Shown here: positions 1 through 64,000 of the stretch, piece by piece
Layout of the letters: every line of letters begins with the position of its first letter
Position numbering within the stretch: the stretch's first letter is position 1
From: a virus
Lineage: Duplodnaviria > Caudoviricetes
Reading direction: 5' to 3' (one strand)
Virus record (IMG/VR): IMGVR_UViG_3300020045_002727
Coordinates: 1-64,000 of that record
Length of the DNA stretch: 64,000 nucleotides
Program-made: the position numbers and the translations under genes
Notes under the pieces: model-generated
Database searches by the model: none
Told to the model about the DNA's origin: nothing
What the model saw: only the letters and a program-made list of their open reading frames with translations

Positions 1-2
1 AA

Positions 3-182
3 ACTTTTGAAGAAATTTCAGATAAAGTAGGTGAAAAGTATTCAAGACAAACTTGGGTAGGTGAAAAGTGTAGAGAATATCGATACCTTTCAGCCCTTGA
101 AGCATACATTTGCATGAAAGATGCAAATGTTGAAGGCATAATCGCTTACATGAAAGGTGAGATAACTGATTTAGAACTATAG
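3..182 (+). CDS. 3' end of a hypothetical protein (truncated by window edge)
   Basis: Open frame from position 3 (TFEEISDKVG...DLEL) to TAG at 180-182. Confidence 0.6.
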   Translation, partial: TFEEISDKVGEKYSRQTWVGEKCREYRYLSALEAYICMKDANVEGIIAYMKGEITDLEL

Positions 183-201
183 TTAAAATAGTGTTAAAAA
201 C

Positions 202-232
202 TTGCACAAATCATTAACAATTTATAATTTTG
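202..232 (+). promoter_or_regulatory. Bacteroidota-type sigma70 promoter (TTG-N20-TAnnTTTG)
   Basis: TTGCACA at 202 and TAATTTTG at 225-232; same 20-nt spacer as five other copies. Confidence 0.8.
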
Positions 233-236
233 AACC

Positions 237-740
237 ATGAAAAAAACACTATCATTATTATTATTACTATTCACAATTAGTGTGTTTAGTCAAAGCAAGG
301 TCAGGGTAAATGACAAAGAACACTTCAATGCTTACTTGATTGTTGACCCTTATGCATCTTACAAAGAAAAAGGTTTGAACATCGGTGCTGGAGTTGAATA
401 CGTTGGATTTATCTACGTTGGTGCTTCAACCACAACATTCCCAGTATTAAAAGATGGGTACACTGAACTCATTGGTAGCATTGGACTACCATTAACTTAT
501 GGTTATGACAGCGGCTTTATAGCTTATGTCGGCATTCGAGGTGGTGTTATAAAGAGGGCTGTAATACACCCTACTTTTGGGCTTGAAGGTGGGTTTAACA
601 TAGACCTAGACAGCGATGATGAAAAAGGGTTATACTTAGGACTTAAAGCAACTTATATTTACAGGAGTGACTTTGAGTTTTATGATTACCCTAATGGGTA
701 TCGACCTAGTGGATTTATAGTAATTGGTTTTAAAATATAA
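237..740 (+). CDS. secreted outer-membrane beta-barrel-like protein
   Basis: Signal peptide MKKTLSLLLLLFTISVFS-Q, alternating amphipathic beta strands, C-terminal IVIGFKI strand. Confidence 0.6.
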   Translation: MKKTLSLLLLLFTISVFSQSKVRVNDKEHFNAYLIVDPYASYKEKGLNIGAGVEYVGFIYVGASTTTFPVLKDGYTELIGSIGLPLTYGYDSGFIAYVGIRGGVIKRAVIHPTFGLEGGFNIDLDSDDEKGLYLGLKATYIYRSDFEFYDYPNGYRPSGFIVIGFKI

Positions 741-745
741 ACATA

Positions 746-1228
746 ATGAACACAAATTTAGGTCTTATCCCACTTTCAAACTTTGCAATCTTAGATAAGA
801 AACAAGGTTTGTATCGCTCGGCACAACCGATTTATGGTTATCAATTTGCTTGGTTAAAAGAGCATCTTGGTATCAAGACAATTATTAATTTACGTGAGGA
901 AGCGAACATTGATGAAAGACATTCAGTAGAACATGGTATTAATGTAATGACTATTGCAGTGAGAGACCACAACCCACCAACAATGGAACAAGCTGAAACT
1001 TTCATGAATATTATTAAAGAACCAGCCAATTACCCTTTATTATTTCATTGTCAACATGGTCACGGTAGAACATCTACATTCTGTGTATTAGCTAGGATAG
1101 CAAGAGGATGGACAATGGAAGAGGCTCTGGAAGAAGAGTTAAAAACTTATCAGTATCACTTCAAATATCAATCACAGATACAATTTTTAGAGTATCTTAA
1201 AATAACTTTGGATTATGGAAAACAGTAG
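746..1228 (+). CDS. cysteine-dependent (dual-specificity/tyrosine-type) phosphatase
   Basis: HCQHGHGRTS CX5R P-loop, LYRSAQP N-terminal motif, candidate general-acid Asp in VRDHNPP. Confidence 0.88.
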   Translation: MNTNLGLIPLSNFAILDKKQGLYRSAQPIYGYQFAWLKEHLGIKTIINLREEANIDERHSVEHGINVMTIAVRDHNPPTMEQAETFMNIIKEPANYPLLFHCQHGHGRTSTFCVLARIARGWTMEEALEEELKTYQYHFKYQSQIQFLEYLKITLDYGKQ

Positions 1229-1673
1229 AAAAATTGAGATTATTGATTTAATCATTGACAAATTATCTCGTTCGAGGTTTAAAAATGCAAACGTTAGTGA
1301 CCGATTCTCTGGAATATGTGCAGTTTTAATATCTCTTGATTTATATTGGGAAGAGGATAGAGATTTTGATTTTTTCCTAAAAGAAAACCGACCACAACCA
1401 GATAACAAATGGAAAGACCATTTCATTGAAGGTCATTCAACTACAGCATGGTGGTTTCCACATTCTAATGTTGATGAACGTGTAAAATTCTTACAAGCGT
1501 TGAAGGAATCACTATCACCAAAAACCTTACAAGCCGTTGGCTTCGCTGGTAATCCTTTTCCAACTGGTGAGGTTAAACAACCAACCCCAACCAACCCAGA
1601 TGATTACGGTAAAACACTCACCGATGAGAATGGTCGCTCATATTTACAGACCAAAGAAGGACGAATTTATTAA
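1215..1673 (+). CDS. hypothetical protein
   Basis: ORF track; overlaps the phosphatase stop in operon fashion. Confidence 0.7.
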   Translation: MENSRKIEIIDLIIDKLSRSRFKNANVSDRFSGICAVLISLDLYWEEDRDFDFFLKENRPQPDNKWKDHFIEGHSTTAWWFPHSNVDERVKFLQALKESLSPKTLQAVGFAGNPFPTGEVKQPTPTNPDDYGKTLTDENGRSYLQTKEGRIY

Positions 1674-1710
1674 TTACAAACATATTTATCAATTTTTAAT
1701 TTTAATTATT

Positions 1711-2010
1711 ATGAACGCAGAAATTACAACACCTTATGACCACAACTCTAACAACCGTTTTGAAGCGGTCGGAATCGCAAATCCAGAAGAGTTAGGGGAA
1801 AGAAATGAAAAGTTTGTTTCAGAGTTAAATGACAGCAAGTCAACTGTTAGAGAGGGTCAATTCACTTTCTCAGAAATCGTAGAACATGCTGAAAAGACTT
1901 TCAACAAAAGAGAGTTAGCTGTAGTGTTTACTGACATAATGTTACAAACATCTAACACTCAACAACCTAGTATGGAAGACTTTTTAAGAGGTTTAGCCGC
2001 TGAAAGGTAA
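1711..2010 (+). CDS. hypothetical protein (start revised to MNAEITT)
   Basis: The longer 1537 start overlaps the previous gene; ATG at 1711 follows an AT-rich leader. Confidence 0.65.
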   Translation: MNAEITTPYDHNSNNRFEAVGIANPEELGERNEKFVSELNDSKSTVREGQFTFSEIVEHAEKTFNKRELAVVFTDIMLQTSNTQQPSMEDFLRGLAAER

Positions 2011-2016
2011 AACATC

Positions 2017-2060
2017 ACCCTTATTGGATATTTTGGAGGTTCGATTCCTCCAAAGGGTCT
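2017..2060 (+). ncRNA. isolated tRNA-like minihelix (acceptor-like stem plus T arm only)
   Basis: ACCCTT/AAGGGT stem enclosing an 11-12 nt linker and GGAGG-TTCGATT-CCTCC. Confidence 0.5.
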
Positions 2061-2238
2061 AAATCTTATATAAACATGACACAATTTCAAGACGAACACA
2101 GTACAGCTATTGAAGCTAAAGGATTAGTACCACAGAAAATTAGTACAAACTATTTAATTGTGGGTAAACACAGGTTGAAGTATTTAACTCAAGCTGCTAG
2201 AGATAGAGATTATGCTCGGCAGTTGAAAAACACGTAAC

Positions 2239-2448
2239 ATGGAAACAAAAGTATATTACAGAGTTAGACCAGAACATTTTGGTTATGCTCCAGAAGATTT
2301 TGAAAATTTTACAGATGCTTTAAATAAAGCAAATGAAAGAAACGCACTACGTCCAGCAGATTGTGGTCACCCTGTGAATACAGTCTACAAAGGAGATAAT
2401 TGTAAGTTACAAAAAGTGACAATAACAATTGAAGAGTTAACTGTTTAA
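2239..2448 (+). CDS. hypothetical protein
   Basis: ORF track, co-oriented early block. Confidence 0.6.
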   Translation: METKVYYRVRPEHFGYAPEDFENFTDALNKANERNALRPADCGHPVNTVYKGDNCKLQKVTITIEELTV

Positions 2449-2545
2449 ACCTCACTATCATGGGAATTATTATGATTGTTTTGATTCAAGGTTCAGTATT
2501 TATAATACTACATAAAATAACGTCTAACAAATAAAAACTAACATT

Positions 2546-2821
2546 ATGATATTAAAGAAACTAGATGTCAGTAGAGCAGTGTGTGACCACTTACTGTCTG
2601 AAAATCACAAAGAAAGTCACAGAATGACTGTCGGTATAATCGTTGTATTCGCTGGTGTAGCAATATCAAAGATTCACACTCCTTTCACTATAGTCCACTT
2701 AATGTTGGATGCAGGTGGTTATTTTATTCACGCTATCGGTAGTATCCCGTTCATTGAGCATATCTCAAATACACTCAAAGAGAAAAAGGAAGAAGTTAAT
2801 AATGAATCAAAACAATCATGA
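2546..2821 (+). CDS. small membrane protein
   Basis: Two hydrophobic segments. Confidence 0.6.
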   Translation: MILKKLDVSRAVCDHLLSENHKESHRMTVGIIVVFAGVAISKIHTPFTIVHLMLDAGGYFIHAIGSIPFIEHISNTLKEKKEEVNNESKQS

Positions 2822-3195
2822 GAAATATTAAAATCAAAAACCTCGATGCTCCAGTGCCTTTGAAAATTAGGTTGAAAGTTTATGAGGAAGCTATTAAATT
2901 CATTCAAGAGAACCCTACTAAGTCTGTTGAGAGAGAAAATAAAGGTACAGGGTTGTGTTTATTATTACCGTGCTTATTATGGGGATTAAAAAGATATTCA
3001 TATGATACTCCTTCTGGAGAGATATGGTGGTATAGGGATGTAATAATAGCATTCCCAGAAGTTAAACAATGGGTTAAAGAGAGTGGTAAGACTGGAATAT
3101 TATACTCCAAAAAAGACCCAGATAGAATAAAAGTATTACAAGAAGCCATAAGAACTGTTAAAACCCTCATCGAAAATGAAGAATATAACGTTTAG
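2818..3195 (+). CDS. hypothetical protein
   Basis: ATGA overlap with upstream gene. Confidence 0.65.
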   Translation: MRNIKIKNLDAPVPLKIRLKVYEEAIKFIQENPTKSVERENKGTGLCLLLPCLLWGLKRYSYDTPSGEIWWYRDVIIAFPEVKQWVKESGKTGILYSKKDPDRIKVLQEAIRTVKTLIENEEYNV

Positions 3196-3356
3196 TCAAT
3201 GGTCTAAATGGTTCATATTATCTTGTATAATATCAATCATTTTATTCTTGATTTGTACATCAATACATGTCAATGAGTTTGTAATTTCATTATTCTTCAT
3301 ATCAGTAGTTAATTTAGTAATTTGTACCTACGAAGGTCTTTAAAACAATCACTATC

Positions 3357-3764
3357 ATGACAAATTTACAACGAGTACAATTATTACTCAAACACATTTC
3401 AGCATCTGTTATGGGTAAAACAATAAAACTCACAGCAAAACCAGACCAAATCAGTCAATTTTTTACAATGATTGATGAAGATTTTGAACCACGAGTTTAC
3501 ATTCAAGCCATCTATGAATCACCATGTCAAAAAACTGGTGAAGTGAGTGAATGGAAAGGACGTAAACATTATCTATCTGACTACATGACCGATGATGAAG
3601 TAGTTAAAACAGCTTATGTAGCTGTTAAAATGGCTGTAGAACATGAAGTCATGGAAGGGTTTAAGTTTGATGGGAAGACGGTTTTCAATCCTCATGTAAA
3701 TTATGAAGACTTATTGAGTGTATCTGACAAAGAGGTAACTAGAAAACCACATTTTAAATCATGA
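3357..3764 (+). CDS. conserved phage hypothetical protein
   Basis: WKGRKHYLS...EHEVMEGFKFDG...FNPH pattern familiar from phage hypotheticals. Confidence 0.7.
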   Translation: MTNLQRVQLLLKHISASVMGKTIKLTAKPDQISQFFTMIDEDFEPRVYIQAIYESPCQKTGEVSEWKGRKHYLSDYMTDDEVVKTAYVAVKMAVEHEVMEGFKFDGKTVFNPHVNYEDLLSVSDKEVTRKPHFKS

Positions 3765-4057
3765 CAAAGAAACAAAAACAAAAGTGGCTTGATGAAGCCA
3801 AAAAAAGAGGATTTATTTCAGGTACTTATTTTATAAGTGCTAACGGTGTAAGCGACTGCTTATGTTTAGGTGAATTATTAGTTAAGTACACTGATGATAA
3901 AAGTAGTGAAGAATATCCTTTCAATGGTGATATAGTATCAACATCTGGATATGGTTTAATTTATGATGCTGAAACAGAAACTTGGGGAGCATTAGTAAAT
4001 GAAAAATTAATCGGTAGTGGAATCACTGGAATTAACGCTAGGAGAGTTAAATCATAA
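3761..4057 (+). CDS. hypothetical protein
   Basis: ATGA overlap. Confidence 0.65.
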   Translation: MTKKQKQKWLDEAKKRGFISGTYFISANGVSDCLCLGELLVKYTDDKSSEEYPFNGDIVSTSGYGLIYDAETETWGALVNEKLIGSGITGINARRVKS

Positions 4058-4072
4058 ATAAATGTTAATTTA

Positions 4073-4104
4073 TTTGGATATGTTATTGAAAGACAATAAC
4101 TTTG
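4073..4104 (+). promoter_or_regulatory. Bacteroidota-type promoter
   Basis: TTTG at 4073, TAACTTTG at 4097-4104, 20-nt spacer. Confidence 0.75.
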
Positions 4105-4126
4105 TATAATATTTAAAAAGAAACAA

Positions 4127-4618
4127 ATGAAAAATCAAGTAATTAAAGTGCTTAACAAAAAGCATGGTGAAGAAGTAATACAATATTGGAAAGGTTTAGG
4201 TTTTGATACTCGTAGTCTTACAGGACAATGTACAGAGGAAGATGGTAATTATAGTATTTATTATGGTATTATAAATGGTGATTTTAATAACTACAATCTT
4301 AATGAAGTTAAAAATGCAAATGCTGAAATCATTACCACTAACACAATCCAATACCCTAAAGTAATGGAAGTTAGTAATAATAATGGTATTTCTTGGTGTA
4401 AGAGAGTTGTCTTTATGGAGAAAAACGGTGAATTTATTGCTTGGAGTGCTGCTGAAACCCTAGAAGGGGCTGAGAAAAAAACCGAAACAGCATCATGGAG
4501 GCAAGCCCGTGAAATCGAAGTACCTGTTGAACCACAAATCGTTGAACTAACCATTCAAGACATCTCTGATGGTAAGGGCGTGGGTGTCAATCCAGAATTG
4601 ATTAGGATTAAAAAGTAA
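4127..4618 (+). CDS. hypothetical protein
   Basis: ORF directly downstream of promoter. Confidence 0.7.
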   Translation: MKNQVIKVLNKKHGEEVIQYWKGLGFDTRSLTGQCTEEDGNYSIYYGIINGDFNNYNLNEVKNANAEIITTNTIQYPKVMEVSNNNGISWCKRVVFMEKNGEFIAWSAAETLEGAEKKTETASWRQAREIEVPVEPQIVELTIQDISDGKGVGVNPELIRIKK

Positions 4619-4736
4619 AACACAAACCATGCAAACTATAGATGTAATAGGGGTGTCGATATTATTCATCTCCATCCTAGTCATAATAAAAATTCTAAAA
4701 AGATTAGAATTTCTTTAATCATTAAAATCAAATAAA

Positions 4737-5105
4737 ATGTTAGTAAAATTAAACAAAAATGTAGTTCCTGTAGAAGGAGAAGGTAAAAAAGTTAGTGAAA
4801 CTCTTAACATCACTGATGAGCAGTTACAATCATATCAAAAAGATTTTGATGATTTAACACTTGATATTGTAAAATCGATGTCTGGTGATGCTTCTTCAAC
4901 ATTAAAAGATTCAGGTGAAATCTTAGAGAGGTTAAACGAAATGACCCCAGAAGCCTTATTATATGGTGCTTTTTCAGCATTGATGTACATATGTGAGCAA
5001 AATGTAAATCCAATGTCTCAGCTTTTGAATATGATGCAAACAGAAGAGCCAGAGGATAATGTCCCAGTTATTCAACTGAATCCAGACTTTAAACCAGCAG
5101 CATAA
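4737..5105 (+). CDS. hypothetical acidic protein
   Basis: ORF track; stop abuts the PRS-like start. Confidence 0.7.
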   Translation: MLVKLNKNVVPVEGEGKKVSETLNITDEQLQSYQKDFDDLTLDIVKSMSGDASSTLKDSGEILERLNEMTPEALLYGAFSALMYICEQNVNPMSQLLNMMQTEEPEDNVPVIQLNPDFKPAA

Positions 5106-5983
5106 TGAAGACAAGAATATTTGGACTAACCCTTGACCTCGGATTCGAGGTCTTGGATGGTTTAATACCGTTAGAATGTGAAACATTCAATTTCAGCGGT
5201 GGTGAACCACATATAAAGATTACACCACCTGATACAACAGTGACAGTTAATGATGTTGTTGTGATTAGTTCTAGGTATAAGTCTTTTCAAGATTTAGGTT
5301 TAATCGCCCTAGCAGTTGATGCTGTTAGAAGGTTAAATTTTACCAAGGTTTGTTTAGTTCTACCATATCTACCTGCTGCAAGGCAAGATAGAGTTATGGT
5401 AGAAGGTGAATCACTATCACTTCGAGTTGTAACCGACTTCATTAATAGTTTAAAACTACATGATGTTGTTATTTGGGATGCTCACTCTGATGTAGCACCA
5501 GCCCTGTTAGATAATGTCTCTAACATTCAAAACTACTCCTTTGTACGTAGAGTGTTGAGTGACATTCAATCTAAGACGAGACCAGATAACACACCTTTAA
5601 TCATCTCACCTGATGCTGGGTCTAATAAAAAAGCCTATCAATTATGTGAGTATCTAAACATTGATACGGATAAATACCTTGTCAAATGCGATAAACACCG
5701 TAATGTTAAAGATGGTAAGATTGATTCTATCGAAGTTTACGCTGATGACTTAAAAGGTCAGGATTGTCTTATTGTTGATGACATTTGCGATGGTGGTTAT
5801 ACATTTATATTGGCTGCTAAAGCATTGAAAGCTAAAGGTGCTGGGAAGTTGTATTTAGCTGTTACCCACGGAATATTTTCTAAAGGGTTTGATGAATTGA
5901 ATAAACACTTTGATGTGATTTATACTACAAACTCTTTCGATGGTGAAAGAGATGCAAGGGTTGTGGAATTAGAATTTATGTAA
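5105..5983 (+). CDS. prs: ribose-phosphate pyrophosphokinase-like protein
   Basis: FSGGE, PYLPAARQDR, DAHS, SPDAG and IVDDICDGGYT PRPP-binding motifs. Confidence 0.9.
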   Translation: MKTRIFGLTLDLGFEVLDGLIPLECETFNFSGGEPHIKITPPDTTVTVNDVVVISSRYKSFQDLGLIALAVDAVRRLNFTKVCLVLPYLPAARQDRVMVEGESLSLRVVTDFINSLKLHDVVIWDAHSDVAPALLDNVSNIQNYSFVRRVLSDIQSKTRPDNTPLIISPDAGSNKKAYQLCEYLNIDTDKYLVKCDKHRNVKDGKIDSIEVYADDLKGQDCLIVDDICDGGYTFILAAKALKAKGAGKLYLAVTHGIFSKGFDELNKHFDVIYTTNSFDGERDARVVELEFM

Positions 5984-5985
5984 AT

Positions 5986-6378
5986 ATGTACAATATAGCA
6001 ATTAACACAAGTAATCACGAATGGAGCAAACAAAATTTAGTTACTCTAACCAGTAGAAGGGGTGGTTATGACCAAGTAGCTTGTATTCATTGTAAAATGA
6101 AAGGTAAAAGGTTTGGGTTTGAAACTGTGGAAGTATCTGAGACTTATTCAAAACAAAATGTTATGAATTGTCCTAAAGCACCTAAAAAAGAAATACCTAG
6201 AAAAGTCAGAGTCACTCGTTGTACTGCTAATGGTGAAGTATTTTCAAACTTAAAACCTAATTCAGAACACGATGTTATAGAGCCTCCTATAGGTTATAAA
6301 AATGACCAAACTGGAGTTTGGGTTATGGGAGTTGGTGAACCAGTTAAACTATTAACTGGAGAATTTACAGAAATTTAA
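5986..6378 (+). CDS. hypothetical Cys-containing protein
   Basis: CxxC and further Cys residues. Confidence 0.65.
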   Translation: MYNIAINTSNHEWSKQNLVTLTSRRGGYDQVACIHCKMKGKRFGFETVEVSETYSKQNVMNCPKAPKKEIPRKVRVTRCTANGEVFSNLKPNSEHDVIEPPIGYKNDQTGVWVMGVGEPVKLLTGEFTEI

Positions 6379-6390
6379 AAACACAAAACA

Positions 6391-6837
6391 ATGAGTTCAA
6401 AATCAGGAATATACAAGTTTTTCTTCCCAGAAGGTAAAAAATTACCTTTCCCAAAGTTACGCTGGACGATTATGATTATCATCCAAGAGCTAAAGATGTG
6501 CAAGTATAAAGCAGTGTTTAAATACTTTGTTAACCCGTCTTACAAGAGAGATATTAACTTTCTGAGGGATATACTTTCAAAAGGAATTTTAACGTCAGAA
6601 AAGACCTCTATGAGACTTGGAGACATTAACTTTTCACATGAAATCAATTACCCAGAGTGGGTTCAAAAATTAGTTAGGGATTTAAAACAATCACCTAATA
6701 ATTATCAAAGAATTAAAGTGTTTTATACAGAAGAAAAAGGCTGGATTGTTATCGATGGTAATCATAGATTGAAAGCATTAAAAACAGTATCGAATCCTGA
6801 TAAAATTATCAACGTTTTAAAATTAACATACAAATAA
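6391..6837 (+). CDS. ParB/Srx-like domain protein
   Basis: IVIDGNHRLKAL motif. Confidence 0.7.
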   Translation: MSSKSGIYKFFFPEGKKLPFPKLRWTIMIIIQELKMCKYKAVFKYFVNPSYKRDINFLRDILSKGILTSEKTSMRLGDINFSHEINYPEWVQKLVRDLKQSPNNYQRIKVFYTEEKGWIVIDGNHRLKALKTVSNPDKIINVLKLTYK

Positions 6838-6845
6838 ATTTAATT

Positions 6846-7307
6846 ATGATTACAACATTTATAATAGTAGTATTACTATTAATACTAGCTTGTTATGCCG
6901 TAGTAAGGCATTTAGATAAACAAGAAGAAGATGAAGTGAGTTCACAAAGAGATGAGCCATTTTACGAAAGAGAGGTACTTACAGCACCAACTCCAAGAGT
7001 AGGTCAATTTCCAGTTAAGAATAAACCTAGGTGGAGGGATGACACGACTAAAAAGAATTATATAAGTGAATCTAATCCAAATCAAGTAACGGATTTAATG
7101 ATGATTGCAGCGTTAGCTAATGATTCTGTATTTGACCGAAGTCATACAGTAGATGTTCCAGACAGCCCAACCACAGGATTTGAAGGTGGTTTTGGTGGCG
7201 GTGGATTCTCTGGCGGTGGTGGAGGTGGTAGTTGGGGGAGTGATTCTTCCAGTTCATCATCAAGTTGTGATAGTGGGTCTAGTGATTCATCATCAAGTTC
7301 AGATTAA
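6846..7307 (+). CDS. membrane-anchored protein with Gly/Ser-rich tail
   Basis: N-terminal TM helix; C-terminal GFEGGFGGGGFSGGGGGGSW plus SSS/D repeats. Confidence 0.75.
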   Translation: MITTFIIVVLLLILACYAVVRHLDKQEEDEVSSQRDEPFYEREVLTAPTPRVGQFPVKNKPRWRDDTTKKNYISESNPNQVTDLMMIAALANDSVFDRSHTVDVPDSPTTGFEGGFGGGGFSGGGGGGSWGSDSSSSSSSCDSGSSDSSSSSD

Positions 7308-7312
7308 AGCAC

Positions 7313-7344
7313 AAACGAAAAGTTCAGTTGATAGGGAACAATTT
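7313..7344 (+). repeat. 32-nt dispersed repeat, copy 1
   Basis: AAACGAAAAGTTCAGTTGATAGGGAACAATTT; 31/32 identical to 23542-23573. Confidence 0.9.
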
Positions 7345-7366
7345 TTAAACAATTAAATTAAGATAA

Positions 7367-7825
7367 ATGAGACTAGGAAATTATCACGTTAAATTCCAAC
7401 ACAATATGGAATTAGGTCATACTTATGTACAAATCATTGGGGATGACCATCCTTTACCGAAGGCTGAATCATTTGCTGTGAAGCATCCAAATGATACTTT
7501 TAACAAGAAGATTGGTAGGAAGACCGCTTTGAAGAGGGCTTTGGAGAAGACAGAAACATTTGACACAGGTAGAGAACATTTTACAGGAAAAGAGTGGATT
7601 CCAGTAATGGGTACACGACCACTCTTCACCAAAGAAGAAAGAGCTGCAATCTGGAAAGATTACCGTGAAAAGTTTGAAGCTCCAGAACCAGTGTATCATG
7701 TATGTACAGGTGCTGTGAATGAGTTGTTGGAAGCCAAGGATGCAGAGATTGCACACTTGAAAAGTCAACTCTTACTTTTGACATTAAAACATATCGCATT
7801 ATTAACAAATAAATTTAAAGCGTAA
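7367..7825 (+). CDS. hypothetical protein
   Basis: HPNDTFNKKIGRKTALKRA pattern seen in phage hypotheticals. Confidence 0.7.
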   Translation: MRLGNYHVKFQHNMELGHTYVQIIGDDHPLPKAESFAVKHPNDTFNKKIGRKTALKRALEKTETFDTGREHFTGKEWIPVMGTRPLFTKEERAAIWKDYREKFEAPEPVYHVCTGAVNELLEAKDAEIAHLKSQLLLLTLKHIALLTNKFKA

Positions 7826-7826
7826 C

Positions 7827-8153
7827 ATGAAAATATTCAAAAACATTCTCTTATTAACACTACATATAGTGTTATCATTTCTAGGTGGGTTGTTATCAAC
7901 ACATGTCATCATTTCGGTTGGTAATCTATATGATGTCGTATTCATCGAGTCATTGACATTCCTTCAAGTATATGGTATTCACTTTTTAATATCTTTCATT
8001 TTAGCATTACCACTTATGGGACTTATGAAGGACGAAGATAAAGAGTTAAAAGGTTGGAAACGTCCATATACATTACTACTAGCTAAAGTGCTATTTACAC
8101 TATTAATTTGGGGTTATGCATACTTAGCATATCAGGTAATTACAAATTGGTAA
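7827..8153 (+). CDS. small multi-pass membrane protein
   Basis: Three hydrophobic helices. Confidence 0.7.
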   Translation: MKIFKNILLLTLHIVLSFLGGLLSTHVIISVGNLYDVVFIESLTFLQVYGIHFLISFILALPLMGLMKDEDKELKGWKRPYTLLLAKVLFTLLIWGYAYLAYQVITNW

Positions 8154-8178
8154 ACACTAATAATTAAATAATAAGAAC

Positions 8179-8409
8179 ATGAGTCAATTTTTCAGGGATG
8201 CTAATGCATTCGCAAAACAAAGTACAGCGGTACTATCAGTATTCACAAAAACCTTAGCTAAACTAGATAAGTTAAATGTTAAAATGCTGTCAACCAAAGA
8301 TAAAATCAATGCTGAAATTCAATCCAGACAGGATGAAATAGCAATAATTGATAACACTTTGGCTTTAAACAAGAAAGTAGTTAACAATATTTCAAAAATA
8401 GTTAGCTAA
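8179..8409 (+). CDS. small coiled-coil protein
   Basis: Heptad-like composition. Confidence 0.6.
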   Translation: MSQFFRDANAFAKQSTAVLSVFTKTLAKLDKLNVKMLSTKDKINAEIQSRQDEIAIIDNTLALNKKVVNNISKIVS

Positions 8410-8413
8410 AAAC

Positions 8414-8444
8414 TTGCACAGGTCAAAAACTATTATTAACTTTG
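8414..8444 (+). promoter_or_regulatory. Bacteroidota-type promoter at start of replication module
   Basis: TTGCACA at 8414, TAACTTTG at 8437-8444, 20-nt spacer. Confidence 0.8.
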
Positions 8445-8466
8445 CCCTTATAAATTAATCAAGGAC

Positions 8467-8895
8467 ATGTTAGAAGAATTATACAGAGAGGCACTTGGTT
8501 GTAAAACAACAGCCAAGTTTTCCTCTATAAACAGTAAATCAGTTTTATATAAAGGTTTTAAGATGTCTCTAAACTTGGAGACATTTGAATACAATTTATT
8601 AGACATTCGTAAAACAGATTTTTATTCAAGTGTTAATGATAGTGATTTTGCTCTTATAGTAGAGCATGGTTTTATTAAGGGTTGTGATTTAATAATGAAA
8701 CAGAGGGATGAAGAAAGAATTAAATCCTACACTAGGAGACTTGAAAAGCTATACACACTCAAAGCAGAGTACAAAAAAGATGTAATTAAAAACAAAAAAA
8801 GACTTGGTATTTGTGAGGCTAATATCTCTGAAACAATAGATTTGTTATTCTTCTATAAAGCTAGGTTAATTCAAAACAAAGAGAAGTATGAATAG
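8467..8895 (+). CDS. hypothetical protein
   Basis: ORF downstream of promoter. Confidence 0.7.
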   Translation: MLEELYREALGCKTTAKFSSINSKSVLYKGFKMSLNLETFEYNLLDIRKTDFYSSVNDSDFALIVEHGFIKGCDLIMKQRDEERIKSYTRRLEKLYTLKAEYKKDVIKNKKRLGICEANISETIDLLFFYKARLIQNKEKYE

Positions 8896-9163
8896 AAGTC
8901 AAGTAGAACCCACTTACATCTACATGGGGTTCATAGGTGAACAAAGAGTAGCAAGAATACCATTGTATGATGTTGGTGAGATTATTAAAAGAACCAAGCA
9001 AGGTTGGGTGGTATCAACAAGAGAAGCGTGGGAACGTTTCCAGAATGGTTCTAAAAGAATATTTATTAGGACAGAATATCCAACAGGAAGTGGAAAGTTT
9101 ATTTTCAGTCATGTTGTGTATCCACCAAGTGTTTTTAGAAAGAGTAAAACAAAAATTAAATAA
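8888..9163 (+). CDS. hypothetical protein
   Basis: Overlapping start/stop. Confidence 0.65.
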   Translation: MNRSQVEPTYIYMGFIGEQRVARIPLYDVGEIIKRTKQGWVVSTREAWERFQNGSKRIFIRTEYPTGSGKFIFSHVVYPPSVFRKSKTKIK

Positions 9164-9169
9164 TTTTTT

Positions 9170-9901
9170 ATGAGTAGAAGTAAGCCGACCTCTGGGGGGT
9201 CAAACAGTCCAGTAAAGTATCGTTTTTCGTTCAGTGGTAAAACTGGTGAAGTGAAGTATTACGATAAAGACACTAAAGAAGATGTCTTTTTATCAGATTT
9301 AGAATTTGTAATTCTTGACAGACGTAGTTCTATCACTGGGTTCTCAGATTCAGAGAATACATCAATCTATTCTAACTTAGTTAGAAACTTGAAGACTGAT
9401 GAACTTACAGTAAGAGCTGGTAAGAAAACCTTTGCACAAGGTACTTATGATGTCATCAAACCAAAAATGAGTGACTTCGATGGTAAATTCACAACAAACA
9501 TTTTATTACTTGCTAAAATCGAGAATAAATGGGAGATGGGTAATTTACAATTGACTGGTTCATCATTAAGTGCTTGGATGAATTTCGAGCAAGGTAAAAA
9601 TGAAGATGGGTCATCTGTAGATGGTGGTAAACCAGATTTAGATGGTAGCATCATCACTGTTACAAAAGGTGCTAACAAGAAAAAAGGTGCAGTTAAATAC
9701 GTAATTCCAGCTTTCTCAGTAGAGCCAATTACAAAAGAACTTGATGCATTAGCAATGGAACAGGACGTTATCCTACAAGATTATTTTGATGGTGTAGAGA
9801 ACGCTGAACCAAAAGAACCGACAGCCGCTGCTCCAGCTAAAAAAGCTGGTAAGAAAGCTGAACCAGAAGAAGAGGAAGAAGGAGACGACCTCCCATTCTA
9901 A
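9170..9901 (+). CDS. putative single-stranded DNA-binding protein
   Basis: Beta-rich core, flexible linker, acidic tail ending EEEEEGDDLPF; upstream of primase-helicase. Confidence 0.7.
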   Translation: MSRSKPTSGGSNSPVKYRFSFSGKTGEVKYYDKDTKEDVFLSDLEFVILDRRSSITGFSDSENTSIYSNLVRNLKTDELTVRAGKKTFAQGTYDVIKPKMSDFDGKFTTNILLLAKIENKWEMGNLQLTGSSLSAWMNFEQGKNEDGSSVDGGKPDLDGSIITVTKGANKKKGAVKYVIPAFSVEPITKELDALAMEQDVILQDYFDGVENAEPKEPTAAAPAKKAGKKAEPEEEEEGDDLPF

Positions 9902-9916
9902 TTAAACTAAAATCAG

Positions 9917-10669
9917 ATGGTTAAAGTAAATTTAGTTTTCAAGAATGCTTCTCTACAGAAGTTAAGTAAAGAGGCTAAACTTTTATACATCTATCTAATT
10001 ACAAACCCCGAAATAGACATATTAGGGGTTTGTTCTTTAAATGTAGAGGTTTCTGCATTATTACTAGACATCACCATTCAAGAATTAAGAGCTGCTACAA
10101 CAGAGCTTATCAAAAATAAATTAATCATGGTTTTCAGTGATGGAACTGCGTTAGTTTATTTTCTTGTGTTAGGACATTATGACACTCAACCGAAAGGAAC
10201 TCAAACATTAAAGAAAGCTACAGATACAATTAAGATTTTACCAGAAGTTGTAAGGGATTACATCGAGGATAATTTTGATTTAGAAGCTAAGAGTACAGTG
10301 TTTGTTGAACCAACGGTTCAAGAGATTGAAGATTTTGCTACATCGGTTGGATTTTCTGTAGATGGTCAAACTATCTTAGATTATTACAGGGGTCGAGCAG
10401 AATTTTACCGTAAGAAAGTAGGCTGGTGGGATGGTAAAGGTAAACAAGTAATAGACTGGAAAAGAAAAGTTAGGAACGTCTGGTGTAAAGATTCAAATAA
10501 ATTGAAAGAGAACCCAGATGCACCCGAAGGATTGAAGTACTTCCATGTGATGATTGCTGGGAAGCAAGTTTATCCAGATTATTGGAAGGAAGGTAAGCCT
10601 TATTCAAGGAGTGGTATCATAGAAACAACAGAACTACAAGAAGCGTATGAAAGAAAAAAAATTAGTTAA
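9917..10669 (+). CDS. putative replication initiator/helicase loader
   Basis: N-terminal wHTH-like region (AKLLYIYLIT); PTVQEIEDF...GW...DWKRKVRNVW region typical of phage replication proteins. Confidence 0.6.
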   Translation: MVKVNLVFKNASLQKLSKEAKLLYIYLITNPEIDILGVCSLNVEVSALLLDITIQELRAATTELIKNKLIMVFSDGTALVYFLVLGHYDTQPKGTQTLKKATDTIKILPEVVRDYIEDNFDLEAKSTVFVEPTVQEIEDFATSVGFSVDGQTILDYYRGRAEFYRKKVGWWDGKGKQVIDWKRKVRNVWCKDSNKLKENPDAPEGLKYFHVMIAGKQVYPDYWKEGKPYSRSGIIETTELQEAYERKKIS

Positions 10670-12560
10670 TGATTACGTATCATTCGGTCTAAATCCAATA
10701 CCGTTAGATGGTAAGATTCCATTAATAAAAGGATGGGAGAAAGAGAGGACTAAAGATGAACTAACTAAGAACTCATACAGGGATATTGGAGTTTGTACTG
10801 GAATTGTTTCGGAGGGTTTAGAAGCTATCGATTTCGATTTGAAATACGCTGATGAACCACAGAAGTTATTAAACGAGTGGAAGAAGAAAGTAGGTAGTGA
10901 AATACTGAAAAAGTTAGTGGTACAGAAGACCGTGAATAACGGTTACCACTTCATCTACAGATGTCAGCAGATTGAAGGGAATAAAATTTTAGCCAAGAAT
11001 TTAAAAGACGAGGTTTTAATTGAAACTAGGGGTGAGGGAGGATTTATTAAAGTTTTCCCATCAGAAGGTTATGAGATGGTTCAAGGGTCATTTGATTCTA
11101 TACCAATTATAACACCATCGGAAAGGAATAAAATGTTTGTTTCGGCTTACATGTTAGACCAGAAGATGAAAGCATCTGCTAAGATTAAACGAACCTCTGA
11201 AAAGTTTGGTAAATTCCCTAAATATGACTCTGACCCAGAAATAGGTTTAGCATTACTGGAGAAACATGGTTGGAAAATCATGAAAGAGACAGCAGACTGG
11301 ATTGAACTACAGAGACCTGATAAAGATGATGGTCTATCTGGTGGTTATAATTTAGAAGGGAATTTCTTATTCGTGCATTCAACATCAACATGCTTTAGAC
11401 AACAACATCCTTATAACAATTATGCAATATTTGCAGAGCTTGAATGCGCTGGAGACTATTCAGAAGCATATAAGAAATTAAATGAGATGGGTTTTGGTGA
11501 TGGTAAATACGCATCAAAATCAGGTAGGTCAGCAAAGTCAATTCAAATTGCTGCTAAAGCACAAGAGGAGTTAGAGAATAGTATTGAGGATTTGACATTC
11601 GTATCAACTCGTGAGGAAGAGGTTGAATTTTTAAGGCGTTCTGTTGAAAACAAAATTCCTGTAGGTTTAACAACTGGTTGGAAAGATTTAGATGAATATT
11701 TTAGGTTTAAACAAAACTCATTTAACATGGGTATTGGTTATGATGGTGTAGGTAAATCTGTATTAATGTTATCATTGGCTGCGGCTTCAAACTTACTACA
11801 TGACTGGAAGTGGGGGATGGTTTTACCAGAGAACAGAACAGCCATGAGTAGGAGGAGATTAATTGAGTGTATGTCTGGGAAGACTATAGACCAATTTCAA
11901 AATGCACCAAAAGAATATAACAAGTATTTAGATAAAGCTATGAATGATTTTCATATTGTAGCTAATCGTCACCATTATAGTTTGAAAGATGCCATTGAAA
12001 TGGGTAAGAAGTTGTATGAACACTACGGTATTAATGCATTACTAATCGACCCATGGAACTTCTTTAAATCTGGTGGTAAAGACACCTACAGCTGGAATAA
12101 TGAAATCTTATCAGAGTTAAGGGTCTTCGCTGAACAGTATTGTTCTGTCTATGTGATGGCACACCCGTCATCCGAGAGTCCTAGAAAGAATGTTGATGAA
12201 AGTGGCTACTTGAAAGCACCAAGGTCTTATGACATTCAAGGGGGTGCGGATTTCCCGTATCGAGTTGATGATTTCTTCGTGTTTCACCGTATTCTTAATC
12301 ATCCTAGTAAGGAAGTACAAAGAACTATGCAGTTTATTGTACACAAGGTTAAGGAGGTAGAGACAGGTGGTAAGAGACACACACTTGGTGAATATACTGC
12401 ATTACGCTGGATGGAGAAAGATGGATTCCTAGGATATTGGGATGAACACAATAACAATCCAATGTATAGTAGTTTAAATAAAGGTTTAAAAAGTAACGGT
12501 TTGGTGACTGATGCAACTGATTATGAGTTCATTAAGAAAAATCCATCCTCAATATTTTAA
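10647..12560 (+). CDS. bifunctional primase-polymerase fused to DnaB-like helicase
   Basis: GLNPIPL, AIDFD, NNGYHFIY, IETRGEGGFI (Prim-Pol); GLTTGW, GYDGVGKS Walker A, LLIDPWN, VMAHP (SF4 helicase). Confidence 0.85.
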   Translation: MKEKKLVNDYVSFGLNPIPLDGKIPLIKGWEKERTKDELTKNSYRDIGVCTGIVSEGLEAIDFDLKYADEPQKLLNEWKKKVGSEILKKLVVQKTVNNGYHFIYRCQQIEGNKILAKNLKDEVLIETRGEGGFIKVFPSEGYEMVQGSFDSIPIITPSERNKMFVSAYMLDQKMKASAKIKRTSEKFGKFPKYDSDPEIGLALLEKHGWKIMKETADWIELQRPDKDDGLSGGYNLEGNFLFVHSTSTCFRQQHPYNNYAIFAELECAGDYSEAYKKLNEMGFGDGKYASKSGRSAKSIQIAAKAQEELENSIEDLTFVSTREEEVEFLRRSVENKIPVGLTTGWKDLDEYFRFKQNSFNMGIGYDGVGKSVLMLSLAAASNLLHDWKWGMVLPENRTAMSRRRLIECMSGKTIDQFQNAPKEYNKYLDKAMNDFHIVANRHHYSLKDAIEMGKKLYEHYGINALLIDPWNFFKSGGKDTYSWNNEILSELRVFAEQYCSVYVMAHPSSESPRKNVDESGYLKAPRSYDIQGGADFPYRVDDFFVFHRILNHPSKEVQRTMQFIVHKVKEVETGGKRHTLGEYTALRWMEKDGFLGYWDEHNNNPMYSSLNKGLKSNGLVTDATDYEFIKKNPSSIF

Positions 12561-12561
12561 T

Positions 12562-12933
12562 ATGAAAAGACAAGACATAAAAGTTCTAGGGATTGATTTC
12601 GATGGAACTATCGTTGAAGAGAATTACCCTAAAATAGGTGAGCTTCGAGAGGATGCCAAATACTACATCAACGAGTTGTATGATGAAGGATTCAAGATTA
12701 TAATCAACACATGCCGTTCTGGACAATTTGCAGCTGATGCTAGAGACTTTCTCATTAAGAATGGTATAAAGTATCACGCATTCAATGAAAACCTCCCAGA
12801 ACTCGTTAAAATGTATAATGCAGATTGCAGGAAAATATCTGCTGATTTGTACATTGATGACAGGAATTTAGGTGGGTTGCCAGATACTTGGGAAGAAATT
12901 TATAATTTAATAATTAAAAAGTTTGATAAATGA
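12562..12933 (+). CDS. HAD-family hydrolase (start revised)
   Basis: IDFDGTIV, INTCR, KISADLYIDDR motifs. Confidence 0.82.
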   Translation: MKRQDIKVLGIDFDGTIVEENYPKIGELREDAKYYINELYDEGFKIIINTCRSGQFAADARDFLIKNGIKYHAFNENLPELVKMYNADCRKISADLYIDDRNLGGLPDTWEEIYNLIIKKFDK

Positions 12934-13553
12934 AATTAAGGGAAAATATATTTGTTAAGAGTAAACCAGAAGTTACTCAAAGATTGAAAGAAATTTTTAG
13001 TAGTTCTGAATATGGAACTGGAGGTTTTAATTTTAACGACTACGAGGACACAATGGCGTACGGAATATATAATGGGATGGTTCATGCTTGTTGGGATGGA
13101 CACACTTTTAAAGATATAGTTCTAACAGACAATCCAGAAGATTTGATTGAGAAAGACCAGCCTGAAATAATAGGACATGATTCACCAGCTCCAGCTATGC
13201 GCCAGTTTGAATCAGGTGCTACTCGCAATCTTGATGAAAATAAGCTAGACTTTGAAGGATTTTTATCACCATTAGTGTTGGAAAGATTTGCAGAGTACAT
13301 GCACACTCACAGATTACAAGCTGACGGTAAGTTACGTGATAGTGACAACTGGCAGCGTGGAATCCCCGTTGATGCTTACATGAAGTCGATGTGGAGACAC
13401 TTTTTTGACGTTTGGAAAGGTCATAGGGGACTTGAAACACCAGAGGATAAAATTACAAATCTTTGTGCATTGATGTTCAATGTTCAAGGGATGTTGCATG
13501 AATTAATTAAAGTAGATGAAAAAAGAAAACTGGAAGAAAACAATTCACAGTGA
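12930..13553 (+). CDS. dATP/dGTP diphosphohydrolase-like (DUF5664) protein with N-terminal extension
   Basis: FESGATR...K.DF...SP..L...A.YM...NWQRG...SMWRH pattern. Confidence 0.75.
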   Translation: MKLRENIFVKSKPEVTQRLKEIFSSSEYGTGGFNFNDYEDTMAYGIYNGMVHACWDGHTFKDIVLTDNPEDLIEKDQPEIIGHDSPAPAMRQFESGATRNLDENKLDFEGFLSPLVLERFAEYMHTHRLQADGKLRDSDNWQRGIPVDAYMKSMWRHFFDVWKGHRGLETPEDKITNLCALMFNVQGMLHELIKVDEKRKLEENNSQ

Positions 13554-14010
13554 TGATTATGAAGTAAGTGATTTAGGTAGAGTTAGAAGTTTTAGAGTTG
13601 ATAAAATTAACGGTAGGATATTAAGAACAAGAATAAATGAAAATGGTTATGTATTAGTCGAATTATACATAACAGGTCATAAGAGGATAACTAAGAAAGT
13701 TCATCAACTTGTAGCAGAATCATTTCTTAATCATATAGTTGGTAAAAGTAATGTAGTCAATCATAAAGATTTTAACAGGCAAAATAACAGATTAATCAAT
13801 TTAGAATTAACAACTCAAAGAGAAAATACTAATCGAAAACATCTTAAAAGTTCATCTCAATATGTTGGAGTTACTTGGGACAAAGGTGGTAAAAAATGGA
13901 GAGCTGCTATAAGAATAAACAATAAAACACTACATTTAGGAAGTTTTATAAATGAATTAGATGCAAGTGTAGCATATCAAAATAAATTAACAGAATTAAA
14001 TAAAAAATAA
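13516..14010 (+). CDS. NUMOD4-HNH-AP2 homing endonuclease
   Basis: YEVSDLGRVRS (NUMOD4), VHQLVA..F, VNHKDFNRQNN..NLE (HNH), GVTW...KWRAAI...HLGSF (AP2). Confidence 0.88.
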   Translation: MKKENWKKTIHSDDYEVSDLGRVRSFRVDKINGRILRTRINENGYVLVELYITGHKRITKKVHQLVAESFLNHIVGKSNVVNHKDFNRQNNRLINLELTTQRENTNRKHLKSSSQYVGVTWDKGGKKWRAAIRINNKTLHLGSFINELDASVAYQNKLTELNKK

Positions 14011-15572
14011 TGGAACAACCAAAAGAAATCGCATTCGGAGACGATGCAAGAAAAGGATTAAAGAATGGTGTTGACTTATTAGCCAACGCTGTAAAAGTAA
14101 CACTTGGAAGTAAGGGACGTTTCGTAGTATTCAATGGTAAAGATGATAAGGCACATGCAACCAAGGATGGTGTAACAATTGCAAAACAAGTTACATCACT
14201 AGACCCTATTGAAACATTAGGGATAAAAATGATTCGTGAAGCAGCCGAGGAAGCCGCCAGAGAATCTGAGGATGGTACGACTACAGCAACGGTTTTAACA
14301 CAAGCTATTGTAGCTGAGGGTTATAAATTGATTACAGCTGGTGCTAATCCAATTGATGTTAAACGTGGTATTGATAAAGCAGTCATAGAGGTTGTTAGGT
14401 TTTTAAAGTCAATGTCGAAAGAAATTGATTTGAATGATTCAGATGTTCTAAAAATTGCAACATTATCAGCCAACGGTGAGAAAGAAATCGGTCAATTAGT
14501 TTACGATGCATTCTTGAAAGTTGGTGAGAAAGGAATTGTTACAGCTGAATATTCAGAGGATGCAAGTACTTATATTGATGTTGTAGAAGGTATTAAAATT
14601 GAAAGGGGTTTTGCTAATCCTTATTTCATCACCAATCCAGCAACAAAAGAAGCAATTTTAGAAGAGCCTAGAATTTTACTTTATGATGATAAAATTACAT
14701 CATTTAAGGAATTAATCCCTATTTTAGGTCAAGTTGGTGAGGCTGGTTTATCTGTATTGGTTATGGCTAATGATTTTGACCCAGAAGTTGTAGCTACAGT
14801 TGCAACAAATAAATTACAAGGTCGTCTTAAAATCTCAATGATTAAAACACCGAACTTTGGTGAGTTGAATAGGGAGATTCTTGATGATGTGGCTAAAGCT
14901 ACAGGTAGTAAGGTCATATCTAAAAAAGGTGGTGATTCATTAGAAACCATGACACTAGAGGATTTAGGTGAAGCCACTAAGGTGATTTCAAACTACACTG
15001 AAACAGTAATCATCGGTGGTAAAAATGACCCAGCTGAACTAAAAGAATACATTGACTTCTTGAACGCTATTGAAGGAGACCCTTATTCTAAGGAGAGAGT
15101 TGCACGATTGATGGGTGGAATTGCTGTAATTTACGTTGGTGCTATGACCGATGTGGAGATGAAAGAGAAGAAAGACCGTGTTGATGATGCTATTGGAGCA
15201 ATTAAATCAGCTGTATCAGAAGGAATTTTAGTTGGTGGTGGTTCTACGTTAGTTAGGGCAGCTCAGGCTATTACAGTGCCTAATATAGCTAATTATGATG
15301 AAGAGCTTGGTGTAGGTCTTGTTAAGAGAGCTATTCAAGTTCCATTGAAGACTATTGTTAGCAATGCTGGACAATCTGGTGAAGTTGCTTTGTATTTAGT
15401 TACTGGTAATCCACTTTACAGTATGGGTTACGATGTTCGTACAGGTGGACTTGTTGATATGTTTGATACAGGTGTATTAGACCCTACAAAAGTTACTAGA
15501 ATTGCATTGGAGACAGCGGCTTCGGTAGCTGGTGTTATATTGACAACAGATTGTGTATTAGGTAATTATTAA
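14010..15572 (+). CDS. groEL: chaperonin GroEL/Cpn60
   Basis: LANAVKVTLG, TKDGVTIAK, DGTTTATVL, GIKIERGF, EKKDRVDDA, GVLDPTKVTR; no GGM tail. Confidence 0.96.
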   Translation: MEQPKEIAFGDDARKGLKNGVDLLANAVKVTLGSKGRFVVFNGKDDKAHATKDGVTIAKQVTSLDPIETLGIKMIREAAEEAARESEDGTTTATVLTQAIVAEGYKLITAGANPIDVKRGIDKAVIEVVRFLKSMSKEIDLNDSDVLKIATLSANGEKEIGQLVYDAFLKVGEKGIVTAEYSEDASTYIDVVEGIKIERGFANPYFITNPATKEAILEEPRILLYDDKITSFKELIPILGQVGEAGLSVLVMANDFDPEVVATVATNKLQGRLKISMIKTPNFGELNREILDDVAKATGSKVISKKGGDSLETMTLEDLGEATKVISNYTETVIIGGKNDPAELKEYIDFLNAIEGDPYSKERVARLMGGIAVIYVGAMTDVEMKEKKDRVDDAIGAIKSAVSEGILVGGGSTLVRAAQAITVPNIANYDEELGVGLVKRAIQVPLKTIVSNAGQSGEVALYLVTGNPLYSMGYDVRTGGLVDMFDTGVLDPTKVTRIALETAASVAGVILTTDCVLGNY

Positions 15573-15574
15573 AA

Positions 15575-17647
15575 ATGGAGTCAAAGTTAATAGAAGACAA
15601 AGGAGTTTGGTTTTACGATATTGAAACCTTAAAAAATTGTTTCACTTATACAGGTATTAACAGGGATACAAAAGAAGTGGTTACATTCGTGGTTTGTAAC
15701 AACGTTAACCAATTGGAAGAGTTTTACGAGCATCTAAGTAAATGTAAAGGTCAGATTGGATTTAACAACCTTAACTTTGACTACCCTGTTATCCACAGTA
15801 TAATTGAAGAGAGACGAGATTTGATTAAACAGACAACAGATGAAGTTACAGCTTTCATTTATGATTTAGCTCAGGAAACAATTAAAACAGCGTTCCCAGC
15901 AATTCATGATAACGATGTGATAATTCCTCAGTTGGATTTATTTAAAATCTGGCATTTTGATAACAAGGCAAGGATGACAAGTTTGAAGAAACTTGAAATA
16001 GCTATGAACTTTCCAAACGTTCAGGATATGCCTTATAAACATTATGAAGAGATTAAATCTGTTGACCAGATAAAAGAAATCCTCGATTATAACATTAATG
16101 ATGTTGAGGCTACAGCAGTTTTCTATGAAAAAACTATTGAGAAATTAGACTTACGTAGAGGTTTACTTGAAAAGTATGGACTGAAATGTATGAATTATTC
16201 TGATAGTAAGATTGGTGAACAGCTGATGTTGAAGTTATACTGTAAACACACTAATAGTTCTGAACGTATTGTAAAAAATATGAGGACTAAGAGGAATAGC
16301 TTTAAATTTGCAGAATGTATCCCAGATTATGTCAAGTTTGAGACACCAGAATTTAATGGTTTACTTGACTACTTGAAAGGGATTAATGTAAGTACTTTAA
16401 AGGAATCTTTCAAATATAGTTTTGAGTATCGAGGATTCACTTTTGATTTAGGTACTGGTGGAATCCACGGATGTATCAAAGAGGGCGTTTATAATGCTAC
16501 AGAGGACGAATGTATTACTGATGCTGACGTTTCCTCTTTATATCCAAGTTTAGCTGTTACGTTGAATTTATACCCAGAACATTTAGGGGATTCATTCGCA
16601 TCAATTTATGAAAACGGTATTGTTAAACCAAGGTTAGAAGCCAAAAAGAATGGTGATAAAGTTATGGCAGATGGATTCAAATTATCTGCCAATAGTGTTT
16701 ACGGTAAATCGAATAGTGAGTACAGTTTCTTGTACGACCCATTATATACGATTAAGACTACACTTTCAGGGCAACTTGTATTGTGTATGTTATCTGAAAT
16801 GTTGATGACAAGAGTTCCAAATCTAAAAATGCTACAGATTAATACAGACGGTTTAACCGTTCAAATGCCTGTAGAACATAAAAGATTATACTGGGAAATT
16901 TGTAAAGAGTGGGAGGCAATTACACGATTAGGATTAGAATATGTAGCGTATGATAAAATGATTATACGAGATGTTAACAATTACATCGCTGTAGATAAGA
17001 AAGGGAAAGTCAAATACAAAGGGACATTCAAACCCAATGCTGAAATGATTAAAGATGGTGAATACCAGAAATCATTCTCACAAGGGATTGTAGCCATAGC
17101 AATATCTGATTTCTTCCTGAAAAAAATCCCAGTTGAAGAGACAATTAAGAAACACACTAATATTTATGACTTCTGTAAAACATTCAATGCATCCCATGGA
17201 TGGATTTGTGAGACAGTTGATTACAAAAATAATGGTGATGAGTTTAACAGGCAAGAAGAACAAAAAACAAACAGGTATTACATCTCTACAGATGGTAAGA
17301 CTTTCATTAAAACGAAAGATGAAAAGAAGATAGAGATTGAATCTGGAAAACTGGTAACACTACTCAATAAATATGAAGAAATGGATATTCGTAAACGTAG
17401 AATCGATTATGATTATTACATTAATGAATGTTACAAGATTATTCATAGAATTGATGGAACAACAGAAAGGATTGAACATTTAGCTAAACTTCAAAGAGAA
17501 GAGGCTAAACGAGACAAAGAGAGGGAGGATTACTTCGCTTATTGTTTAAACAAAGTCCCTACTGAAAAACAGTTTGAGAAATACGGTAAAGAATGGCTTG
17601 TTGAAGAATATGGTAAACCACCAATAATTAAACCTAGTAGAAAATGA
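15575..17647 (+). CDS. family B DNA polymerase
   Basis: YDIET exonuclease I, DVSSLYPS, KLSANSVYGK, INTDG. Confidence 0.92.
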   Translation: MESKLIEDKGVWFYDIETLKNCFTYTGINRDTKEVVTFVVCNNVNQLEEFYEHLSKCKGQIGFNNLNFDYPVIHSIIEERRDLIKQTTDEVTAFIYDLAQETIKTAFPAIHDNDVIIPQLDLFKIWHFDNKARMTSLKKLEIAMNFPNVQDMPYKHYEEIKSVDQIKEILDYNINDVEATAVFYEKTIEKLDLRRGLLEKYGLKCMNYSDSKIGEQLMLKLYCKHTNSSERIVKNMRTKRNSFKFAECIPDYVKFETPEFNGLLDYLKGINVSTLKESFKYSFEYRGFTFDLGTGGIHGCIKEGVYNATEDECITDADVSSLYPSLAVTLNLYPEHLGDSFASIYENGIVKPRLEAKKNGDKVMADGFKLSANSVYGKSNSEYSFLYDPLYTIKTTLSGQLVLCMLSEMLMTRVPNLKMLQINTDGLTVQMPVEHKRLYWEICKEWEAITRLGLEYVAYDKMIIRDVNNYIAVDKKGKVKYKGTFKPNAEMIKDGEYQKSFSQGIVAIAISDFFLKKIPVEETIKKHTNIYDFCKTFNASHGWICETVDYKNNGDEFNRQEEQKTNRYYISTDGKTFIKTKDEKKIEIESGKLVTLLNKYEEMDIRKRRIDYDYYINECYKIIHRIDGTTERIEHLAKLQREEAKRDKEREDYFAYCLNKVPTEKQFEKYGKEWLVEEYGKPPIIKPSRK

Positions 17648-18765
17648 TATTAGATAAGAAAGAAGGCGAGTTAAGATTTAATTGTGATAGAGATGGACTA
17701 TATGTCCAAAATCCAATTGCATCTCATTTTGTATTGGTTGAAAAGTATGGTTATGAATCATGCTATGTATCAGATTCTAGGGTTAGGGTTTCTAAGGAAA
17801 GGCTTAAAACTGATTTTGAAGCAGTTAGTAATTATCAATCCATAGATTACACCAAAAAAGACGGGTTCAAAGGTAATTATTTTTTACACAAACACAGGAT
17901 GTTTGATTTTTATGTGAGGATTCTAATGGATTCTCATTATGAAGAGGAGTATATAAATGAAGACTTGGAGACTGTAGGTGAATCATTTAGTAAAGTAGAG
18001 AGAATTTACTATAAATCTGGAGGTGATGATTTAGAACAAGTCGTGAATTGTATCAATGAATTATTTGATTTCAATTACGATTCAAGCTCAAAGGTCAACA
18101 TAGTTTTGAAAACAACTACTGGATTTCAGTTTAAAGAAGTACCGATAAAACCTATGCCTATTGACGTTGATACGATGTACAATGATGATTTCAAGGAGAC
18201 GTATGAACATTTGGTTAGACATCTTGAATCAAGTAATAAAGGTTTAGCATTATTATATGGTGCGGCTGGTACAGGTAAGACTAATCTAATCAGGCATTTA
18301 ACTACAGTTGTTCCAGATAAGAGATTTGTTTTTATTCCTGTAACAATGGTTTCTTCACTTACAGACCCGATGTTCCTATCAACATTGATAGACAACCAAG
18401 GTTCGATATTAGTTCTTGAAGATTGTGAAAATTACATAAAGGACAGGAAAGCTGGTGATATTAATAGTGTTGTATCAAGCATTTTAAATATGACTGATGG
18501 GATATTATCAGATGTTTTAGGTCTTAAAGTGATTTGCACATTCAATAGTAAAATTGAAGACATTGATAAAGCATTACTCAGAAGAGGAAGATTAATTTGT
18601 GAATATGAATTTAAACCATTAACTGATGATAAGGCATCTAAATTGATAACATCCCTAGGGGTTGAATCAAAGGATTCACCTAGAACATTAGCTGATATTT
18701 TTAATCAAGCTCCTCCAAGTAGTAGTGCTAAAACAACTAAAAAAATAGGTTTTGGCAGTAATTAG
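17644..18765 (+). CDS. AAA+ ATPase
   Basis: GAAGTGKT Walker A, LVLEDCE Walker B, ALLRRGRL arginine finger. Confidence 0.9.
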   Translation: MILDKKEGELRFNCDRDGLYVQNPIASHFVLVEKYGYESCYVSDSRVRVSKERLKTDFEAVSNYQSIDYTKKDGFKGNYFLHKHRMFDFYVRILMDSHYEEEYINEDLETVGESFSKVERIYYKSGGDDLEQVVNCINELFDFNYDSSSKVNIVLKTTTGFQFKEVPIKPMPIDVDTMYNDDFKETYEHLVRHLESSNKGLALLYGAAGTGKTNLIRHLTTVVPDKRFVFIPVTMVSSLTDPMFLSTLIDNQGSILVLEDCENYIKDRKAGDINSVVSSILNMTDGILSDVLGLKVICTFNSKIEDIDKALLRRGRLICEYEFKPLTDDKASKLITSLGVESKDSPRTLADIFNQAPPSSSAKTTKKIGFGSN

Positions 18766-19216
18766 AAAAAAGAAAGTGGGGAGAATGTTAGTCAACGCAA
18801 CCAAGACAACGGTTGATGGCATTAATTTTGCTTCCACACTTGAAAGTACGATGTATAAATTATTGAAGGAAAGTGGTATAGAAGCCGCCTATGAAGGCGA
18901 GACATTTGTATTGTTTGAATCAATGATTTATCCAGAAGAGAGTTGGGAACGTACAAGAAAAACTGACTCTCAAATGTCGGATAAAAGGAAACTCCTACCT
19001 ATCCGATACACACCAGATTTCGTAGGTGATGGATTTATAATTGAAGTTAAAGGTAGACCCAATGAAAGTTTCCCTTTACGATGGAAGTTGTTTAAGAAGC
19101 ACCTGAATAGTATGGAGAACCCTCCAATATTATTCATGCCTAAATCGAAATCAGATTGTGAACAGGTTATAACAATCTTAAAATCAAAAGGATATGGACT
19201 CGTTAAGAGCAAGTAA
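18752..19216 (+). CDS. PD-(D/E)XK endonuclease (T7 endonuclease I/resolvase-like)
   Basis: FASTLE and YTPDF...IIEVKG. Confidence 0.8.
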   Translation: MAVIRKKKVGRMLVNATKTTVDGINFASTLESTMYKLLKESGIEAAYEGETFVLFESMIYPEESWERTRKTDSQMSDKRKLLPIRYTPDFVGDGFIIEVKGRPNESFPLRWKLFKKHLNSMENPPILFMPKSKSDCEQVITILKSKGYGLVKSK

Positions 19217-19359
19217 TGTATCAAAAATAGTTGATGAATACTACAATGATTTAGCTAATATTTATGAGTCGATAGTTGATGAAGATGGTAATGAGATTAA
19301 ACTCATAGACCAATTAATAACAAAGCTCAAAGTCTTGAAGTCTAATTTAAACGTTAAGG

Positions 19360-20373
19360 ATGAAATTTAAAAATCTTACGAAAGAGCAATTAGAAACCGT
19401 AAAAGAATACAAGAAAAGTAATCCTAATGATTCAATCAGTCCTTTCATTGCAGGTTATTTAGGTACAAGTTTTCGTACAGCCGAAAGAATTGCTAGGAAA
19501 ATGGGGTTAACACGAAAGTATGATAACTCCAAAAGAGCTGTAAACATTACGGTTGTAGAACCAACAGTTATTAGGGGTGAAACAAAATCACCAGCTAAAG
19601 TGTTACTTTATGACATTGAAACATCACCTTTAAAAAGTTATGTTTGGGGATTATGGGAACAAAACATTGGTCATAACATGTCAATGCTGCAAAATGATTG
19701 GTTTATTTTAACATGGTCTGCTAAATGGCTCTTTGAGAAAGAGACTTTCAGTGATAGGTTAACACCAGCAGAAGTATTCGCAGAGGATGATAAACGTATT
19801 GTTCAATCCCTATGGCAGATGATTGAAGAAGCAGATGTAGTAATAGCACATAATGGTAAAAAGTTTGATAACAAAAGGATTAACACTCGATTTCTTAAAC
19901 ATGGTATTAAGCAGCCTATGCCTTATCAGACCATTGACACTCTACTTACAGCAAGAGCTAACTTTAACATATCTTCTAATAAACTTGACTACATTGGTCA
20001 ATTCTTAGGGGTTGGTAGAAAAGTTGAGACACAAGGTTTTGAATTGTGGAAGCGTTGTATGGAAGGTGATGAACAAGCGTTGAAAGACATGGAGACGTAT
20101 AACATTGGTGATGTCACTTTACTGGAAGATGTTTACTTGAAATTACGACCATATGTAAAACCACATCCAAACATGGGATTATTTATATCCGAAGATGTTG
20201 AATGTTGTCCATCATGCGGTAGTGAAGACCTTGAACGTGGTGGGAGTTACGCTACAACAGTTAGTGTGTATGAAGCCATGAGATGTAATAATTGTGGTTC
20301 AGTTGGTAGAAGTAGAAAATCTTCAATACCAACAGGTAGTAAAAAGAAATTAACAGTACCAGCTGGTAGGTAA
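19360..20373 (+). CDS. RNase H-like/DnaQ-like 3'-5' exonuclease with N-terminal HTH and C-terminal zinc ribbon
   Basis: YDIETSP, AHNGKKFD, YNIGDV; CPSCGS...RCNNCG. Confidence 0.82.
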   Translation: MKFKNLTKEQLETVKEYKKSNPNDSISPFIAGYLGTSFRTAERIARKMGLTRKYDNSKRAVNITVVEPTVIRGETKSPAKVLLYDIETSPLKSYVWGLWEQNIGHNMSMLQNDWFILTWSAKWLFEKETFSDRLTPAEVFAEDDKRIVQSLWQMIEEADVVIAHNGKKFDNKRINTRFLKHGIKQPMPYQTIDTLLTARANFNISSNKLDYIGQFLGVGRKVETQGFELWKRCMEGDEQALKDMETYNIGDVTLLEDVYLKLRPYVKPHPNMGLFISEDVECCPSCGSEDLERGGSYATTVSVYEAMRCNNCGSVGRSRKSSIPTGSKKKLTVPAGR

Positions 20374-20375
20374 TT

Positions 20376-20621
20376 ATGGAAAAAATATTTGAAGATATTA
20401 AAAACGAAAGGTTGAGACAGGATGCTAAATTCGGTGAGAATCGAGAGCAACATCCAGCCGTCTGGTTGACCATTCTAACAGAAGAAGTTGGTGAGGTAGC
20501 ACAAGAAATTTGTGATTCTGGATTTGTTGAAGCAAGTCTTAAAAGTAACTACAGGGATGAATTGGTTCAAGTTGCAGCCGTAGCTGTAGCAGCGATACAA
20601 AACTTTGATAAAAACTCATGA
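20376..20621 (+). CDS. MazG-like nucleotide pyrophosphohydrolase
   Basis: LTEEVGEVAQE...ELVQVAAVA. Confidence 0.8.
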   Translation: MEKIFEDIKNERLRQDAKFGENREQHPAVWLTILTEEVGEVAQEICDSGFVEASLKSNYRDELVQVAAVAVAAIQNFDKNS

Positions 20622-20911
20622 AAGGCAGTTACAAAATTTTAGAACAAATGGTGAGGGAAATAAATCTCTCACCACTTGAATATCCAGCAAGACTTGAAAA
20701 CACAATAACAGATAATCATGAGAAAAAAGATACTATTTGTGTTGTACTGTTTGATATGGGTAGTGAACATAATTATATTGTTAAAGATGAAAGAACACTT
20801 TCTTGGTACGAATTAGTAAGTAAACAATCTAAAGAGACATTACTTGATGAGATGTCATTTGAAATCATCAGAAGTTTAATTTTAAATAATAAACATGAAA
20901 GTTTTAAATAA
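20618..20911 (+). CDS. hypothetical protein
   Basis: ATGA overlap. Confidence 0.6.
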   Translation: MKGSYKILEQMVREINLSPLEYPARLENTITDNHEKKDTICVVLFDMGSEHNYIVKDERTLSWYELVSKQSKETLLDEMSFEIIRSLILNNKHESFK

Positions 20912-21818
20912 ACTCAATCTAAAGAACGTGGTGTTCTTTGATATTGAAACGGTAGCATTATACGATGAACTACCAGAAAACTCACCAACATGGGATGCTT
21001 GGCAATACAAGATGGAACGTGAAGGTAAGTCAACCGAAAACCTAAAAGAATCTTACAAGAAAACAGCAGCATTATACCCAGAGTTCTCGAAGGTAGTTTG
21101 CATCTCCCTTGGTAGGATAAAAGGTAACAAGTTAAACCTTAAATCATATTATGGTGAAGAGAAAGTATTACTGCAGGATTTTACCGATGATTTGAATTTA
21201 GTTACAGATTCAATACCTAAAACAGTTTTATGTGGTCAGGCTATCATTGGATTTGATGTACCATTCTTGTTTAGACGTTGTTTAGTTAACGGTATTCAAC
21301 CACATGATTTATTGGATGTATCTGATAAGAAACCATGGGAGGTGTTGGATACAATGATTGATACAAATGTCTTATGGAAAGGCACTGGTTTCAATGGTGC
21401 TTCGCTTATTGCAATTGCTAACGCATTCGGTTTACCATCACCAAAAGATGATATTTCTGGAGCTGATGTTGGTAGAGTGTTTTATTCAGAAGGTGAAGCT
21501 GGTTTGAATCGTATAGTAACTTATTGTGAGAAAGATGTACTAGCTGTTGCAAATGTTGTTAGGAAGTGTAGATTTGAAGACATTTTAGAACCTGTTCATT
21601 CAATTGATGATAGTGAAGAAGCGTTTGAGAAGCAACCATTGATTATAAGCCTTTTTAACGGGGGTGCGTTCAATGAAAAACAACAACAGGAGTTAACAGA
21701 CCTTTATAATAAATGTAGCGATAAAACAGCCGCTATGATTGTTCTGGAAGCTATGACATCTACAGCAAAAGGTAAAATAACAAAAGTAACAAAAGCATGG
21801 CTAAAGACACTAAAATAA
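20895..21818 (+). CDS. PolB-type 3'-5' exonuclease-like protein
   Basis: FFDIETV, GFDVPFL, YCEKDV. Confidence 0.8.
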   Translation: MKVLNKLNLKNVVFFDIETVALYDELPENSPTWDAWQYKMEREGKSTENLKESYKKTAALYPEFSKVVCISLGRIKGNKLNLKSYYGEEKVLLQDFTDDLNLVTDSIPKTVLCGQAIIGFDVPFLFRRCLVNGIQPHDLLDVSDKKPWEVLDTMIDTNVLWKGTGFNGASLIAIANAFGLPSPKDDISGADVGRVFYSEGEAGLNRIVTYCEKDVLAVANVVRKCRFEDILEPVHSIDDSEEAFEKQPLIISLFNGGAFNEKQQQELTDLYNKCSDKTAAMIVLEAMTSTAKGKITKVTKAWLKTLK

Positions 21819-22447
21819 TCCTACCAAGGAAAGATGAGAATGGTGAGTATTACATCTCTTACTCTCAACTTACAACATGGAAGAAAAGTAAAAGGGATTA
21901 CATCAGGCAGTATTTCTTCGGGGATAAATTTGAAGGTAACTCTTACACTGATTTCGGGGGAGATATTGGTGAAGCATTAGAGAATAATGATTTCTCTGAT
22001 TTCACAGCCAAGGAGAGAGCATTCTTAGAAACTATCCCACGTTATGACCAATTTGAACGTAAAATCAGATTGGAATTAGATGGATTCTATGTCATGGGAT
22101 TCATAGATACGAATACAGCTGACTTTAAACACATCATGGACTACAAAACTGGTGATATGGGTAAAGAATCAGAGTATGACAATGATAAGTATTACCAATT
22201 AGAAATTTATGCAATGGGGCTGGAGCAAGAGACTGGAATCTTACCAGAGACTGCTAAAGTAACATTGATTGAAAGAACTGGTAATGCTTTCCAAGGTGAG
22301 GAATTAAAACTAGGTACTAAATTTATTCAGATTGACAGGTCATTAGACCCGTTTAGATTAGAATATGTTAAAGCTGATGTAATTAAAATTGCTCATGAGA
22401 TTTCAGATTGTTACAAAACATTTTTAACATTGTGTGGAAATGAGTAG
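21797..22447 (+). CDS. PD-(D/E)XK exonuclease (RecB/Cas4-like)
   Basis: ISYSQL, GFID...IMDYKTG, QLEIYA. Confidence 0.8.
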   Translation: MAKDTKIILPRKDENGEYYISYSQLTTWKKSKRDYIRQYFFGDKFEGNSYTDFGGDIGEALENNDFSDFTAKERAFLETIPRYDQFERKIRLELDGFYVMGFIDTNTADFKHIMDYKTGDMGKESEYDNDKYYQLEIYAMGLEQETGILPETAKVTLIERTGNAFQGEELKLGTKFIQIDRSLDPFRLEYVKADVIKIAHEISDCYKTFLTLCGNE

Positions 22448-22619
22448 GTCAAGAAAAGATGAAGAAGTTAAAACACCCTCGGCTAGGCTGAGGAGTGTTT
22501 TCTATCTGTTGTGGACTAAGGATAAACAAGGTCATGGTGACTTTGAAGATTTTTATGATGACAAGATGGAGATGCTTATTGAGCATTATAAAAATATTTT
22601 GAAAAAACTTTCTAAATAA
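22434..22619 (+). CDS. small hypothetical protein
   Basis: TPSARLRSVFY...YDDKME pattern seen in phage hypotheticals. Confidence 0.65.
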   Translation: MEMSRSRKDEEVKTPSARLRSVFYLLWTKDKQGHGDFEDFYDDKMEMLIEHYKNILKKLSK

Positions 22620-22620
22620 T

Positions 22621-22651
22621 TTGGAGGGTATTAAAATTTATTATATCTTTG
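22621..22651 (+). promoter_or_regulatory. promoter of tRNA array 1
   Basis: TTG at 22621, TATCTTTG at 22644-22651, 20-nt spacer. Confidence 0.78.
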
Positions 22652-22655
22652 CCTC

Positions 22656-22757
22656 ATGAAAATAATCAGACTGCATATAATAATAGCACTTCTAACATTA
22701 GAAGTATTAGTTCAAGACCCTCATATGGGTCATGAGGTAGCGTGTTTAATGGTGTAA
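22656..22757 (+). CDS. putative leader ORF (33 aa MKIIRLHIIIALLTLEVLVQDPHMGHEVACLMV)
   Basis: Hand-translated; lies between the promoter and a terminator hairpin. Confidence 0.35.
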   Translation: MKIIRLHIIIALLTLEVLVQDPHMGHEVACLMV

Positions 22758-22780
22758 TAATTTTATGCTAAATATATACT

Positions 22781-22812
22781 AAGCCTCCTCTCGAAAGACT
22801 GGAGGCTTTTTT
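22781..22812 (+). terminator. intrinsic terminator/attenuator before tRNA array 1
   Basis: AAGCCTCC-TCTCGAAAGACT-GGAGGCTT followed by a T run. Confidence 0.8.
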
Positions 22813-22858
22813 ATTCGGTTTTTAATAGGTTGACCGAGATAAAAATAACTTATTATTT

Positions 22859-22946
22859 CTAGGTGTGAAGGCAATTGGAAGCCGACTCGTTTTGGAAACG
22901 AGAAGTAGTTAATAGCTCAATGCAGGTTCGAGTCCTGTCACTTAGA
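22859..22946 (+). tRNA. tRNA-Pro(TGG) with long variable arm
   Basis: Acceptor CTAGGTG/CACTTAG, CTCGT-TTTGGAA-ACGAG, ~19-nt variable region, T arm GCAGG-TTCGAGT-CCTGT. Confidence 0.85.
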
Positions 22947-22955
22947 CAATATTTT

Positions 22956-23027
22956 GCTCCCATCGTCTAGCGGTTAGGACATCAGGTTTTCGACCTGAGA
23001 ACGAGGTTTCGACTACCTCTGGGAGTA
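22956..23027 (+). tRNA. tRNA-Glu(TTC)
   Basis: GCTCCCA/TGGGAGT, TCAGG-TTTTCGA-CCTGA. Confidence 0.9.
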
Positions 23028-23072
23028 CATAGAGATACTTAGCCTTTAACTCTTTAAAAAGCAAGGTACTTT

Positions 23073-23144
23073 TGCACCATCGTATAACGGCTAGTACAAT
23101 TGCCTTTGAAGCAATTAGCATAGGTTCGATTCCTTTTGGTGCAA
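23073..23144 (+). tRNA. tRNA-Gln(TTG)
   Basis: TGCACCA/TGGTGCA, ATTGC-CTTTGAA-GCAAT. Confidence 0.92.
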
Positions 23145-23151
23145 CAAACAT

Positions 23152-23226
23152 GGTGATTGTAGCTGAATTGGTTAAAGCCTCTGATTGTGATTCAGAAGAT
23201 TAAGGGTTCGAGTCCCTTCTTTCACA
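23152..23226 (+). tRNA. tRNA-His(GTG)
   Basis: TCTGA-TTGTGAT-TCAGA; encoded G-1; two T.T mismatches in acceptor stem. Confidence 0.82.
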
Positions 23227-23231
23227 CTAAA

Positions 23232-23313
23232 GCTGATGTGAGTTAAAAGCGAATGGCAGAGCATCTCCCCTTAGAAGGGAGGACTTTTGAGGGTTCAAAT
23301 CCCTCCAACAGCA
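23232..23313 (+). tRNA. tRNA-Leu(TAG), atypical (short variable region, enlarged D region)
   Basis: GCTGATG/CAACAGC, CTCCC-CTTAGAA-GGGAG, GAGGG-TTCAAAT-CCCTC. Confidence 0.75.
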
Positions 23314-23318
23314 CTACT

Positions 23319-23390
23319 TTCTGATTAGTTCAATGGATAGAACAGGTGATTACGAATCATCAAATACAAGTTCGAGTCTTGTATCGGGAA
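23319..23390 (+). tRNA. tRNA-Arg(ACG)
   Basis: TTCTGAT/ATCGGGA, GGTGA-TTACGAA-TCATC. Confidence 0.9.
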
Positions 23391-23395
23391 CAATA

Positions 23396-23474
23396 GGGGT
23401 CATGGTGAAACGGTAAACACGCAGGTCTTAAAAATCTGTGCTTCGGCTTGTGGGTTCAACTCCCACTTTCCCCA
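23396..23474 (+). tRNA. tRNA-Leu(TAA)
   Basis: CAGGT-CTTAAAA-ATCTG, GC-TTCG-GC variable arm; two acceptor mismatches. Confidence 0.85.
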
Positions 23475-23500
23475 CAAAAGTTAAAATATTCACAAAATAT

Positions 23501-23531
23501 TTGCACATGTAAATTATTTGTAATATCTTTG
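23501..23531 (+). promoter_or_regulatory. internal promoter in tRNA array 1
   Basis: TTGCACA at 23501, TATCTTTG at 23524-23531, 20-nt spacer. Confidence 0.8.
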
Positions 23532-23541
23532 CTTCATAATA

Positions 23542-23573
23542 AAACGAATAGTTCAGTTGATAGGGAACAATTT
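23542..23573 (+). repeat. 32-nt dispersed repeat, copy 2
   Basis: AAACGAATAGTTCAGTTGATAGGGAACAATTT. Confidence 0.9.
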
Positions 23574-23579
23574 AAAATT

Positions 23580-23652
23580 TGGTATATAGCTCAATTGGTA
23601 GAGCATCTCCCTGATACGGAGAAGGGTATAGGTTCGAGTCCTATTGTACCAA
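23580..23652 (+). tRNA. tRNA-Ile(GAT)
   Basis: TGGTATA/TGTACCA, TCTCC-CTGATAC-GGAGA. Confidence 0.93.
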
Positions 23653-23667
23653 CAATATTAAATAAAG

Positions 23668-24168
23668 ATGATTAGAAATTCAAAACAAGTAGAGTTAACA
23701 AAATTAGCTTATAATAAAGGATATAGAGTTTTAGAAAATGGAGATGTGATAGGACTTAGAGGTAAGAAATTAAATCTTTTTGAAAACAGTAAAGGATATT
23801 ATTGTTTCACTATAAGAAGAAAAGATAAATGCCCTACTTATACATTTGTTCATAAATTAAAAGCCTATCAATTATTTGGAGATGAATGTTTTAATGAAGG
23901 AATTGTAATTAGACATTTTAATGGTAACAATAAAGATAACTCAGATATTAATATTAAAATTGGAACTCAATTTGATAACATGATGGATATGACACCATTA
24001 CAGAGAAAGTTAAATGCGAGTAGTCCTATTCATAATCATTCTGAAATATTGAAAGATAGAGAATCTGGAATGACATATAGAGAAATACAAGAAAAATACA
24101 ATATTTCATCTAAAGGAACAATTAGTTTTATTGTAAACAAATCAATGAAGAAAGAAAAACTAAAATAA
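23668..24168 (+). CDS. HNH homing endonuclease inserted in the tRNA array
   Basis: FVHKL, IRHFNGNNKDNSDINI..GTQFDN HNH-like core; C-terminal HTH. Confidence 0.8.
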   Translation: MIRNSKQVELTKLAYNKGYRVLENGDVIGLRGKKLNLFENSKGYYCFTIRRKDKCPTYTFVHKLKAYQLFGDECFNEGIVIRHFNGNNKDNSDINIKIGTQFDNMMDMTPLQRKLNASSPIHNHSEILKDRESGMTYREIQEKYNISSKGTISFIVNKSMKKEKLK

Positions 24169-24180
24169 ATGTTAAAATAG

Positions 24181-24211
24181 TTGCAAGGTAATATTTTTTG
24201 ATATATCTTTG
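24181..24211 (+). promoter_or_regulatory. promoter restarting the tRNA array after the HNH gene
   Basis: TTGCA at 24181, TATCTTTG at 24204-24211, 20-nt spacer. Confidence 0.8.
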
Positions 24212-24222
24212 TACCATAATAT

Positions 24223-24306
24223 AGCGAGGTAGTCAGTAGATGGTAGCTTGTGAGGCTCATAACCTCATGTCGAAAGACCCCGTGGGTTCGAGTCCCACTC
24301 TCGCAA
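24223..24306 (+). tRNA. tRNA-Met(CAT), initiator-like, with long variable arm
   Basis: A1.A72 mismatch, TGAGG-CTCATAA-CCTCA, variable arm GTC-GAAA-GAC. Confidence 0.8.
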
Positions 24307-24311
24307 CAAGA

Positions 24312-24368
24312 TTTGTCATCGTTTTTTAAAATTAAGGATTAATAAGTGACGGCTCGGAAAGACGAGCA
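24312..24368 (+). ncRNA. structured RNA, candidate skipping-rope-like motif
   Basis: GTCAT/GTGAC stem around an AT-rich linker, then GCTCG-GAAAGA-CGAGC; family name from memory only. Confidence 0.5.
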
Positions 24369-24371
24369 ATT

Positions 24372-24443
24372 GGTCTATTGGAGTAGTGGTAACTGTACTA
24401 GCTTGTCACGCTAGGGTCGGGGGTTCGATTCCCCCATAGACCG
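24372..24443 (+). tRNA. tRNA-Asp(GTC)
   Basis: GGTCTAT/ATAGACC, CTAGC-TTGTCAC-GCTAG, G73. Confidence 0.93.
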
Positions 24444-24482
24444 CAAAAGTTTTATAAGATTTTCCTTTGATAAAATCTAAAC

Positions 24483-24556
24483 GCCTTAATAGCTCAGTCG
24501 GTTAGAGCATCTCATTTGTAACGAGAAGGTCGTAGGTTCAAACCCTACTTTTGGCT
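24483..24556 (+). tRNA. tRNA-Thr(TGT)
   Basis: Loop TTTGTAA; acceptor GCCTTAA/TTTTGGC with two T.T mismatches. Confidence 0.85.
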
Positions 24557-24640
24557 CTATTTTAGAAAACATTAATCCTATGGTCGGATGTGAGAACCAT
24601 ATAGCCGTATTTAAAAAACTCACAATGTTTTCTAAAAGAG
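24555..24640 (+). ncRNA. uncharacterised pseudoknotted RNA
   Basis: 14-bp closing stem TTTTAGAAAACATT/AATGTTTTCTAAAA; inner TATGGT/ACCATA hairpin whose loop can pair with CTCAC and CCG. Confidence 0.6.
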
Positions 24641-24642
24641 TA

Positions 24643-24755
24643 AGCTCGATTAGTGTAATGGTAACACGCAGCAAATCCCAGCTGAAAGAGAGTCATAGAG
24701 TAGAAATAATCACTTTATGATGAAACATAACAGGTTCGATTCCTGTATCAAGCTC
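24643..24755 (+). ncRNA. tRNA-Gly-derived tRNA-like RNA with aberrant anticodon loop and ~45-nt insertion
   Basis: GCTCGAT/ATCAAGC plus U73, GTGT/ACAC D stem, CAGC-AAATCCCA-GCTG, extra 9-bp hairpin, perfect T arm. Confidence 0.7.
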
Positions 24756-24802
24756 AAATCGATTGGTTGTGATGACGAGGAGGTCGATGCCTCAATTACA
24801 AT

Positions 24803-24874
24803 CGTGTGTTCGTCTAGTGGTCAAGGACGGTGACAAGTGCGTTGCAAACATGGGTTCAAATCCCATACACACAT
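24803..24874 (+). ncRNA. tRNA-shaped RNA with 6-nt anticodon-position loop
   Basis: GTGTGT/ACACAC acceptor, GTCTAGTGGTCAAGGAC D arm, GTGAC-AAGTGC-GTTGC, ATGGG-TTCAAAT-CCCAT. Confidence 0.7.
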
Positions 24875-24880
24875 CAAATA

Positions 24881-24981
24881 GTCTATTAATAAAAGTTATA
24901 TCAATGACACATAACAACGTGATTAACTTAGGATATGAGAATGTAAGTTCTCCACATAGTAAACCGATAAAATTAATAGAC
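24881..24981 (+). ncRNA. uncharacterised multibranch RNA
   Basis: GTCTATTAAT/ATTAATAGAC closing stem; inner AAGTTA/TAACTT and GAGAA/TTCTC hairpins. Confidence 0.45.
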
Positions 24982-24985
24982 ATAT

Positions 24986-25058
24986 ATCCTTATAGCTTAA
25001 ATGGAAAAGCCTCTGATTTCTAATCAGACGAGTACAGGTTCAAATCCTGTTAGGGATA
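24986..25058 (+). tRNA. tRNA-Arg(TCT)
   Basis: ATCCTTA/TAGGGAT, TCTGA-TTTCTAA-TCAGA. Confidence 0.9.
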
Positions 25059-25062
25059 CAAA

Positions 25063-25161
25063 GGGAGATGATAGCGATTTTGGGAAAGGTGAGTTGACTC
25101 CTCATCCGTATTCAGGTTGCCACCATGCAACTGGTGCTGAGTATGTAGCTACATATCTCCC
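25063..25161 (+). ncRNA. uncharacterised GC-rich junction RNA
   Basis: GGGAGAT/ATCTCCC closing stem; GTGAG/CTCAT and TATTCAG/CTGAGTA plus GTTGC/GCAAC arms. Confidence 0.55.
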
Positions 25162-25168
25162 CTATTAG

Positions 25169-25242
25169 TGCCATTTAGCTCAGTTGGTTAGAGCAGTCCC
25201 CTCATAAGGGAAAGGTCACAGGTTCGAGTCCTGTAGTGGCAA
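25169..25242 (+). tRNA. tRNA with CAT anticodon (elongator Met or Ile2, not resolved)
   Basis: TGCCATT/AGTGGCA, TCCC-CTCATAA-GGGA. Confidence 0.88.
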
Positions 25243-25432
25243 CAAAAAGTCAGGGTAACACCTGATTTAATTTTAAGTATTAATGTAAAAAAATTTACAG
25301 TTATGTATAGTAAGATAATTAAAGGTAAGAAAGTTAAAACTATAAAGTATTCTAAACCATACAGTAGTAGTCAACTATCAGCAATGATGGAATTAACTGA
25401 TATATTTGAACGTAAAATAAAAAAGCTCAGAA

Positions 25433-25657
25433 ATGAAAAGCAACCTTAAAAACTTCGTAATCGACATTGGGGATACACTAGGTGGAATCCTCCTAGGTTT
25501 ATCATTGGATGCTCACAGCACCATGATGATGGTCTTCGGTTCTTTATTAATAATATTCTCCGTTTATTTCAAATACTTAAACAATAAAAAAGAACCTGTA
25601 GAAGGTGAGAAGTTCACCATGGGTGAAATTATTGAACATTTAAAGGACATTCGATGA
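25433..25657 (+). CDS. small membrane protein
   Basis: Two hydrophobic segments. Confidence 0.6.
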   Translation: MKSNLKNFVIDIGDTLGGILLGLSLDAHSTMMMVFGSLLIIFSVYFKYLNNKKEPVEGEKFTMGEIIEHLKDIR

Positions 25658-26010
25658 ATTATAAGGAAACAATTTTAATTCCTACATCAGTGTTGTTGTC
25701 TAAATTATGCTCTGAGATAGATTCGTATTTTTATTCATTCGGTCAAGATTTACCATCTAAGAATAAGATTCAGAAGTGGTTGAGGGATGAATGGGATGTG
25801 GACATGAGTGTTCATTTAAACGGTATGTGTGGGATTAACATAGATAGTGGTGAAGTGACTAAGAATTACGGTGGTCATTATATTTACAAAGGTGATGTGT
25901 ACATGCTTGGTTTAACACCGTTTATAACATCTCACGAGGAAGCGCAGGAAACGATTATAAGATTAATATTAACTAAATTATTGAAAGAATATGATAACAA
26001 CGATTTATAA
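25654..26010 (+). CDS. hypothetical protein
   Basis: ATGA overlap. Confidence 0.65.
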   Translation: MNYKETILIPTSVLLSKLCSEIDSYFYSFGQDLPSKNKIQKWLRDEWDVDMSVHLNGMCGINIDSGEVTKNYGGHYIYKGDVYMLGLTPFITSHEEAQETIIRLILTKLLKEYDNNDL

Positions 26011-27073
26011 AAAAGATTCCAATGGTAAAGTTCGATACATCACCATTGGTAATTTCGGAGCAGTAATAACTCAACAATCTGGTATTGTAGGTTCTGACAA
26101 ATTTGTAGAACACTCTAAAACAGCTACTGGAAAGAACGTTAGAAGAGCAAATGAAACTTCACCAGAATATCAAGCTGAACTTGAAGTTACAGCATGGGTT
26201 AAGGATAAATTAACCAAAGGTTATTTTAGGACAATAGAGGAAACAAAATCAGCCGAGGTAGTACTACCTATGTTAGCAAAAGATTTCTTCAAGGAACGTC
26301 ACAAAATTGACTGGAATAAAGATGTGATAGTGGTTCAACCAAAGTTGGATGGGATGAGATGTTTAGCATTCGTTTCAGCCGATGGTAAAGTAGAGCTTGT
26401 ATCACGAGCTGGGAAGAAGATTGAGAACATGATGCATATTGAGAAAGAGCTGTCAACACTGGGTGTGGATGTGATTCTTGATGGTGAATTATATGTTCAT
26501 GGTGAAGGATTCCAGACTAATATGTCATACGTTAAAAAATATGTTGAAGGGAAGTCGGAGAGGATTATTTTTAATGTTTATGATATGGTTAGTGATAGAC
26601 CTTATTTATCTAGGATTGATAAAGTTAAAACTATCATCGACCATTTGAAAAAAGTAAGACCTTTATTTTACAGCACTGTTGGAACAGAGGATGAACTCAA
26701 ACAACATTTTACAATTTACATAAAAGAAGGATACGAAGGCGCAATGGTCAAAATATCTAAATCTGGCTACAAGTCCAACGCCCGTAGTTCCGAACTATTA
26801 AAGTACAAAAAGTTCATCGACATCCAACTACCAATCAAAGACATCATTCCAGCAGACCAAAGACCTACATGGGGAATCCCAGTGTACTATTGGGAAGGAG
26901 CTGATGATGACACTTTGAAATCTGGTACAAAAATGAGTCACGAAGAACGTGAGGACTTGTTGACCAACAAAGATAAATACATCGGACAGATGGCAGAGGT
27001 TAGATTTTTTGAATATTCAGATGCTGGAGTACCGAGGTTTCCAGTGACTGTAGGTATTAGACTTGATAAATAG
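25991..27073 (+). CDS. ATP-dependent DNA ligase with WGR-like N-terminus
   Basis: QPKLDGMRC, LDGELY, FNVYD, EGYEGAMVK, LLKYK, VRFFE...GVPRFP. Confidence 0.93.
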   Translation: MITTIYKKDSNGKVRYITIGNFGAVITQQSGIVGSDKFVEHSKTATGKNVRRANETSPEYQAELEVTAWVKDKLTKGYFRTIEETKSAEVVLPMLAKDFFKERHKIDWNKDVIVVQPKLDGMRCLAFVSADGKVELVSRAGKKIENMMHIEKELSTLGVDVILDGELYVHGEGFQTNMSYVKKYVEGKSERIIFNVYDMVSDRPYLSRIDKVKTIIDHLKKVRPLFYSTVGTEDELKQHFTIYIKEGYEGAMVKISKSGYKSNARSSELLKYKKFIDIQLPIKDIIPADQRPTWGIPVYYWEGADDDTLKSGTKMSHEEREDLLTNKDKYIGQMAEVRFFEYSDAGVPRFPVTVGIRLDK

Positions 27074-27078
27074 GAATT

Positions 27079-27384
27079 ATGGGACATTATAGAGAACCTG
27101 TAAAAAATACTTGTCCAGATGTAGACAAAGGTTTGAGAATTATTGAAACCATCACTAAAGAGGTTAATGATAGAAAGAAAGACCCAAGTATAACTGAATA
27201 TGAGAGCGATGCTTTATACATCATTGAAAGCTACCTTTCAGATTTACCTGATATTTTAGAAGGTCTTAGAGAATCTAATTCAAAACTAAGAGATTGGGGA
27301 GCAGAAGAAGCAGAAAATTTTGATGCAGCTGAACAAGAAATAGAAAGATTAAACAATGAACTAGAAACATGGAAAATAAAATAG
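27079..27384 (+). CDS. hypothetical protein
   Basis: ORF track. Confidence 0.65.
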   Translation: MGHYREPVKNTCPDVDKGLRIIETITKEVNDRKKDPSITEYESDALYIIESYLSDLPDILEGLRESNSKLRDWGAEEAENFDAAEQEIERLNNELETWKIK

Positions 27385-27605
27385 AAAAGCACGAGTATCT
27401 TCGAGAAGAAGACTACTACGAATCAAGAAGCATTCAAAAAGGTAGAACTGATAAGTATTGTGAAGGATGTCATAAGACGATTCCGAAAGGAATGCCTCAC
27501 TTGATGCATCATTTTTACCCAGAATTTGATGCTTATGCAACACATGTTGAGTGTGAACAGATTTTTAAAGATTCATTAATTACAGAAGATGATGAACAGA
27601 CCTGA
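27369..27605 (+). CDS. small Cys/His (zinc-binding-like) protein
   Basis: CEGCHK...HVEC. Confidence 0.6.
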   Translation: MENKIEKHEYLREEDYYESRSIQKGRTDKYCEGCHKTIPKGMPHLMHHFYPEFDAYATHVECEQIFKDSLITEDDEQT

Positions 27606-27757
27606 ATATAATAATGTTACAGGTAATCTTGTAACATTAATCCAAACAGAAGAAGATAAAAAGTACAGTCTTGAACATAATGTAACTAAATTCTCATCAA
27701 TTATTTATAATGGTAAGACAATTACTGATTGTGATGAAATTAATAAAATATTAGGAG

Positions 27758-28588
27758 ATGAACCATAAACAATACGTAATAGCCGACCTCCATTTCAGCC
27801 ATTTAAACATGGCTTTAAAACGAGGTTTCTCCTCAGCCGAGGAACACGACCAGCACATCATCGATAGATGGAACAGTGTGGTTAAAAAGAAGGATACTGT
27901 TTGGATTCTAGGTGATGTCACCATGGAGAAAAAATCTCCGTATGACCTTCTGGATAAACTAAACGGTTACAAGAAAGTTGTACTAGGGAATCATGATGAT
28001 GGTAATCACATTCCAGAATTATTGAAACATGTCAATTCGGTTTGTGGAATGGTTAAGCACAAAGGATTTTTGTTAACACATTGTCCAGTCCATGAATCAC
28101 AATTAGAAAGGTACGATGCAAACATACACGGACATGTCCATGAGAACTCTTTAGAGGACTTTAGATACATTAATGTGAGTGCAGAGGTATTAGACTATAC
28201 CCCAGTGGAAATTGATGCCTTAAAAGAAGTATTTTTACCAATTCCGAATTATGAAGGATTGTATGAAGTTTCTAATCATGGGAGGGTTAAGTCACTTGCT
28301 GGTAAAAACGAAAAGATTTTAAAGAATCGTACTGGCGGTAATACAAAATATCAGGCTGTAATTTTAAGTAAAAATGGAGTTCCTGAAAGCTGCCGAGTTC
28401 ATTCATTGGTTGCTAAAGTTTTCCTTGGTCATACTCCATGTGGACACGAATTAGTGATAGACCATAAGAATAGTATTGCTACGCATAATTACCTTTGGAA
28501 CTTACAGATTATAAGCCAGAAGGAGAATGTTGAGAAGATTAAGAGGCTCGGGAAGGACGGGTATATGAAAATTAATTCTAAATATTAA
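27758..28588 (+). CDS. calcineurin-like metallophosphoesterase fused in frame to NUMOD4-HNH
   Basis: ADLHF, LGD, GNHD, HCP, HGHVH; then IPNYEGLYEVSNHGRVKS, VHSLVA..F, IDHKN...NLQIISQKEN. Confidence 0.85.
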   Translation: MNHKQYVIADLHFSHLNMALKRGFSSAEEHDQHIIDRWNSVVKKKDTVWILGDVTMEKKSPYDLLDKLNGYKKVVLGNHDDGNHIPELLKHVNSVCGMVKHKGFLLTHCPVHESQLERYDANIHGHVHENSLEDFRYINVSAEVLDYTPVEIDALKEVFLPIPNYEGLYEVSNHGRVKSLAGKNEKILKNRTGGNTKYQAVILSKNGVPESCRVHSLVAKVFLGHTPCGHELVIDHKNSIATHNYLWNLQIISQKENVEKIKRLGKDGYMKINSKY

Positions 28589-28591
28589 ATT

Positions 28592-28852
28592 ATGTCAGAT
28601 ATTAAAAATATAAACGAACATGCTGGATGGTACGCTTCTTATTCAGGAGACCAAGGAGCAGCCTTAATCTTAGCACAGCAATTAAAAATAAAACAGCTGA
28701 CTGAGTTAATTGATAAAATAAAAATGGATTTGGAATTAACAGATGAGCCAAGAGTTGAATCTGATGAATTAGTTTTAAGCTCTATAAAGAAATTAGTTGA
28801 GAATATACCTGAAATAGAATATACTAAAGGTTATTTTAAATGGATTGGATAA
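28592..28852 (+). CDS. hypothetical protein
   Basis: Last gene of the + strand block. Confidence 0.6.
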   Translation: MSDIKNINEHAGWYASYSGDQGAALILAQQLKIKQLTELIDKIKMDLELTDEPRVESDELVLSSIKKLVENIPEIEYTKGYFKWIG

Positions 28853-28853
28853 C

Positions 28854-28886
28854 AAAAAACCCCGTTGGATTTCTCCTTCGGGGTTT
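28854..28886. terminator. bidirectional terminator at convergence point
   Basis: A run-CCCCG-TT-GGATTTCTCC-TT-CGGGG-T run. Confidence 0.8.
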
Positions 28887-28923
28887 ATCTTTTGTCACAT
28901 ATTTAGCATATATTTGTGACAGT

Positions 28924-31900
28924 TTACTCACTAACTTTACTGGTTTTAACCAGCTCTTTACGTACTTTCTCTAGCTCTCTATAGCTATCAGCTTCAACTC
29001 CTGTTGTTGCTCTCAAACATTCCATTATAAACATTGCTCTCATAAATCTTAAATGTGATGGATTGTCCATTATAAAATGTTCCTCTTTACCCCAATCATT
29101 CGTGATGTATGCCTCACCATCGTAAGCAAAATCTGCATTCTCAACTATTTGATTCTTAATATCAACTGGTATAGAATAAATTCCATAAACACTTTTCCCT
29201 TTGTTATCAAATGTATAGAATGGTAAAGAACCGTTCTCTTTCTTATATGCATCAGCCCATTGTTTGTATGTAGTAAATTCTTCATCTTCGTTTCCGAATA
29301 AATAATGGAATCTATTTAACAACTCAATCTGACTATCCTCCATGAAATTACCAATTAATAATGGATTCAAATCCTTTGTCAGGTTAGAGTAAAACTGTTT
29401 AGTCTTAAACTTCCAATCAATCTCTTTATTCATCCATTCTTGGTGTCTTTCACTATCATCTTCATCGTCAACTAGGAATGAGAACAACGCTGCCGTATTT
29501 GATGTTAAAAGTGTTAAAGCAAAAGCCTTAATCCCTTGGAACATCACTTGTTCAGTTACCGTTGCTGCTAATGACCTAACAGATTTCTTTAATGATGTAT
29601 TTTTACCTTGTGATGTTGTGTGAGCATTTTGTAACATGTTACCGTTCATAACAGAATCGATTAATTCTCTTGATGTCATGTTTTGAACTTGTTGTGCAAA
29701 CTTACCATTCTTACGGGTATTCATAATTTCACTAATATCTAAAGTCATCCTCATTTTACTGTTGATGTTGAATTGCTGGAATGGTAAGAAGATTGAACGT
29801 AATGCTGCAACCCCAACATGAGGATTGCTGAACAAACTGGCAGACCTTTGGTTATTTGATGCTACTTGTGTTTCTTCAACTCTAACCTCTGCATAAGATG
29901 CTGCAAGTTGTCTAACTTCATCATTCTCTATCAATTCATGTTCTCTTGAAATGTCAATGTTATTAACATCTCGACCATTCTTCTTCAAGTACTCTAAATA
30001 ATAAGTAGTCCATGCTGCTCTAGCCACAGCCTCGTCACCAGCTTGTAAAGGTTTCATTAAAACATCCCTTGTTTTATCAAAGAACTGTCCAAACTTCCTA
30101 GAGACATTAGATACACCTCCAGATACACCTTTATATTTATTCAAGTCTGTTGCACTATCCGCTATAGAACGAGTACCTAAAATACTCTTACCACGCATAC
30201 TCGTTGAGTAATCTTCAAGTAATGTGTTGTTTTGTGACACTCTAAAATTAGATATGAAACTACCCATGTTTTTAGTACCAACTTGAACAGCTACTTGTGA
30301 CATAACTGGAACAGTTTGTTTTATGATAGCTGTAACACCACCTAACGCAGCTGTAACCCCAATTCTCTTGAATACACTTTCAACTTTTGATATAGCTCTT
30401 TCAGAATCTGATGTTTCATTTAAAAATCCAGAAGCTAACTTTTGCATGTAGTTTATTCTATTAACGAAAACAGATGTTGTATTTTTACCCATTAAGGCTT
30501 TAATCTGCTTACTATTGAAGAAACTTCTTATGTGTTGCATCGCACTGGAAGTGTGAATGTCATTCAGACCCATTTTAAACCTATTCAACATCGCTGCATC
30601 AAAATCTAAATCTAGCATACCATTGTTAGGTAACTTTTTAGATTTGTTTCGCTTAACGGTTGTAGAAGCCTGTTTAGGTGCTGAAATCCCACCATAATTA
30701 AATGATGAGCCACTTTCTTCATCTAATGATGCCCCTCTATCAACTTTTATTTTGATAGGTAAGTAATTATCAGATACTTCGTTAAATATTTCGTTATGAA
30801 CTACTTCTGTATTCTCCTTCAATTCTTCCTTAATACTTGCAAACTTATCCATCCAGAATTTAACAAGTTCATAGTTACCATCATCTCTTGATTTTAAATG
30901 GTCTAATATTTCTTGTTGTGTTTCAAAACCTTTAAACTCATCATAAATTGATTGAGTTTCATCTTGGTATTTATCATCCTTCTTGATGTGGTCTTCCATT
31001 CTAGCCTTATTAATCTCTAACTCCTCTTTGGTACTACCTTGGATTAAGTTTGAGACTACTCCACGTAACATTGTGTTATCTGAGTTTCTAAGGTTTTTAT
31101 TTTTAACCGATAAAGTTTTGAATAATGAATCCAACTCTTTAGTTGCAGCATCTACCAATCTATCAACTCGAACTTGACCTTTACTTAAATTACTCAAACC
31201 TGAGAAGTAGTTAAATTCACCCATTAATGCTGGTGTCTTGTAAACTTCTTTCATCATCAATGCCAGAGATTTAAGGTCATTTATTGGATTACCTTTTGTA
31301 ACTTTAGTGTCAATGTTTATCTTACCTAATGGTACACCTGACTTAATCACTTTCGTTACAAACTTATACATACTATTGATGGCTTCTATTTCTGATGCTA
31401 TTTTACCAGCTCCAGCTAAATTACCATTTGTGAGTAAATTTTGAACTGCTTTGATGTACTCTTTAAGAGCTACTGAATCCATAAATTCAAGGTTAGCTTT
31501 ACTCAATTGTTTAGCCACCTCTCTCGATTTTGGTAGTTTGATTGTGTTAAAATCAAAACCACTAATTGCTAACTCATATATTTCAGCAATAGATTTCAAC
31601 TTATCCTTTAAAGCGTTAGCTTTATCAAGGGATGCTTGTTTCTTCTCTTCTAGTGTTGCACCATCTACATTAATATCTGTATCCCAGAAATCTCTTAATT
31701 CTGAATCAGTCATATTCAAACCTGTTACATCTATACCCATCAAGCCTAAAGCATCTTTGATTTCTTCAATCCTGTTAGCTTCTGCGTTGTCAACTAGCTT
31801 TTGTAGAGTGTTGTAAGCAGCATCTACATCTACCATTTTCTGTTTACTACCTTGAACTGGAGCGTTTGAGTTTTTAATCTCATTAAGTAAATCAGAGAAA

Positions 31901-34900
31901 ACTTGTAAGTCTGCTTGATTTAAGTATTTCTCATTAACCCCATTGGCAGCTTTACCTAACTCCCTAACGTTTGCTGGTGTAGTCTTTGGTAATCTGTTGA
32001 CATCTCTTTTTGCTTTCCTAACTTCAACGAGTTTAGCTCTATCATTTATTTTTGATATAACCTTATTAACCCTATCCATGAATTTAGCCACCGCTGCTGC
32101 ATCACTTGTATTTAATTTTACAGCACCTTTAAGCATCGATTTTAATATCGCTGGACTAATTGTTCCATTCTTAGATAATGTTTCAACCAACTGTCTTAAA
32201 TTAGCTACAGCGGCTGTCCTGTTTTGATTATCAAATGACCTTTGAACTCTTTGAGCTTGTTCAGCTGTTTTAAGTTTAAGTTTTAACAATTTGCTTTCGG
32301 TTGTTTCAACCTTACGAGATGTATCGGTTTGACCTGTCTTCTCACGGATTGTCTTCTTAATTTTAGAAGACTTATTACGAGTTTCCTTACGGATTTGCTC
32401 CTCACTGTTTGAGATAATGTCTAATAAACCTTGTTTGTGAAACTCACTCTTTTCAGATTTGGTTAGATTCTTGTACCAATCAGTGTTAACAATATGATTT
32501 AAACCTGCTGATGTAATATCCGCTGTAAGTTTTGAAACTTTGGCTGCAATAATCATTGCATCGATAGCCCCAGATAAAACTTGTGTTGGAACGAACATAC
32601 TGTTAAGATTACCTTTACTTTGTTCTTTCAAGGTAGCTTTAGCTTTTTCTAGTAATGATATGGCTTTGTTAACACCCAAATCACTAGCTAAGTCAATCTT
32701 CTCAATTTCTTTTACAGTTTCCTGTACTTCTGGTTCAGCACCTTGTTCTGTTCTGGTGTTAAAATCATACCCTACTGAGTAATCTACATTCTTACCACCT
32801 ATTTTAATTGCTGAGTAATCATCTGGTCTTGATTCAAATGCATCATTTTCTTTAACTCTAGGGTTCATCGTACCATCTTGATAAATCAGACCTTCATCTG
32901 TGGCTACTGATTTTTGCTTGAACTCTTTAGCAAACTCTATGGCATCCTCTTTGGTTAAATCCTCAACTAAGAAACTATTTTCAGAGTTACCGTATTTACC
33001 GAATATTGGTTGTGGGTCGTAACCTTTAGATTTCAACCATTCGATAGCTCTTTCATTGTTATTGAAATTAGCATCATCTGATACTTGTTCGGCATCTGGA
33101 TTCTCAGCTGTCAACATTCCCCACTTACCATTTTGGATGGTCTCCTTGAAATCTTCCTCTGTTTTAAATTTAGATTCTGGTAAGGTCTCTTTAGTTTGAG
33201 CATCCCATTCAGCAGTCCTTTCAGTTTTTATACCGCTATCAACTACTTGCTCGGTCTTTTTGGTTTCCTCGGTTTGCCCTTGGTTGACCTGTCCTTCTTC
33301 ATTAACGGCTTCGGTATTGTTGAGCCTTGTTTTTGTGACATCTAATAATTGTTTTAGTTCTGTTTTCTCTTTATCAATACGTTCTTTGTAAGTCTCTTTC
33401 AAGGCTGGGTGAACGTTATCCATTTGAACAGTGATGTTATCAATAGATTGAAGTTTTTTCATTACTTCAAAAGCTACAGTATTATTTGTTTTAGGTGGAA
33501 TTTGATTACTATACTTTTTGAATGTATCTACATCTTCCCTTAATGCTTTAGCTTGTTCTGGTGTGGCTAAACCTTTACTTACGTAATTATCTAATGATTT
33601 AGTAAAATTATCGTAGTTTTGATTTAATTTAGATAACACATCCAATTTATCCATTCCTTTCATCATTGATGGGCTATTCATTATCAATGCTGATGTGAAA
33701 GCCAATGATGTAGTATTTATGAAATCTTCCATGGTGTAAGTATCTTTTAATAGATTCTCACCAGCTAGTTCATTTATGTTCTTGTTTACTACAGTGTTTT
33801 CAAGACCTTGTTGGATGTTTTCTTGAACAACTTCTTTACCTGCTTCTTCTAAGGCTTGAACACCACCCCTTTGAACATTAGATAATGAATTTTTAACACC
33901 TTTAAGAAGTCCTTTAGAACCTTCTTTTAAAGCATTTTTAAATGAATCCATTCCTTCTGTTTCAATTAATGGTAGAGCTTTACGAATCAAACTTTTAACA
34001 CTATTTCCTTCAAGTGCTTGTAGTATAGGTGTTTGAGGTGCTATGAATGCTGTAGCTCCGTATAACAGTGCCATTTCTGCACCTGCCTCATTAGCTATCA
34101 GTTTAGCATCATCATCACTCTTACCAGCTTCTTTCATCGCTGAATACGCTGTTTCATAACCGTTTGAATAACCGTATGCACCTTGTGTAATTAATACATC
34201 ACCATATAAAGATGGTATTTTGGTTAACTTGTCAGCCAGTGGTGAAGACATTACTCTACCTAATCCAGTGTTAGCCACTACATTTTCAATGGTAGAAGCC
34301 AAACCTATTTCTTCTGCTCCAACAGCGGCTATTTTACCAATGGTTGAAGTTGCAGAACCGATTCCTCTTGTTAACAATAATTGAATAGCCATATCACCGA
34401 TTACACCTGATGACTGTTGAACCATACCACCTATAGATGTAGAACTTGAAGTGTTTTTAACTCCTGATGCCATGTTCTTGATTTCATTGTAATCACTATC
34501 ATCTAGGACATCAGTAGCTCTTAATTTCTCGTCAACATCATAAATATCTCCAGTTCTTTCGTTGTATAAATAATTAGTTCCTTTGTAGTTCACTTCTTTA
34601 CCTGTGGCGTGACTGTAGTATAAATCAGGTACAGATGTGTATCTGGATTCTTGTTCCTTTTGTAATCTGATATTTGTAGCTTCATCGTCTAAACCTACTT
34701 TATCTAGTACTGTAGCACTTAATCCGTGGATACTTTGTATTACACCTTCATAAGCACCCTTCAAACCATTAGTCCATCTATCTCCGTTACCTTCTTTGTA
34801 CTTCTTGTATTCCTCTTTAACCCTTTCTTTTTTGGCTTCTTCATATGCCTTATAAGCTGGTAGGTTCTTACTTATGAAATTGATATACTTTTCAGTTTTA

Positions 34901-35715
34901 TCTTTCAAGTTTTTAGAAGACATTTCATAAAGAGCATCAGCATTCTGAACACCACTATTTTTAAGTTCGATTGCGTGAGCTAATGCTTTTTTATCTTTGG
35001 CTGTAGATTGGTCGAAGTATTTATTTAGTAAGTTTAATCTTTGAGTGTCGTAAGCTAAATCAGAATCATACATATCAGCTTTATTAAACTTACCATCTTG
35101 AACCAATTGATTAAACCCTTCTTTTAATCCATTAACTTCTAAGTACCCATCAAAATCTTTAGGGTCTACACCCATATCTTGTAACTCTTTCTTACCAAAA
35201 TATTTACTAACAAAATCATCAGCATCAGTTTCTATCTCTAAAACCTTATCACCTTCTTTTTTATAAGTGACTGCTGTTTTGGAGAATCTAGCATAAGGAT
35301 TATCTAAATCATATTGAGTTTCCTCCAGAGGTGCTTCTTCTGCTTGTTTATTAGCTAAAGCTGTTTCAGCTTGAATTTGCTGATTAAGGTTTGGATTTTG
35401 CTTTTTATAAGCGGTTTGTTTCTTTACCTCTGCATTAGTTTGCTCTTTAGTTATTGATTTAGTCGGGTCTTCTAAATCATAAAGGTTCTCTTTTATTTTA
35501 GATGGTTTTACCGAGTAATCTTTTAGCAAAGAGTATTGAGTCCCCCCACCACTTTTTACTGCGGTGGGTTGAGACTTTTTTCCTTTGGTTTCATTATAAC
35601 GTGAAATGACCGATTTAATGTTTTCTGGTGACTCTTTGGCAGCCTCCATCTTTTTAATGATACCTGCTAACTCTTGTTTTTGAGCTGGGTCTAAAATTAT
35701 TTCTTCTTCGTCCAT
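28924..35715 (-). CDS. giant (2263 aa) putative DNA-ejection/internal virion protein with DUF3293-like insert
   Basis: Last in the ejection-protein run after the tail genes; helical composition; WGMLTAENP...GKYG..ENSFLV insert. Confidence 0.65.
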   Translation of the reverse strand: MDEEEIILDPAQKQELAGIIKKMEAAKESPENIKSVISRYNETKGKKSQPTAVKSGGGTQYSLLKDYSVKPSKIKENLYDLEDPTKSITKEQTNAEVKKQTAYKKQNPNLNQQIQAETALANKQAEEAPLEETQYDLDNPYARFSKTAVTYKKEGDKVLEIETDADDFVSKYFGKKELQDMGVDPKDFDGYLEVNGLKEGFNQLVQDGKFNKADMYDSDLAYDTQRLNLLNKYFDQSTAKDKKALAHAIELKNSGVQNADALYEMSSKNLKDKTEKYINFISKNLPAYKAYEEAKKERVKEEYKKYKEGNGDRWTNGLKGAYEGVIQSIHGLSATVLDKVGLDDEATNIRLQKEQESRYTSVPDLYYSHATGKEVNYKGTNYLYNERTGDIYDVDEKLRATDVLDDSDYNEIKNMASGVKNTSSSTSIGGMVQQSSGVIGDMAIQLLLTRGIGSATSTIGKIAAVGAEEIGLASTIENVVANTGLGRVMSSPLADKLTKIPSLYGDVLITQGAYGYSNGYETAYSAMKEAGKSDDDAKLIANEAGAEMALLYGATAFIAPQTPILQALEGNSVKSLIRKALPLIETEGMDSFKNALKEGSKGLLKGVKNSLSNVQRGGVQALEEAGKEVVQENIQQGLENTVVNKNINELAGENLLKDTYTMEDFINTTSLAFTSALIMNSPSMMKGMDKLDVLSKLNQNYDNFTKSLDNYVSKGLATPEQAKALREDVDTFKKYSNQIPPKTNNTVAFEVMKKLQSIDNITVQMDNVHPALKETYKERIDKEKTELKQLLDVTKTRLNNTEAVNEEGQVNQGQTEETKKTEQVVDSGIKTERTAEWDAQTKETLPESKFKTEEDFKETIQNGKWGMLTAENPDAEQVSDDANFNNNERAIEWLKSKGYDPQPIFGKYGNSENSFLVEDLTKEDAIEFAKEFKQKSVATDEGLIYQDGTMNPRVKENDAFESRPDDYSAIKIGGKNVDYSVGYDFNTRTEQGAEPEVQETVKEIEKIDLASDLGVNKAISLLEKAKATLKEQSKGNLNSMFVPTQVLSGAIDAMIIAAKVSKLTADITSAGLNHIVNTDWYKNLTKSEKSEFHKQGLLDIISNSEEQIRKETRNKSSKIKKTIREKTGQTDTSRKVETTESKLLKLKLKTAEQAQRVQRSFDNQNRTAAVANLRQLVETLSKNGTISPAILKSMLKGAVKLNTSDAAAVAKFMDRVNKVISKINDRAKLVEVRKAKRDVNRLPKTTPANVRELGKAANGVNEKYLNQADLQVFSDLLNEIKNSNAPVQGSKQKMVDVDAAYNTLQKLVDNAEANRIEEIKDALGLMGIDVTGLNMTDSELRDFWDTDINVDGATLEEKKQASLDKANALKDKLKSIAEIYELAISGFDFNTIKLPKSREVAKQLSKANLEFMDSVALKEYIKAVQNLLTNGNLAGAGKIASEIEAINSMYKFVTKVIKSGVPLGKINIDTKVTKGNPINDLKSLALMMKEVYKTPALMGEFNYFSGLSNLSKGQVRVDRLVDAATKELDSLFKTLSVKNKNLRNSDNTMLRGVVSNLIQGSTKEELEINKARMEDHIKKDDKYQDETQSIYDEFKGFETQQEILDHLKSRDDGNYELVKFWMDKFASIKEELKENTEVVHNEIFNEVSDNYLPIKIKVDRGASLDEESGSSFNYGGISAPKQASTTVKRNKSKKLPNNGMLDLDFDAAMLNRFKMGLNDIHTSSAMQHIRSFFNSKQIKALMGKNTTSVFVNRINYMQKLASGFLNETSDSERAISKVESVFKRIGVTAALGGVTAIIKQTVPVMSQVAVQVGTKNMGSFISNFRVSQNNTLLEDYSTSMRGKSILGTRSIADSATDLNKYKGVSGGVSNVSRKFGQFFDKTRDVLMKPLQAGDEAVARAAWTTYYLEYLKKNGRDVNNIDISREHELIENDEVRQLAASYAEVRVEETQVASNNQRSASLFSNPHVGVAALRSIFLPFQQFNINSKMRMTLDISEIMNTRKNGKFAQQVQNMTSRELIDSVMNGNMLQNAHTTSQGKNTSLKKSVRSLAATVTEQVMFQGIKAFALTLLTSNTAALFSFLVDDEDDSERHQEWMNKEIDWKFKTKQFYSNLTKDLNPLLIGNFMEDSQIELLNRFHYLFGNEDEEFTTYKQWADAYKKENGSLPFYTFDNKGKSVYGIYSIPVDIKNQIVENADFAYDGEAYITNDWGKEEHFIMDNPSHLRFMRAMFIMECLRATTGVEADSYRELEKVRKELVKTSKVSE

Positions 35716-35721
35716 TCTATT

Positions 35722-37410
35722 TTATTTGTATTTGTTAATTAAAGCATCTGCATCTTCTGTGTTACTATTACTTTGCTCCCAAGCATCTAATTGAGATTGT
35801 GCTTTCTTCTTACTTGCTTCGCTCTTGTAATCTACTGTGATTTTTGTTTTACCATCTGGAGATACAATGTCTATATCATTACCCCAAGAGAAAGGATTAA
35901 GACTAGAACCTGAATTAGCTACTTTCCATCCATCTGGTAAACTAGCTTGTAATACTTCGGATGCTTTATCATCATCCCCGATTCCAGCTTTCTTGATTGC
36001 TGCCAAACCTTCTGCGAATCCAGCCCCAATATTACCAGTTTTAGTAGGTCTATCATAAGGTTTTCCTTGTTCTCTAATTGCTATTTCAACTAATCCTTTA
36101 TCTCTACCAGAACTTAGGTTATCTGATTGAGCTATGAAGTTTACAACACCTTGTTTAGTTTTTGGTACTCTTTGTGTTGTACCATCACTAAATTTAACAA
36201 TAAATTCATTTTTCAAGTCTGTCACTCCAGTAGATGTCTTTTTAGTCTTTTTATCTGGAGATGTTATAATAACACCTACCATTCCAGAGACATCACCTTT
36301 CATTGATTGGTCGGCATCATAAGATAAACGTTGAGCCATCTCTGTAACTTCATCTTTCTTAGCTTCTGGTTTAGCTCTCCTAATTTCTTCGTCTGCTAAA
36401 GCTGCTCTTTTCTTCTCAGCTAGTTCAGCTTCCTCTAAGTTAAGTTTAGAACCTGAAACAACCTTCTCATCACCCATAACACGGTTATACAAGTCTTCCT
36501 CTGCTGCTTTTCTCCATTCGGCTAGTTTGGCTGGATTTGCTTTGAAATCCTCCAATGTAACACCTAAATTCTCACCAGCCCATGCTTTAACGTTGGCATC
36601 TGTGATACGATTTTTAATTACAGTTCTTAATTGTTTCTCAGCTACGGGATTATATCCTTCTGTAGTAACATCTCTATTTTTAGCATAATAAGATTGTTTG
36701 AAAGAACCCATATCACCTTTTAATGCTGTAACGGCTGCATCTGCATCAAATTTATCTACGTTGTTTAATGTACCATCTAAATAATCTTCAACGTAAACTG
36801 GTAAAGCTGTTACTGTACCATCTTCATTGATTTGTTTTATTTTAGGTACAATTCTATCATTGTCATCCCATTCTGCTGATGCTTCACTTGCTGAACCATT
36901 AGCTAATCTATCTAATTTATTCCAAGCGTTGTTATAAAATGAAGACATTGTACCTGTTTGATTTGCTTTGAATAAAGCATCATGAGCCGCTTTTAAATTC
37001 TTAGCTGTAGCATCGTACCTGTTAGCCTCTCTCTTTAAGGCTTCCATTTTATTGTTTGTTTCAGACATTTTCTTGAAGTCCCCTAACTTACTGGCAGCAT
37101 CATACTCTAATTTGTATTTAGAATGTCTTTCTGCCAGTGTGTTAGCTAAACTCACTTTCTTTTCATCATCACTACCAAAACCTGATAATTGTGGTGTCCA
37201 AACATATTCTTTACTTTTAACATCAGCTTTTCTTTCTGCTTCTGCTTTGGCTGCCGCATCCTCTTTCCTAACTCTAGCTCTTTCATTAGCTAAATCTGCG
37301 GCTGCTTTTCTTTTACCAGCTTCTGCTCCCCAAAATTGAAGGGAATCACTTAATCCATCTTTAGGAACTTCTAATTTAGAGTATCCTAATCCATTTATAC
37401 CTATAGCCAT
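35722..37410 (-). CDS. putative internal virion/ejection protein
   Basis: Position, low complexity and coiled-coil character. Confidence 0.55.
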   Translation of the reverse strand: MAIGINGLGYSKLEVPKDGLSDSLQFWGAEAGKRKAAADLANERARVRKEDAAAKAEAERKADVKSKEYVWTPQLSGFGSDDEKKVSLANTLAERHSKYKLEYDAASKLGDFKKMSETNNKMEALKREANRYDATAKNLKAAHDALFKANQTGTMSSFYNNAWNKLDRLANGSASEASAEWDDNDRIVPKIKQINEDGTVTALPVYVEDYLDGTLNNVDKFDADAAVTALKGDMGSFKQSYYAKNRDVTTEGYNPVAEKQLRTVIKNRITDANVKAWAGENLGVTLEDFKANPAKLAEWRKAAEEDLYNRVMGDEKVVSGSKLNLEEAELAEKKRAALADEEIRRAKPEAKKDEVTEMAQRLSYDADQSMKGDVSGMVGVIITSPDKKTKKTSTGVTDLKNEFIVKFSDGTTQRVPKTKQGVVNFIAQSDNLSSGRDKGLVEIAIREQGKPYDRPTKTGNIGAGFAEGLAAIKKAGIGDDDKASEVLQASLPDGWKVANSGSSLNPFSWGNDIDIVSPDGKTKITVDYKSEASKKKAQSQLDAWEQSNSNTEDADALINKYK

Positions 37411-37412
37411 AA

Positions 37413-37979
37413 TTAAACTACTGCTCCTTTTTTACCTTTACCAAATCCCATTAAAGCACCAAATGAAGTATCACCTTCTGCCTTGGTAGCACCGTACATT
37501 GCACTTGCTGCACCTAAAGCATTAACTCCTTGTGTTATACCTTGATATTTCATACCCATACCAACATTAAGAGCATTCGCATAACCAGATAACTCCTCTG
37601 CTTGTCTTCTCTCTGTCATGTTCTGCATTTCAACTTCTCTTTGAGAGGTGTTGTTATCAATTGCTTTTTGTTGCTCATCTAAGTTAGCAGCTATCTTCCT
37701 GTTCACATCATTTGAACTTTCAACAACAGATGGTACACCACCAATCACACCTCTAGTTCCAGCGTTTCTCATTGCTTCCACGGCTGTAGCATTTGTTATT
37801 TGATTTTGTTCTATTTGTAAATCTGAACCTAATGTGCTTACCTTTTGTGTTTTAAATGGATTAGTAAGTTCTTGCCATCTGAATGAATTAATTCTAGCTT
37901 GTGCATCACTTTCCATTTTCTTACCTTGAAAATAACTCATACCTGCACCAACTGCTGATAATCCTAATTGTACTGCCAT
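37413..37979 (-). CDS. putative small ejection protein
   Basis: Gly/Ala-rich hydrophobic ends with Q/N-rich coiled coil, as in podovirus small core proteins. Confidence 0.6.
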   Translation of the reverse strand: MAVQLGLSAVGAGMSYFQGKKMESDAQARINSFRWQELTNPFKTQKVSTLGSDLQIEQNQITNATAVEAMRNAGTRGVIGGVPSVVESSNDVNRKIAANLDEQQKAIDNNTSQREVEMQNMTERRQAEELSGYANALNVGMGMKYQGITQGVNALGAASAMYGATKAEGDTSFGALMGFGKGKKGAVV

Positions 37980-37980
37980 A

Positions 37981-38379
37981 TTATAATTGTTTTAAGTAGA
38001 AGGTACAACCTTCATCGTTTATTGTAAAATTACTTTCTTCAAATTCTTTCATCAATTTTGGATTTAAACTGGTTGTTATCAATCTGGAAAACCCTTGATA
38101 TTTCAACGTTGTACCAATAATGTCTAAAAGGTATTTGAATGCACCCTCTTTTGAAGTCTTTGGTGCTTTTTTATTCCCTGTTGGGAATCCTATCCATGCG
38201 AAATTTGAATCTGTTACGTAGACAGGTATTGCATATAAGTCAATCTCATTAACTTCATCATAAACAACGTAAATTCTATCTGGTAAACATTCTATTGGTA
38301 AGATTGGAAATCCCCAATCATTCCACATTTCTACTAAAGTACTGTAGTAGTTCAGTTTATTTTCTAATCTCCAATTCAT
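37981..38379 (-). CDS. GNAT-like protein preceding the ejection genes
   Basis: Size, position and beta/alpha pattern; weak call. Confidence 0.4.
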   Translation of the reverse strand: MNWRLENKLNYYSTLVEMWNDWGFPILPIECLPDRIYVVYDEVNEIDLYAIPVYVTDSNFAWIGFPTGNKKAPKTSKEGAFKYLLDIIGTTLKYQGFSRLITTSLNPKLMKEFEESNFTINDEGCTFYLKQL

Positions 38380-38399
38380 TGTAATTAAATTTGTATATG

Positions 38400-38450
38400 C
38401 AAAGATAATAAAAAAGTCCTATAACACAAATGATTATAGGACTTTTATTG
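38400..38450 (-). promoter_or_regulatory. terminator hairpin overlapping a TATCTTTG promoter (ejection operon)
   Basis: AAAGTCCTATAA/TTATAGGACTTT hairpin followed on the - strand by TTATTATCTTTGCA. Confidence 0.72.
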
Positions 38451-39176
38451 TTATTTAGAAAAACTTTTTATTACTTTAGCATTTACAGCAAATAATTCGA
38501 CCTTGTCTGGTGATTCTATTTCCATATCAATTCTAAAGTTATACCCTCTTAAACTAGCCCCTTCTACTCTAGTATCTTTCATACCTATTATGAAATCGTT
38601 AACAGATAAAGCTGGAGGTGCTGCAAATGTTATAGTTTGAACTCCTGTACTCACAATAGTTCCGATTATAGTTAAATCTCCCCTGACAATTGTATCACCT
38701 ACTGTTAATGATGAATTACCACCATTGTAAGATATTGTGTTACCAGTTACTTGAGTGACTCTACCTATACCATAAGTGTATTTTGAATCGAACCTTGTAG
38801 CATCTTCACTTCGTCTAGTGTAAGCAAACCACATCCCTTCTTTTTTAATGAACTCTACAGTAGCTATTGAGCTACTTATATTATTCTCTGGGCTATCTAT
38901 ATAAGCTGTTATCACTGCATCCCATGGTTGATTACCTTCTAAATTCAAAGCAATCATCTCTTTTACAGATGATGGTTCTTCGTTTACCATTGTGGATATT
39001 TTAGACTTATTTTGAACACCGTAGTATTCATTTCTGTCCCCTTTATGGTGTATGTATAAATTCCCATCTTTAAATGAAAAGAATCTATTATTCATACCGA
39101 CCATCATATCAGGAGTGAAGGAGTGGAACGATGTCCACCCCTCTGCTCTTTCATCATGTGTTATTACTTGTCTCAT
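38451..39176 (-). CDS. tail protein (C-terminal module of a gp10-like tail stabilisation protein encoded separately)
   Basis: WTSFHSF.PD...FFSFKDGNLYIH...RNEYYG pattern. Confidence 0.65.
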   Translation of the reverse strand: MRQVITHDERAEGWTSFHSFTPDMMVGMNNRFFSFKDGNLYIHHKGDRNEYYGVQNKSKISTMVNEEPSSVKEMIALNLEGNQPWDAVITAYIDSPENNISSSIATVEFIKKEGMWFAYTRRSEDATRFDSKYTYGIGRVTQVTGNTISYNGGNSSLTVGDTIVRGDLTIIGTIVSTGVQTITFAAPPALSVNDFIIGMKDTRVEGASLRGYNFRIDMEIESPDKVELFAVNAKVIKSFSK

Positions 39177-42100
39177 AGTGACTCAAATGTTTCTTCTGGG
39201 TTAGTACCCCTTGTTCTTGCTTTTAAATTAGCTAATCTAGCTGTCGGTGATGTTAATGGACAAATTCCACTTATAGTCCAAGATGTTCCAGAATTAGGAG
39301 CGTAACAGTTTATAGTTGCTACAGATGGTAACGCTGATGTCTTATTGAATAATAATGTACCTGAACCAGAAACTAATCCTCCAGTAGTGGCTACAATATC
39401 ACCATTCCAAACTATTTCAAACTCATCTGGAATAGTGAACGCATCATAACTTATACCACATTCACCTATTTCCAGACCGAATGATATTGGGAATGAAAAA
39501 GTACCTTCTCCACCTGTTTGAGTGAAACTACCTTCACAACTTAATGCTATTGTTAAATTAACTGTAGCGGTGTTGCTATATTCAAATCCATCAAATAATC
39601 TATAAGTGAATGAATCTTCCTGCTCCGTTCCACCATCATGTGTGTATGTAACCGTGTTATCAGGATTCACTATCACAGTTCCGTAATCAGGTTCTGTAAC
39701 TATTTCAACGTTAAATCCAGTTAAATTACCTTCATCATTGTTTAATACTGGTATAATCACTTCACTGTCAGTTTCACAATTAGCAAAATCATCCACGGCT
39801 ACAGGAGGCGTGTTATAGTCCCAAATTAAATATAAGTATCTTTTATTCAATCTGTTGAATGTAAATGACCCAGATACTAATACATCCCCATTGTCATAAT
39901 CAGTTTGAGATTTACTCAAGAATGTTGCAGCAGCCATCAAATCTTCAATATCCGACTCACTATATAATGTATCAGAAACTAAAAATCCTAATCTATCTAA
40001 ACTATCCATAACTCCATCTTGTGTGAAGTCTTTAAATGATTCGATAGTTACGGTAGCTCCGTCTATAGGTACTGAACCTAAACCTTCAAAACTTGAAACA
40101 TAATCATAAACAGTTAAACCAGTTATTGAGAATGGATTGTAAAAGTGTTTGTAAGGACTTAAATACCCTGAATCAGACCATCTAAATCTACTATCTAAAC
40201 TCTTACCTACATCACCTGAATCATTTGTTACCACTGATATGACTTCCAATTTAGGTGTTATTATACAAGTACCTGCAACCGATAAATTAACGTCATCAAA
40301 TGGTGTAAATATCTCTAGTATTGCTGTACTAGGTGTGAATGAATCTTTAGGGAATATTAAATTACCTGCTCCTAAACCTGATGTTACAGGGTATCCTAAC
40401 TCTACCAGTTGTGAATTGTAAGAAGGATTTCCTACAAAACCTGTAGTGTAAGTAGAACCATCGTATGTTAATGTAAATCTCACTGGAACACCGTTAGTAG
40501 AATATGAGAATCCTGCATTCCCTACCTGAACTCCGTAAAATATTTCAGCATTCATTACACCACTAAAGTTAGTTCTTTTTATTGTTTGTTTACAATCCAT
40601 TTTAACATTAGTGTTAATGTTCTCACCATCTGGAAGAATATTGTATTGGTCGTTAAAAGGGTCATAAGCACCTACTTTTTTAGTGTAGAATCCTTCTGAG
40701 AAAGTATCTTTGAAGTAATTACTCAATCCGTAGTTTATTTCAAATATACCGTCACCACCTAGTCTTAAAGGCATCCCTCTTTTGGTGTCAGTTATGTAAA
40801 CTCTTTTAGCATTAAATGCAAAACTTTCTGGGTTTTTACTTATACCATATTCACCAGTGTAAGGGATGTATTGACCTAGAACGTCTGTAATCTTACCTAC
40901 ATTTCCAGTCCCATCAGCATTGTTAAGTATGGCTTTACCATACATTACATATCCAATTTTATCTTCTTGACACACTAATAAATCTGTATCCCTAGACCAT
41001 ATTTTTTGTATAGACCCATACTTCTTTTCAATGTCATCTTTAAAGTTTGCTCTGGATAAATTAAACTCATTCAACCCGTTAATTCCACTACCTTCGTTAT
41101 AAGGTTCACTGTAAGTTAAATCTGCATACCTCCTGTTCTCCTTGAATTTTTCAACTGTTGTACTTGATGGTTTTAAGTCCATGTTCACCCAGTTTGTATT
41201 GAAAGCACCTCTATAAGAGTTTGATTCAGCACCATTACCAAATGCGAAACAATTGTAATAATCTATCTCTACAATGGCTTCGTTTATAGGGCTATCTTCT
41301 TGGTTTAGAATATTACCTTTATGTTTACCATCTTCAATCATGAATGTTTCAGAACTCTGGTAGTATATTTCATCTGGACTATCTTTAGGTTCAGTTTCAA
41401 ATATTAAAAGACCAATAGTCTTGTTTATGTTAACTTCACCACTCATCCTTGATTTATGTTGACCGTTACCGTTCAAAACATTCCTTACAGCTAGATATAA
41501 AGCTCCTGATGGGTCTTCGTTAAAACCTGCACCAAATGGTGTTTGAGTTACTTCACCTCTAACCCATCTAGTATCTGGTTCGTTAAATGGTGATAAAGCA
41601 GCTATAGTTTGTTCTGTGTTAAACCAGTCTTCAATGTTCAAATAGTCTGCACCAGCGACAAAGGTTTTGTTCAATGTTTCAAGACCTCCTGAACTACCGT
41701 ATTTGGTGTTCTCTAAATCAAATGTTATTTGAGTACCTTGTGGTATTGCGATGTCCTCCCATAACATTGTTGTTTCATTGAAATTAGAAAAAGCTCCTAA
41801 ATACATGTAGAAATTGTCACCCTTGCTACTAGCTTTGGCTTCAACGTTTATAAAGCTATCTTCTACATAATCTATATTAACTCCTACTGGAGGTTTAATC
41901 TTCATGTACTTACCAGCTTGTTCTATTATGTCTTCACCATTACTGTCTTTGTTGTCAGTCAAGAAATCTTTTGGTTTATCTGAAACTTCTAAAACTCGAA
42001 CTGTTTTTAATTGATTAACAAAACCATCTAAATCTGATTTGATGATTATGTTGTCATTTTCAGAAACTTTATCTTTGTTAGTACCTTCTAATTTAATCCA

Positions 42101-43921
42101 TCTGAAAGCACCGTCTTCATAAAAGACATTAGCATAAACTTCGTAATACCTAGTTTTATTTTGCTTAACTGCAATTCTATACCTATCAGCCCAATATGGT
42201 GGATTGTGTAATATACTAACCCTCATTTTGTTTTGGTTTACAGCATTTTCATGAGGTATAAACAAAGTGTTGTTTTCACTTGTTTGAATGGTACAACATC
42301 TACCTTGAGCATCAGAATATATCAAACCTGCTTCATAACTCCTATTAGATTTTAAACTTGAACTTGTGGTTTCAATACTGTAATTTATTATCGTACCTAC
42401 GTCATCAAAACCCCAATAAGACACAACTGCTGGAGGAGTGTCATCTATTAAATATTCAAAATAAGGAGCTGATATTGTTAAAGTGTTTGCTGTAGATGAC
42501 ACTATTTCAAAACCTGTTAAGTTTTGTACAACGCTGCCTGATGGAACTCCGCTAGGACTTACGATATAACCTACTTCAAATATGTTAGTCATTGTGACTG
42601 TAACAAACTCTATGAATGATTCACTACTAACTAATTCGTTTACGTCTGTAAAGTTCTGTTCTAATACGTATGGAATACTTGATGTAAAACTACCATCTTC
42701 GTAAGTTTGTTCTTTTAGTAATATGTTGAATGTAATTAAAGCTCCAGCTACTAACTCTTGACCTGTTAAATCTACAGTTAAATAATTGTCAGTTCCTCCG
42801 CTTCCACCAGTCGTAACTTCAAAAGGTAAAACTAATGCATCTAAACTTCTAGTGAATAGACTAGGACTGAAATCTATATTTATGTCTTGACCATAGATGT
42901 CTACAATGTCATAATTCTCCAAGTAGTTACCATACATCAATCTATTACCTGAAACCTCTTGACTTTTAGCTAGTCTTGGTACATTGTCATATAATCTTGA
43001 CAATTGACCGTCTGGTAGTGGTATGTATAACTTACTATTAGAGAATGTATAATTTTGAATTGTCTCATCAGCCCACTCTTTAGCTTGTTTATTAAATCTT
43101 TCGATTATGTAAACAGTATTTGAATTTGAGGCTTTGACTAGAACTTCTATATCAGTGACTCTTTTACTACCTGTATCAAAGTTTATCTTTACAGAGTTGA
43201 ACCTATTAACCATGGCAGCATTCTCCAAAACGTAATAATCTACTTTAAACACTGATGGTATAAAGTAGTAATTTGTAAATGGTGATATTGCGCTATATTC
43301 ACCATCTAAATATTTATATCTAGTGGCAAAAGCTAAGAATTTGTTTTCTAAATTGTTTTGTGATAACTCGTTTGAGAATGTAGGTAGTAATGTTGGGGCA
43401 AATACTGGAGGATTCTTTATTACTGCTATATCCTCTTCATCAAACCCGTCAACAGTATAAGTCTTTGCTCTATCAATATTTATCATTCTTGGTGGATTGA
43501 AATCATCCGTCCAAGCTAGTAAATCTTTAGAGCTGTCTTCATTTATTATTTTATTTATACCAGTTATCAAGTAGTTCTTATTGAAGTTTAAAACTCCGTC
43601 TGGTCTTGAAGATTCTAATAGAACAGTTGTAATTTCATTCAAATCATCATACTCTACCACTAAATCCTTTTCATCTGATGTAGTGAAGAAGTATAATTTT
43701 TGATTTGATGAATCAGCTAGGCAACCAATAGTTACAGCATTTGTTAATTCAAAATCTGTTAATATTAAATTACCTAAATCATTCTCCATAGCACCGATGT
43801 GACTATCCCCAGAATCGATTACCCTCACGTTTTCAGCATGAGGGTATTCTCCTTTAGGTAAAAGTCTTTCGTCTATGTCTTTGTTCATTCTACTTTGAAC
43901 GAATGTACTTTTATTTTCCAT
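39173..43921 (-). CDS. large tail stabilisation/nozzle protein with C-terminal Ig-like domain
   Basis: MNKDIDERLLPKGEY..A.N start, FATRYKYLDGEYSAISPF, RLMYGNYLENYD; PVAVDD...VLNND...DSFTY Ig-like repeat. Confidence 0.72.
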   Translation of the reverse strand: MENKSTFVQSRMNKDIDERLLPKGEYPHAENVRVIDSGDSHIGAMENDLGNLILTDFELTNAVTIGCLADSSNQKLYFFTTSDEKDLVVEYDDLNEITTVLLESSRPDGVLNFNKNYLITGINKIINEDSSKDLLAWTDDFNPPRMINIDRAKTYTVDGFDEEDIAVIKNPPVFAPTLLPTFSNELSQNNLENKFLAFATRYKYLDGEYSAISPFTNYYFIPSVFKVDYYVLENAAMVNRFNSVKINFDTGSKRVTDIEVLVKASNSNTVYIIERFNKQAKEWADETIQNYTFSNSKLYIPLPDGQLSRLYDNVPRLAKSQEVSGNRLMYGNYLENYDIVDIYGQDINIDFSPSLFTRSLDALVLPFEVTTGGSGGTDNYLTVDLTGQELVAGALITFNILLKEQTYEDGSFTSSIPYVLEQNFTDVNELVSSESFIEFVTVTMTNIFEVGYIVSPSGVPSGSVVQNLTGFEIVSSTANTLTISAPYFEYLIDDTPPAVVSYWGFDDVGTIINYSIETTSSSLKSNRSYEAGLIYSDAQGRCCTIQTSENNTLFIPHENAVNQNKMRVSILHNPPYWADRYRIAVKQNKTRYYEVYANVFYEDGAFRWIKLEGTNKDKVSENDNIIIKSDLDGFVNQLKTVRVLEVSDKPKDFLTDNKDSNGEDIIEQAGKYMKIKPPVGVNIDYVEDSFINVEAKASSKGDNFYMYLGAFSNFNETTMLWEDIAIPQGTQITFDLENTKYGSSGGLETLNKTFVAGADYLNIEDWFNTEQTIAALSPFNEPDTRWVRGEVTQTPFGAGFNEDPSGALYLAVRNVLNGNGQHKSRMSGEVNINKTIGLLIFETEPKDSPDEIYYQSSETFMIEDGKHKGNILNQEDSPINEAIVEIDYYNCFAFGNGAESNSYRGAFNTNWVNMDLKPSSTTVEKFKENRRYADLTYSEPYNEGSGINGLNEFNLSRANFKDDIEKKYGSIQKIWSRDTDLLVCQEDKIGYVMYGKAILNNADGTGNVGKITDVLGQYIPYTGEYGISKNPESFAFNAKRVYITDTKRGMPLRLGGDGIFEINYGLSNYFKDTFSEGFYTKKVGAYDPFNDQYNILPDGENINTNVKMDCKQTIKRTNFSGVMNAEIFYGVQVGNAGFSYSTNGVPVRFTLTYDGSTYTTGFVGNPSYNSQLVELGYPVTSGLGAGNLIFPKDSFTPSTAILEIFTPFDDVNLSVAGTCIITPKLEVISVVTNDSGDVGKSLDSRFRWSDSGYLSPYKHFYNPFSITGLTVYDYVSSFEGLGSVPIDGATVTIESFKDFTQDGVMDSLDRLGFLVSDTLYSESDIEDLMAAATFLSKSQTDYDNGDVLVSGSFTFNRLNKRYLYLIWDYNTPPVAVDDFANCETDSEVIIPVLNNDEGNLTGFNVEIVTEPDYGTVIVNPDNTVTYTHDGGTEQEDSFTYRLFDGFEYSNTATVNLTIALSCEGSFTQTGGEGTFSFPISFGLEIGECGISYDAFTIPDEFEIVWNGDIVATTGGLVSGSGTLLFNKTSALPSVATINCYAPNSGTSWTISGICPLTSPTARLANLKARTRGTNPEETFESL

Positions 43922-43923
43922 GG

Positions 43924-44187
43924 TTATAGTACGGCTATGATTGTTGATTTGTTGACAAACACATAATCTTTGTCGTTTGTATTATAAGATGTACCTTTAC
44001 CATACATCACTAAAATTGTATCACCTTCAAATACTTCTTCATCACCTTGTACCACTTTCAATTTCTCATACCTTTCTTCACGTTGCATTTTTGGTGCATA
44101 AAGTCCGTGTTTGACGTTATCTGATTCTAGTGGTTCTGCTAGAATGTGATTGTTCCATAATTTCTTTACGATTCCTGTTTTATCCAT
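43924..44187 (-). CDS. GroES-like co-chaperonin (single domain)
   Basis: 87 aa; K.L.N.IL.EP, mobile-loop-like GLY.P, V..GD.IL, Y...D.DYVFV....IIAVL end. Confidence 0.6.
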   Translation of the reverse strand: MDKTGIVKKLWNNHILAEPLESDNVKHGLYAPKMQREERYEKLKVVQGDEEVFEGDTILVMYGKGTSYNTNDKDYVFVNKSTIIAVL

Positions 44188-45020
44188 TGTGATTCACCTT
44201 TAAATGTTTGTAATATGTCTTCTTGTCTTAATGTATTAATTCTACGTTTTGTTATCCTACGCATGTTATAGAACTCTTTCTTAGCTCTTTGTTTCTCGTT
44301 GGCTGGAACATTCCTCATTTGTCTAATCAAAGCATAATAAATAAAGTTCATTAATGCTTCCTCTGCAAATTTGTGTATCCTAACATCTTTCTCTGGTCTA
44401 CCTTCACATCCTGTAAACAAGCCATCTGAAATGTATTCAAGAACTATGTTTTTACCTCTAACGTCTTGACCAAACTCAATAACACCAGCCTCTTTATCCA
44501 TTCTGAATTTACCATTCTTAAAAACCTTACTCATGTCTTTATTTGGTGAGAATCCATAACCGACTCTACTTAACTCTTCAACGGTCATGGTATCAGAAGT
44601 ATTCTCCCTAACACCTGAACCAATTAACACACATCCTTCATCATCGTACAAGTACTCATAATTATCTGCTTGTAAATAAGCTGCTGCAAGGTTTAGAGAT
44701 GAATCTACTGCCAGTGGGTGTAAATGACCATTATCGTCTACCCAGCATATTCTAACATAACTAACGAAATCTGGAGGTAGTATCACACTTAAACTTGGTG
44801 ATAACTCTAATTCGATTCTCCTAACTTCACGAACTATATCATAATAAAGCTCCCTCATACCTCGTCTAGCTTGATAAACTATTTGAAATCTTGGTATAGA
44901 TGCTGTGTAATCATCTGTAGTTCTGGACATAACATAGTTATTTATGATGTCCTCTAGTTTGACATATTGGTAATTACCAAACTCACTAGGGTCTCCTGTG
45001 TAATAATCTATTGCTGCCAT
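44166..45020 (-). CDS. head-tail adaptor/ring protein
   Basis: Position; LPPDFVSYVRI, IVLEYISDG, HKFAEEA. Confidence 0.6.
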   Translation of the reverse strand: MAAIDYYTGDPSEFGNYQYVKLEDIINNYVMSRTTDDYTASIPRFQIVYQARRGMRELYYDIVREVRRIELELSPSLSVILPPDFVSYVRICWVDDNGHLHPLAVDSSLNLAAAYLQADNYEYLYDDEGCVLIGSGVRENTSDTMTVEELSRVGYGFSPNKDMSKVFKNGKFRMDKEAGVIEFGQDVRGKNIVLEYISDGLFTGCEGRPEKDVRIHKFAEEALMNFIYYALIRQMRNVPANEKQRAKKEFYNMRRITKRRINTLRQEDILQTFKGESQWIKQES

Positions 45021-45023
45021 CTA

Positions 45024-45725
45024 TTATTCTTGGTTTTCTATTTTTACTTGTTGTTTTAAACTCTCTGTTATTTGGACTATGTCTGACTCCCTTAATGTAA
45101 TTCCAAAATAACTTAACACTTTAATCACAATATTTGAAAACTCTGATTCATGTAATTCAAAATCTTGAAAACTTGGATTAGTTGAATCGAACATCACTTC
45201 ATTATTTGGTAAAACAAAGTAAGTCCATTTTGGGGCTTTAGGAGTACGTAAATATCTACAATCAACATTCACTATCACAGAAGCAGGATAGACCTTTATA
45301 TACGTGTTAAAACGCTCGTAGACAGGGTATGTTAATGTCGGTTTAGCATCTGATTTATTTAAGAAGGCTAAATCTTTCCTTTCTACTTCTTCAATTACAG
45401 CTCCGTTGGATGGGAGTACTATACCATCTTCCTCTATTAAATAAAGGTTTGTAGGTAATACGTGAGTACCCGATGTATAAACTAATGGTGCTGATGCAGC
45501 AAATTGGTCTATTCTTTGTCTTTGGATGAAGGGTAAGTTTGAATAACCTTCATTCGACAATCCTCTATTTTGCTTGTTTTTATCACGGTTCTCGTCTTCA
45601 AAATACCCTCTAAATATTTCCATTTGTACGAGGTTAGATATTTTGTTAAACTCTTCTGGAGTCACGTAGCCCTGATTGTCTTTACTGAGTACAGTAAGTA
45701 CTGTTTGGTAAACTAAGTCTATCAT
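45024..45725 (-). CDS. head-tail adaptor/ring protein
   Basis: VYQTVL..L.KDNQGYVTPEEFN, YLRTPKAPKW, FELHESE. Confidence 0.62.
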   Translation of the reverse strand: MIDLVYQTVLTVLSKDNQGYVTPEEFNKISNLVQMEIFRGYFEDENRDKNKQNRGLSNEGYSNLPFIQRQRIDQFAASAPLVYTSGTHVLPTNLYLIEEDGIVLPSNGAVIEEVERKDLAFLNKSDAKPTLTYPVYERFNTYIKVYPASVIVNVDCRYLRTPKAPKWTYFVLPNNEVMFDSTNPSFQDFELHESEFSNIVIKVLSYFGITLRESDIVQITESLKQQVKIENQE

Positions 45726-45740
45726 TATTTAATTTTTTTA

Positions 45741-45771
45741 CAAAGTTAATCTATTTTATTATAGTATGCAA
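45741..45771 (-). promoter_or_regulatory. late-region promoter
   Basis: TTGCA-N20-TAACTTTG on the - strand, directly after hairpin AAACCCTCATA/TATGAGGGTTT. Confidence 0.72.
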
Positions 45772-45821
45772 ATAAAAAACCCTCATATTTTAGTATGAGG
45801 GTTTGATTTTATTTGTATGCT

Positions 45822-46649
45822 TTAGCTTCTTTTAATAATCTCATCTAAGATAAGCATTCCCTCATCTGTTGATAAGTAATCAGAGAAATGGTCAACTGGT
45901 TTGATACCTAATGGAACATTGATTATGACTGATTTATCATTAGCCCACATCACCGTTCTGTTGTTAGGTGCTACCAAGATAACTCCTTCACTAATCGCTC
46001 TTAAAGTAAGGTATTTTCTGTTAACTGATTCATCATCGAAAATGTTAACGTTACCTTTATTGTCTACAAATCGGTAAGGATTTTCATCTACAAATTTGTA
46101 AATCTCTCTTTTCATTTCTGACTTACTCATGTCACGTACTGCTGCAACACTTCCTTTCAATACAGCTGTTAGACTTTCAAGAGCATAAATTCCATCTTTC
46201 TCTTTTTCTTTGTCTCTAATAGCTTGTTTTATATCTAGCACTAACTCTTCTTTTACGATGTCATTTTGTGCTTCTTTTTCATCATTAACTTCCTCAAATA
46301 ATCCTCCACCATTGATAGCGTTATCAGGGTGAGCATCAAGAAATCTTTGTGTTTGAATCTCAGTTGGTTTTGTTTCCAAATAACCTGATTCAAAAATAAG
46401 TGGGACTACTATTGCGTAATCACTTTGTTCATCTTGAAATATTGATTTTTCATTAGGGCAGTGTTTAATTGCTCGGTTGTAACCAACTGTTTCATCATAG
46501 ACTAACAAATCACCTTTTCTCCCTACTTTTAACATGAAAGCCATTCCAGCTCTATCATTAAGCAACCTGTAGGATTTTGCTTTTAATTCTGATTTTTGTT
46601 TAATCGCTTTTTGTGCAGGTTTCCCTACTACTTTTTTAACTTCGTCCAT
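45822..46649 (-). CDS. conserved head-region protein
   Basis: Follows the capsid gene; function unassigned. Confidence 0.6.
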   Translation of the reverse strand: MDEVKKVVGKPAQKAIKQKSELKAKSYRLLNDRAGMAFMLKVGRKGDLLVYDETVGYNRAIKHCPNEKSIFQDEQSDYAIVVPLIFESGYLETKPTEIQTQRFLDAHPDNAINGGGLFEEVNDEKEAQNDIVKEELVLDIKQAIRDKEKEKDGIYALESLTAVLKGSVAAVRDMSKSEMKREIYKFVDENPYRFVDNKGNVNIFDDESVNRKYLTLRAISEGVILVAPNNRTVMWANDKSVIINVPLGIKPVDHFSDYLSTDEGMLILDEIIKRS

Positions 46650-46674
46650 TTCTATTTATAATTTAATTAAAATA

Positions 46675-46700
46675 AGAGGGGCTTTTACACCCCTCTCTAT
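46675..46700 (-). terminator. terminator after the major capsid gene
   Basis: AGAGGGG/CCCCTCT hairpin. Confidence 0.6.
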
Positions 46701-46710
46701 ATTTTTGTTA

Positions 46711-48048
46711 TTAGTTTCCTTCAAATAACATGAAGTTGTTTGCACCTGCTAAACAAAGACCTCTTTCTGAAAGTCTGTTAACTTTCATTTTATCATTGTC
46801 ATCAGTATGAACTCCACCAACAGAACCTGTTACCCAAGTTTTGTATTTACGGTTTTCATTAGCTGTAGCTCTATACTTAACGTGTAAGTAAGGAGTTGCT
46901 ACTTTATCACCGTCCATACCTTCACCTTCGTAAACTTCTTTAGTTCCTACTGGTACTAATAGACCTCTTGTTTTAACTGCACCATCAACTGCACCTAACA
47001 ATGTTGGGTCGTTTAATAGTTTCCAGTCAGTTTTGAAGAATGAATAACTTCCTCTAACGAATCCACGGAAACCTAAGTTTACAGCCATGTCTTTATCGTT
47101 ATCGAACATACCGTAAGAAACTCCACCACCGTAACCAGCGTTTAATTCTCCTAGTAAGTTATCAATTCCTAATGATTGGTCACGGTCACAGTAGAACATG
47201 TAAGAATCTAATTTACCTTGTGCATCAAATCTTTTTAAGATTGTATCCCACTCTGGTAATGTGTCAGCAATACCTTGGAAAGTATTACCTCTGATTCCGA
47301 TTGATTCAAATGCACCTTCTGTACCTTTAAGAGATATTGTAGCAGCGGCTGCGCCTAACTCTGCTGATTGACCTAACATTGCTGCTAATTCAAATGTATC
47401 CTCAAATCTACGTCTTGAATCTGTTTCTGATTCCATGAACCATAAATAACCACCGTTAGATGTTTTTACCCATCCGATTTGAGATGCTTCTGAACCAGAA
47501 ACTTCATAGTTATCTTTCATGATAACTGGGTTATTTTTCAAGATTGTGAAGTCTGTTTCAAGACTACCTTGCATACCTGCTGTACCTTTACGGAACTCTG
47601 AACCGAAAGCAAAAACTGTTAAGTTTGTTGTTCCTAATGCAGTGAATCCAGCTGTTTTGTAAGCAGCTAATGTAAATGTATCAGTGTCGATTGCTGTAAC
47701 AACCCCAATTCTTTTTGCTGAACTATCAGAAACGTGTACTAATTCATTCAATCTAAAGTTGTGACCAGCTTTAGTGAATACGTTACCTGACCTTGCTACG
47801 TCTTTGTACACTGTGTGTAAACGACCTTTCTCTGTCCAAATCCATTGGTCAGATGCTACTGGTTTCTCCGCATCCATGATACGAAGCATACCGTTCACAG
47901 ATTGTGAACCATAAATATTAACCAACTCATCATATGTATCTGGAGCATATTGACTTGTATAGTCAAAAAGCGAGATGTAATTTGTTGGAAGCTGCGCCTT
48001 AACCGCTGATGGTTGTAAAGCTGGAGCTGGTGTTGCGTTTAATGCCAT
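46711..48048 (-). CDS. major capsid protein
   Basis: 445 aa after portal and scaffold; strongly biased codon use; EKGRLH...NNPVIMKDNYEVSGS pattern. Confidence 0.85.
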   Translation of the reverse strand: MALNATPAPALQPSAVKAQLPTNYISLFDYTSQYAPDTYDELVNIYGSQSVNGMLRIMDAEKPVASDQWIWTEKGRLHTVYKDVARSGNVFTKAGHNFRLNELVHVSDSSAKRIGVVTAIDTDTFTLAAYKTAGFTALGTTNLTVFAFGSEFRKGTAGMQGSLETDFTILKNNPVIMKDNYEVSGSEASQIGWVKTSNGGYLWFMESETDSRRRFEDTFELAAMLGQSAELGAAAATISLKGTEGAFESIGIRGNTFQGIADTLPEWDTILKRFDAQGKLDSYMFYCDRDQSLGIDNLLGELNAGYGGGVSYGMFDNDKDMAVNLGFRGFVRGSYSFFKTDWKLLNDPTLLGAVDGAVKTRGLLVPVGTKEVYEGEGMDGDKVATPYLHVKYRATANENRKYKTWVTGSVGGVHTDDNDKMKVNRLSERGLCLAGANNFMLFEGN

Positions 48049-48077
48049 TGTATAATTGTTTTAAAAATTCTTGTTTA

Positions 48078-49199
48078 TTATTTTTGTTTTGACCTTCCAA
48101 ATTTAGCTCTTGTACCAGTACCGATAATCTTATCTAGTCCTTCGATAACAATTCCTTTGTTATCCCCGTCTGGTTGTGCTGAATTATTGCTTGTTCTGTC
48201 TATTGTGATGTTGTTAGCATCCTTGATTAATTCGTCTGCGCCTGATGCTTTACCTTGTTGATAAGCGGCTTTAACAATCTTATCAAAGTTTTTTATCTTC
48301 AATGCATCTGCTACGACTGCATCGTGATTAAATGAACCGTCTGCGTTTCTCCAGTGTGGCATTTCTTGTAAGAATGATGGTAAATCTTTCTTGTCTTCTG
48401 GTGTCATGTTGTACTTAATATCTAAACCTTCGTCTAAATTTATCTCCAACCCAGCCATGCTTTCTACTGATTCAGCAATTCCTTTGTCATAATCTTGTTG
48501 TTCTTTAACAACTTTTTCATAACTCTCTCTTGCTGATTTTGCAAACTCTACTTCGGTTTTAATCTCTGCTGGAATTTCGTTGTAACCTTCAATAGGTTTA
48601 CCTAATTCTAATTTTAAATCTTCTAAAACTTTACCTTCATTGGTGATGAGTTTCTTTAAGTTTAATGTTTTGACTTCAATATCTTCTTCTAAATCAGAAT
48701 CTGATTCAAGATATTGACTTAACTCTAACTCTATTTCTTTCGCATTGAAAGTAGGGTATTTTAAAGTAAGAATCTCTCTTGCTTTATCAATATCCGACAT
48801 AGTTGAGTAGTCTTTATTATACTTAACCCATTCTTCTACTGGTCTCCCAGTTCTTTTAGACCATTCATCAATCGCTTGTACTTGTGGATTCAGCTGTTTC
48901 TCCTCAGTTTTAGTTAATTCGTCTAAACTACCGATTGTACGTCCTAGCCTCTCGCTTAGAACCTCTAATAGTTTTGAATCTTCTATTGTTGTTTGCTCTT
49001 GTGAATTTGTATTGTTTGCGGCTGCTGCCTCTGCTGCGACTCTGTCGGCTTCTGCTTGAGCTGTTGCTGCTTCTGTATTTTGTAATTCTGCTTCGGCTGC
49101 TAACCTAGCGGCTTCTGCTTCTGCGGCTGCATTTTCTGCATCTTGATTAGTATTTTCACTTAAATCTAAAAATACTTGTTCTTCATTTTCTAATGCCAT
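48078..49199 (-). CDS. capsid scaffolding protein
   Basis: Acidic, Ala/Glu-rich helical protein between portal and capsid. Confidence 0.72.
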   Translation of the reverse strand: MALENEEQVFLDLSENTNQDAENAAAEAEAARLAAEAELQNTEAATAQAEADRVAAEAAAANNTNSQEQTTIEDSKLLEVLSERLGRTIGSLDELTKTEEKQLNPQVQAIDEWSKRTGRPVEEWVKYNKDYSTMSDIDKAREILTLKYPTFNAKEIELELSQYLESDSDLEEDIEVKTLNLKKLITNEGKVLEDLKLELGKPIEGYNEIPAEIKTEVEFAKSARESYEKVVKEQQDYDKGIAESVESMAGLEINLDEGLDIKYNMTPEDKKDLPSFLQEMPHWRNADGSFNHDAVVADALKIKNFDKIVKAAYQQGKASGADELIKDANNITIDRTSNNSAQPDGDNKGIVIEGLDKIIGTGTRAKFGRSKQK

Positions 49200-49256
49200 T
49201 TGATATTTTATTTAATTTTATACTGCAAATATAATGAAAAAAATAGAACCCCTTTT

Positions 49257-51677
49257 TTAGTCGGGGTTCATCTCACTTAATTCCATTGAACCACTTAAAT
49301 TATCTTCACTGCTTTCAAAATTGATAGCTGGTTGATTGAATTTCTTTTGCTCTGTTTTCTTTGAATCGTTGGTATCTCTGAGGTTTTGAAGGTCAAATTT
49401 GTTTTTTTCTTTCATAGAAGTTTCTTCACTTTTTATCTTCATTTCAACTCCCCTAAGTTCCATGTTAAATTGAAACTCTTTATCCATCAGGCTTCCTTTC
49501 AATTCTGCTTCTAATTTTAAAGCTCTTTCTTTCAATTCTCCTTCTTTCTCCTTTAAAGCTATTTTACCTTCTATTTCAGATTGTAACTCTTGCATCTTAG
49601 CTTCCGCTGCTGCTTGAGTAGATTTTATTTGAGCTTCTGAATTAGCTTGTATTAAATCTCTAGCTTCTTTGGCTTTTTCTTTCGCTCTTTGTTTAGAACG
49701 TATTTCTATAACTTTATTAGCTAGTTTTATGTTTTTGATAGAACGAATATCGATAGCATCTGTAAGAGTTATTAGTTCTTTGTTTAGAGCCATTTGAATG
49801 TTTTGTTCTAAGTAACCTCTCTCTTGTGCATCTGGTTTTATTTCAACGTTAATACCTAAATCATAAAGTGTGTATTCACTCATTGAGTTTAAGGCTTCAA
49901 CACCTAATTTACCAATTGCATTTATGTAAACTTCTTTTAAATTACTGTATTTAAAGATGTCTTTTAATCTTATTGATAATCCAGAGGCTAAAGTTTTAGT
50001 TATGCTTAAAGCACCGTCTAAAATATGTCTAGTTGCTGTGTTTGAATTTAATGCAAGTTGCTCTTGAACACCTACTGCCATATCTGGTCTAGGGCTACTA
50101 GCATCTGCTCCAGCTGGAATACCTATTGCATCCCTTAATAAATTAAGGTAGTGATTGTAAGCATTCATCAATCTATCTAAACCATCAACGATACCATTTT
50201 TCAACTCTTTGATTGGTTCTTTACCGTAGTTGTATTCACCTTCTGAGTTTATAGATGTACCTAAAACGTTACCTGTTTCATCATAAATCTTAACTAACTC
50301 TAATGGAGTTAAGAAATTACCATCACCTAAATCTACTTCATTCAAACCATCGACATCTATGTAAATACCGTTTGGTCTTGCTTTAGCAATTAATTGTTGT
50401 AGTTTGATGTGTATTTGTTGCATCTGGTCTACATATGGTATAATCCTAGCTACTAAACTTTGTGTTCTGTTTTGATATAATTCTGGAGCAAATACAATAT
50501 AATTAGGCATTGTATTATCTAGCAATCCAGATGGTCTAATCATGTTTTCACATTTCTTGTAATTGTAGATTAAATCTGTACCTAAAACTAAAGAACCTTC
50601 ATACCAAACGTCAATTACTTTTTTGACCGTTTCAAAACCGTCCTCACCATCTTTCCTTGCGTTAAATGATGAATCTTTCTTAGTCATATTGTAACCACCA
50701 TTTTTAGTGATTTTCTTTTTATATGTAATAGTGTTGGTTGACTTGAATGTAAAATGTAAAACGTCTACCATCATACCGCTTAAGTCTCCAGAGTTGTTAA
50801 CATCTGAACCGTTGGTATTACCATGGTAGTTATGCCATTGTTTATTACTTGTACCTAACTTTGTGATTTGTTCATCTGTAAACTTATCATTTGAAACTCT
50901 TTTTAATTCATTTACTGTAATCCTTTCAACTTCACCGAAGTAATGTACATCTTTAAAGTTTCTGAATTTAGGGTATGAATAAACTAAATCTGCTGGGTCT
51001 ACTAATTTAACTTGGATACCTTTAGTTGGGTCGGTTGTGTGCTTAATAGCACCGATACCGATAACTGTAATATCTTCAATTACTTTGTTTTGAATTTCCT
51101 CATAATCATTGCAATCTAACGTGAATTTGATAGCCTCTTCTGCTGCAATCTCTATAGATGGTTTATACTTCATATCCATCCATAAATCTACTTCTTCGTT
51201 TGATTGTGGTAACTCATCCATATTTGGAGGTGCTATATTAACCCCGAAAGATTTTTCAGCTAACTCGAATATTGGTTTAGAAGCAACTATTGATTGTAAG
51301 TATTCTTTTTGTTTGTTTCTTAAATCAGTTGAGTATTTGTCTGTAGCCTCTATTTTTATTTCATAAAGACGTTCAGCCATTTGGTTTGTTATTAGCTTAA
51401 CAAATTTAGGGACTACTTGTAAAGGTCTCCAGTCATAGTTTGTATAAGAAGTTGCCCCTTTTGAGAGCATTTTCTTATACAAATCAGATGATTGTTCACC
51501 TCTACCATACAGTCTTAAAGTATGATATTTTTGTCTTTTATCATAATAACTGCATGAGTTTCCGTTGACTCTGTTAAACCATTCGTATTCTATTGCCTTA
51601 CCCATTTTAAGTCCGTACTCTTCTGTACCTTTCTCTTCATCTGGGGCTAAGTAATTTGGGAATGATTGATATTTCAT
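49257..51677 (-). CDS. portal protein
   Basis: 806 aa after terminase; DWRPLQVVPKFV, YYNHYL..LRDAIG...DAS; coiled-coil C-terminus. Confidence 0.85.
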   Translation of the reverse strand: MKYQSFPNYLAPDEEKGTEEYGLKMGKAIEYEWFNRVNGNSCSYYDKRQKYHTLRLYGRGEQSSDLYKKMLSKGATSYTNYDWRPLQVVPKFVKLITNQMAERLYEIKIEATDKYSTDLRNKQKEYLQSIVASKPIFELAEKSFGVNIAPPNMDELPQSNEEVDLWMDMKYKPSIEIAAEEAIKFTLDCNDYEEIQNKVIEDITVIGIGAIKHTTDPTKGIQVKLVDPADLVYSYPKFRNFKDVHYFGEVERITVNELKRVSNDKFTDEQITKLGTSNKQWHNYHGNTNGSDVNNSGDLSGMMVDVLHFTFKSTNTITYKKKITKNGGYNMTKKDSSFNARKDGEDGFETVKKVIDVWYEGSLVLGTDLIYNYKKCENMIRPSGLLDNTMPNYIVFAPELYQNRTQSLVARIIPYVDQMQQIHIKLQQLIAKARPNGIYIDVDGLNEVDLGDGNFLTPLELVKIYDETGNVLGTSINSEGEYNYGKEPIKELKNGIVDGLDRLMNAYNHYLNLLRDAIGIPAGADASSPRPDMAVGVQEQLALNSNTATRHILDGALSITKTLASGLSIRLKDIFKYSNLKEVYINAIGKLGVEALNSMSEYTLYDLGINVEIKPDAQERGYLEQNIQMALNKELITLTDAIDIRSIKNIKLANKVIEIRSKQRAKEKAKEARDLIQANSEAQIKSTQAAAEAKMQELQSEIEGKIALKEKEGELKERALKLEAELKGSLMDKEFQFNMELRGVEMKIKSEETSMKEKNKFDLQNLRDTNDSKKTEQKKFNQPAINFESSEDNLSGSMELSEMNPD

Positions 51678-51683
51678 ATTGTA

Positions 51684-54326
51684 TTAGTTTACTAGCGAAC
51701 TTATGTCTCCGCTGTTATCATATTGCTGGAACAAATTTATTACTTTTTTTGATTCGGTCTTTTTGGGTTTTGAACGATACTTCTCTTTTCCACAAGCCAT
51801 TATACATAAACCGCTTGATATTGTTGCATCATAGTCTGTCCTGTTGTCAGGATTAAACCCTAACCAATCTAACAAAGTTTCTTCAAATGGGAAATCTCCA
51901 ATCTCACCAAGTGGTCTAATTTGTTCTTTTGTGGATTCACCGACATAGTCTTCTATCCAAGAACCTATCGAGTTCATGTGTGAGTCAATCATATCCTTAC
52001 CAGACATCATTTGACCACCGTACTCTTTCTCATTCTCATTCAATGCTTTTGGACTTCTATCTACACGATTTAATGAGAATCCTCTGTATCCTCTATTTCT
52101 AAAGTGACGAAGTAAGTCAATCCTGTTACTCTCTACAAGTATTGGCATTCCGTAGAATCTACAAGCCATAATCGCATCCTCGAAGAATATTGTTTCATCA
52201 GCTGGACGAGCTATGTACTCTAAAAAGAATTTATTTGCTGGTGCGCCTCCTTCTGGAGTGTGTAATGTTTTACCGTGAATAGCTCCTTTAGAACCCTTAC
52301 CATGTGTTGATTTTAATGTAAACGGGTCACATCCTAATGCTCCAACACCTTTGTTTAAAGGGTAATATTTACCATTCATTTCTTTAACACCATTCAACAT
52401 ACCTATTGTACCGTCCGCAGCATTTGGAATCCAAGCTAACTTAAACCTACCTTTTGGATTTGGACACCATTCTACATCACCATCTTGTATCCCATCTTTC
52501 CATCTGAAATTACCTACTGTGTATAGATTAGCTTTACCTAAGTTATTATTATGGTCTAATTGCGCATGTATTTTTGTAATGTTGAAAACTGTTTCAGAAG
52601 CCTCATCACGCATAGCATGTTCGACTGTTCTTGGCATTGTTCTATATTGCTCATTTAAAGCCTTATCACTAACCATCTTTTGAGATTCCTCAACAGCGAT
52701 TAAGTATTCTATAGAACCCATTTCAATCAATGCTCCATCAACATTATATGTACCTGCTGGTGGAGTTTCTGTCCAACATTTACCATATTTATCTGTAAAC
52801 TCCTCCATGTTGTCTTGTGCAGCAAGGAAGTGGAAATATAGTGCTGTAGGTGTTTTACCTGTTTTAGGATTTCTATCTTTAACCTGAGAACCTTTAATTA
52901 AGTCAATGAATTGTTGACCACCTTTATTTCTAGCTCCCATGGTAGAACCTAGGAAAGCTGTACCTACTACTTTACCGTTAGGCATCATTGTAGGTCTAAT
53001 TTGACCAAGGTGAGTAATATAATCCATTGGACGTTCCCATTTTGCAGATTCATCACCTAAGTAACCATTCAACTTAATCGAGTCATAGGAGCTATTTTTA
53101 GTAGGTCTATGGTCGATAACTGTGTTTAAATAGTCATCTGTATTAGTGTCTCTCTTTTTCTTGGCATCCTTAGACATGTTTGAAGGTTTAGCAAACTCTA
53201 TAATTTCTTGTGAGTCCTCTTTACCTTTTACAACTGGTCTAAATATGAATGGTAAGTTTAGGAACATATAGGAGAATTTACCAAATGCTTCTTCAACGTC
53301 ATCCCCTGTTTTAGAAGTCATACCGTATTTACCATTTTTTGTAGAAGTAGCCATATTTAAGAGGATGGCTAGAATTATGTATGTAAATCCTGTACGTCTT
53401 GATTTTAAGAATATTTGTCCTAAACATCTTCTATCGACTATACATGCTTCAAGGTGATAAAACATTTCTAATTGAGCGTAACGGAAAGCCATAAAACCAC
53501 CGTCATCCTGCATTTTACACCATTGTAAAGCCCAATACATATTACCTGTAAGATAAACTGGTTCACCATTATTCATGAACCAAATTCCTTCTCTACGTCT
53601 TCTAAATTCCTCCATAATGTAGTCATGATACATGTCAACATTATCTGGACTTAATCCTTTATGCTCTGGCAGCCTTCTCCAATACTGTTCTTCTTTTGGT
53701 AAATCATGAAATAATATCTGTGTTTTATCCTCTGGAACTTTTGGTAGCCATATGTTTAATTCTGATATTGTAATCATTTTACCTTTTGTTGAGAAAGGAC
53801 AAATTATTACTGCATCATTTTCTTTATCTAACGTTTCTTTGTGATAGTCTTTTTTAGGGTAAATCTCACCCTTAGCAAACTTCTCAGGATAACCAATTTT
53901 AAATTCTTTCTCACCGAAGTTAACTTCCCCAGATTCAAGTTGAACTCTAAATTCGTTTATGCTACTATCTAAAGAGAAGATAGCTTCTAATATTAATGGT
54001 TTGGCTTTAACAGCCGCTGCGTATTTTTCTTCTTTTAATGAATCGTAATCAATATCTTTTGCTAAAGCTCTTTCTAAATCATCAATTGCTCTATCTCCTG
54101 CTTCGATAAGTCTCCTTACATAACCTTCTGATTTTTCTTTTGATGGTGCATTTGGAGAATTAGCCCATCTATGTAGTAACTTTTTAGCAGAACTAAAAGA
54201 ATCTACTTTTGAGTCCATTGTAGTTTTCATTTTAGAGTCATCTAAAAAGTCTACAACCATCTCACGTTCTAAACCTTTCAAGATGGTTTCTAACGCTGGT
54301 TCTATATGTCCGCTTAATCCTCTCAT
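51684..54326 (-). CDS. terL: terminase large subunit with ~150-aa N-terminal TerS-like extension
   Basis: LKSRRTGFT Walker A, LGDESAKW Walker B, FLGST motif III, GCDP and D..ISSG nuclease residues. Confidence 0.9.
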   Translation of the reverse strand: MRGLSGHIEPALETILKGLEREMVVDFLDDSKMKTTMDSKVDSFSSAKKLLHRWANSPNAPSKEKSEGYVRRLIEAGDRAIDDLERALAKDIDYDSLKEEKYAAAVKAKPLILEAIFSLDSSINEFRVQLESGEVNFGEKEFKIGYPEKFAKGEIYPKKDYHKETLDKENDAVIICPFSTKGKMITISELNIWLPKVPEDKTQILFHDLPKEEQYWRRLPEHKGLSPDNVDMYHDYIMEEFRRRREGIWFMNNGEPVYLTGNMYWALQWCKMQDDGGFMAFRYAQLEMFYHLEACIVDRRCLGQIFLKSRRTGFTYIILAILLNMATSTKNGKYGMTSKTGDDVEEAFGKFSYMFLNLPFIFRPVVKGKEDSQEIIEFAKPSNMSKDAKKKRDTNTDDYLNTVIDHRPTKNSSYDSIKLNGYLGDESAKWERPMDYITHLGQIRPTMMPNGKVVGTAFLGSTMGARNKGGQQFIDLIKGSQVKDRNPKTGKTPTALYFHFLAAQDNMEEFTDKYGKCWTETPPAGTYNVDGALIEMGSIEYLIAVEESQKMVSDKALNEQYRTMPRTVEHAMRDEASETVFNITKIHAQLDHNNNLGKANLYTVGNFRWKDGIQDGDVEWCPNPKGRFKLAWIPNAADGTIGMLNGVKEMNGKYYPLNKGVGALGCDPFTLKSTHGKGSKGAIHGKTLHTPEGGAPANKFFLEYIARPADETIFFEDAIMACRFYGMPILVESNRIDLLRHFRNRGYRGFSLNRVDRSPKALNENEKEYGGQMMSGKDMIDSHMNSIGSWIEDYVGESTKEQIRPLGEIGDFPFEETLLDWLGFNPDNRTDYDATISSGLCIMACGKEKYRSKPKKTESKKVINLFQQYDNSGDISSLVN

Positions 54327-54895
54327 TCTATTTGTGCTAATATGTCATTTATACTCATCTTATATAATAACTCACCATCAATTATAAACTCATATTCTGA
54401 GTAGTCGCTGTAAGCTATTTTAAGACCTTTTAATTCAATTAATTCTTTACAAGGGTACTTCATTATACCTTGTAACTTTTTGAAGCCTTTATGCGTGTTT
54501 CTAATGTGTTCTGAATCTGATATTAAAAATCCTGATTGTTCTTCTTTAACTTCTTCAATTGGTTTAACAAAACAAAAAGGTGATAGTGAAATCCAATCCG
54601 CACCTTCTCTCTTGTACATGAAACACTCAGTTAAGGGTACGAAATATAAATCATTTTCAATATGATAGATACTCTTATTTACATTACCTTTTGAACTACC
54701 TTTCATTCTAAAGATATTGTGGTGGCATATTACTTCATCCCCCTCCTTTAAAACAGTGTAATCAGGGGCTGATACTACGGTAGCTTTTCTAGCAATGAAA
54801 GAGGCATTATCAACATCTAAATTAGATATTAAATTACCTCTATCATTTTCATACTCTTTATCTACCTTTACTATTATAAAGTTGATTGTCCTCAT
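54323..54895 (-). CDS. tandem two-domain GroES-like co-chaperonin
   Basis: Two ~90-aa halves: ATVVSAP..TVLKEGDEVI and FVKPIEE..EEQSGFLI...Y.FIIDGELLY.M...DILAQI. Confidence 0.65.
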   Translation of the reverse strand: MRTINFIIVKVDKEYENDRGNLISNLDVDNASFIARKATVVSAPDYTVLKEGDEVICHHNIFRMKGSSKGNVNKSIYHIENDLYFVPLTECFMYKREGADWISLSPFCFVKPIEEVKEEQSGFLISDSEHIRNTHKGFKKLQGIMKYPCKELIELKGLKIAYSDYSEYEFIIDGELLYKMSINDILAQIE

Positions 54896-55137
54896 TATTC
54901 AAAATCGATTGCTTTTTCTACCACTACTGGCATGTTTTTAATGTCCTTCCATTCGATGTTTGAACCATCAGGTGTTTTAACAACTATGGTATAACATGTT
55001 GAATCATCCTCTATAAATGTCTCTATAGATTTTATTTCACAAAGTTGACCATTTAATTTTTGTGGTTTACCTACTTGGTAATGTAATGCTCCGTCTGGGT
55101 AGTTTGAACCTACGGAAATTTTTCTAATTGTATTCAT
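54895..55137 (-). CDS. small conserved protein upstream of the GroES-like gene
   Basis: IRKISVG.NY...A.HYQVG pattern. Confidence 0.65.
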   Translation of the reverse strand: MNTIRKISVGSNYPDGALHYQVGKPQKLNGQLCEIKSIETFIEDDSTCYTIVVKTPDGSNIEWKDIKNMPVVVEKAIDFE

Positions 55138-55159
55138 GATTTTTTATAATTTATTACTG

Positions 55160-55225
55160 CAAATTTAATGAATATTGTGATGTGATTGTTTTAAACGAAA
55201 AAACCACTCTTAATGAGTGGTTGTT
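55160..55225 (-). promoter_or_regulatory. terminator plus TAAATTTG promoter for the packaging/head operon
   Basis: ACCACTC/GAGTGGT hairpin; -7 element at 55160-55167. Confidence 0.55.
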
Positions 55226-55227
55226 TT

Positions 55228-55866
55228 TTAATTGTAGAAGTAGACTTCAAAAGGGAAATTAGTTAAAATTTGAGAATCTTCATCTGAAAAAGATAAAATT
55301 ATGTTTACTTCATTTGCTAATTTCTCAAGTCTATATGTTTGAATTACGTCATCATAACCTGATGAATCTTGTTTGTATTGTGGAACGTACACTTTATTAT
55401 TAGGATGACCTGTAATTTTTATAACTGTTGTGTAAGTACCTAAAAGTGCTGTAGCGTTATATTCTATATTCACACCTTCTGGTAATGAATCAGGGCTAAG
55501 TTGTGTAGCTGCAACTGAACCATCGTTTGCTTTATTTAAGTTTGCTCTGTATAGAGTATAACCTATTACTTGTGGTACTAATTTTAAAAGTACTACATTT
55601 TGTTCATCATTGTACTCAAAAATTAACTTATCTAATTCAGCAACAATTGGAACTCCTTCTGCTATAAGTTCGTAACCATTCTCTATACCTTCTTCTGATT
55701 CATTACCAAACTTTTGTACTATTGCATTATCAATAGTGGCAATGATGCTTCTTATAGGGTATTGTTTAGTTTTACCTGCATTGTTTTTATCACTACCGAT
55801 TAAAGTTTCATCTAAATCTATCAGTGTATCTGGTGGATATAATGTATCATTGTTTATTCTTCCCAT
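55228..55866 (-). CDS. putative structural protein
   Basis: N-terminal YP......D.LIGSD...KTKQY motif seen in tail-associated proteins. Confidence 0.5.
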   Translation of the reverse strand: MGRINNDTLYPPDTLIDLDETLIGSDKNNAGKTKQYPIRSIIATIDNAIVQKFGNESEEGIENGYELIAEGVPIVAELDKLIFEYNDEQNVVLLKLVPQVIGYTLYRANLNKANDGSVAATQLSPDSLPEGVNIEYNATALLGTYTTVIKITGHPNNKVYVPQYKQDSSGYDDVIQTYRLEKLANEVNIILSFSDEDSQILTNFPFEVYFYN

Positions 55867-55867
55867 T

Positions 55868-56536
55868 TTATTTTTCTTTAGTCCAAAATGTTAATATGTC
55901 TTTTTTAAGTGTAATCATAACATTTTGGTTCGTGTTATAATTGACATCTAATGTGTAACCTGATTTATTCTTGAATCCTATCGTAGCTCCTACACTTGGT
56001 TTCATGTTTAATAAATCGGTTGATGCTTGTAGAGAACCTCCAGCAGATATTATAAAACTAGGTTTTGTTCTAATTATTGTAGTGTTTGTAATTATCTTCT
56101 CTTTGTACTCTATCTCTCTTTCTGGTATGAAAAATTCTACTTTTTGATTTGTCATAGAGCCAGTGACTGTATTTTTAACAGTGACTGTAACTTTATCATC
56201 TTTATCATATTTGTAAACATTTTCATACTCTTTTACCTGTATTGCTTTCTTGTATTCCTTGAGCTTATCGTTTTCAGATTTCAACTCATTGTATTTGTTC
56301 AGTAAGTTCCTATCGTAAACAATTACACCGTCTTTCGGTTTTGGATTTTTAGTTTCAAAACTACCTTTTATTTCTGGTACTTTAATTGTCTTTGTGACAT
56401 AAATTGTATCAGTTTTAGTCTTAGTTCCTACACTAGGTTCATTAGAACAGGATTTTGATGAGAAGTATAATATGGATAATCCCACCACTAATACAGATAT
56501 TACTGTTTTTATTTTATTTTTAATATTTTCTGTCAT
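55868..56536 (-). CDS. putative spanin-like membrane-anchored lysis protein
   Basis: TM anchor, TDTIYVTK, follows endolysin. Confidence 0.5.
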   Translation of the reverse strand: MTENIKNKIKTVISVLVVGLSILYFSSKSCSNEPSVGTKTKTDTIYVTKTIKVPEIKGSFETKNPKPKDGVIVYDRNLLNKYNELKSENDKLKEYKKAIQVKEYENVYKYDKDDKVTVTVKNTVTGSMTNQKVEFFIPEREIEYKEKIITNTTIIRTKPSFIISAGGSLQASTDLLNMKPSVGATIGFKNKSGYTLDVNYNTNQNVMITLKKDILTFWTKEK

Positions 56537-56537
56537 T

Positions 56538-57095
56538 TTATTTGTATTTTAAGAATGCAACTTTTAATTTTTTATCGTAGTTATTTTTAGCATATTGTGC
56601 GCCATTATAACCTCTAGCAAATCCAGCCCAATCTTCGTTAATTAATTCATCATCTAATTTACTGTTTGTGATGTAATTGATGAATAATTCTAATTGTTCA
56701 TCTTCACTGTCCATCATTCTATTTACGAACTCTTGAATAGTTTTACATCCACAGGCTTTATAGTTGAATCCCATTATTTGAAATAAACCCCAAGAAGCTG
56801 ACATTAATGCTGCCTCCCTGTTTATTTTAACTGCTTTGTCTAACCTATCTGGTTGAGATTCTACTGAACCATAAGGTTTTGTTTTCCAGACAGGGTAGCA
56901 AATATCTGATACCACTGGTGTTATTCCTTTATTTCTAAGTTGCTTCCAGAAGATGTGTGGTTCAAATAATATTTTAGGGAATCCTGTTTTTAGGAATCCA
57001 CTACCTCTACTCTCCACTTCTGTAACAGCTTTTATTGCTGCAACCTTACACCCAATGCGTAAGGCTGATTCTTTGAATTGTTGTTCTGTTATCAT
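56538..57095 (-). CDS. endolysin, N-acetylmuramidase (DUF3380)
   Basis: AIKAVTEVES.G.GF...ILFEPH.F, SASWGLFQIMGFNY, WAGFARGYNG. Confidence 0.93.
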   Translation of the reverse strand: MITEQQFKESALRIGCKVAAIKAVTEVESRGSGFLKTGFPKILFEPHIFWKQLRNKGITPVVSDICYPVWKTKPYGSVESQPDRLDKAVKINREAALMSASWGLFQIMGFNYKACGCKTIQEFVNRMMDSEDEQLELFINYITNSKLDDELINEDWAGFARGYNGAQYAKNNYDKKLKVAFLKYK

Positions 57096-57637
57096 TCGTT
57101 AACCTCCCCTTTTACTTTTCTAAATACTTTCCAGATGCTATCTGCTATTGTTGATACTTTACCAATAATATCAAAACCTGCTCTTTTTAAGTTTTCAAAT
57201 ATAGAGCTATATGCTTCAATAGCTATACATGCTCCAATTGTTATCTCAGTTAATGTTAATGTTTTTGTCTTTAAATACGAAAAATTAAAAGTCTTATTGA
57301 AGAATAAACTATCAACTGTGTAGATTAGTAAGATTACCAAAGTGTAACCTATTAACTTCACCACTGATGACCTCATTTTCTTACTCTCTAATATGAAACC
57401 TGTATCTGGTCTTACTGCTGTACCATTTTTAACTTCTATATAAGAAGCTAACACACCAGTTAAAAAGTCAACTGTGTATGCAATAAAGAAGATGGTAAGT
57501 AATACTTGAAGTGTTGTAAATGTAGATAATAGTACTGTCAAAGACAATAGTATTCTACCTCCCCAAGTTTGAAATAGGAGTAAAAGTTTCATAAATAAGT
57601 GCTTAAATATTTCGTAATAGACACTAAAATCTTTCAT
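57092..57637 (-). CDS. holin
   Basis: Three TM segments, DFLTGVLAS...S.KMRSSVVKL, SIFENLKRAG; overlaps endolysin start. Confidence 0.8.
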   Translation of the reverse strand: MKDFSVYYEIFKHLFMKLLLLFQTWGGRILLSLTVLLSTFTTLQVLLTIFFIAYTVDFLTGVLASYIEVKNGTAVRPDTGFILESKKMRSSVVKLIGYTLVILLIYTVDSLFFNKTFNFSYLKTKTLTLTEITIGACIAIEAYSSIFENLKRAGFDIIGKVSTIADSIWKVFRKVKGEVNE

Positions 57638-57653
57638 AGTGTTTGTTTAATTA

Positions 57654-57671
57654 TTATCTTTGCAAAGATAA
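57654..57671. promoter_or_regulatory. perfect 18-bp palindrome forming two overlapping divergent -7 elements
   Basis: TTATCTTTGCAAAGATAA. Confidence 0.75.
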
Positions 57672-57693
57672 ACTAAAAAGTAAAACATTAATT

Positions 57694-57942
57694 ATGGGAG
57701 ATAGTACCAAGTATTACCAAACGAATCCAGAAGCTCGTAAGAAAAAAGCTGCAACGGATAAGAAGATAAACGCAAGACCTGCACAAGTTAAAAAAAGAAC
57801 TGAATCAAATGCTAAAAGAGCAGAAGCAAAAAAGAAAGGTCAGAATATCCAAGGGAAGGATTATGACCATTCTGTTAATCGATTTGTGAAGTCATCAGTG
57901 AACAGAGGTAGAGCTGGTGAAGGAGGTCGTAAAAAGAAATAA
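57694..57942 (+). CDS. small basic protein with HNH-like DH...NR motif (start revised)
   Basis: KDYDH...SSVNRG; very Lys/Arg-rich. Confidence 0.55.
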   Translation: MGDSTKYYQTNPEARKKKAATDKKINARPAQVKKRTESNAKRAEAKKKGQNIQGKDYDHSVNRFVKSSVNRGRAGEGGRKKK

Positions 57943-58537
57943 AATGGAAACAAATTTAATTAAATTAAAAAAATCAGAAGAGGTTAGTACCAAACTTCAA
58001 AACAGAACTAAAAACAAAGCTAAAGAATTTAATGAGGTCATTTTTAAAAGAGTGGGTAGAGTTAAGAAACCTACAAAGACTTTTCATCAGAATTTATCTT
58101 ATGACTTTCTACAATACATCAGGATTATCTTTAAATGGGCTTGTAGCAATTATGAAATTAGTAGACCACATCTTGAATTATTGTTAGGGATATATCCGCT
58201 GGGTGTTTTCAAGAAAGCAGAATTTGAGATATTTTGTAGAACCATTGATATGAACTCTAAAAGGTTATTTACTACAATGGTCGAAGATGGTTGGATTAAA
58301 TTATGGAGACCTTACAAAAGAGGTCAATCAGCTTTGTATTGTTTAACTACAAAAGGTAAAGTGATGTGTGGTAAGATTCATAAAATGTGTTTAGGTGAAT
58401 CTAAAATACCTGAGTATAAATATGGTAATGCTTTGATGACTTCTGGTAAAGCAGTTGATAAGTTCTATATGGAAGCTATTAAGAAAATGAATCAAAGGAA
58501 AATAGAGGATGCTAAGGATGTCGTAGATGAAGAATAA
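57917..58537 (+). CDS. MarR-like winged-helix protein
   Basis: LELLL.IY..G.F....F.......L...GWI..WR......LY.LT.KG pattern; true start may be 57944. Confidence 0.6.
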   Translation: MKEVVKRNKMETNLIKLKKSEEVSTKLQNRTKNKAKEFNEVIFKRVGRVKKPTKTFHQNLSYDFLQYIRIIFKWACSNYEISRPHLELLLGIYPLGVFKKAEFEIFCRTIDMNSKRLFTTMVEDGWIKLWRPYKRGQSALYCLTTKGKVMCGKIHKMCLGESKIPEYKYGNALMTSGKAVDKFYMEAIKKMNQRKIEDAKDVVDEE

Positions 58538-58538
58538 T

Positions 58539-58572
58539 AAAAAACCCCGTTGGAGAAATCCTTCGGGGTTTT
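58539..58572. terminator. bidirectional terminator
   Basis: A run-CCCCG-TT-GGAGAAATCC-TT-CGGGG-T run. Confidence 0.82.
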
Positions 58573-58575
58573 GTT

Positions 58576-59181
58576 TTATACTCTAACAAATGTATAAACT
58601 ATAGATGAGTTAGAATTTGCACCATCACCTCTATTTGCTAGAGCGTGGCTAATTACTGTATTTGGGTTTAATGTTGGTTGAGTTCCAACGTCAAAAGTTA
58701 TAGTTATAGGTGTTATTGCTTCTGCTTTGACTGCTCCTATTTGTGGTCTACTTGATAATATGATTTGTTCATTTGTCTTACCTGATAATGTGTTTTCGTG
58801 AGTGAAAACACGTAATTCAAAGTCAGCGGAAATACTTCCAGAATTAGTTACTAAAAGCGTTGCTGATTGCAGCTTGTATTGGTAAGGTGGTAAAACGATA
58901 CCTATTGTTTGACCTGTTGTTAGAGGGTCGTTACCAATATTTACACTCATTGTATTATTCCATCCTGAACCACTAGGTTGAGTTAAAAAGTTAGTACTTC
59001 CACCTGTTAATATCCTATCTCCGTTATAGAACTCAGATGCATCCCAAGTTAGTGTTATTACTTCATTTGGTGTGTTTGATGTACTTTCTGACTTGTCGAC
59101 CAACAAAGCTATATCAGATTGTTGAATGGTTGATAAATCTCCTTTACCTCTACCATTTAGTGTATATATTTGATATTTCAT
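58576..59181 (-). CDS. putative tail fibre/spike protein, paralogue B
   Basis: Shares its first ~30 aa with the upstream gene; beta-rich C-terminus. Confidence 0.55.
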   Translation of the reverse strand: MKYQIYTLNGRGKGDLSTIQQSDIALLVDKSESTSNTPNEVITLTWDASEFYNGDRILTGGSTNFLTQPSGSGWNNTMSVNIGNDPLTTGQTIGIVLPPYQYKLQSATLLVTNSGSISADFELRVFTHENTLSGKTNEQIILSSRPQIGAVKAEAITPITITFDVGTQPTLNPNTVISHALANRGDGANSNSSIVYTFVRV

Positions 59182-59951
59182 TAGTCTGTTGTTTTTGTGT
59201 ATTCTATTGTCAAGTTACCAGATGCAGATGGGTCAAAAGCAATTACTGTCCCTGTACCTAAATTAAGCTCTAAATATTTAATGTAAATGTCATCTACATC
59301 AGGCTCGAAAGTAGCTTGTAAATACTTGATAAAAGGAACGTCTATCCTAATGAACTCCGTTACTCTTCTCCCATCGATAGAAGATAAGGATACTTTTTTA
59401 TCTATAGGAGTATCTACGTTTAAACCTAAAGTTGATGTATTTATAACTGCAACTCCATCAGTTAATGTGAATGGGATTACCTTCCTATAAATTGGCTTAC
59501 CATCAATCCATTTTCCACCTGTGTTAATTTCATCAGTGGAGTAACTATGCTGTTTATCTGTATAAATCTTTTGAGGGTAATCTAAGTCTGATATTTGTTC
59601 AGATAAATCCGTTTCTGCTGTTATCCCTTTAAAATCTGGATTATTAGATGACAACTGAAAAGAGTTATGAGAAAGACTTGTGATAGTTAGTAAATCAAAA
59701 CCATTAATTATAAGTTGGACATCGGCTGATTGTAGTTTTACCGAATTATAACTCACTTCATCATCATTTAATACTTTAGTTTGAAATGTGTTAAATACTT
59801 CTAAATCTCCTGTTATAGGTCTCCCAACTTCTGTACCTGTTAAAGGGATGAAGTTATTAGTATTATCTACTAATAGCTTAATGTCCTCTTGTTGAACAGA
59901 GGATAAGTCTCCTTTTCCTCTGTCGTTTAATGTGTATATTTGATACTTCAT
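59181..59951 (-). CDS. putative tail fibre protein, paralogue A
   Basis: YSTDEINTGGKWIDGKPIYRKV motif common in fibre C-termini. Confidence 0.65.
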   Translation of the reverse strand: MKYQIYTLNDRGKGDLSSVQQEDIKLLVDNTNNFIPLTGTEVGRPITGDLEVFNTFQTKVLNDDEVSYNSVKLQSADVQLIINGFDLLTITSLSHNSFQLSSNNPDFKGITAETDLSEQISDLDYPQKIYTDKQHSYSTDEINTGGKWIDGKPIYRKVIPFTLTDGVAVINTSTLGLNVDTPIDKKVSLSSIDGRRVTEFIRIDVPFIKYLQATFEPDVDDIYIKYLELNLGTGTVIAFDPSASGNLTIEYTKTTD

Positions 59952-59953
59952 AA

Positions 59954-60691
59954 TTATAAGCAGAATGAATCAACTACTACGTTAATGTCAGCATCTGGGT
60001 AGTAATTTATTGTTAATGGGTCTAAAGAATCTGTTGTTAAGTTTGATAAACTCATCTTACATTGATAGGTATCATAAGTAAAAATGCTGTTGTTTATATT
60101 ATTTTGGTATATCTTATCTCCTACAACGGGTAAATCTCCAGCTCCATCATGGTACACTGGTATGTTCGTAACACCACTCGCTGAACAAGCATCAACTAAA
60201 GAAGATTCAGAAACATAAAATAATTTTCTTGTTGGTTCAGTCACTTTCCAATAAACATTTTGTTTCTCTGTAACCACTCCACCATTATTAGCAATGTAAG
60301 TTGCTAAAGCATCTGGAACATCTTCCCATGTATAAGTGTTCATTAAATCTGCCAGAGTTAATGTGTAGTATGTAGGGATGTTGTCTTGGTCTAAACTTGG
60401 GGTTGTCCCACCCCCATTAAAATTTATAAGTGGGTTCAAGGCTGCTATAACTTCTGTTATGTCAGTACTAACTACACCGTCTATTTCTATCTCACTTAGT
60501 AATGTTGAAGGCATGATAGGTTTATCATTCTCAATATAATCTAAACGTAATTTCAACTTGTCTAAATCTAATCCAGAGTTTGTTTGCTCCATGTCAGTAT
60601 AGACGATTTTAAATAGACCTTTAGCATAAGGTAGACCATCTAATGTGAATAATTTTGTGTCATCAATAACACTTGTTTCAAAAATTACCAT
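59954..60691 (-). CDS. putative structural protein
   Basis: First gene after a late promoter; C-terminal GDLPVVGDKIY beta domain. Confidence 0.5.
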   Translation of the reverse strand: MVIFETSVIDDTKLFTLDGLPYAKGLFKIVYTDMEQTNSGLDLDKLKLRLDYIENDKPIMPSTLLSEIEIDGVVSTDITEVIAALNPLINFNGGGTTPSLDQDNIPTYYTLTLADLMNTYTWEDVPDALATYIANNGGVVTEKQNVYWKVTEPTRKLFYVSESSLVDACSASGVTNIPVYHDGAGDLPVVGDKIYQNNINNSIFTYDTYQCKMSLSNLTTDSLDPLTINYYPDADINVVVDSFCL

Positions 60692-60716
60692 AGTTTTTTG
60701 TTTTTATATGTTTATG

Positions 60717-60762
60717 CAAAGATAATAAAAAAGGTCTAACCAACTTTATTGATTAGACCTTG
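60717..60762 (-). terminator. terminator of tRNA array 2 overlapping a TATCTTTG promoter
   Basis: AAGGTCTAA/TTAGACCTT hairpin, T run, then TATCTTTGCA. Confidence 0.75.
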
Positions 60763-60765
60763 TTG

Positions 60766-60836
60766 AAATCATATTGGGAGTCGAACCCAAACCTTTAATT
60801 TTGCAGACTAAATGCTTAACCGTCAGCCTTATGATT
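60766..60836 (-). tRNA. tRNA-Cys(GCA)
   Basis: AATCATA/TATGATT, TTAGT-CTGCAAA-ATTAA, U73. Confidence 0.88.
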
Positions 60837-60838
60837 TG

Positions 60839-60911
60839 TGGGGCAGGTGAGAATCGAACTCACTCCTCTGGTTTTTCAGACCAACGCTTCTACCAAGTTA
60901 GCTTCTCCCCC
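60839..60911 (-). tRNA. tRNA-Phe(GAA)
   Basis: TTGGT-CTGAAAA-ACCAG, GTGAG-TTCGATT-CTCAC. Confidence 0.9.
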
Positions 60912-60962
60912 AGTATAGCCTTAATCAGTTATAAACAATGTTTATAGCCTTTTAAGGTTTTG

Positions 60963-61031
60963 CACAACCCCAAGGAATCGAACCTTGTCCTACACTTTTG
61001 GAGAGTGTTTGGCTGCCATAGCCTGAGAAGT
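60963..61031 (-). tRNA. tRNA-Trp(CCA)
   Basis: ACACT-CTCCAAA-AGTGT; weak acceptor stem ACTTCTC/GGGTTGT. Confidence 0.78.
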
Positions 61032-61036
61032 AGTTG

Positions 61037-61108
61037 CTGCTCCTAATGGACTCGAACCATTATAAACTGATTAACAGTCAGCCGTAATTACCTTTATACG
61101 AAAGAGCA
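61037..61108 (-). tRNA. tRNA-Asn(GTT)
   Basis: TGCTCTT/AGGAGCA, GCTGA-CTGTTAA-TCAGT, G73. Confidence 0.92.
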
Positions 61109-61113
61109 TTTTG

Positions 61114-61198
61114 CAGAAAGTAAAGGTCTCGAACCCTATGCGAATAAACGCACCACAATCTTAGCAGGATGTGCTGACACCTAGTCAGTCTACTTTCT
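61114..61198 (-). tRNA. tRNA-Ser(GCT)
   Basis: AGAAAGT/ACTTTCT, loop CTGCTAA, variable arm GTGCG/CGCAT; imperfect anticodon stem. Confidence 0.82.
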
Positions 61199-61203
61199 AT
61201 TTG

Positions 61204-61289
61204 CAGAAGATAGAGAAATCGAATCCCCATCAGGTACTACCCGATGCCATGGGGTTCAAGCCCACTTTGTCACCTTGACGGTATCTTCT
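61204..61289 (-). tRNA. tRNA-Ser(TGA)
   Basis: AGAAGAT/ATCTTCT, GTGGG-CTTGAAC-CCCAT, long variable arm. Confidence 0.88.
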
Positions 61290-61365
61290 ATAATCGTATC
61301 GAGACTTCTGACGTAAGCAGTGTATATAATACTTACCGAATTAACTCCCTTTATGAGACTCAACG

Positions 61366-61446
61366 TGGGGAGGTGTGGACTCGAACCACTCCCTTGCGGA
61401 CGGATTTTACAGACCCGTTGCTAAATCCAATTAGCTTTACTACCCC
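61366..61446 (-). tRNA. tRNA-Tyr(GTA)
   Basis: ACGGGT-CTGTAAA-ATCCGT, CC-GCAA-GG variable arm. Confidence 0.9.
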
Positions 61447-61454
61447 AAAATGAT

Positions 61455-61483
61455 AAAGCCTCCAATCTTTCGAGAGGAGGCTT
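61455..61483 (-). terminator. terminator/attenuator hairpin before tRNA array 2
   Basis: AAGCCTCCTCTCGAAAGATTGGAGGCTTT; one nt different from the 22781 hairpin. Confidence 0.75.
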
Positions 61484-61511
61484 AAATTTTCAAACTATAA
61501 ATAGCTTCACA

Positions 61512-61583
61512 TTAAGACATGTCCTCTCGATAGCCATTCCAGCTATAGAAATTAAACGAGTTATATGTGTTACAATTTTTCAT
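61512..61583 (-). CDS. putative leader peptide MKNCNTYNSFNFYSWNGYREDMS
   Basis: Hand-translated 23-aa ORF ending ~30 nt before the hairpin. Confidence 0.45.
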   Translation of the reverse strand: MKNCNTYNSFNFYSWNGYREDMS

Positions 61584-61605
61584 AATTTTGATTTTTAAAC
61601 CGTTA

Positions 61606-61899
61606 TTAAACAGTTGTTGCAATTTCGATGTTTGGTGCAATTTCATCCAATACGAATGTGTATGCTCCAGTTGCTTTCACTATTGTTGCAGTGAACACAA
61701 AAATTTTGTAAGGTGTTTTACCTGTTAAAACTACTTTAGCTGCTGTAATGTCTGTTACCAATGCTGGATTTTTAGCATAAGTTTCTTCAACTTCCCTTAC
61801 TTTTGCAATAGCCGCTTCAACAGCTTCATAAGTTAAAACTCCTGCGCTTGTACATGAGAATGTAATATCTCTTAATCCTGTTCCGTAAACTCCTGCCAT
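61606..61899 (-). CDS. small protein with own promoter (TATCTTTG at 61929-61936), highly expressed-type codons
   Basis: ORF track; GCT/ACA/GTA-rich like the capsid gene. Confidence 0.7.
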   Translation of the reverse strand: MAGVYGTGLRDITFSCTSAGVLTYEAVEAAIAKVREVEETYAKNPALVTDITAAKVVLTGKTPYKIFVFTATIVKATGAYTFVLDEIAPNIEIATTV

Positions 61900-61967
61900 A
61901 ATATTTTTCCTTTAGTTATTATTTTCAGCAAAGATAATAAAAATTTTACACGATGTTTTTAATTTTA

Positions 61968-62099
61968 CTAATTATCTGATTCATAGGCTTTTTGACAAGC
62001 CTTATCACAGAAGTCAGTATCACATGGTTCTCCGCAATACAAGCAGTCATTCTCTTTTTCTTCTGGTGGTGATTCTAGTTTCCAATTATCATAGTCCAT
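61968..62099 (-). CDS. 43-aa Cys4 zinc-finger-like protein
   Basis: MDYDNWKLESPPEEKENDCLYCGEPCDTDFCDKACQKAYESDN (hand-translated). Confidence 0.6.
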   Translation of the reverse strand: MDYDNWKLESPPEEKENDCLYCGEPCDTDFCDKACQKAYESDN

Positions 62100-62232
62100 A
62101 ATTTCTAATTAAAGTTTGCACTCTCCTTCTTTCATCAACTAAAGTTTCATCATTAGCCCCCATGTTATAAAGTTCGTCTAACTTATCTTCAATTGATTTT
62201 AATTCTTCTAGTAATTCTTTCATAATGCAAAT

Positions 62233-62469
62233 TTAATCTTTTTTCTTATTCATGTCTTCTACTCTCTCACCGACTAAAAATGGTGTACTTGCAACAACTG
62301 TATTTAATCTTAATTTTACCTCTAACATTGCTAGAGCTTGTTTGTAAGCTATTGTAGCAATTTTGATGTTATCAGAAGGTGACTGTGGCGGCTTCATGTT
62401 AATGTAGGTTAATGCCACCTCTAATGCTATCTTGTCTAGGTACTCTTCATTATCTTTAAGAACTTGCAT
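62233..62469 (-). CDS. hypothetical protein
   Basis: ORF track. Confidence 0.6.
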   Translation of the reverse strand: MQVLKDNEEYLDKIALEVALTYINMKPPQSPSDNIKIATIAYKQALAMLEVKLRLNTVVASTPFLVGERVEDMNKKKD

Positions 62470-62668
62470 TGTGTTTGTTATAAATGTGATTTACCATTAA
62501 TATCTCAGATGGTTTCCAATTGTCTTTAGATAACCTTGTGTCTAAAGTTGGTCGGCTGATTCCGATTTCTAATGATAGTGATACTTTGTTGAATGATTTG
62601 AGTAATAGTGAGTTTACTTTACCATTGGTCGTTGTAGTGTCGTAAGTTAAACTATCCATTATTTCCAT
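62456..62668 (-). CDS. small HTH DNA-binding protein
   Basis: KVSLSLEIGISRPTLDTRL HTH-like segment. Confidence 0.6.
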   Translation of the reverse strand: MEIMDSLTYDTTTTNGKVNSLLLKSFNKVSLSLEIGISRPTLDTRLSKDNWKPSEILMVNHIYNKHNASS

Positions 62669-62913
62669 TTAAAATTTTGAATGTATTGCTCTACTTCATT
62701 GATTCTTTTCAATGCTACTTCAACGGATTCTGAACCTTTCGTGTATTCTTTTAGGAAAACCTGAAATGCCGTCTTGATGTCTGGGACATAATGGTTATCA
62801 GTATATTCATACAATTCTGTACCACCGTCTTTTTTGTTTCTTGTACGTTCTTCGTGGAATTGTAATATCACACCGTCATCGTAAGTTATTCTCCAATTAT
62901 CTGTTAGTTTCAT
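62659..62913 (-). CDS. hypothetical protein
   Basis: ORF track. Confidence 0.6.
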   Translation of the reverse strand: MKLTDNWRITYDDGVILQFHEERTRNKKDGGTELYEYTDNHYVPDIKTAFQVFLKEYTKGSESVEVALKRINEVEQYIQNFKWK

Positions 62914-62918
62914 TTTTC

Positions 62919-63887
62919 TTAGTTGTTTAAATTGTTAAAGTACCACACTCTAGCTTTATTTGATATAGCCGAGGTCACTTTTTTAATTTCTAGGTTGTTC
63001 TGTTCGATTGTATCTTTTTCTTCCTTTAAAACGTCTGAAATAACCCATCTTAAAAATTCACCAGTATTCTTCTGGGTTGTTTCAATTTGCATTTCTTTCA
63101 TGTAAGCTAGACCTTGTTCTAAACGATTGGTTGTACAAACGTTATCAACAAAATCGCTGATTTTACTTATTTGCTCAACATCAACTGAATTTAGTGTTTT
63201 AACTTTTGATACAGAATGTTTCTCACCTTTTGATTTGAATTTAAGCTCTGGGTTTGTTGTGCATGTGAATACAATACCTTCACCAATTCCAGATACACCA
63301 AATGCTTTGGCTACAGGACATTCATTTTCAACTTGAAGAGTCATTTCGATTAGCTTGTTTTGAGATAGCTCTGGGTTGTTGAAATCAATGTCGATTGAGA
63401 ATGTTTGAAATTGATTAATGTTGTAAATTTCTTGATTGGTGTCTGATACATTCGGTATGTTCACCCATTCATCATCGATTTTAATTGCAAAAACTACAAA
63501 CATTTTAGGTAATCCTGTGATACCTACACCTTTTTGGATATTACCACCACACCATTCACCGTAAATAGCCATGTAGTCTTTGTATTCAAAATCTGCAAAT
63601 AACATTGACAAGTCTTTCTGACTCATCTCAGCATAGAATCCAGCGTTATCAGAACCTTCCGATAAAACCCTCTCCCTTGATTGAAACTCTGTTCGACCAT
63701 CTGCGTATCGCACAATGGCGGCATTAGTCCCGTGGAGCTTTACAGTCCCCTCGAATCTTAATGTTGGGTAGGGTGATGTGTGAGCATAAATTGCATTACC
63801 TTCTTCGTCTAACCCTTGGAAATCATGTTGTGTTTTTACTTTGTGAACAATGTTTCTAAATTGTTCAGTACTTGGATATTTTTTCAT
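62919..63887 (-). CDS. RNA ligase, Rnl2 family
   Basis: KLHGTN (motif I), FQSR, YGEWCG, FVVFAI, GEGIV, FKSKGEK. Confidence 0.88.
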   Translation of the reverse strand: MKKYPSTEQFRNIVHKVKTQHDFQGLDEEGNAIYAHTSPYPTLRFEGTVKLHGTNAAIVRYADGRTEFQSRERVLSEGSDNAGFYAEMSQKDLSMLFADFEYKDYMAIYGEWCGGNIQKGVGITGLPKMFVVFAIKIDDEWVNIPNVSDTNQEIYNINQFQTFSIDIDFNNPELSQNKLIEMTLQVENECPVAKAFGVSGIGEGIVFTCTTNPELKFKSKGEKHSVSKVKTLNSVDVEQISKISDFVDNVCTTNRLEQGLAYMKEMQIETTQKNTGEFLRWVISDVLKEEKDTIEQNNLEIKKVTSAISNKARVWYFNNLNN

Positions 63888-64000
63888 GTTAAATGTATTT
63901 TATTGTTTTACCTTTTAATGACAGCTCCCTGATGTCATGTTCTTGAATTAATTTTTGTATTGTTTTGTCTACAAACTGACCACCCACGAATGAGATATAC

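Follow-up and report, generated by a model that had tools for sequence, protein, structure and literature searches.

Candidate leader-peptide attenuators in front of the tRNA arrays of a phage related to Cellulophaga phages

Transcription attenuation by leader peptides is best described for the enterobacterial trp, his, leu, thr, ilvGMEDA and pheA attenuators and for pheST, in which a promoter-proximal short ORF of diagnostic codons is followed by a terminator located before the regulated genes. An antiterminator at the end of the ORF competes for the 5' arm of this terminator, and in the ilv and thr leaders several amino acids are sensed together. T-box riboswitches also monitor tRNA status and flip between terminator and antiterminator, but they bind one uncharged tRNA directly and without translation, control synthetase or amino-acid genes and contain a conserved motif, none of which was seen in the phage leaders described below. 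In stalling leaders of the ermC, cat and msrD type, arrest in a short leader ORF remodels the downstream RNA structure as well; there, however, the trigger is a drug together with a nascent-peptide motif and not codon supply, and many of these leaders affect translation rather than termination.

The tRNA genes of phages are usually viewed as constitutive codon-usage helpers or as replacements for tRNAs cut by defence systems. To our knowledge, the control of their expression is largely unknown, and we are aware of few studies on leader-peptide attenuators in Bacteroidota. A literature search returned no report of leader-peptide attenuation of tRNA genes; its coverage was incomplete and novelty is not proven. 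E. coli pheV was considered as a precedent and discarded, as neither a leader nor an attenuator was present upstream of it. As a separate first-look observation, a 45-codon ORF is located 115 nt upstream of ten tRNAs (Pro, Pro, Lys, Lys, Leu, Leu, Leu, Ala, Ser, Ser) in phage phiCbK (JX100813.1 49540-49677), and about 32 of its 44 residues are drawn from those five amino acids.

We analyzed a stretch of 64 kb, called the window in the following, which comprises the first part of a viral record of 74,135 bp with terminal repeats and 34% G+C. It contains two tRNA arrays on opposite strands, each preceded by a short ORF and a hairpin. We propose that both elements are leader-peptide transcription attenuators gating the phage tRNA arrays, and we assign this reading a probability of roughly 0.7. 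What we observed directly is the anatomy of the elements and the fact that it is conserved in three phage lineages, together with a frame-specific match of the leaders to their tRNA sets and a complementarity of leader and terminator that co-varies. That the leaders are translated is inferred, as are the start of transcription, the efficiency of termination, the coupling between ribosome and polymerase, the read-through response and the trigger, because there are no transcript or ribosome data for these leaders; DNA sequencing runs contained the phage in small shares only, and no RNA runs were listed.

The named phages nearest to this phage are Cellulophaga phages, and its PD-(D/E)XK nuclease (21797-22447) shares about 50% identity with the counterparts in phi38:1, phi40:1 and Calle_1. 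Judged from these similarities, the host of this marine phage is most likely a flavobacterium, and promoters of the Bacteroidota type would be expected. phi38:1 lacks its own RNA polymerase (PMC5335546), so that transcription relies on promoters and terminators of the host type. Searches with the flanking nuclease and a 97-aa protein as single queries found no close relatives, an alignment query gave one 66-kb relative with zero tRNA within 10 kb, and four short metagenome contigs checked as relatives contained no tRNAs.

The first element and the array behind it comprise the following features:

22620-22651, plus strand: promoter P1 of the Bacteroidota type, with -33 element TTTG at 22620-22623, a 20-nt spacer and -7 box TAnnTTTG at 22644-22651 (pattern scan and genome-wide box list)
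22656-22757, plus strand: leader ORF 1, 33 codons (ORF listing, composition tests)
22729-22742, plus strand: candidate antiterminator of leader 1, ORF nt 74-87, codons 25-29 (duplex with the 5' arm of hairpin 1)
22781-22816, plus strand: hairpin 1 (22781-22808) with U-run, putative intrinsic terminator/attenuator (folding, pattern search)
22859-25243, plus strand: tRNA array 1 with Pro, Glu, Gln, His, Arg(ACG), Leu(TAA), Ile, an HNH gene, Met, Asp, Thr, tRNA-like RNAs, Arg(TCT) and Met (ARAGORN, Rfam)
23500-23531, plus strand: internal promoter P2, with the -7 box of P1 at 23524-23531, 48 nt upstream of tRNA-Ile
24182-24211, plus strand: internal promoter P3, with the -7 box of P1 at 24204-24211, 11 nt upstream of tRNA-Met and just past the HNH gene
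25247-25278, plus strand: terminator-like hairpin closing array 1 (terminator scan)

The second element consists of:

61583-61512, minus strand: leader ORF 2, 23 codons (ORF listing, composition tests)
61521-61531, minus strand: predicted antiterminator of leader 2, ORF nt 53-63, codons 18-21 (duplex with hairpin 2)
61447-61483, minus strand: hairpin 2 (61483-61456) with interrupted U-run (folding, pattern search)
61446-60765, minus strand: tRNA array 2 with Tyr, Ser(TGA) at 61289-61203, Ser(GCT) at 61198-61113, Asn, Trp, Phe and Cys (ARAGORN, default and relaxed)
60731-60761, minus strand: strong terminator closing array 2 (terminator scan)

Default ARAGORN and Rfam called 12 tRNAs on the plus strand and 5 on the minus strand; relaxed ARAGORN settings added the two tRNA-Ser genes of array 2, and Rfam gave a class-II tRNA-like match at 61204-61290. 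Several peculiarities of array 1 are mentioned here for completeness. The tRNA-Pro (22859-22947, plus strand) has 89 nt, its extra arm is longer than is usual in Pro tRNAs, and it barely reaches the Rfam cut-off (29 bits). The gaps at 24557-24986 and 23227-23319 (plus strand) contain tRNA-like sequences that default ARAGORN did not call; with relaxed settings, a Met-like gene with an insert and one gene with an unreadable anticodon were found. The HNH homing endonuclease gene (23668-24168, plus strand; PHROG HNH families, E 8e-14) is inserted between tRNA-Ile and tRNA-Met.

For comparison we used two lineages of Cellulophaga phages, Calle_1/phi38:1 and phi4:1/phi17:2; phi4:1 is an unrelated phage of 146 kb. 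Both have three tRNA modules, which in Calle_1 form one long array, and all six modules begin with a TAnnTTTG promoter, continue with an ORF (22-32 codons) and a GC hairpin plus U-run, and end in the tRNAs. Module by module, the tRNA sets of both relatives agree:

Module 1: Pro, Glu, Gln, His, Leu, Arg(ACG)
Module 2: (Ala), Lys, Ile, Gly, Met, Asp, Thr, Val, Arg(TCT), (Met)
Module 3: Tyr, Ser, (Ser), Asn, Trp, Phe, (Cys)

In the window, array 2 is equivalent to module 3 and array 1 to module 1 followed by module 2. Eight leaders were thus analyzed, two from the window and six from the modules of Calle_1 and phi4:1. Their ORFs have 22-33 codons, and all eight are followed by terminators of -12 to -20 kcal/mol with U-runs. 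In Calle_1 (MT732432.1 29500-42500), the tRNA features in GenBank lie about 52 nt away from the tRNAs in the sequence; the calls of Infernal and ARAGORN agreed with each other and both contradicted the annotation. Because of this 52-nt shift the ARAGORN coordinates were used for Calle_1. The modules of all three lineages are also roughly sorted by the first codon letter, module 1 reading mostly codons starting with C plus Glu, module 2 codons starting with A and G, and module 3 those starting with U plus AAY and AGY.

The two GC hairpins of the window are each 28 nt long and identical at 27 of the 28 positions, which bears out the initial annotation, made from the sequence before this analysis, in its claim that hairpins differing by one nucleotide, each preceded by a short ORF, stand before both arrays. 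Both ORFs were present, with 33 and 23 codons. A window-wide search gave only these two hairpin matches, with 0 expected by chance. Each hairpin (dG -15.6 kcal/mol, z -3.6) folds into a stem of 8 bp, a 2x2 internal loop, which holds the single base difference, and two further pairs capped by a GAAA tetraloop. Six U follow the stem of hairpin 1, and tRNA-Pro begins 50 nt after the hairpin; after the stem of hairpin 2 there are three U, three other bases and four U, and tRNA-Tyr begins 9 nt after this stem. The criterion for an intrinsic terminator, a stable GC-rich stem-loop with a U-run immediately behind it, is satisfied by both, although the U-run of hairpin 2 is interrupted.

The exact hairpin was absent from IMG/VR outside the window's own record. 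When the loop was left free, the stem occurred in >114 unrelated viral contigs, in none of them with the same loop or a tRNA context, so the outer stem alone is a generic terminator stem. Outside the hairpin, nucleotide similarity between the two leaders was not significant (local alignment P = 0.24 upstream and 0.94 downstream); the motifs which had been regarded as common to both leaders are at chance level. The two sites therefore share one hairpin sequence and a common layout and do not represent a duplicated leader. A possible role of the two hairpins in genome inversion, as an inverted repeat of 28 bp, was also considered and rejected, as the repeat is too short and the idea had no support.

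The key new evidence comes from the comparison between these phages. For each leader, we counted the post-initiator residues for which a tRNA is present in the module behind, using the amino-acid usage of the long ORFs of the window phage genome as background. Per-leader binomial P values ranged from 1e-2 to 9e-7 over the eight leaders, the longest uninterrupted in-set runs comprised 8 to 16 residues (P 5e-2 to below 5e-6), and the Fisher combination of the composition tests gave P of about 4e-19. The leaders are homologous by module, and between lineages their sequence has diverged while the composition was kept; they therefore represent about three independent designs and not eight, each of which is significant alone. 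Enrichment was seen in the ATG frame only, and for no module but the one behind the leader; the remaining two frames are interrupted by stops and lack the pattern. Own-frame, own-module scores were 0.64 and 0.52 for module-1 leaders, 0.67 and 0.81 for module-2 leaders and 0.68, 0.68 and 0.52 for module-3 leaders. At the codon level, under strict wobble rules, the own module read most leader codons when compared with the other modules of the same phage in all eight cases.

In leader 2, 15 of the 22 post-initiator residues, and 14 of codons 3-18, specify Asn, Cys, Tyr, Ser, Phe or Trp. These six amino acids are the full specificity of the seven array-2 tRNAs (binomial P 1e-5, longest-run P 5e-6). 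Leader 1 contains 23 residues out of 32 for which array 1 provides a tRNA, compared with only 1/32 for the array-2 set. With a composition P of 4e-3 to 9e-3, a run P of 0.05 and an antiterminator P of 0.15, leader 1, the site flagged at the outset, is the weakest of the eight leaders. Six of its first seven residues match the module-1 leader of phi4:1, with different Arg and Leu codons; the same residues encoded by different codons argue for selection on decoding rather than on the nucleotide sequence. It had been suggested that leader 1 needs one additional A to be read correctly. In the given frame, however, leader 1 can be aligned to its module-1 counterparts in phi4:1 and Calle_1 and fits array 1, whereas the shifted frame would fit array 2, and the suggestion was dropped.

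We then searched the ORF plus spacer of each of the eight leaders for duplexes with the 5' arm of its own terminator, using shuffled sequences as controls. The best partner of the arm was located in the distal part of the ORF (codons 16-29), just past the roster codons, i.e. those matching the downstream tRNAs, in 8/8 leaders, with duplex energies of -10.6 to -18.5 kcal/mol. Against the shuffled controls, seven leaders gave P values of 0.001 to 0.05, whereas leader 1 gave 0.15 (combined P about 5e-8). Because the arms differ in sequence between modules and lineages, this complementarity amounts to co-variation of two elements.

Leader 2 presents the clearest case: 9 of its bases can pair without a mismatch with the 5' arm and the inner loop of hairpin 2 (shuffle P 0.007 for a duplex of -15.9 kcal/mol). 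In leader 1 the pairing with the arm of hairpin 1 is weak and runs via three short helices (duplex -10.6 kcal/mol). The probable explanation of this weakness is that hairpin 1 was copied recently from hairpin 2 and took the place of the terminator that module 1 had before, an inference from sequence based on the unrelated flanks of the two hairpins and on the relatives, in which each module has its own terminator sequence.

To model folding, we took the nascent transcript as far as the loop of the terminator and masked 30 nt for the ribosome. When the ribosome was placed as stalled on codons 6-14, antiterminator pairing formed in 8/8 leaders, but only partially in leader 1 (4/10 arm bases) and in module 1 of phi4:1 (at most 7/11). 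With the ribosome at the stop codon the antiterminator pairing was lost in five leaders; in leader 1, 0/10 arm bases remained paired. A terminated state without ribosome, in which the arm is free, was predicted for three leaders (leader 2 and the leaders of Calle_1 module 3 and phi4:1 module 1), which thereby show three-state behaviour. In leader 2, the modelled antiterminator formed only with the ribosome stalled on codons 6-14, and an upstream partner sequesters it when no ribosome is present, as also known from enterobacterial attenuators. In terms of predicted anatomy, leader 2 would be a textbook case of a complete switch, the mechanism itself being inferred. In the leaders of Calle_1 module 1 and phi4:1 module 3, which have long tails, a ribosome terminating at the distant stop codon would not reach back far enough to mask the antiterminator. 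These two do not fit the masking step, and details of the switch must therefore differ between leaders.

Taken together, the following mechanism is proposed. Host RNA polymerase would transcribe a short ORF rich in codons that are decoded by the downstream tRNAs, in the case of leader 1 from the Bacteroidota-type promoter and in the case of leader 2 probably by read-in from the upstream operon. When decoding is fast, the ribosome would reach the end of the ORF and cover or pass the distal segment, hairpin and U-run would form and the tRNAs would not be made. When matching charged tRNAs are scarce, the ribosome would stall early, the distal ORF segment could pair with the 5' arm of the hairpin and transcription would read through into the tRNA genes. 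The outcome would be negative feedback on tRNA supply, module by module. Read-through conditional on stalling had already been suggested from the position of a terminator between promoter and tRNAs behind a translated leader. The suggestion is well supported by the recurrence of the layout in both comparison lineages, the mirroring of the own tRNA set in each leader and the leader-terminator complementarity, yet the mechanism remains an inference. A connection with cleavage of host tRNAs, raised together with this suggestion, is inference only.

Leader translation might still act by a different logic, for example through positive feed-forward on read-through or transcript stability, or through processing of the precursor by the peptide or the ORF. 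The codon match ties the elements to decoding without giving the sign of the response, and both the weak antiterminator of leader 1 and the two leaders with distant stop codons leave space for such alternatives. On the other hand, the ORFs end 18-49 nt before the hairpins, so that a translating ribosome cannot directly block hairpin formation. The classical sign agrees with the location of the complementary segment directly behind the roster codons and with the three-state folds of leader 2, Calle_1 module 3 and phi4:1 module 1. We consider a different logic unlikely, while not negligible.

A scan for sigma-70 type promoters was uninformative, as hits were fewer than in shuffled sequences and the consensus of the host group differs. 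The Bacteroidota promoter consensus (TTTG, about 20 nt, TAnnTTTG) fits, and the genome carries a family of such -7 boxes, each followed by three bases and then CA. The -7 box of P1 ends 4 nt before the ATG of leader 1, and exactly the same distance was found in five leaders, i.e. leader 1 and four from Calle_1 and phi4:1. If transcription starts at the A of the CA after the box, the transcript begins at the A of the ATG, position 22656, and leader 1 is probably a leaderless mRNA; this start site is inferred. A helix between CCTCATG and CATGAGG, proposed earlier to hide the ATG of leader 1, becomes doubtful, because it uses positions 22652-22655, which lie upstream of the predicted start and are probably not transcribed.

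No Bacteroidota-type promoter of its own was found for leader 2 in the genome-wide box list. It sits 22 nt past a 97-aa gene (61606-61899) and probably belongs to a minus-strand operon with an RNA ligase gene. This ligase gene (62919-63887, minus strand; phrog_548, E 3e-57) lies within the gene run ending at leader 2 and array 2, and its occurrence together with tRNA arrays hints at a theme of tRNA repair or counter-defence. Beyond the window, a TATCTTTG box at genome position 65135 (minus strand) probably drives the operon leading into leader 2, and four near-identical promoter-like boxes about 100 nt apart (-33 TTGCA, -7 TACATTTG) were noticed at genome positions 66883-67341 (plus strand).

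The second alternative starts from these transcription units. The hairpins could be ordinary terminators that end upstream transcripts, namely those of the 97-aa gene and of the 61-aa gene at 22434-22619 upstream of P1, with the ORFs being chance and the tRNAs made by leaky read-through or from other promoters. The generic outer stem, shared with many unrelated phages, is compatible with this, as are the internal promoters of array 1 and the position of hairpin 2 behind an operon with no promoter in between; without a promoter of its own for leader 2 and with an interrupted U-run, hairpin 2 could merely end that operon. However, P1 lies between the upstream gene and leader 1, and in the relatives a promoter stands directly before each leader. 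There is mostly no space for a further promoter between hairpin and tRNA either: the distance is 6-9 nt in 5/8 cases, which leaves no room for a second promoter in these, and the 9-nt gap excludes one between hairpin 2 and tRNA-Tyr. Moreover, chance ORFs would not give a frame- and module-specific match between leader and tRNAs which is far beyond chance. Ordinary termination is therefore regarded as improbable.

The internal promoters nevertheless limit the proposed attenuation. P2 is followed neither by an ORF with a start codon nor by a terminator; the spacing is as in leader 1, but ATA replaces ATG, and by its sequence the stretch after P2 (23532-23579, plus strand), which runs into tRNA-Ile, looks like the remnant of a decayed module-2 leader. 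As P2 and P3 lack attenuators, strict gating in this phage is inferred only for array 2 and for the first six or seven tRNAs of array 1.

A third possibility, that the short ORFs encode small functional proteins with their own terminators and merely lie beside tRNA genes without any regulatory role, has little left in its favour. Some of the ORFs are annotated in longer forms as hypothetical proteins in phi38:1 and phi4:1, and the leaders are conserved between close relatives; between relatives of 96% identity the module-1 leader core is unchanged. Across lineages, though, it is the composition and not the sequence that is kept, this composition follows the tRNA set, lengths vary from 22 to 33 codons, and the complementarity to the terminator arm would stay unexplained. 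Only phi4:1 itself was found when IMG/VR was searched with a degenerate module-1 leader pattern, and tblastn with the leader peptides gave self matches only; the peptides are too short or too variable as queries for locus searches. Finally, direct sensing of tRNA by the leader RNA without translation, by T-box-like codon-anticodon pairing, for which the leader codons are by construction complementary to the downstream anticodons, is barely tenable, since the matching codons lie in one frame bounded by start and stop codon, no T-box or other Rfam leader family matched at threshold, and ten or more successive different specifiers are without known precedent.

Among the described systems, attenuation by leader peptides, above all by the ilv and thr leaders that sense several amino acids, remains the closest to the phage elements in its logic. 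The criteria of an upstream short ORF, codon enrichment and a terminator before the genes are all satisfied, and that of an antiterminator at the end of the ORF is met by leader 2 (9 bp, P 0.007) and the six leaders of the relatives (P 0.001-0.05), whereas leader 1, at P 0.15, does not reach significance. The resemblance to the enterobacterial attenuators does not extend to sequence or covariance models. None of the Rfam leader families (Trp, His, Leu, Thr, Phe) matched at gathering, the sole sub-threshold hit being Phe_leader at 22676-22815 (23 bits vs. a cut-off of 55, E 0.88), and the T-box covariance model gave no match at gathering or with E up to 1. In contrast to the enterobacterial leaders, those of the phages are located behind Bacteroidota TAnnTTTG promoters and are probably leaderless mRNAs, they comprise a roster of 6 to 10 amino acids, and they would control tRNAs and not enzymes or a synthetase. 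Since the regulated genes are tRNAs, the sensed molecule would be the product itself.

Two reservations concern the physiology. We know of no demonstration of transcription-translation coupling in Flavobacteriia. Furthermore, amino-acid starvation slows decoding too and would trigger the switch, in which case extra tRNA would be of no help.

Going one step further, the phage might operate a modular homeostat of decoding capacity, in which each module is switched on by stalls on its own roster of codons and tops up those tRNAs that the host lacks or that anticodon nucleases have destroyed; the RNA ligase in the operon of leader 2 may share in this counter-defence. We put this forward as a tentative idea that could well turn out to be wrong.

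For annotation, simple rules follow from the leaders, which at present are mostly unannotated or entered as longer hypothetical proteins. As phi38:1 and its Cellulophaga host are in culture and infection transcriptomes exist, the idea is directly testable, and if it is confirmed, the leaders could be used as compact sensors for the shortage of specific tRNAs. If the proposed attenuation is true, these phages would exert direct product-sensing feedback on decoding capacity, and the mechanism known from trp and his would extend to RNA products and to Bacteroidota.

Follow-up and report, generated by a model that had tools for sequence, protein, structure and literature searches.

A tRNA-derived gene that has lost decoding and carries a fifth arm in the tRNA array of a metagenomic phage

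One gene in the tRNA array of a phage assembled from a metagenome is derived from a tRNA and has lost decoding. It lies in the window analyzed here, the first 64 kb of a 74,135-bp virus record (IMGVR_UViG_3300020045_002727) that has direct terminal repeats, is rated complete, and has a G+C content of 34%. The element occupies positions 24644-24755 of the plus strand, with G1 at 24644 and U73 at 24754; a preliminary description had begun it one nucleotide too early, at 24643, and had ended it at 24755, which holds (24754 or 24755). Its minimum free energy (MFE) fold over the whole stretch is a five-arm cloverleaf (-27.6 kcal/mol, z -3.0), and 1 of 200 shuffled sequences folded as well. The origin that we favor, at somewhat less than an even chance, is recombination in a tRNA array that a homing endonuclease has shuffled, with the element as a by-product that does not decode and is tolerated.

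Fold and parts of the element

The arms and linkers of the element are as follows.

24644..24650, plus strand: 5' strand of the acceptor stem, GCTCGAT, forming six of seven pairs with 24747-24753, with a C4.A69 mismatch
24653..24667, plus strand: D arm, GTGT/AATGGTA/ACAC, 4 bp with a 7-nt loop containing GG, preceded by U8 and A9
24669..24684, plus strand: hairpin 1, CAGC/AAATCCCA/GCTG, at the anticodon-arm position, with a 4-bp stem and an 8-nt loop
24685..24692, plus strand: 5' linker, AAAGAGAG, unpaired in the MFE fold save for its last G, which forms a G.U pair with a U
24693..24720, plus strand: hairpin 2, the fifth arm, TCATAGAGT/AGAAATAATC/ACTTTATGA, inside the variable region
24721..24729, plus strand: 3' linker, TGAAACATA, unpaired in the MFE fold
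24730..24746, plus strand: T arm, ACAGG/TTCGATT/CCTGT, 5 bp with a canonical T loop
24747..24754, plus strand: 3' strand of the acceptor stem, ATCAAGC, followed by the discriminator U73; CCA is not encoded

Both the D arm and the T arm are perfectly paired, and the nucleotides that make the tertiary contacts of the elbow (U8, A14, G18, G19, U54, U55, C56, and A58) are undamaged; G26 lies between the D arm and the anticodon-position stem. The third acceptor pair is U3-A70 rather than G3-C70. The preliminary description, which took every arm except the anticodon-position loop to be intact, was right about the D and T arms but not about the acceptor stem, with its C4.A69 mismatch, or the anticodon-position stem, which has 4 bp.

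The lower half of the element carries at least two separate changes. The 8-nt loop AAATCCCA on the 4-bp stem has an A at position 33, so that U33 is absent, and the loss of decoding described earlier is borne out; folded alone, hairpin 1 reaches -4.9 kcal/mol (z -2.3). The variable region is 45 nt long (24685-24729) and contains the 9-bp hairpin already recognized in the preliminary description, of which eight pairs are Watson-Crick and one is G.U, closing a 10-nt loop. The MFE fold extends this hairpin to 10 bp, followed by a bulged A and 2 more bp, and it is flanked by single-stranded linkers of 8 and 9 nt. Taken alone, the insert folds far more stably than shuffled sequences on the plus strand, at -9.8 kcal/mol (z -4.1), a value that 0 of 200 shuffles reached. 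On the minus strand, where its two G.U pairs are lost, it reaches only z -1.2, and 23 of 200 shuffles did as well. The genome contains no second copy of the element or of its insert, and a repeated mobile element was therefore rejected as the source of the insert.

The acceptor-T stack and the D/T elbow are the parts of a tRNA that are read by RNase P, 3' trimming enzymes, and CCA-adding enzymes, and they are intact in the element. Because it lies in a tRNA operon and keeps these processing features, the element is probably transcribed and matured, and the product would be a stable five-armed RNA of ~115 nt. Such an RNA would be unable to pair with a codon on the ribosome.

Decoding, splicing, and the glycine label

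The element was not called by ARAGORN under default settings, and the Rfam tRNA model RF00005, whose gathering score is 29 bits, gave no match over 24560-24990 even at E values up to 10; 15 other tRNAs of the window score 29 to 74 bits with the Rfam tRNA model. When introns were allowed, ARAGORN reported a tRNA-Met with an 18-nt intron, a poor, forced call with two stem mismatches. The anticodon-position arm also differs from that of a functional tRNA-Gly(UCC), in which a 5-bp stem carries a 7-nt loop that has U33 and, at positions 34-36, UCC.

The preliminary description had noted that excision of the insert to give a canonical tRNA would make the gene an intron case. Deleting every possible single block from the element, in search of a 5-bp stem, a 7-nt loop with U33, and a variable loop of 4 to 5 nt, gave a score of at most 2.5, whereas the same deletion test gave 6.5 to 6.75 in 15 of 22 insert-bearing metagenome tRNAs. 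Since no single excision restores a normal anticodon arm, the element is not an intron case; taking out the 45-nt insert alone still leaves a 4-bp stem and an 8-nt loop without U33.

Those insert-bearing tRNAs came from a metagenome scan for the D arm of the element followed by a distant T loop, which returned 90 loci, among them about 22 distinct single tRNA-like genes with an insert of 42 to 60 nt. The loci lie on low-G+C contigs, several of them tRNA dense (10 to 19 tRNA genes per locus), and in the 15 restorable genes the removal of one block after position 28 or 29 leaves a perfect 5-bp stem and a 7-nt loop with U33. The class with inserts at position 28/29 (L025, L029, L031, L041, L042, L050, L051, L055, L060, L072, L075, L080, L082, L083, L088, and L099) carries the insert in the 5' strand of the anticodon stem, with anticodons GTG, TTG, TGG, CAT, TCC, and TCA. 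By eye, in L031, L051, and L072, the 3' part of the insert pairs with a strand made up of the end of exon 1 and the first bases of the insert. Many of the rumen inserts (L025, L029, L051, and L052) have a covarying hairpin, GTAAC/GTTAC or GTATC/GATAC, followed by TTACAATATCAT. In one rumen family (L025, L029, L050, L052, L054, L075, and L088), the insert is the same and the stem is CGGAA/TTCCG, and the loops vary (TTGTGGT, TTTTGGT, TTTGGGT, and 8- to 9-nt loops such as ACTATGGA), which looks like anticodon remolding or loop diversification.

Such genes give some reason to consider that the element is a working decoder, either through removal of the insert by protein-dependent splicing or through the reading of a four-base codon by the 8-nt loop in the manner of frameshift-suppressor tRNAs. 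Many metagenome phage tRNA arrays carry 42- to 60-nt inserts whose removal yields perfect tRNAs, "enigmatic" tRNA introns have been described in Lak megaphages (Devoto et al. 2019, PMC6784885), and 8-nt loops occur in otherwise good tRNAs of the insert-bearing arrays and of a more distant relative of this phage (G001); the phage itself has no other tRNA-Gly. Like the element, the Lak tRNAs and the insert-bearing tRNAs of rumen and other phage-like arrays have an insert of tens of bases and lie in phage tRNA arrays, and many have the same D arm. The element differs from them in having no removable block and in carrying its insert in the variable region rather than after position 28/29. The low deletion score, the 4-bp stem and U33-less loop that remain when the insert is removed, and the lack in this genome of an RNA ligase or polynucleotide kinase-phosphatase (PNKP) gene that could rejoin the halves also weigh against decoding, which we regard as improbable.

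Class II tRNAs, tRNA-Sec, and allo-tRNAs, of which long-armed forms were reportedly described by Mukai et al. in 2017, resemble the element in having an extra stem-loop between the anticodon and T arms. Their arms are ~10 to 25 nt long, follow almost directly after the anticodon stem, and accompany a normal 7-nt loop; in contrast, the element has a 45-nt region with linkers of 8 and 9 nt and a loop that cannot decode, and the 45-nt variable region, the long linkers, and the non-canonical loop rule out a class II tRNA or allo-tRNA.

A number of other identities were considered and set aside. A group I intron needs ~200 nt or more in the anticodon loop, whereas the insert is 45 nt long, lies in the variable region, and has no Rfam match. 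A tmRNA has tRNA-like ends around a tag reading frame and pseudoknots; ARAGORN found none in the window, and the element is only 112 nt long; YrlA and bacterial Y RNA (RF02553) gave no Rfam match at the gathering score or at E values up to 10. TTTATGA (24714-24720) was tried as a loop with a UAU anticodon, and its flanks give only 3 pairs. A k-mer search gave no source sequence to support AAATCCCA plus GCTG as a relic of the 3' half of a T arm. Box C/D-like UGAUGA and CUGA words are judged coincidental because they overlap the stems of both hairpins.

The preliminary description assigned the element to tRNA-Gly(TCC) and held that glycyl-tRNA synthetase (GlyRS) identity had been kept. The features named in support of that match are largely present: G1-C72, C2-G71, U73, the D and T arms, and the CAGC/GCTG stem. 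The bacterial GlyRS acceptor identity set consists of G1-C72, C2-G71, G3-C70, and U73, of which the element has G1-C72, C2-G71, and U73, with U3-A70 as its third pair. The same two pairs and U73 occur in the phage's own tRNA-Thr, and in the closest relatives, L016 and L113, the true tRNA-Gly(TCC) genes have A73, A3-U70, and a quite different sequence. The 15-base D arm GTGTAATGGTAACAC is generic; in other phage arrays it recurs in tRNAs for Gln, His, Met, Pro, and Gly and in suppressor tRNAs, and it is present in a contig binned as Chitinophagales. The remaining Gly-like traits are the CAGC/GCTG stem, which recurs in the tRNA-Gly of G001, and the UCC triplet in the loop. Compared with tRNA-Gly(UCC) as modeled in RF00005, the element has in common G1-C72, C2-G71, U73, UCC in the loop, and normal D and T arms; it differs in its 8-nt loop without U33, 4-bp stem, 45-nt variable region, U3-A70 pair, and lack of a model score. 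Retained GlyRS identity thus seems at best weakly indicated by the sequence.

Orthology with the relatives' tRNA-Gly was likewise not found, as those genes sit in a different slot and pairwise alignments to the element were only gapped and unconvincing. The element should not be annotated as a tRNA-Gly. The preliminary observation that the window contains no normal tRNA-Gly can be extended to the entire genome: in the 74,135 bp, ARAGORN found normal tRNAs for none of Gly, Ala, Val, and Lys, and the phage is to be counted as lacking all four.

The array and its exchanged cassette

The surroundings of the element comprise the following features.

22859-25243, plus strand: tRNA array 1 (ARAGORN)
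60765-61446, minus strand: tRNA array 2 (ARAGORN)
23668..24168, plus strand: open reading frame of 166 codons for an HNH endonuclease (PHROG HNH families)
24447..24879, plus strand: swappable cassette of tRNA-Thr, long hairpin X, the element, and tRNA-like Y, replaced in L016
24558-24643: hairpin X, 86 nt, directly after tRNA-Thr, with a perfect 14-bp outer stem (z -3.3) and no Rfam match
24803-24875: tRNA-like Y, with a C1.A72 mismatch, a wobble-rich stem GTGAC/GTTGC, and a 6-nt loop AAGTGC

The closest comparison comes from L016, a bovine-metagenome contig of 2,468 nt that was found by placing contigs from public sequencing runs on 24200-25300. It is identical to this phage over 24323-24446 and 97% identical over 24880-25299, with the cassette flanks 96 to 100% identical overall, and 24447-24879 is swapped for 234 other bases consisting of a spacer, an odd tRNA-Pro, and another tRNA-Thr. 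Another contig from the same sample, L118, encodes an exonuclease with 100% identity to that of this phage, whose gene lies immediately upstream of the array, on which account the two phages are taken to be near-identical outside the array. The L016 array reads Pro, Glu, Gln, His, Arg, Leu, Ile, Gly(TCC), Met, Asp, Pro (with an aberrant loop), Thr, Arg(TCT), and Met. Its second tRNA-Pro, at 1372-1443, has no U33 and can be drawn with a 5-bp stem and the loop GTGGA or with a 4-bp stem and CGTGGAG. Alignment of the L016 spacer to the element region was not significant.

The HNH open reading frame fills the slot in which L016 has a normal 74-nt tRNA-Gly(TCC) directly after tRNA-Ile, the spacer beyond it is common to L016, and the Ile-Gly succession also occurs in G001 and L113. 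The arrangement suggests that a tRNA gene was replaced in a homing-type event. The wider relatives G001 (ligase 42% identical) and L113 (exonuclease 68% identical) have the order Ile-Gly-Met-Asp-Thr-Val-Arg(TCT)-Met; because Val stands at the corresponding place in that order, the element occupies the tRNA-Val slot of the wider family, which in this phage is filled by X, the element, and Y. The preliminary description had named as a refutation relatives with a normal tRNA-Gly and a recent random insertion in this copy. A normal tRNA-Gly does exist in the relatives, but it is not the same gene as the element because it has another slot and another sequence.

Elsewhere in the array, two more genes were replaced between the near-identical phages: Pro measures 89 nt in this phage and 74 nt in L016, and Met measures 85 nt compared with 74 nt. 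The array is thus evidently a hot spot of recombination, and a homing-type endonuclease resides in it. The genes concerned, tRNA-Pro at 22859-22947 (89 nt) and a CAU tRNA at 24223-24307 (85 nt), have extra variable arms that are absent from their L016 counterparts; in the CAU-anticodon tRNA, the variable hairpin is GUC-GAAA-GAC. Beyond the window, at 68120-68216, there is a 97-nt His-like gene with a 27-nt variable region containing a 5-bp hairpin. The spacers between Thr, Val, and Arg in L113 are similar in design to hairpin X, with a long A+T-rich outer stem. A Pfam search of ten neighboring open reading frames found no tRNA-related enzyme.

The record is metagenome assembled, the arrays have T-loop and D-arm words in common, variants of the array coexist in similar samples, and 24570-24828 is covered by no independent public run. 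An assembly chimera, in which fragments of different tRNA genes were joined and the element exists in no phage, would account for these points. Against it, the acceptor strands match each other from 100 nt apart, the insert gives a clean hairpin, the record has terminal repeats and is rated complete, and a coherent five-arm fold at z -3 is not expected from a chimeric join, and we hold such an artifact to be very unlikely.

A by-product of array recombination draws on much of this comparison. A homing endonuclease would shuffle the array, recombination would leave behind a crippled tRNA-derived gene, and the phage would not depend on it. Its nearest relative, L016, lacks the element and has a normal tRNA-Gly instead; the HNH gene sits in the Gly slot and X, the element, and Y in the Val slot, several other genes of the array are also remodeled, and the element is an orphan in the searched collections. 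The helices have defects (the C4.A69 mismatch and the 4-bp stem), and neither an excision nor an Rfam model recovers a tRNA. Set against this origin are the undamaged upper half, with the changes confined to at least two separate ones in the lower half, and the structured hairpin with G.U pairs that forms on the sense strand only, since random filler is not expected to fold so well. Two more non-decoding tRNA-shaped genes in the same genome, a look-alike of the same design as one of them in the relative L112, and the aberrant-loop tRNA in the L016 cassette likewise count against it, as does the chance that orphan status is overstated.

The tRNA cluster of phage T4 offers a described parallel. 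It contains the stable RNAs species 1 and 2 (rnaC and rnaD), which are non-decoding and have tRNA-like ends that allow processing; it also holds the homing endonuclease gene segB, and species 1 and 2 are conserved among T-even phages. Compared by description, species 1 and 2 and the element are all non-decoding small RNAs in a phage tRNA array, and the T4 cluster with segB is similar to this array with its HNH gene. Conservation among T-even phages sets species 1 and 2 apart from the orphan element, and a relationship in sequence is not expected.

Homologues, look-alikes, and candidate roles

Near and distant BLAST searches against 50,697 phage records (INPHARED) gave generic tRNA matches only and no close phage. 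Searches with exact or gapped patterns drawn from both halves of the element (5' and 3'), its anticodon-position hairpin, and one conserved flank found no homologue in IMG/VR (seven patterns), JGI metagenomes (two), or GTDB genomes (one); three matches to GCAGCAAATCCCAGCTG were due to chance, lying outside any tRNA, and the other matches were different tRNAs with a common D arm. A covariance model of the element run over ~520 kb of phage arrays gave matches driven by the D arm and T loop, with the insert never convincingly aligned. Local alignment of the core to 25 insert-bearing tRNAs gave best scores of 24 and 22, which are not significant given that the 95th percentile of the null was 23. 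Homologues of the DNA ligase at 61 to 70% identity have no tRNA array beside the ligase, and the contigs from public runs include no homologue of the element.

The element thus appears to be an orphan in the searched collections, a status that may be overstated, as very close records may be missing from them. With no homologue in any searched collection, there is no covariation to examine, and conservation and covariation are the only computational route to selection for the element. The preliminary description had argued that selection was implied and had looked to conserved homologues with a covarying hairpin; none was found in IMG/VR, JGI metagenomes, GTDB genomes, or public runs, and a near-identical sister phage lives without the whole segment, so the argument for selection is not supported.

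Further tRNA look-alikes are present in the same genome and in its relatives. In tRNA-like Y, the anticodon-position arm is 16 nt long, as in the element. At 68542-68614, beyond the window, a tRNA look-alike has a perfect 6-bp stem capped by GAAA, and L112, a relative with an exonuclease 79% identical, has at 8483-8553 a look-alike with a perfect 6-bp stem and a UAAU tetraloop. These two sequences differ throughout and have the same design, an indication that an anticodon-less mimic is conserved in this phage family. Two IMG/VR phage contigs, L120 (at 3381) and L121 (at 5203), contain a ~60-nt look-alike without an anticodon arm, inside a 22-tRNA array, in which the D and T arms are joined by the 11 bases GCAGAGAGGCG; it has 23 bases of the 5' half and the T loop in common with the element. 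The anticodon-less look-alikes of the family resemble the element in their intact upper half, in having an anticodon-position arm that is 16 nt long or absent, and in their location in or near tRNA arrays, but in them that arm is a short capped stem or is missing altogether, and there is no fifth arm.

Genes for RNA-ligase-like proteins and PNKP are found in the relatives L115 (8616-10882, directly after the tRNA array) and L006 (10174-12457), and their placement beside the array hints that tRNA cleavage is contested in this phage group. The relatives' RNA ligase, PNKP, and sequestin-like proteins gave no tblastn match in this genome.

It is possible, and in our view only somewhat less likely than a by-product, that the element is a selected non-decoding tRNA mimic that is processed, CCA tailed, perhaps charged, and bound by proteins that recognize tRNA shape. 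Possible partners would include host tRNA-targeting defense nucleases, modification enzymes, a synthetase, or an aminoacyl-transferase, with the fifth arm serving as a handle or distinguishing mark. The changes spare the upper half and the elbow and are limited to the decoding half, and the hairpin is stable on the sense strand only (z -4.1 compared with z -1.2). Three non-decoding tRNA-shaped genes occur in one 74-kb genome, one of them with a GAAA-capped perfect stem; the relative L112 has the analogous tetraloop-capped look-alike of different sequence, and the anticodon-arm-less look-alike of L120 and L121 has the same 5' 23 bases and T loop. Both alternative cassettes pair an aberrant tRNA with a normal tRNA-Thr, and relatives have an RNA ligase and PNKP beside the array. 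However, the lack of a homologue leaves no covariation or conservation in favor of a mimic, a near-identical phage lives without the element, and the acceptor stem has a mismatch. The loop is not close enough to any known nuclease or synthetase target for a partner to be named, and the RNA ligase and PNKP genes are absent from this phage. There is also a detection bias in the comparison: because tRNA finders need an intact upper half and report only look-alikes that have one, the tidiness of the look-alikes is partly an artifact of detection.

A broader form of this proposal, which we consider possible but doubtful, is that the family keeps fast-evolving non-decoding tRNA mimics in swappable array cassettes. 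Through its intact upper half such a mimic would be processed and bound by host proteins that recognize tRNA, defense nucleases for example, while its altered lower half and fifth arm would bar it from translation and suit it to act as a decoy, sponge, or carrier. If this is true, rapid exchange of cassettes would explain the lack of a detectable homologue.

If the element is only a crippled tRNA, as its origin as a recombination by-product would have it, it is an example of how shuffling driven by a homing endonuclease breaks and replaces the genes of a phage array; here, two near-identical phages differ by an entire tRNA-Gly gene and a cassette of four elements. If selection instead maintains it as a mimic, it joins what seems to be a large and barely described class of non-decoding tRNA-shaped phage RNAs, and the partners of such RNAs could be host defenses that target tRNA.

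Follow-up and report, generated by a model that had tools for sequence, protein, structure and literature searches.

A tRNA look-alike encoded by this phage at 24803-24874 on the plus strand folds as a complete 72-nt cloverleaf with a body of the tRNA-Glu type, and in place of an anticodon it carries a 6-nt loop that excludes ordinary decoding. We tentatively read it as a maintained, processed, non-decoding mimic that would occupy a protein reading the tRNA body, an explanation that we consider credible but somewhat short of probable. The stretch analysed, called the window below, covers the first 64 kb of an IMG/VR record that is complete at 74,135 bp and has direct terminal repeats. The look-alike is built as follows.

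24803-24874, plus strand: the whole tRNA look-alike, tRNA positions 1-73 (Rfam RF00005, minimum-energy fold and ARAGORN -ps80)
24803-24809 with 24867-24873: acceptor stem CGTGTGT/ACACACA, six pairs and a C1.A72 mismatch
24812-24829, plus strand: D arm and G26, with U11-A24 and U13.G22, Glu-type (sequence reading)
24830-24845, plus strand: anticodon-arm hairpin with a 5-bp stem and a 6-nt loop
24846-24849, plus strand: 4-nt variable loop AAAC with A46 and position 47 absent (sequence reading)
24850-24866, plus strand: canonical T arm ATGGG-TTCAAAT-CCCAT (sequence reading)

The D arm proper (24812-28) has a 4-bp stem and the loop AGTGGTCAA, which contains the GG pair of bases, with U8 before it and G26 after it. 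In the anticodon arm the stem GTGAC/GTTGC pairs 24830-34 with 24841-45, two of the pairs being G.U, and closes the loop AAGTGC (AAGUGC in the RNA) at 24835-40, which has neither U33 nor a purine at position 37. The discriminator is a T at 24874 (U73). An earlier note on this DNA had described a cloverleaf with D-loop GG and a perfect T arm, a wobble-rich anticodon stem with a 6-nt loop and a C1.A72 mismatch, and reading the sequence position by position bore out each of these. Overall, 20 of the 21 stem pairs hold and the minimum-energy fold is exactly the cloverleaf; the folding energy itself is not unusual for the composition (z-score only -1.4). With lax filters the Rfam tRNA model RF00005 aligns full length (model positions 1-71) at 36.1 bits, above its gathering score of 29 bits (E 1.9e-7 for the genome) and above the scores of two tRNAs of the same phage that ARAGORN does call (32.2 and 29.0 bits). 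The gene was missed by a whole-window cmscan and by default ARAGORN, and at the 80% threshold ARAGORN reports it as 'tRNA-?(Thr|His)(gt)' with a 6-base loop. The look-alike is a real feature, well beyond chance.

The look-alike is not a decoder. A decoding tRNA has a 7-nt loop with U33 and a purine at position 37, none of which the AAGUGC loop offers, and the earlier claim that no anticodon can be read here holds. With position 38 counted as absent, position 33 is A and position 37 is C; if one base is added at either end of the loop, position 33 is still A. No single insertion yields U33 followed by three bases and a purine, and the loop stands at least three changes from any working one. All 17 scored invariant or semi-invariant positions of the body (U8, A14, R15, G18, G19, A21, Y48, G53, U54, U55, C56, R57, A58, Y60, C61 and Y11-R24) are canonical and both loop invariants are lost (Fisher p=0.006), a comparison that is biased, since decay of the body would have kept a look-alike from being noticed at all. 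Reading the GUG in the loop as a tRNA-His anticodon was rejected for want of G-1:C73, positions -1 and 73 both being T, and reading C1.A72 as an initiator feature was rejected for an anticodon stem without the three G-C pairs and for the lack of CAU.

In the laboratory, tRNAs whose loop size has been changed can cause frameshifts, and ARAGORN does draw the gene as a tRNA with a 6-base loop. It is nevertheless highly improbable that this RNA serves a phage recoding site as a doublet-reading or frameshifting tRNA, or through an 8-nt loop made by opening C31-G39. Neither register supplies U33 or a purine at 37, there is no complete amino-acid identity set (the Glu anticodon and acceptor pairs are absent), and the loops of the other six-base-loop look-alikes described below share no sequence; no recoding site was noticed in a search that was not systematic.

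The body points clearly to one family. The tRNA-Glu type shows in the D arm, the 4-nt variable loop and the T arm but not in the acceptor stem, anticodon arm or U73 discriminator. The identity set for GluRS, reportedly laid out by Sekine et al. in 1996, includes U11-A24, U13.G22 with A46, and the absence of position 47. The look-alike has this whole core, which we take to be the 'augmented D helix' of tRNA-Glu identity; it lacks the Glu anticodon UUC/CUC with A37 and the acceptor pairs G1-C72 and U2-A71. Canonical tRNA-Glu of bacteria, archaea and phages thus shares with it the D arm, A46 without position 47, G26 and the T arm, but has G1-C72/U2-A71 where the look-alike has C1.A72/G2-C71 and a U discriminator, and UUC or CUC with U33 and A37 where the look-alike has a 6-nt loop without any of these.

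Pattern searches gave the same assignment. The D arm plus AAAC at the right spacing occurs in one other IMG/VR contig (L040), where it belongs to a normal tRNA-Glu(CUC) whose T arm is nearly the same. In a collection of 185,579 cellular genomes, one per species, the D arm, AAAC and T loop together gave 35 matches, all of them normal tRNA-Glu(UUC/CUC) genes of DPANN archaea; these carriers of the exact D arm, variable loop and T loop are Nanoarchaeota, Woesearchaeota and Pacearchaeota (L042-L076). There was no bacterial match and no short-loop form in these genomes, and the search therefore gives no clue to host or donor. Since 36 of 36 body matches elsewhere, in IMG/VR and the genomes together, are tRNA-Glu genes, the body is Glu-type, and the look-alike, judged by its sequence, is Glu-derived. 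The phage also has an ordinary tRNA-Glu at 22956-23028. Descent from this gene, from tRNA-Ala or tRNA-His, or from the syntenic tRNA-Val was rejected, with global identities of 35-50/72 and no shared arms. An attP-type tRNA fragment was likewise rejected, the cloverleaf being whole and no bacterial tRNA matching.

The gene lies in a tRNA cluster, in a unit marked out by the following elements.

24203-24211, plus strand: ATATCTTTG, a putative promoter -7 box of Bacteroidota type heading the unit (exact-copy count)
24875-24879, plus strand: 3' trailer C-A-A-A-T after T73 of the look-alike
24875-24985, plus strand: structured spacer from the look-alike to tRNA-Arg(UCU), with a 10-bp terminal helix (inverted repeat I5), z -3.0
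25247-25268, plus strand: terminator-like hairpin and T run closing the unit after tRNA-Met

Exact copies of ATATCTTTG number only three in the 64 kb, at 22643, 23523 and 24203, all on the plus strand, and each stands at the head of one of the cluster's three tRNA blocks. ATATCTTTG fits TAnnTTTG, the -7 promoter consensus of Bacteroidota, and the three copies are likely to be -7 boxes of this type, with promoter action presumed from the sequence. A PD-(D/E)XK nuclease gene at 21797-22447 has as its only cultured relatives genes of the Cellulophaga phages phi38:1, phi40:1 and Calle_1-3 (Pervagoviridae), at 50% amino-acid identity; the nuclease relatives and the promoter boxes indicate marine hosts of the Flavobacteriia type for this phage. 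The third block runs from the box at 24203 through tRNA-Met, tRNA-Asp, tRNA-Thr, an 86-nt hairpin, a Gly-derived look-alike, the look-alike at 24803-24874, tRNA-Arg(UCU) and tRNA-Met to the terminator. Because the look-alike lies between the box at 24203 and the terminator at 25247, it should be co-transcribed with the five normal tRNA genes (Met, Asp, Thr, Arg and Met) of the unit.

Its 3' trailer has the same form, N73-C-A-A, as that of the real tRNA genes of the phage. Among the 20 decoding genes C74 is present in 20 and A75 in 16, A-A is usual, and none encodes CCA; T73 occurs in only two. The longer TCAAAT stands behind three of three non-decoding look-alikes (the Gly-derived one, the one at 24803-24874 and a sealed-anticodon one listed below) and behind none of the 20 decoding genes (p=0.0006, in a post hoc test). 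In relatives, TCAAAT also follows a conserved odd tRNA-Met and a tRNA-Ser. An exclusive look-alike mark was accordingly rejected: the tail is exclusive within this genome, yet given its place behind tRNA-Met and tRNA-Ser in relatives it is a variant of the family trailer and not a private mark.

Three inter-tRNA spacers (24555-24642, 24875-24985 and 25060-25168) form closed folds with terminal helices of 8-17 bp and z-scores of -3.9, -3.0 and -2.1, and the starts of the look-alike, Arg and second Met genes are spaced regularly at 183 nt. These closed, structured long spacers and the regular spacing are what might be expected if the tRNA shape only recruited RNase P and 3' processing, freeing the spacers (24756-24802 and 24875-24985) or the neighbouring tRNAs. 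We regard such a punctuation role as very unlikely, because real tRNAs on both sides already give cleavage sites, relatives do with short spacers and no look-alike, and the spacers show no conservation by blastn in phage records.

The cluster holds further irregular genes. A class-II shape is combined with a class-I anticodon in a tRNA-Pro(UGG) of 89 nt (22859-22947), and a class-II-shaped tRNA-Met(CAU) of 85 nt (24223-24307), with the arm GTC-GAAA-GAC, is conserved in two relatives (G004 and G006); relatives also have long-armed tRNA-His, tRNA-Glu and tRNA-Gly. A second tRNA array holds, on the minus strand, tRNA-Ser(GCU) and tRNA-Ser(UGA) (61113-61198 and 61203-61289), which were found only by ARAGORN at 80% and were missed by default ARAGORN and by Rfam at the gathering score. 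A 13-nt repeat occurs at 24720 and 24904. An HNH homing-endonuclease gene (23668-24168) occupies the Ile-Gly-Met slot, where relatives have tRNA-Gly, and a phosphoesterase fused to another HNH domain is encoded at 27758-28588.

Several different look-alikes are present in this one phage.

24644-24754, plus strand: Gly-derived look-alike (GlyX) with an 8-nt loop, a 45-nt extra arm and a TCAAAT tail
68542-68613 of the full record: sealed-anticodon look-alike with a TCAAAT tail
23232-23314: tRNA-Leu(UAG)-like gene with an aberrant, enlarged D region

In the Leu-like gene the anticodon loop, T arm and acceptor are normal, and Rfam covers its positions 9-63 at 18.4 bits; the tRNA-Leu(UAG) of a sister phage is likewise called truncated. 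The earlier note had counted three tRNA mimics, the third a minihelix near 2017. That there are several different ones stands, the minihelix is weak (13.1 bits, E 0.4), and the set is larger than listed, with the sealed-anticodon RNA and the Leu-like gene added. One small phage can evidently hold several different look-alikes with a common tail.

We searched for homologues of the look-alike and of its locus. By blastn, the 431-nt gap and the 91-nt gene gave matches only at the level of the T arm among 50,697 GenBank phage records. Three look-alike-specific patterns returned from IMG/VR nothing or a normal tRNA-Glu alone, and the one match to a JGI metagenome pattern fell by chance within a coding sequence and lacked a T arm. 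Aligning nuclease homologues yielded 24 IMG/VR loci as relatives, with tRNA clusters in G001-G004 and G006; the best sister phage has only 68% identity in a neighbouring protein. Closer nuclease relatives come from Logan assemblies (P0002-P0006), of which P0002-P0004 and P0006 are 66-79% identical, the highest value being that of P0002, encoded on a 28-kb contig. The five clusters share the order ...Ala, Lys, Ile, Gly, Met, Asp, Thr, Val(UAC), Arg(UCU), Met, from which Ala, Lys, Gly and Val are missing in this phage. The slot of the look-alike, between Thr and Arg(UCU), is held by tRNA-Val in the sister phages G001 and G002; here it holds the hairpin, the Gly-derived look-alike and the look-alike at 24803-24874, which resembles none of the relatives' tRNAs. 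No orthologue was found in G001-G004, G006 or any collection searched. A lack of conservation was one of the two findings that the earlier note named as refuting its reading, and it is what the available relatives show. At the locus level the look-alike is an orphan in a rearranged spot, which fits a by-product of cluster shuffling.

The relatives carry many tRNA fragments and low-scoring tRNA-like pieces. In G003, five copies of ACTTACAA (L077 4860-5520, minus strand) each stand before a tRNA or tRNA fragment within 600 nt, and one 118-nt tRNA of the same contig has an insert of ~45 nt in its anticodon loop. A link of ACTTACAA to the look-alike was rejected, the motif not being enriched in the window.

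A rival reading is a relic, namely a duplicated or imported copy of tRNA-Glu type disabled in cluster shuffling driven by homing endonucleases, still transcribed and processed only through its place in the operon, functionless and due to be lost; we regard this as quite possible, though on balance doubtful. It would account for an orphan in all collections searched, for the tRNA-Val in the slot of the sister phages, for the aberrant GlyX next door with a 13-nt repeat that hints at local duplication, for the HNH gene in place of a tRNA-Gly nearby and for relatives littered with tRNA debris. The two G.U pairs and the 1-72 mismatch point the same way; a mismatched acceptor and a weak anticodon stem may be signs of incipient decay. 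A mere relic sits less well with damage that is confined to the loop, with a loop more than one deletion from a working one, with a retained 3' trailer signature common to the other look-alikes, and with the rarity with which dead DNA is kept in compact phage genomes.

Short anticodon hairpins recur in other phages. IMG/VR was scanned for the Glu-type D arm and T loop with 20-24 nt between them, the canonical spacing being 25, and 59 contigs were found to carry Glu-bodied genes with shortened (14-16-nt) anticodon hairpins. In the majority all 7 acceptor pairs and all 5 T-stem pairs form, and the 5-bp hairpin closes a loop of 4, 5 or 6 nt; the majority also lie in phage tRNA clusters, at 28-64% G+C and sometimes beside a normal tRNA-Glu. 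Three of the 59 encode CCA. About 11 have exactly 5 bp and 6 nt, with loops that share no common sequence, except that two of them read CCUCAA. The variable loop and T arm of one look-alike (L099) are identical to those at 24803-24874. Intact acceptor, D and T arms, a 5-6-bp hairpin with a loop of at most 6 nt and a place in a phage tRNA cluster define this class, and our look-alike has all of them. Its counterparts in IMG/VR have the same intact cloverleaf, the 5-bp stem with a 4-6-nt loop and the tRNA-cluster location, but share with it no loop or acceptor sequence and show no sign of common descent, making the class a heterogeneous one.

In 17 short-hairpin sequences, 94.7% of the pair cells are standard and all five pairs of the anticodon stem change on both sides; covariation among separately arisen look-alikes may be inherited from working ancestors. 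A Glu-bodied gene is kept in a GC-rich lineage (L095, L105, L113, L115, L126, L102, L111, L127, L138, L129, L086 and L136), usually between tRNA-His and tRNA-Gln and often with no normal tRNA-Glu in the flank. Its acceptor, D and T arms are nearly invariant and its 5-bp hairpin with a 5-6-nt loop varies with compensation, which in these alignments looks like maintenance of a non-decoding hairpin. That the design persists with compensatory changes in other phage lineages argues against a relic. As a control, canonical spacing was found in at least 118 IMG/VR contigs, and because this count is only a lower bound no ratio of short to canonical forms can be given. A second control body, AGCTCAG...AGAGC, which is commoner, was searched with shortened spacing and gave ~100 truly short hairpins among the matches listed. 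This control is shortened as well, which makes short hairpins a general trait of phage tRNA-like genes rather than a peculiarity of Glu; a Glu-specific enrichment was rejected, and the lack of specificity is what a generic process of decay or mutation would give, in favour of a relic.

For a maintained mimic speak the Rfam score, a minimum-energy fold that is the cloverleaf, defects confined to the loop and the near-complete set of stem pairs, as well as the place between promoter box and terminator, the 3' trailer, the recurrence of the design with paired and covarying stems in other phages, and the 6-nt loop of phage T5 RNA3 described below. Against it stand the lack of a homologue, the tRNA-Val in the slot, a rearranged stretch beside an aberrant tRNA and an HNH gene in a phage that has lost its Ala, Lys, Gly and Val tRNAs, the unremarkable folding energy, and a phage genome in which no RtcB, Ro60 or CCA-adding enzyme was found. 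On this reading the promoter at 24203 would drive a transcript joining the look-alike to Met, Asp, Thr, Arg and Met; the RNA would be excised by host RNase P and 3' processing as its neighbours would be, given CCA by a host enzyme and folded into the L shape. It would pair with no codon in the ribosomal A site, and it would probably stay uncharged by GluRS, since it lacks both the anticodon and the acceptor pairs that confer identity. The RNA might then occupy a host protein that recognises the tRNA body and not the anticodon, candidates being a defence nuclease that cuts tRNA or an enzyme of modification or processing, and would be one member of a small RNA set in this phage.

A bolder extension, and with it the decoy or anti-defence role that the earlier note suggested, seems unlikely to us: that at least three look-alikes (Gly-type, Glu-type and sealed-anticodon, with a U73-CAAAU tail), as part of a widespread unpublished class whose anticodon hairpins are short by design, are uncleavable body decoys against tRNA-targeting immune nucleases and shield the real tRNA pool. 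No link was found between the look-alike gene and any defence system. Were this so, it would be counter-defence by decoy rather than by replacement tRNA. More generally, if phages maintain look-alikes that have intact bodies yet do not decode, they also exploit the shape of tRNA as such, which could serve as decoy, competitor or enzyme handle, and annotation pipelines, which skipped this gene, miss a class of small RNA. The locus alone, with no relatives, is not decisive on maintenance; its value is that of another well-formed example.

Among known systems, RNAs linked to Ro60 (YrlA, resembling Y RNA) or to RtcB come with a partner gene and a YrlA match, and this phage has neither: the 74-kb genome contains no RtcB (PF01139), no Ro60/TROVE (PF05731) and no CCA-adding enzyme, and the only YrlA match (26.4 bits against a cut-off of 69) lies over real tRNAs. 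Neither phage look-alikes that have a short anticodon loop nor RNA decoys against tRNA nucleases came up in our literature searches; bacterial tRNA mimics are the subject of a recent preprint, which deals with other RNA families.

The known role of phage tRNA genes against tRNA-cutting immunity is limited to supplying functional substitutes. Rescue tRNAs have been described for T5 tRNA-Lys against PARIS, for tRNA-Tyr against retron-Eco7 PtuAB and for a phage tRNA-Thr against P2 OLD, and altered anticodon arms are the resistance determinant in them (PMC12445682, PMC11464382, PMC10264068); the terms 'decoy' and 'tRNA-like' are absent from PMC10264068. In such counter-defence, cleaved tRNAs are replaced by decoding-competent, cleavage-resistant ones with matching anticodons (PMC12445682, PMC13056530). 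Rescue tRNAs resemble our look-alike in being phage-encoded, clustered genes, but they keep the anticodon of the target and restore decoding; as the look-alike does not decode, this published route is closed to it.

The nearest annotated analogue is RNA3 of phage T5 (T5s07, NC_005859 33877-33949), a 73-nt RNA annotated as a 'putative tRNA-like RNA' in a record that lists RNA1 and RNA2 as 'tRNA-like stable RNA with unknown functions'. Its locus in the set analysed here is the following.

L382 6878-6950, minus strand: T5 RNA3

Unlike the look-alike, T5 RNA3 has no clear D stem and an encoded ACCA end, is not Glu-type and shows no sequence similarity to it. Like the look-alike, it lies within a phage tRNA cluster by real tRNA and HNH genes and has an acceptor stem and a T arm, and in the place of the anticodon arm it too has a 6-nt loop (CAACCA), carried on a 6-bp stem.

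Follow-up and report, generated by a model that had tools for sequence, protein, structure and literature searches.

The window analysed here is a stretch of 64,000 nt, positions 1 to 64,000 of the IMG/VR record IMGVR_UViG_3300020045_002727, from an AT-rich Caudoviricetes genome of 74,135 bp with direct terminal repeats. On its minus strand, a gene for a protein of 97 residues is followed after 22 nt by a leader ORF, an intrinsic terminator, and seven tRNA genes that we refer to as array 2, and a strong terminator closes the unit (Table 1). An initial annotation had located the promoter, the 97-residue ORF, the 22-nt gap, the leader, the hairpin, and the tRNA genes, and all of its coordinates proved correct. 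The promoter is recognized by sequence as a Bacteroidota sigma-A type −7 box, and its activity is inferred. In flavobacteria, this box occupies positions −12 to −5 (PMC9723704); the predicted start site of the unit comprising the 97-residue gene, leader, and tRNAs lies at about 61924. The 12-mer TTATTATCTTTG is found repeatedly ahead of genes in the window. The 97-residue protein has no Pfam or PHROG match, though it belongs to a conserved family, and its AF2 model was poor (pLDDT 47) and was left unused. An A-rich region lies upstream of the leader ORF, the translation of which is inferred.

The terminator ends immediately before tRNA-Tyr, which starts at 61446, and no promoter separates the two; all relatives are arranged likewise. 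Its hairpin, AAGCCUCC...GGAGGCUU, spans 61483–61456. Because the U tract that follows, TTTATCATTTT, is interrupted, basal read-through at array 2 may be high. The hairpin had been described as the second copy of a shared element with a weaker U tract, and this holds: the 74,135-bp genome contains a 24-nt core in just two places, 22783–22806 (+) and 61481–61458 (−), shuffled sequences contain none, and the U tract of the array-1 copy is strong. No other IMG/VR contig contains the exact 24-mer. A candidate internal promoter, TATAGTTTG, at about 61503–61495 in the interval between leader and terminator, was rejected by inspection, its spacing being wrong and its sequence not conserved.

The seven tRNAs named in the initial annotation (Tyr, Ser, Ser, Asn, Trp, Phe, and Cys) are all present. 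ARAGORN at default settings found those for Tyr, Asn, Trp, Phe, and Cys. The two tRNA-Ser genes, tga at 61289–61203 and gct at 61198–61113, were found only at a relaxed threshold; they form good class-II cloverleaves and are both also present in the arrays of relatives. Between tRNA-Tyr and tRNA-Ser(tga) lies a spacer of about 75 nt (window 61290–61364, minus strand), possibly what remains of a tRNA or else a small RNA; the gap is similar in the related locus L026 and is 6–12 nt in L028 and L029. Five of the seven tRNAs of array 2 (60765–61446, minus strand) read UNN codons (Tyr, Ser-UCN, Trp, Phe, and Cys), the class that carries i6A37-type modification in bacteria.

A sister unit, with its own leader ORF and its own copy of the hairpin, precedes array 1 on the plus strand. 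Since the −7 box is located at −12 to −5 in flavobacteria (PMC9723704), the mRNA of this unit is predicted to be leaderless, starting at its AUG; leaderless translation is inferred here from promoter geometry alone. Leaderless mRNAs are reported to make up 5.5% of the mRNAs in Flavobacterium (PMC9723704). The same spacing between box and ATG is seen in the related loci L033 and L046 and in the Cellulophaga phage phi4:1. The window's array 1 does not contain the Ala, Lys, Gly, and Val tRNAs that L033, phi4:1, and a second Cellulophaga phage, phi38:1, carry where the window has its HNH gene, and it includes a tRNA-shaped gene without a readable anticodon (window 24803–24875, plus strand; relaxed ARAGORN).

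Table 1. Coordinates of features in the window and of mis-called CDS in the two reference phage genomes
Feature	Coordinates	Strand	Remarks
−7 box, Bacteroidota sigma-A type	61929..61936	−	TATCTTTG; promoter activity inferred from sequence
97-residue ORF	61606..61899	−	function unknown; upstream of leader and co-transcribed with it
Leader peptide ORF	61512..61583	−	23 codons and TAA; homologous ORFs in relatives checked by translation
Control-codon run	61530..61577	−	codons 3–18, upstream of purine tract; reads NCNTYNSFNFYSWNGY
Predicted 1:2 hairpin (anti-antiterminator)	61525..61551	−	full-length fold, z −3.9
Region 2, antiterminator 5′ strand	61522..61530	−	UCGAGAGGA; pairs over 9 bp with 61478–61470
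Region 3, terminator 5′ arm and part of loop	61470..61478	−	UCCUCUCGA; partner of region 2
Intrinsic terminator	61447..61483	−	8-bp GC-rich stem and 2-bp inner stem, then tract UUUAUCAUUUU
Array 2	60765..61446	−	tRNA-Tyr(gta), Ser(tga), Ser(gct), Asn(gtt), Trp(cca), Phe(gaa), Cys(gca)
Strong terminator closing array-2 unit	60731..60761	−	promoter of next gene directly after
−7 box of sister unit	22644..22651	+	ATG begins 5 nt after G
Leader 1 ORF	22656..22757	+	33 codons
Terminator of sister unit	22781..22815	+	same hairpin with one stem-neutral change; strong U tract
Array 1	22859..25243	+	Pro Glu Gln His Arg Leu Ile Met Asp Thr Arg Met; HNH endonuclease gene inside
Mis-called CDS, phi38:1	L057:1200–1331, 1769–1888, 2380–2562, 2649–2780		
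Mis-called CDS, phi38:1	L058:1454–1561		
Mis-called CDS, phi4:1	L060:1390–1509		

Leader composition and the tRNAs downstream

The window leader had been credited with five Asn, three Tyr, three Ser, two Phe, one Trp, and one Cys codons, or 15 of its 23, and this count is right. With the initiator set aside, 15 of 22 residues are among the six amino acids of array 2, a share of 0.68. Against a background of 491 ATG ORFs of 15–45 codons, taken from all six frames of the genome, in which the mean share of these residues is 0.30 (sd 0.12), only a single ORF reaches the value of the leader. The idea that the match is no better than chance, which would have refuted the proposed relationship, is thus rejected. 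Within the control run, 14 of 16 codons specify Asn, Cys, Tyr, Ser, Phe, or Trp (about 3e-6 in a binomial calculation by hand at p = 0.30), and serine is encoded there by both the UCN and the AGY box, matching the two tRNA-Ser genes.

Relatives of this unit were taken from the DNA around members of the small family of the 97-residue protein, which include L026/L027 (92% identity), L028 (66%), L029/L030/L039 (62%), L037 (46%), and the more distant L044. Their layout is that of the window: the 97-residue gene, an ORF of 23–29 codons beginning ATG AAA, a terminator 7–12 nt before tRNA-Tyr, and the same order of tRNAs. The leader peptide of L026 equals that of the window. Over the stretch between codon 3 and the purine tract, Tyr, Ser, Asn, Trp, Phe, and Cys account for 12/14 codons in both L028 and L029, 12/13 in L037, and 13/15 in L044. 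Residue order is shuffled from lineage to lineage but composition is maintained; in L037 the Cys codon sits elsewhere, and no array-2 leader lacks any of the six amino acids, even the rare Trp and Cys. The ATG-AAA start and the frame are preserved across indels. This combination of a kept frame and start, a scrambled order, and a kept composition is hard to explain without translation of the leader, for which it provides indirect, comparative evidence.

Two loci that carry the 97-residue gene without an array, L031 and L041, show nothing but a plain terminator, with no counterpart of the leader ORF; in L031 the only short ORF runs through the terminator. L031 retains the leader start motif ATTATGAA directly ahead of an L029-like terminator (L031:3664–3700), which may mean that this locus once had an array and a leader body and lost them by deletion.

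A single-sequence search of viral contigs with the 97-residue gene found nothing, a profile search of metagenome contigs yielded one locus, L037, and the distant homologues P0132 and P0133 are on short contigs without arrays. A search with the DNA pattern of the leader start returned only the L029 phage and one chance match. When the RNA ligase encoded near the array-2 unit was used as the anchor, none of 23 related loci had an adjacent tRNA array. Complete relatives at about 60% identity also have few or no tRNAs. On both counts, the arrays are lineage-specific cargo.

Leader 1 is only moderately unusual when considered alone: 23 of its 32 residues are among the ten amino acids of array 1, all ten of which are represented, and 28 of the 491 background ORFs score equally high. 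Relatives of array 1 were located through a neighbouring PD-(D/E)XK gene. L035 has an array limited to Pro, Glu, Gln, His, and Arg and a leader reading ...LHSEQRQPE; in L033, Leu is added to a set of this type, and the leader reads ...LHIERLQQEPE. In L046, two tRNA-Leu genes go with eight Leu codons in the leader, and the leader of L056 reads ...LHIELQEQP. L032, which has no array, has no leader. Judged by these sequences, the case for leader 1 is stronger than its moderate chance score.

The same design is present in cultured phages. The Pervagoviridae member phi38:1 (NC_021796.1; L057, L058; 72.5 kb) was reached through similarity at the tRNA level. It is also the source of the closest cultured relative of the PD-(D/E)XK protein of the window, at 50% identity, which indicates that the window phage, a marine one, is Pervagoviridae-like and flavobacterial. 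phi38:1 does not encode an RNA polymerase (PMC5335546). It contains three units, each with a repeated promoter, a leader, a terminator, and tRNAs. The leader of unit 1 includes LLHQEPLEQLRLP, a run of 13 consecutive residues from the set supplied by the tRNAs that follow, Pro, Glu, Gln, His, Leu, and Arg(acg); by hand calculation with the residue frequencies of the window proteome, the chance of such a run is about 5e-8. In unit 2, which units 1 and 3 flank, 17 of 20 control codons are for Tyr, Ser, Asn, Trp, Phe, or Cys, and the tRNAs are Tyr, Ser, Ser, Asn, Trp, Phe, and Cys. The leader of unit 3 contains KTIMNIATDIRTKGVK and precedes (Ala) Lys, Ile, Gly, Met, Asp, Thr, Val, and Arg(tct).

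An unrelated 146-kb myovirus, phi4:1 (NC_021788.1; L060), has three units before the same three tRNA sets. A leader containing QRLHLQELEQP precedes its Pro/Glu/Gln/His/Leu/Arg-type set; the leader of its Lys/Ile/Gly-type set has a GTG start and 16 consecutive in-set residues (TKTGITVIDKTKGARA); and in its Tyr/Ser/Asn/Trp/Phe/Cys leader, 13/15 codons up to the purine tract and 13/14 of the run are in set. The codon set of each unit is near-exclusive in both phages. Arg codons fit the isoacceptor wherever the array has only one, with CGA/CGT accompanying acg (phi38:1 unit 1, L035, and L046) and AGA accompanying tct (phi38:1 unit 3). With these phages included, array-2-type leaders have 23–32 codons, start ATG AAA, and are followed by a terminator 7–12 nt before tRNA-Tyr. 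A promoter repeat of about 40–45 nt is found before all three leaders of phi38:1 and before those of units 1 and 3 of phi4:1; upstream of phi4:1 unit 2 the sequence differs. The occurrence of the same tRNA order and sensors in a podovirus family and in an unrelated myovirus suggests that the cassettes move horizontally.

In total, the design was found in 16 units: window array 2 and four diverged metagenomic lineages, five sister-array units (including window 22656–22815), and three units each in phi38:1 and phi4:1. The leaders are partly related by descent, so these are not 16 independent trials. Comparison of leader composition with downstream tRNA identity across related phages had been suggested as a check, and the composition does follow tRNA content in these units, which represent at least eight lineages and two families.

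These comparisons bear on whether the ORF has any role at all. The hairpin could be the plain terminator of the upstream gene and the ORF incidental, with tRNAs arising from leaky read-through or from a timed phage antitermination factor. L031 and L041 do show that a plain terminator is the usual end of genes of the 97-residue family, and the units have no expression data behind them. We nevertheless regard it as very unlikely: it leaves unexplained a composition reached by 1 in 491 ORFs, its recurrence in 16 units, its switching with the tRNA set, and the isoacceptor-specific Arg codons. Moreover, the units of phi38:1 and phi4:1 have their own promoter directly before the leader, with no upstream gene to terminate.

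It is also conceivable, at the very edge of what we would entertain, that the short ORFs encode functional micropeptides, aromatic/Cys-rich or charged, whose composition reflects peptide function. The ORFs are conserved, and three of them (gp066 and gp070 of phi38:1 and gp075 of phi4:1) are annotated as proteins. However, order is scrambled with composition kept, the three peptide classes differ exactly as the downstream tRNAs do, and the C-terminal parts follow the needs of RNA pairing and not those of a peptide motif. The leaders in the reference genomes are unannotated, have wrong starts (gp066, gp070, and gp075), or lie under calls on the opposite strand. The CDS annotated there as "hypothetical protein" also include calls over missed tRNA genes (Pro, Glu, and Trp).

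Predicted folds of the leader RNA

The window leader is predicted to have the classic layout of 1:2, 2:3, and 3:4 pairings, as in the trp leader. In the full-length fold, the 1:2 hairpin overlaps the Phe-Tyr-Ser-Trp-Asn codons and occupies the GAGA of region 2, and the terminator is still formed. If the upstream part is removed, as a ribosome stalled there would bring about, or if the 3′ arm of the terminator has not yet been made, the 9-bp 2:3 helix becomes the minimum-energy structure (z −3.7). The stop codon starts 8 nt past the last base of region 2, and with only 7 nt between them a terminating ribosome would cover region 2. This distance ranges from 7 to 33 nt across units. Because of this variable spacing, masking of region 2 by a terminating ribosome cannot hold unchanged in L037.

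For comparison of antiterminators, each unit was folded from the purine tract to the terminator loop with the 3′ arm omitted. In every unit, the minimum-energy structure joins the terminator 5′ arm to the purine tract found at the leader's 3′ end, even though the terminator sequences differ; z ranges from −5.3 to −0.5. The 2:3 helix is CGA/AGGGAG with CUCCUU/UCG in L037 (z −5.1), CGA/CAGGGU with GCCCUG/UCG in L044 (z −4.8), ACAGGAUC with GAUCCUGU in phi4:1 (z −5.3), and GGGGAGG with CCUCCCC in phi38:1 unit 3 (z −3.5). When tracts and arms were swapped in a three-by-three comparison, the cognate tract was best for each arm (−13.1, −12.6, and −8.6 kcal/mol vs −2.7 to −12.1); the cognate minihelix of the window accounts for the −13.1 kcal/mol, compared with −7.2 and −2.7 for the non-cognate ones. 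The G-rich tract of L029 pairs better with the L044 arm than with its own. The 2:3 helix is weak in L028 and L029, with 6 bp against terminators of 13 bp (z −0.5 and −1.2), and in these two units the long terminators win at equilibrium. In window copy 1 (array 1), 2:3 amounts to just 4 bp, GAGG:CCUC. No upstream partner for the terminator 5′ arm was found in the array-less L031 and L041 (z +1.0 and −0.2).

A 1:2 pairing is predicted in the window, L044, L046, L056, and phi38:1 unit 2. It takes up part of region 2 only, and the minimum-energy fold of phi38:1 unit 3 does not include it. Relatives have a covarying inner hairpin in the position that corresponds to the 1:2 of the window. An automatic consensus fold of seven leaders recovered the terminator and the inner hairpin but not 2:3, the alignment of the variable part being too poor.

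These folds leave room for control of the array by leader translation through a route other than 2:3, such as protection or processing of the precursor, Rho-type polarity, or hindrance of terminator folding by the ribosome. The codon match is strong, L028, L029, and window copy 1 have only a weak predicted antiterminator, and the stop codon does not stand at a constant distance from region 2. On the other hand, a canonical GC stem and U tract stand 7–50 nt before the first tRNA in every unit, and the purine tract is complementary to the 5′ arm and changes with it, a partner that array-less controls do not have. Such a route is therefore unlikely in our view, yet it is the alternative that we would keep in mind.

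Full-length leaders fold well below shuffled controls, with z of −3.6 to −5.7. Full-length folds also predict a long AU-rich helix between the start-codon region and a segment just past the stop codon (window 61590–61495, minus strand; L028:4300–4395; L029:4295–4380), which would close the entire leader and hide the AUG.

Both features could be expected if the leader were a structured noncoding RNA, either a small RNA or a T-box-like riboswitch that senses tRNA. No Rfam family was matched at gathering level, the only matches at E <= 5 being sub-threshold ones to the PyrG, Phe, and PyrR leaders, which are of the attenuator type. No T-box motif was detected, as Rfam gave no T-box match even at E <= 5. 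In addition, frame and start codon are kept across indels, which is needless in a noncoding RNA, and we give this possibility next to no credence. An incidental ORF, a micropeptide, and a riboswitch are each inadequate because composition switches with cargo, order is scrambled, and frame is conserved, all together.

Proposed attenuation as a route to tRNA supply

We consider it likely that these units are governed by ribosome-mediated (leader-peptide) transcription attenuation acting as a feedback sensor of tRNA supply. The anatomy of the units, the statistical match, the conservation, and the predicted alternative pairings are in hand; translation, stalling, and regulated termination are inferred, with no expression data available. 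The suggestion that the logic of amino acid attenuators has been applied to tRNA genes is in this way supported by composition, conservation, and predicted alternative pairings, with the regulation itself remaining an inference.

In the proposed mechanism, host RNA polymerase would start at the TATCTTTG promoter, transcribe the 97-residue gene, and enter the leader. A ribosome would translate the 23-codon leader, the first 18 codons of which are nearly all for Asn, Cys, Tyr, Ser, Phe, and Trp. With fast decoding, the ribosome at the stop codon would cover region 2, the terminator (3:4) would form, and transcription would end just before tRNA-Tyr. If charged tRNA is scarce, slow decoding could cause the ribosome to stall on the control run, with 1:2 opened. 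Region 2, once freed, would pair as 2:3 with the terminator 5′ arm, and read-through by the polymerase would yield the seven tRNAs. The tRNAs made would relieve the stall, giving a negative-feedback homeostat for decoding capacity, and the sister unit, with its different codon set, would control array 1. Whether this extends to a homeostat in which the full tRNA set is shared out among two or three cassettes, any one of them being activated only by ribosomes stalling on its own codons, and in which cassettes and sensors move between unrelated families, is less certain; we judge that fuller version slightly better supported than not.

The mechanism itself is classical. The trp, his, phe, leu, thr, and ilv attenuators of Enterobacteria include multi-amino-acid control in the thr and ilv leaders. 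The phage leaders share with them a short ORF enriched in regulatory codons, an intrinsic terminator, predicted 2:3 and 3:4 pairings that exclude one another, joined in some units by a predicted 1:2, and selection of the antiterminator by a stalled ribosome, which is inferred here. To our knowledge, the genes regulated by described leader-peptide attenuators all function in amino acid biosynthesis or aminoacylation. The seven genes proposed to be regulated here are for tRNAs and belong to neither category. Unlike in the classical attenuators, the cargo is tRNA genes rather than enzymes; what is sensed and what is produced would thus be one class of molecule, making the feedback direct. The phage leaders also differ in reading six to nine amino acids each and in being viral, within Bacteroidota-type transcription units, some of which have mRNAs predicted to be leaderless.

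Among cellular systems, the pheM leader attenuates the Phe-tRNA synthetase genes in pheMST of E. coli. This resembles the phage units in that a gene of the translation apparatus serving the same amino acid is attenuated; it differs in that the gene is for a synthetase, a single amino acid is involved, and the system is cellular. T-boxes likewise make the choice between terminator and antiterminator, ahead of genes with a role in translation, depend on the state of one particular tRNA, but they bind uncharged tRNA directly and need neither ribosome nor ORF. Candidates for leader-peptide attenuation have been described in Flavobacterium psychrophilum upstream of host amino acid biosynthesis operons (PMC9723704). 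They share the host phylum, promoter type, and proposed mechanism with the phage units, and the difference lies in their control of host biosynthesis operons.

We found no report in the literature of leader-peptide control of tRNA genes, and the transcriptome paper on phi38:1 makes no mention of leader-peptide control (PMC5335546). The novelty lies in tRNA genes as cargo, in feedback that is direct, in codon sets covering several amino acids, and in cassettes that are viral and horizontally shared.

The tRNA clusters of T4, T5, and mycobacteriophages are believed to keep translation going in late infection or once host tRNAs have been lost. The regulation of phage tRNA genes is largely unknown, and the reason for carrying tRNAs is debated. 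We know of no leader-peptide control in tRNA arrays of the T4, T5, or mycobacteriophage type, nor are we aware of any earlier case in which attenuation controls tRNA genes. If the model is correct, phages gauge separately for each codon set whether tRNAs suffice and react accordingly; in the fuller version, a phage could also detect and repair the loss of particular host tRNAs, for instance through host shut-off or anticodon-nuclease defences. Leader composition set against downstream anticodons would be a searchable signature across phage and cellular tRNA arrays. Because phi38:1 and phi4:1 grow in culture on Cellulophaga baltica and RNA-seq exists for phi38:1, the model is directly testable. 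Several "hypothetical proteins" in these two genomes would need new annotation.

Other genes lie within or beside the arrays. The HNH homing-endonuclease gene in array 1 (window 23668–24168, plus strand) matches PHROG HNH families with E 8.5e-14. An Rnl2-type RNA ligase is encoded about 1 kb upstream of the array-2 unit (window 62919–63887, minus strand) and an ATP-dependent DNA ligase just after array 1 (window 25991–27073, plus strand). In L035, an RNA ligase and a PNK-like kinase/phosphatase adjoin the array. The presence of ligases and a PNK-like enzyme beside arrays hints at a theme of tRNA repair.
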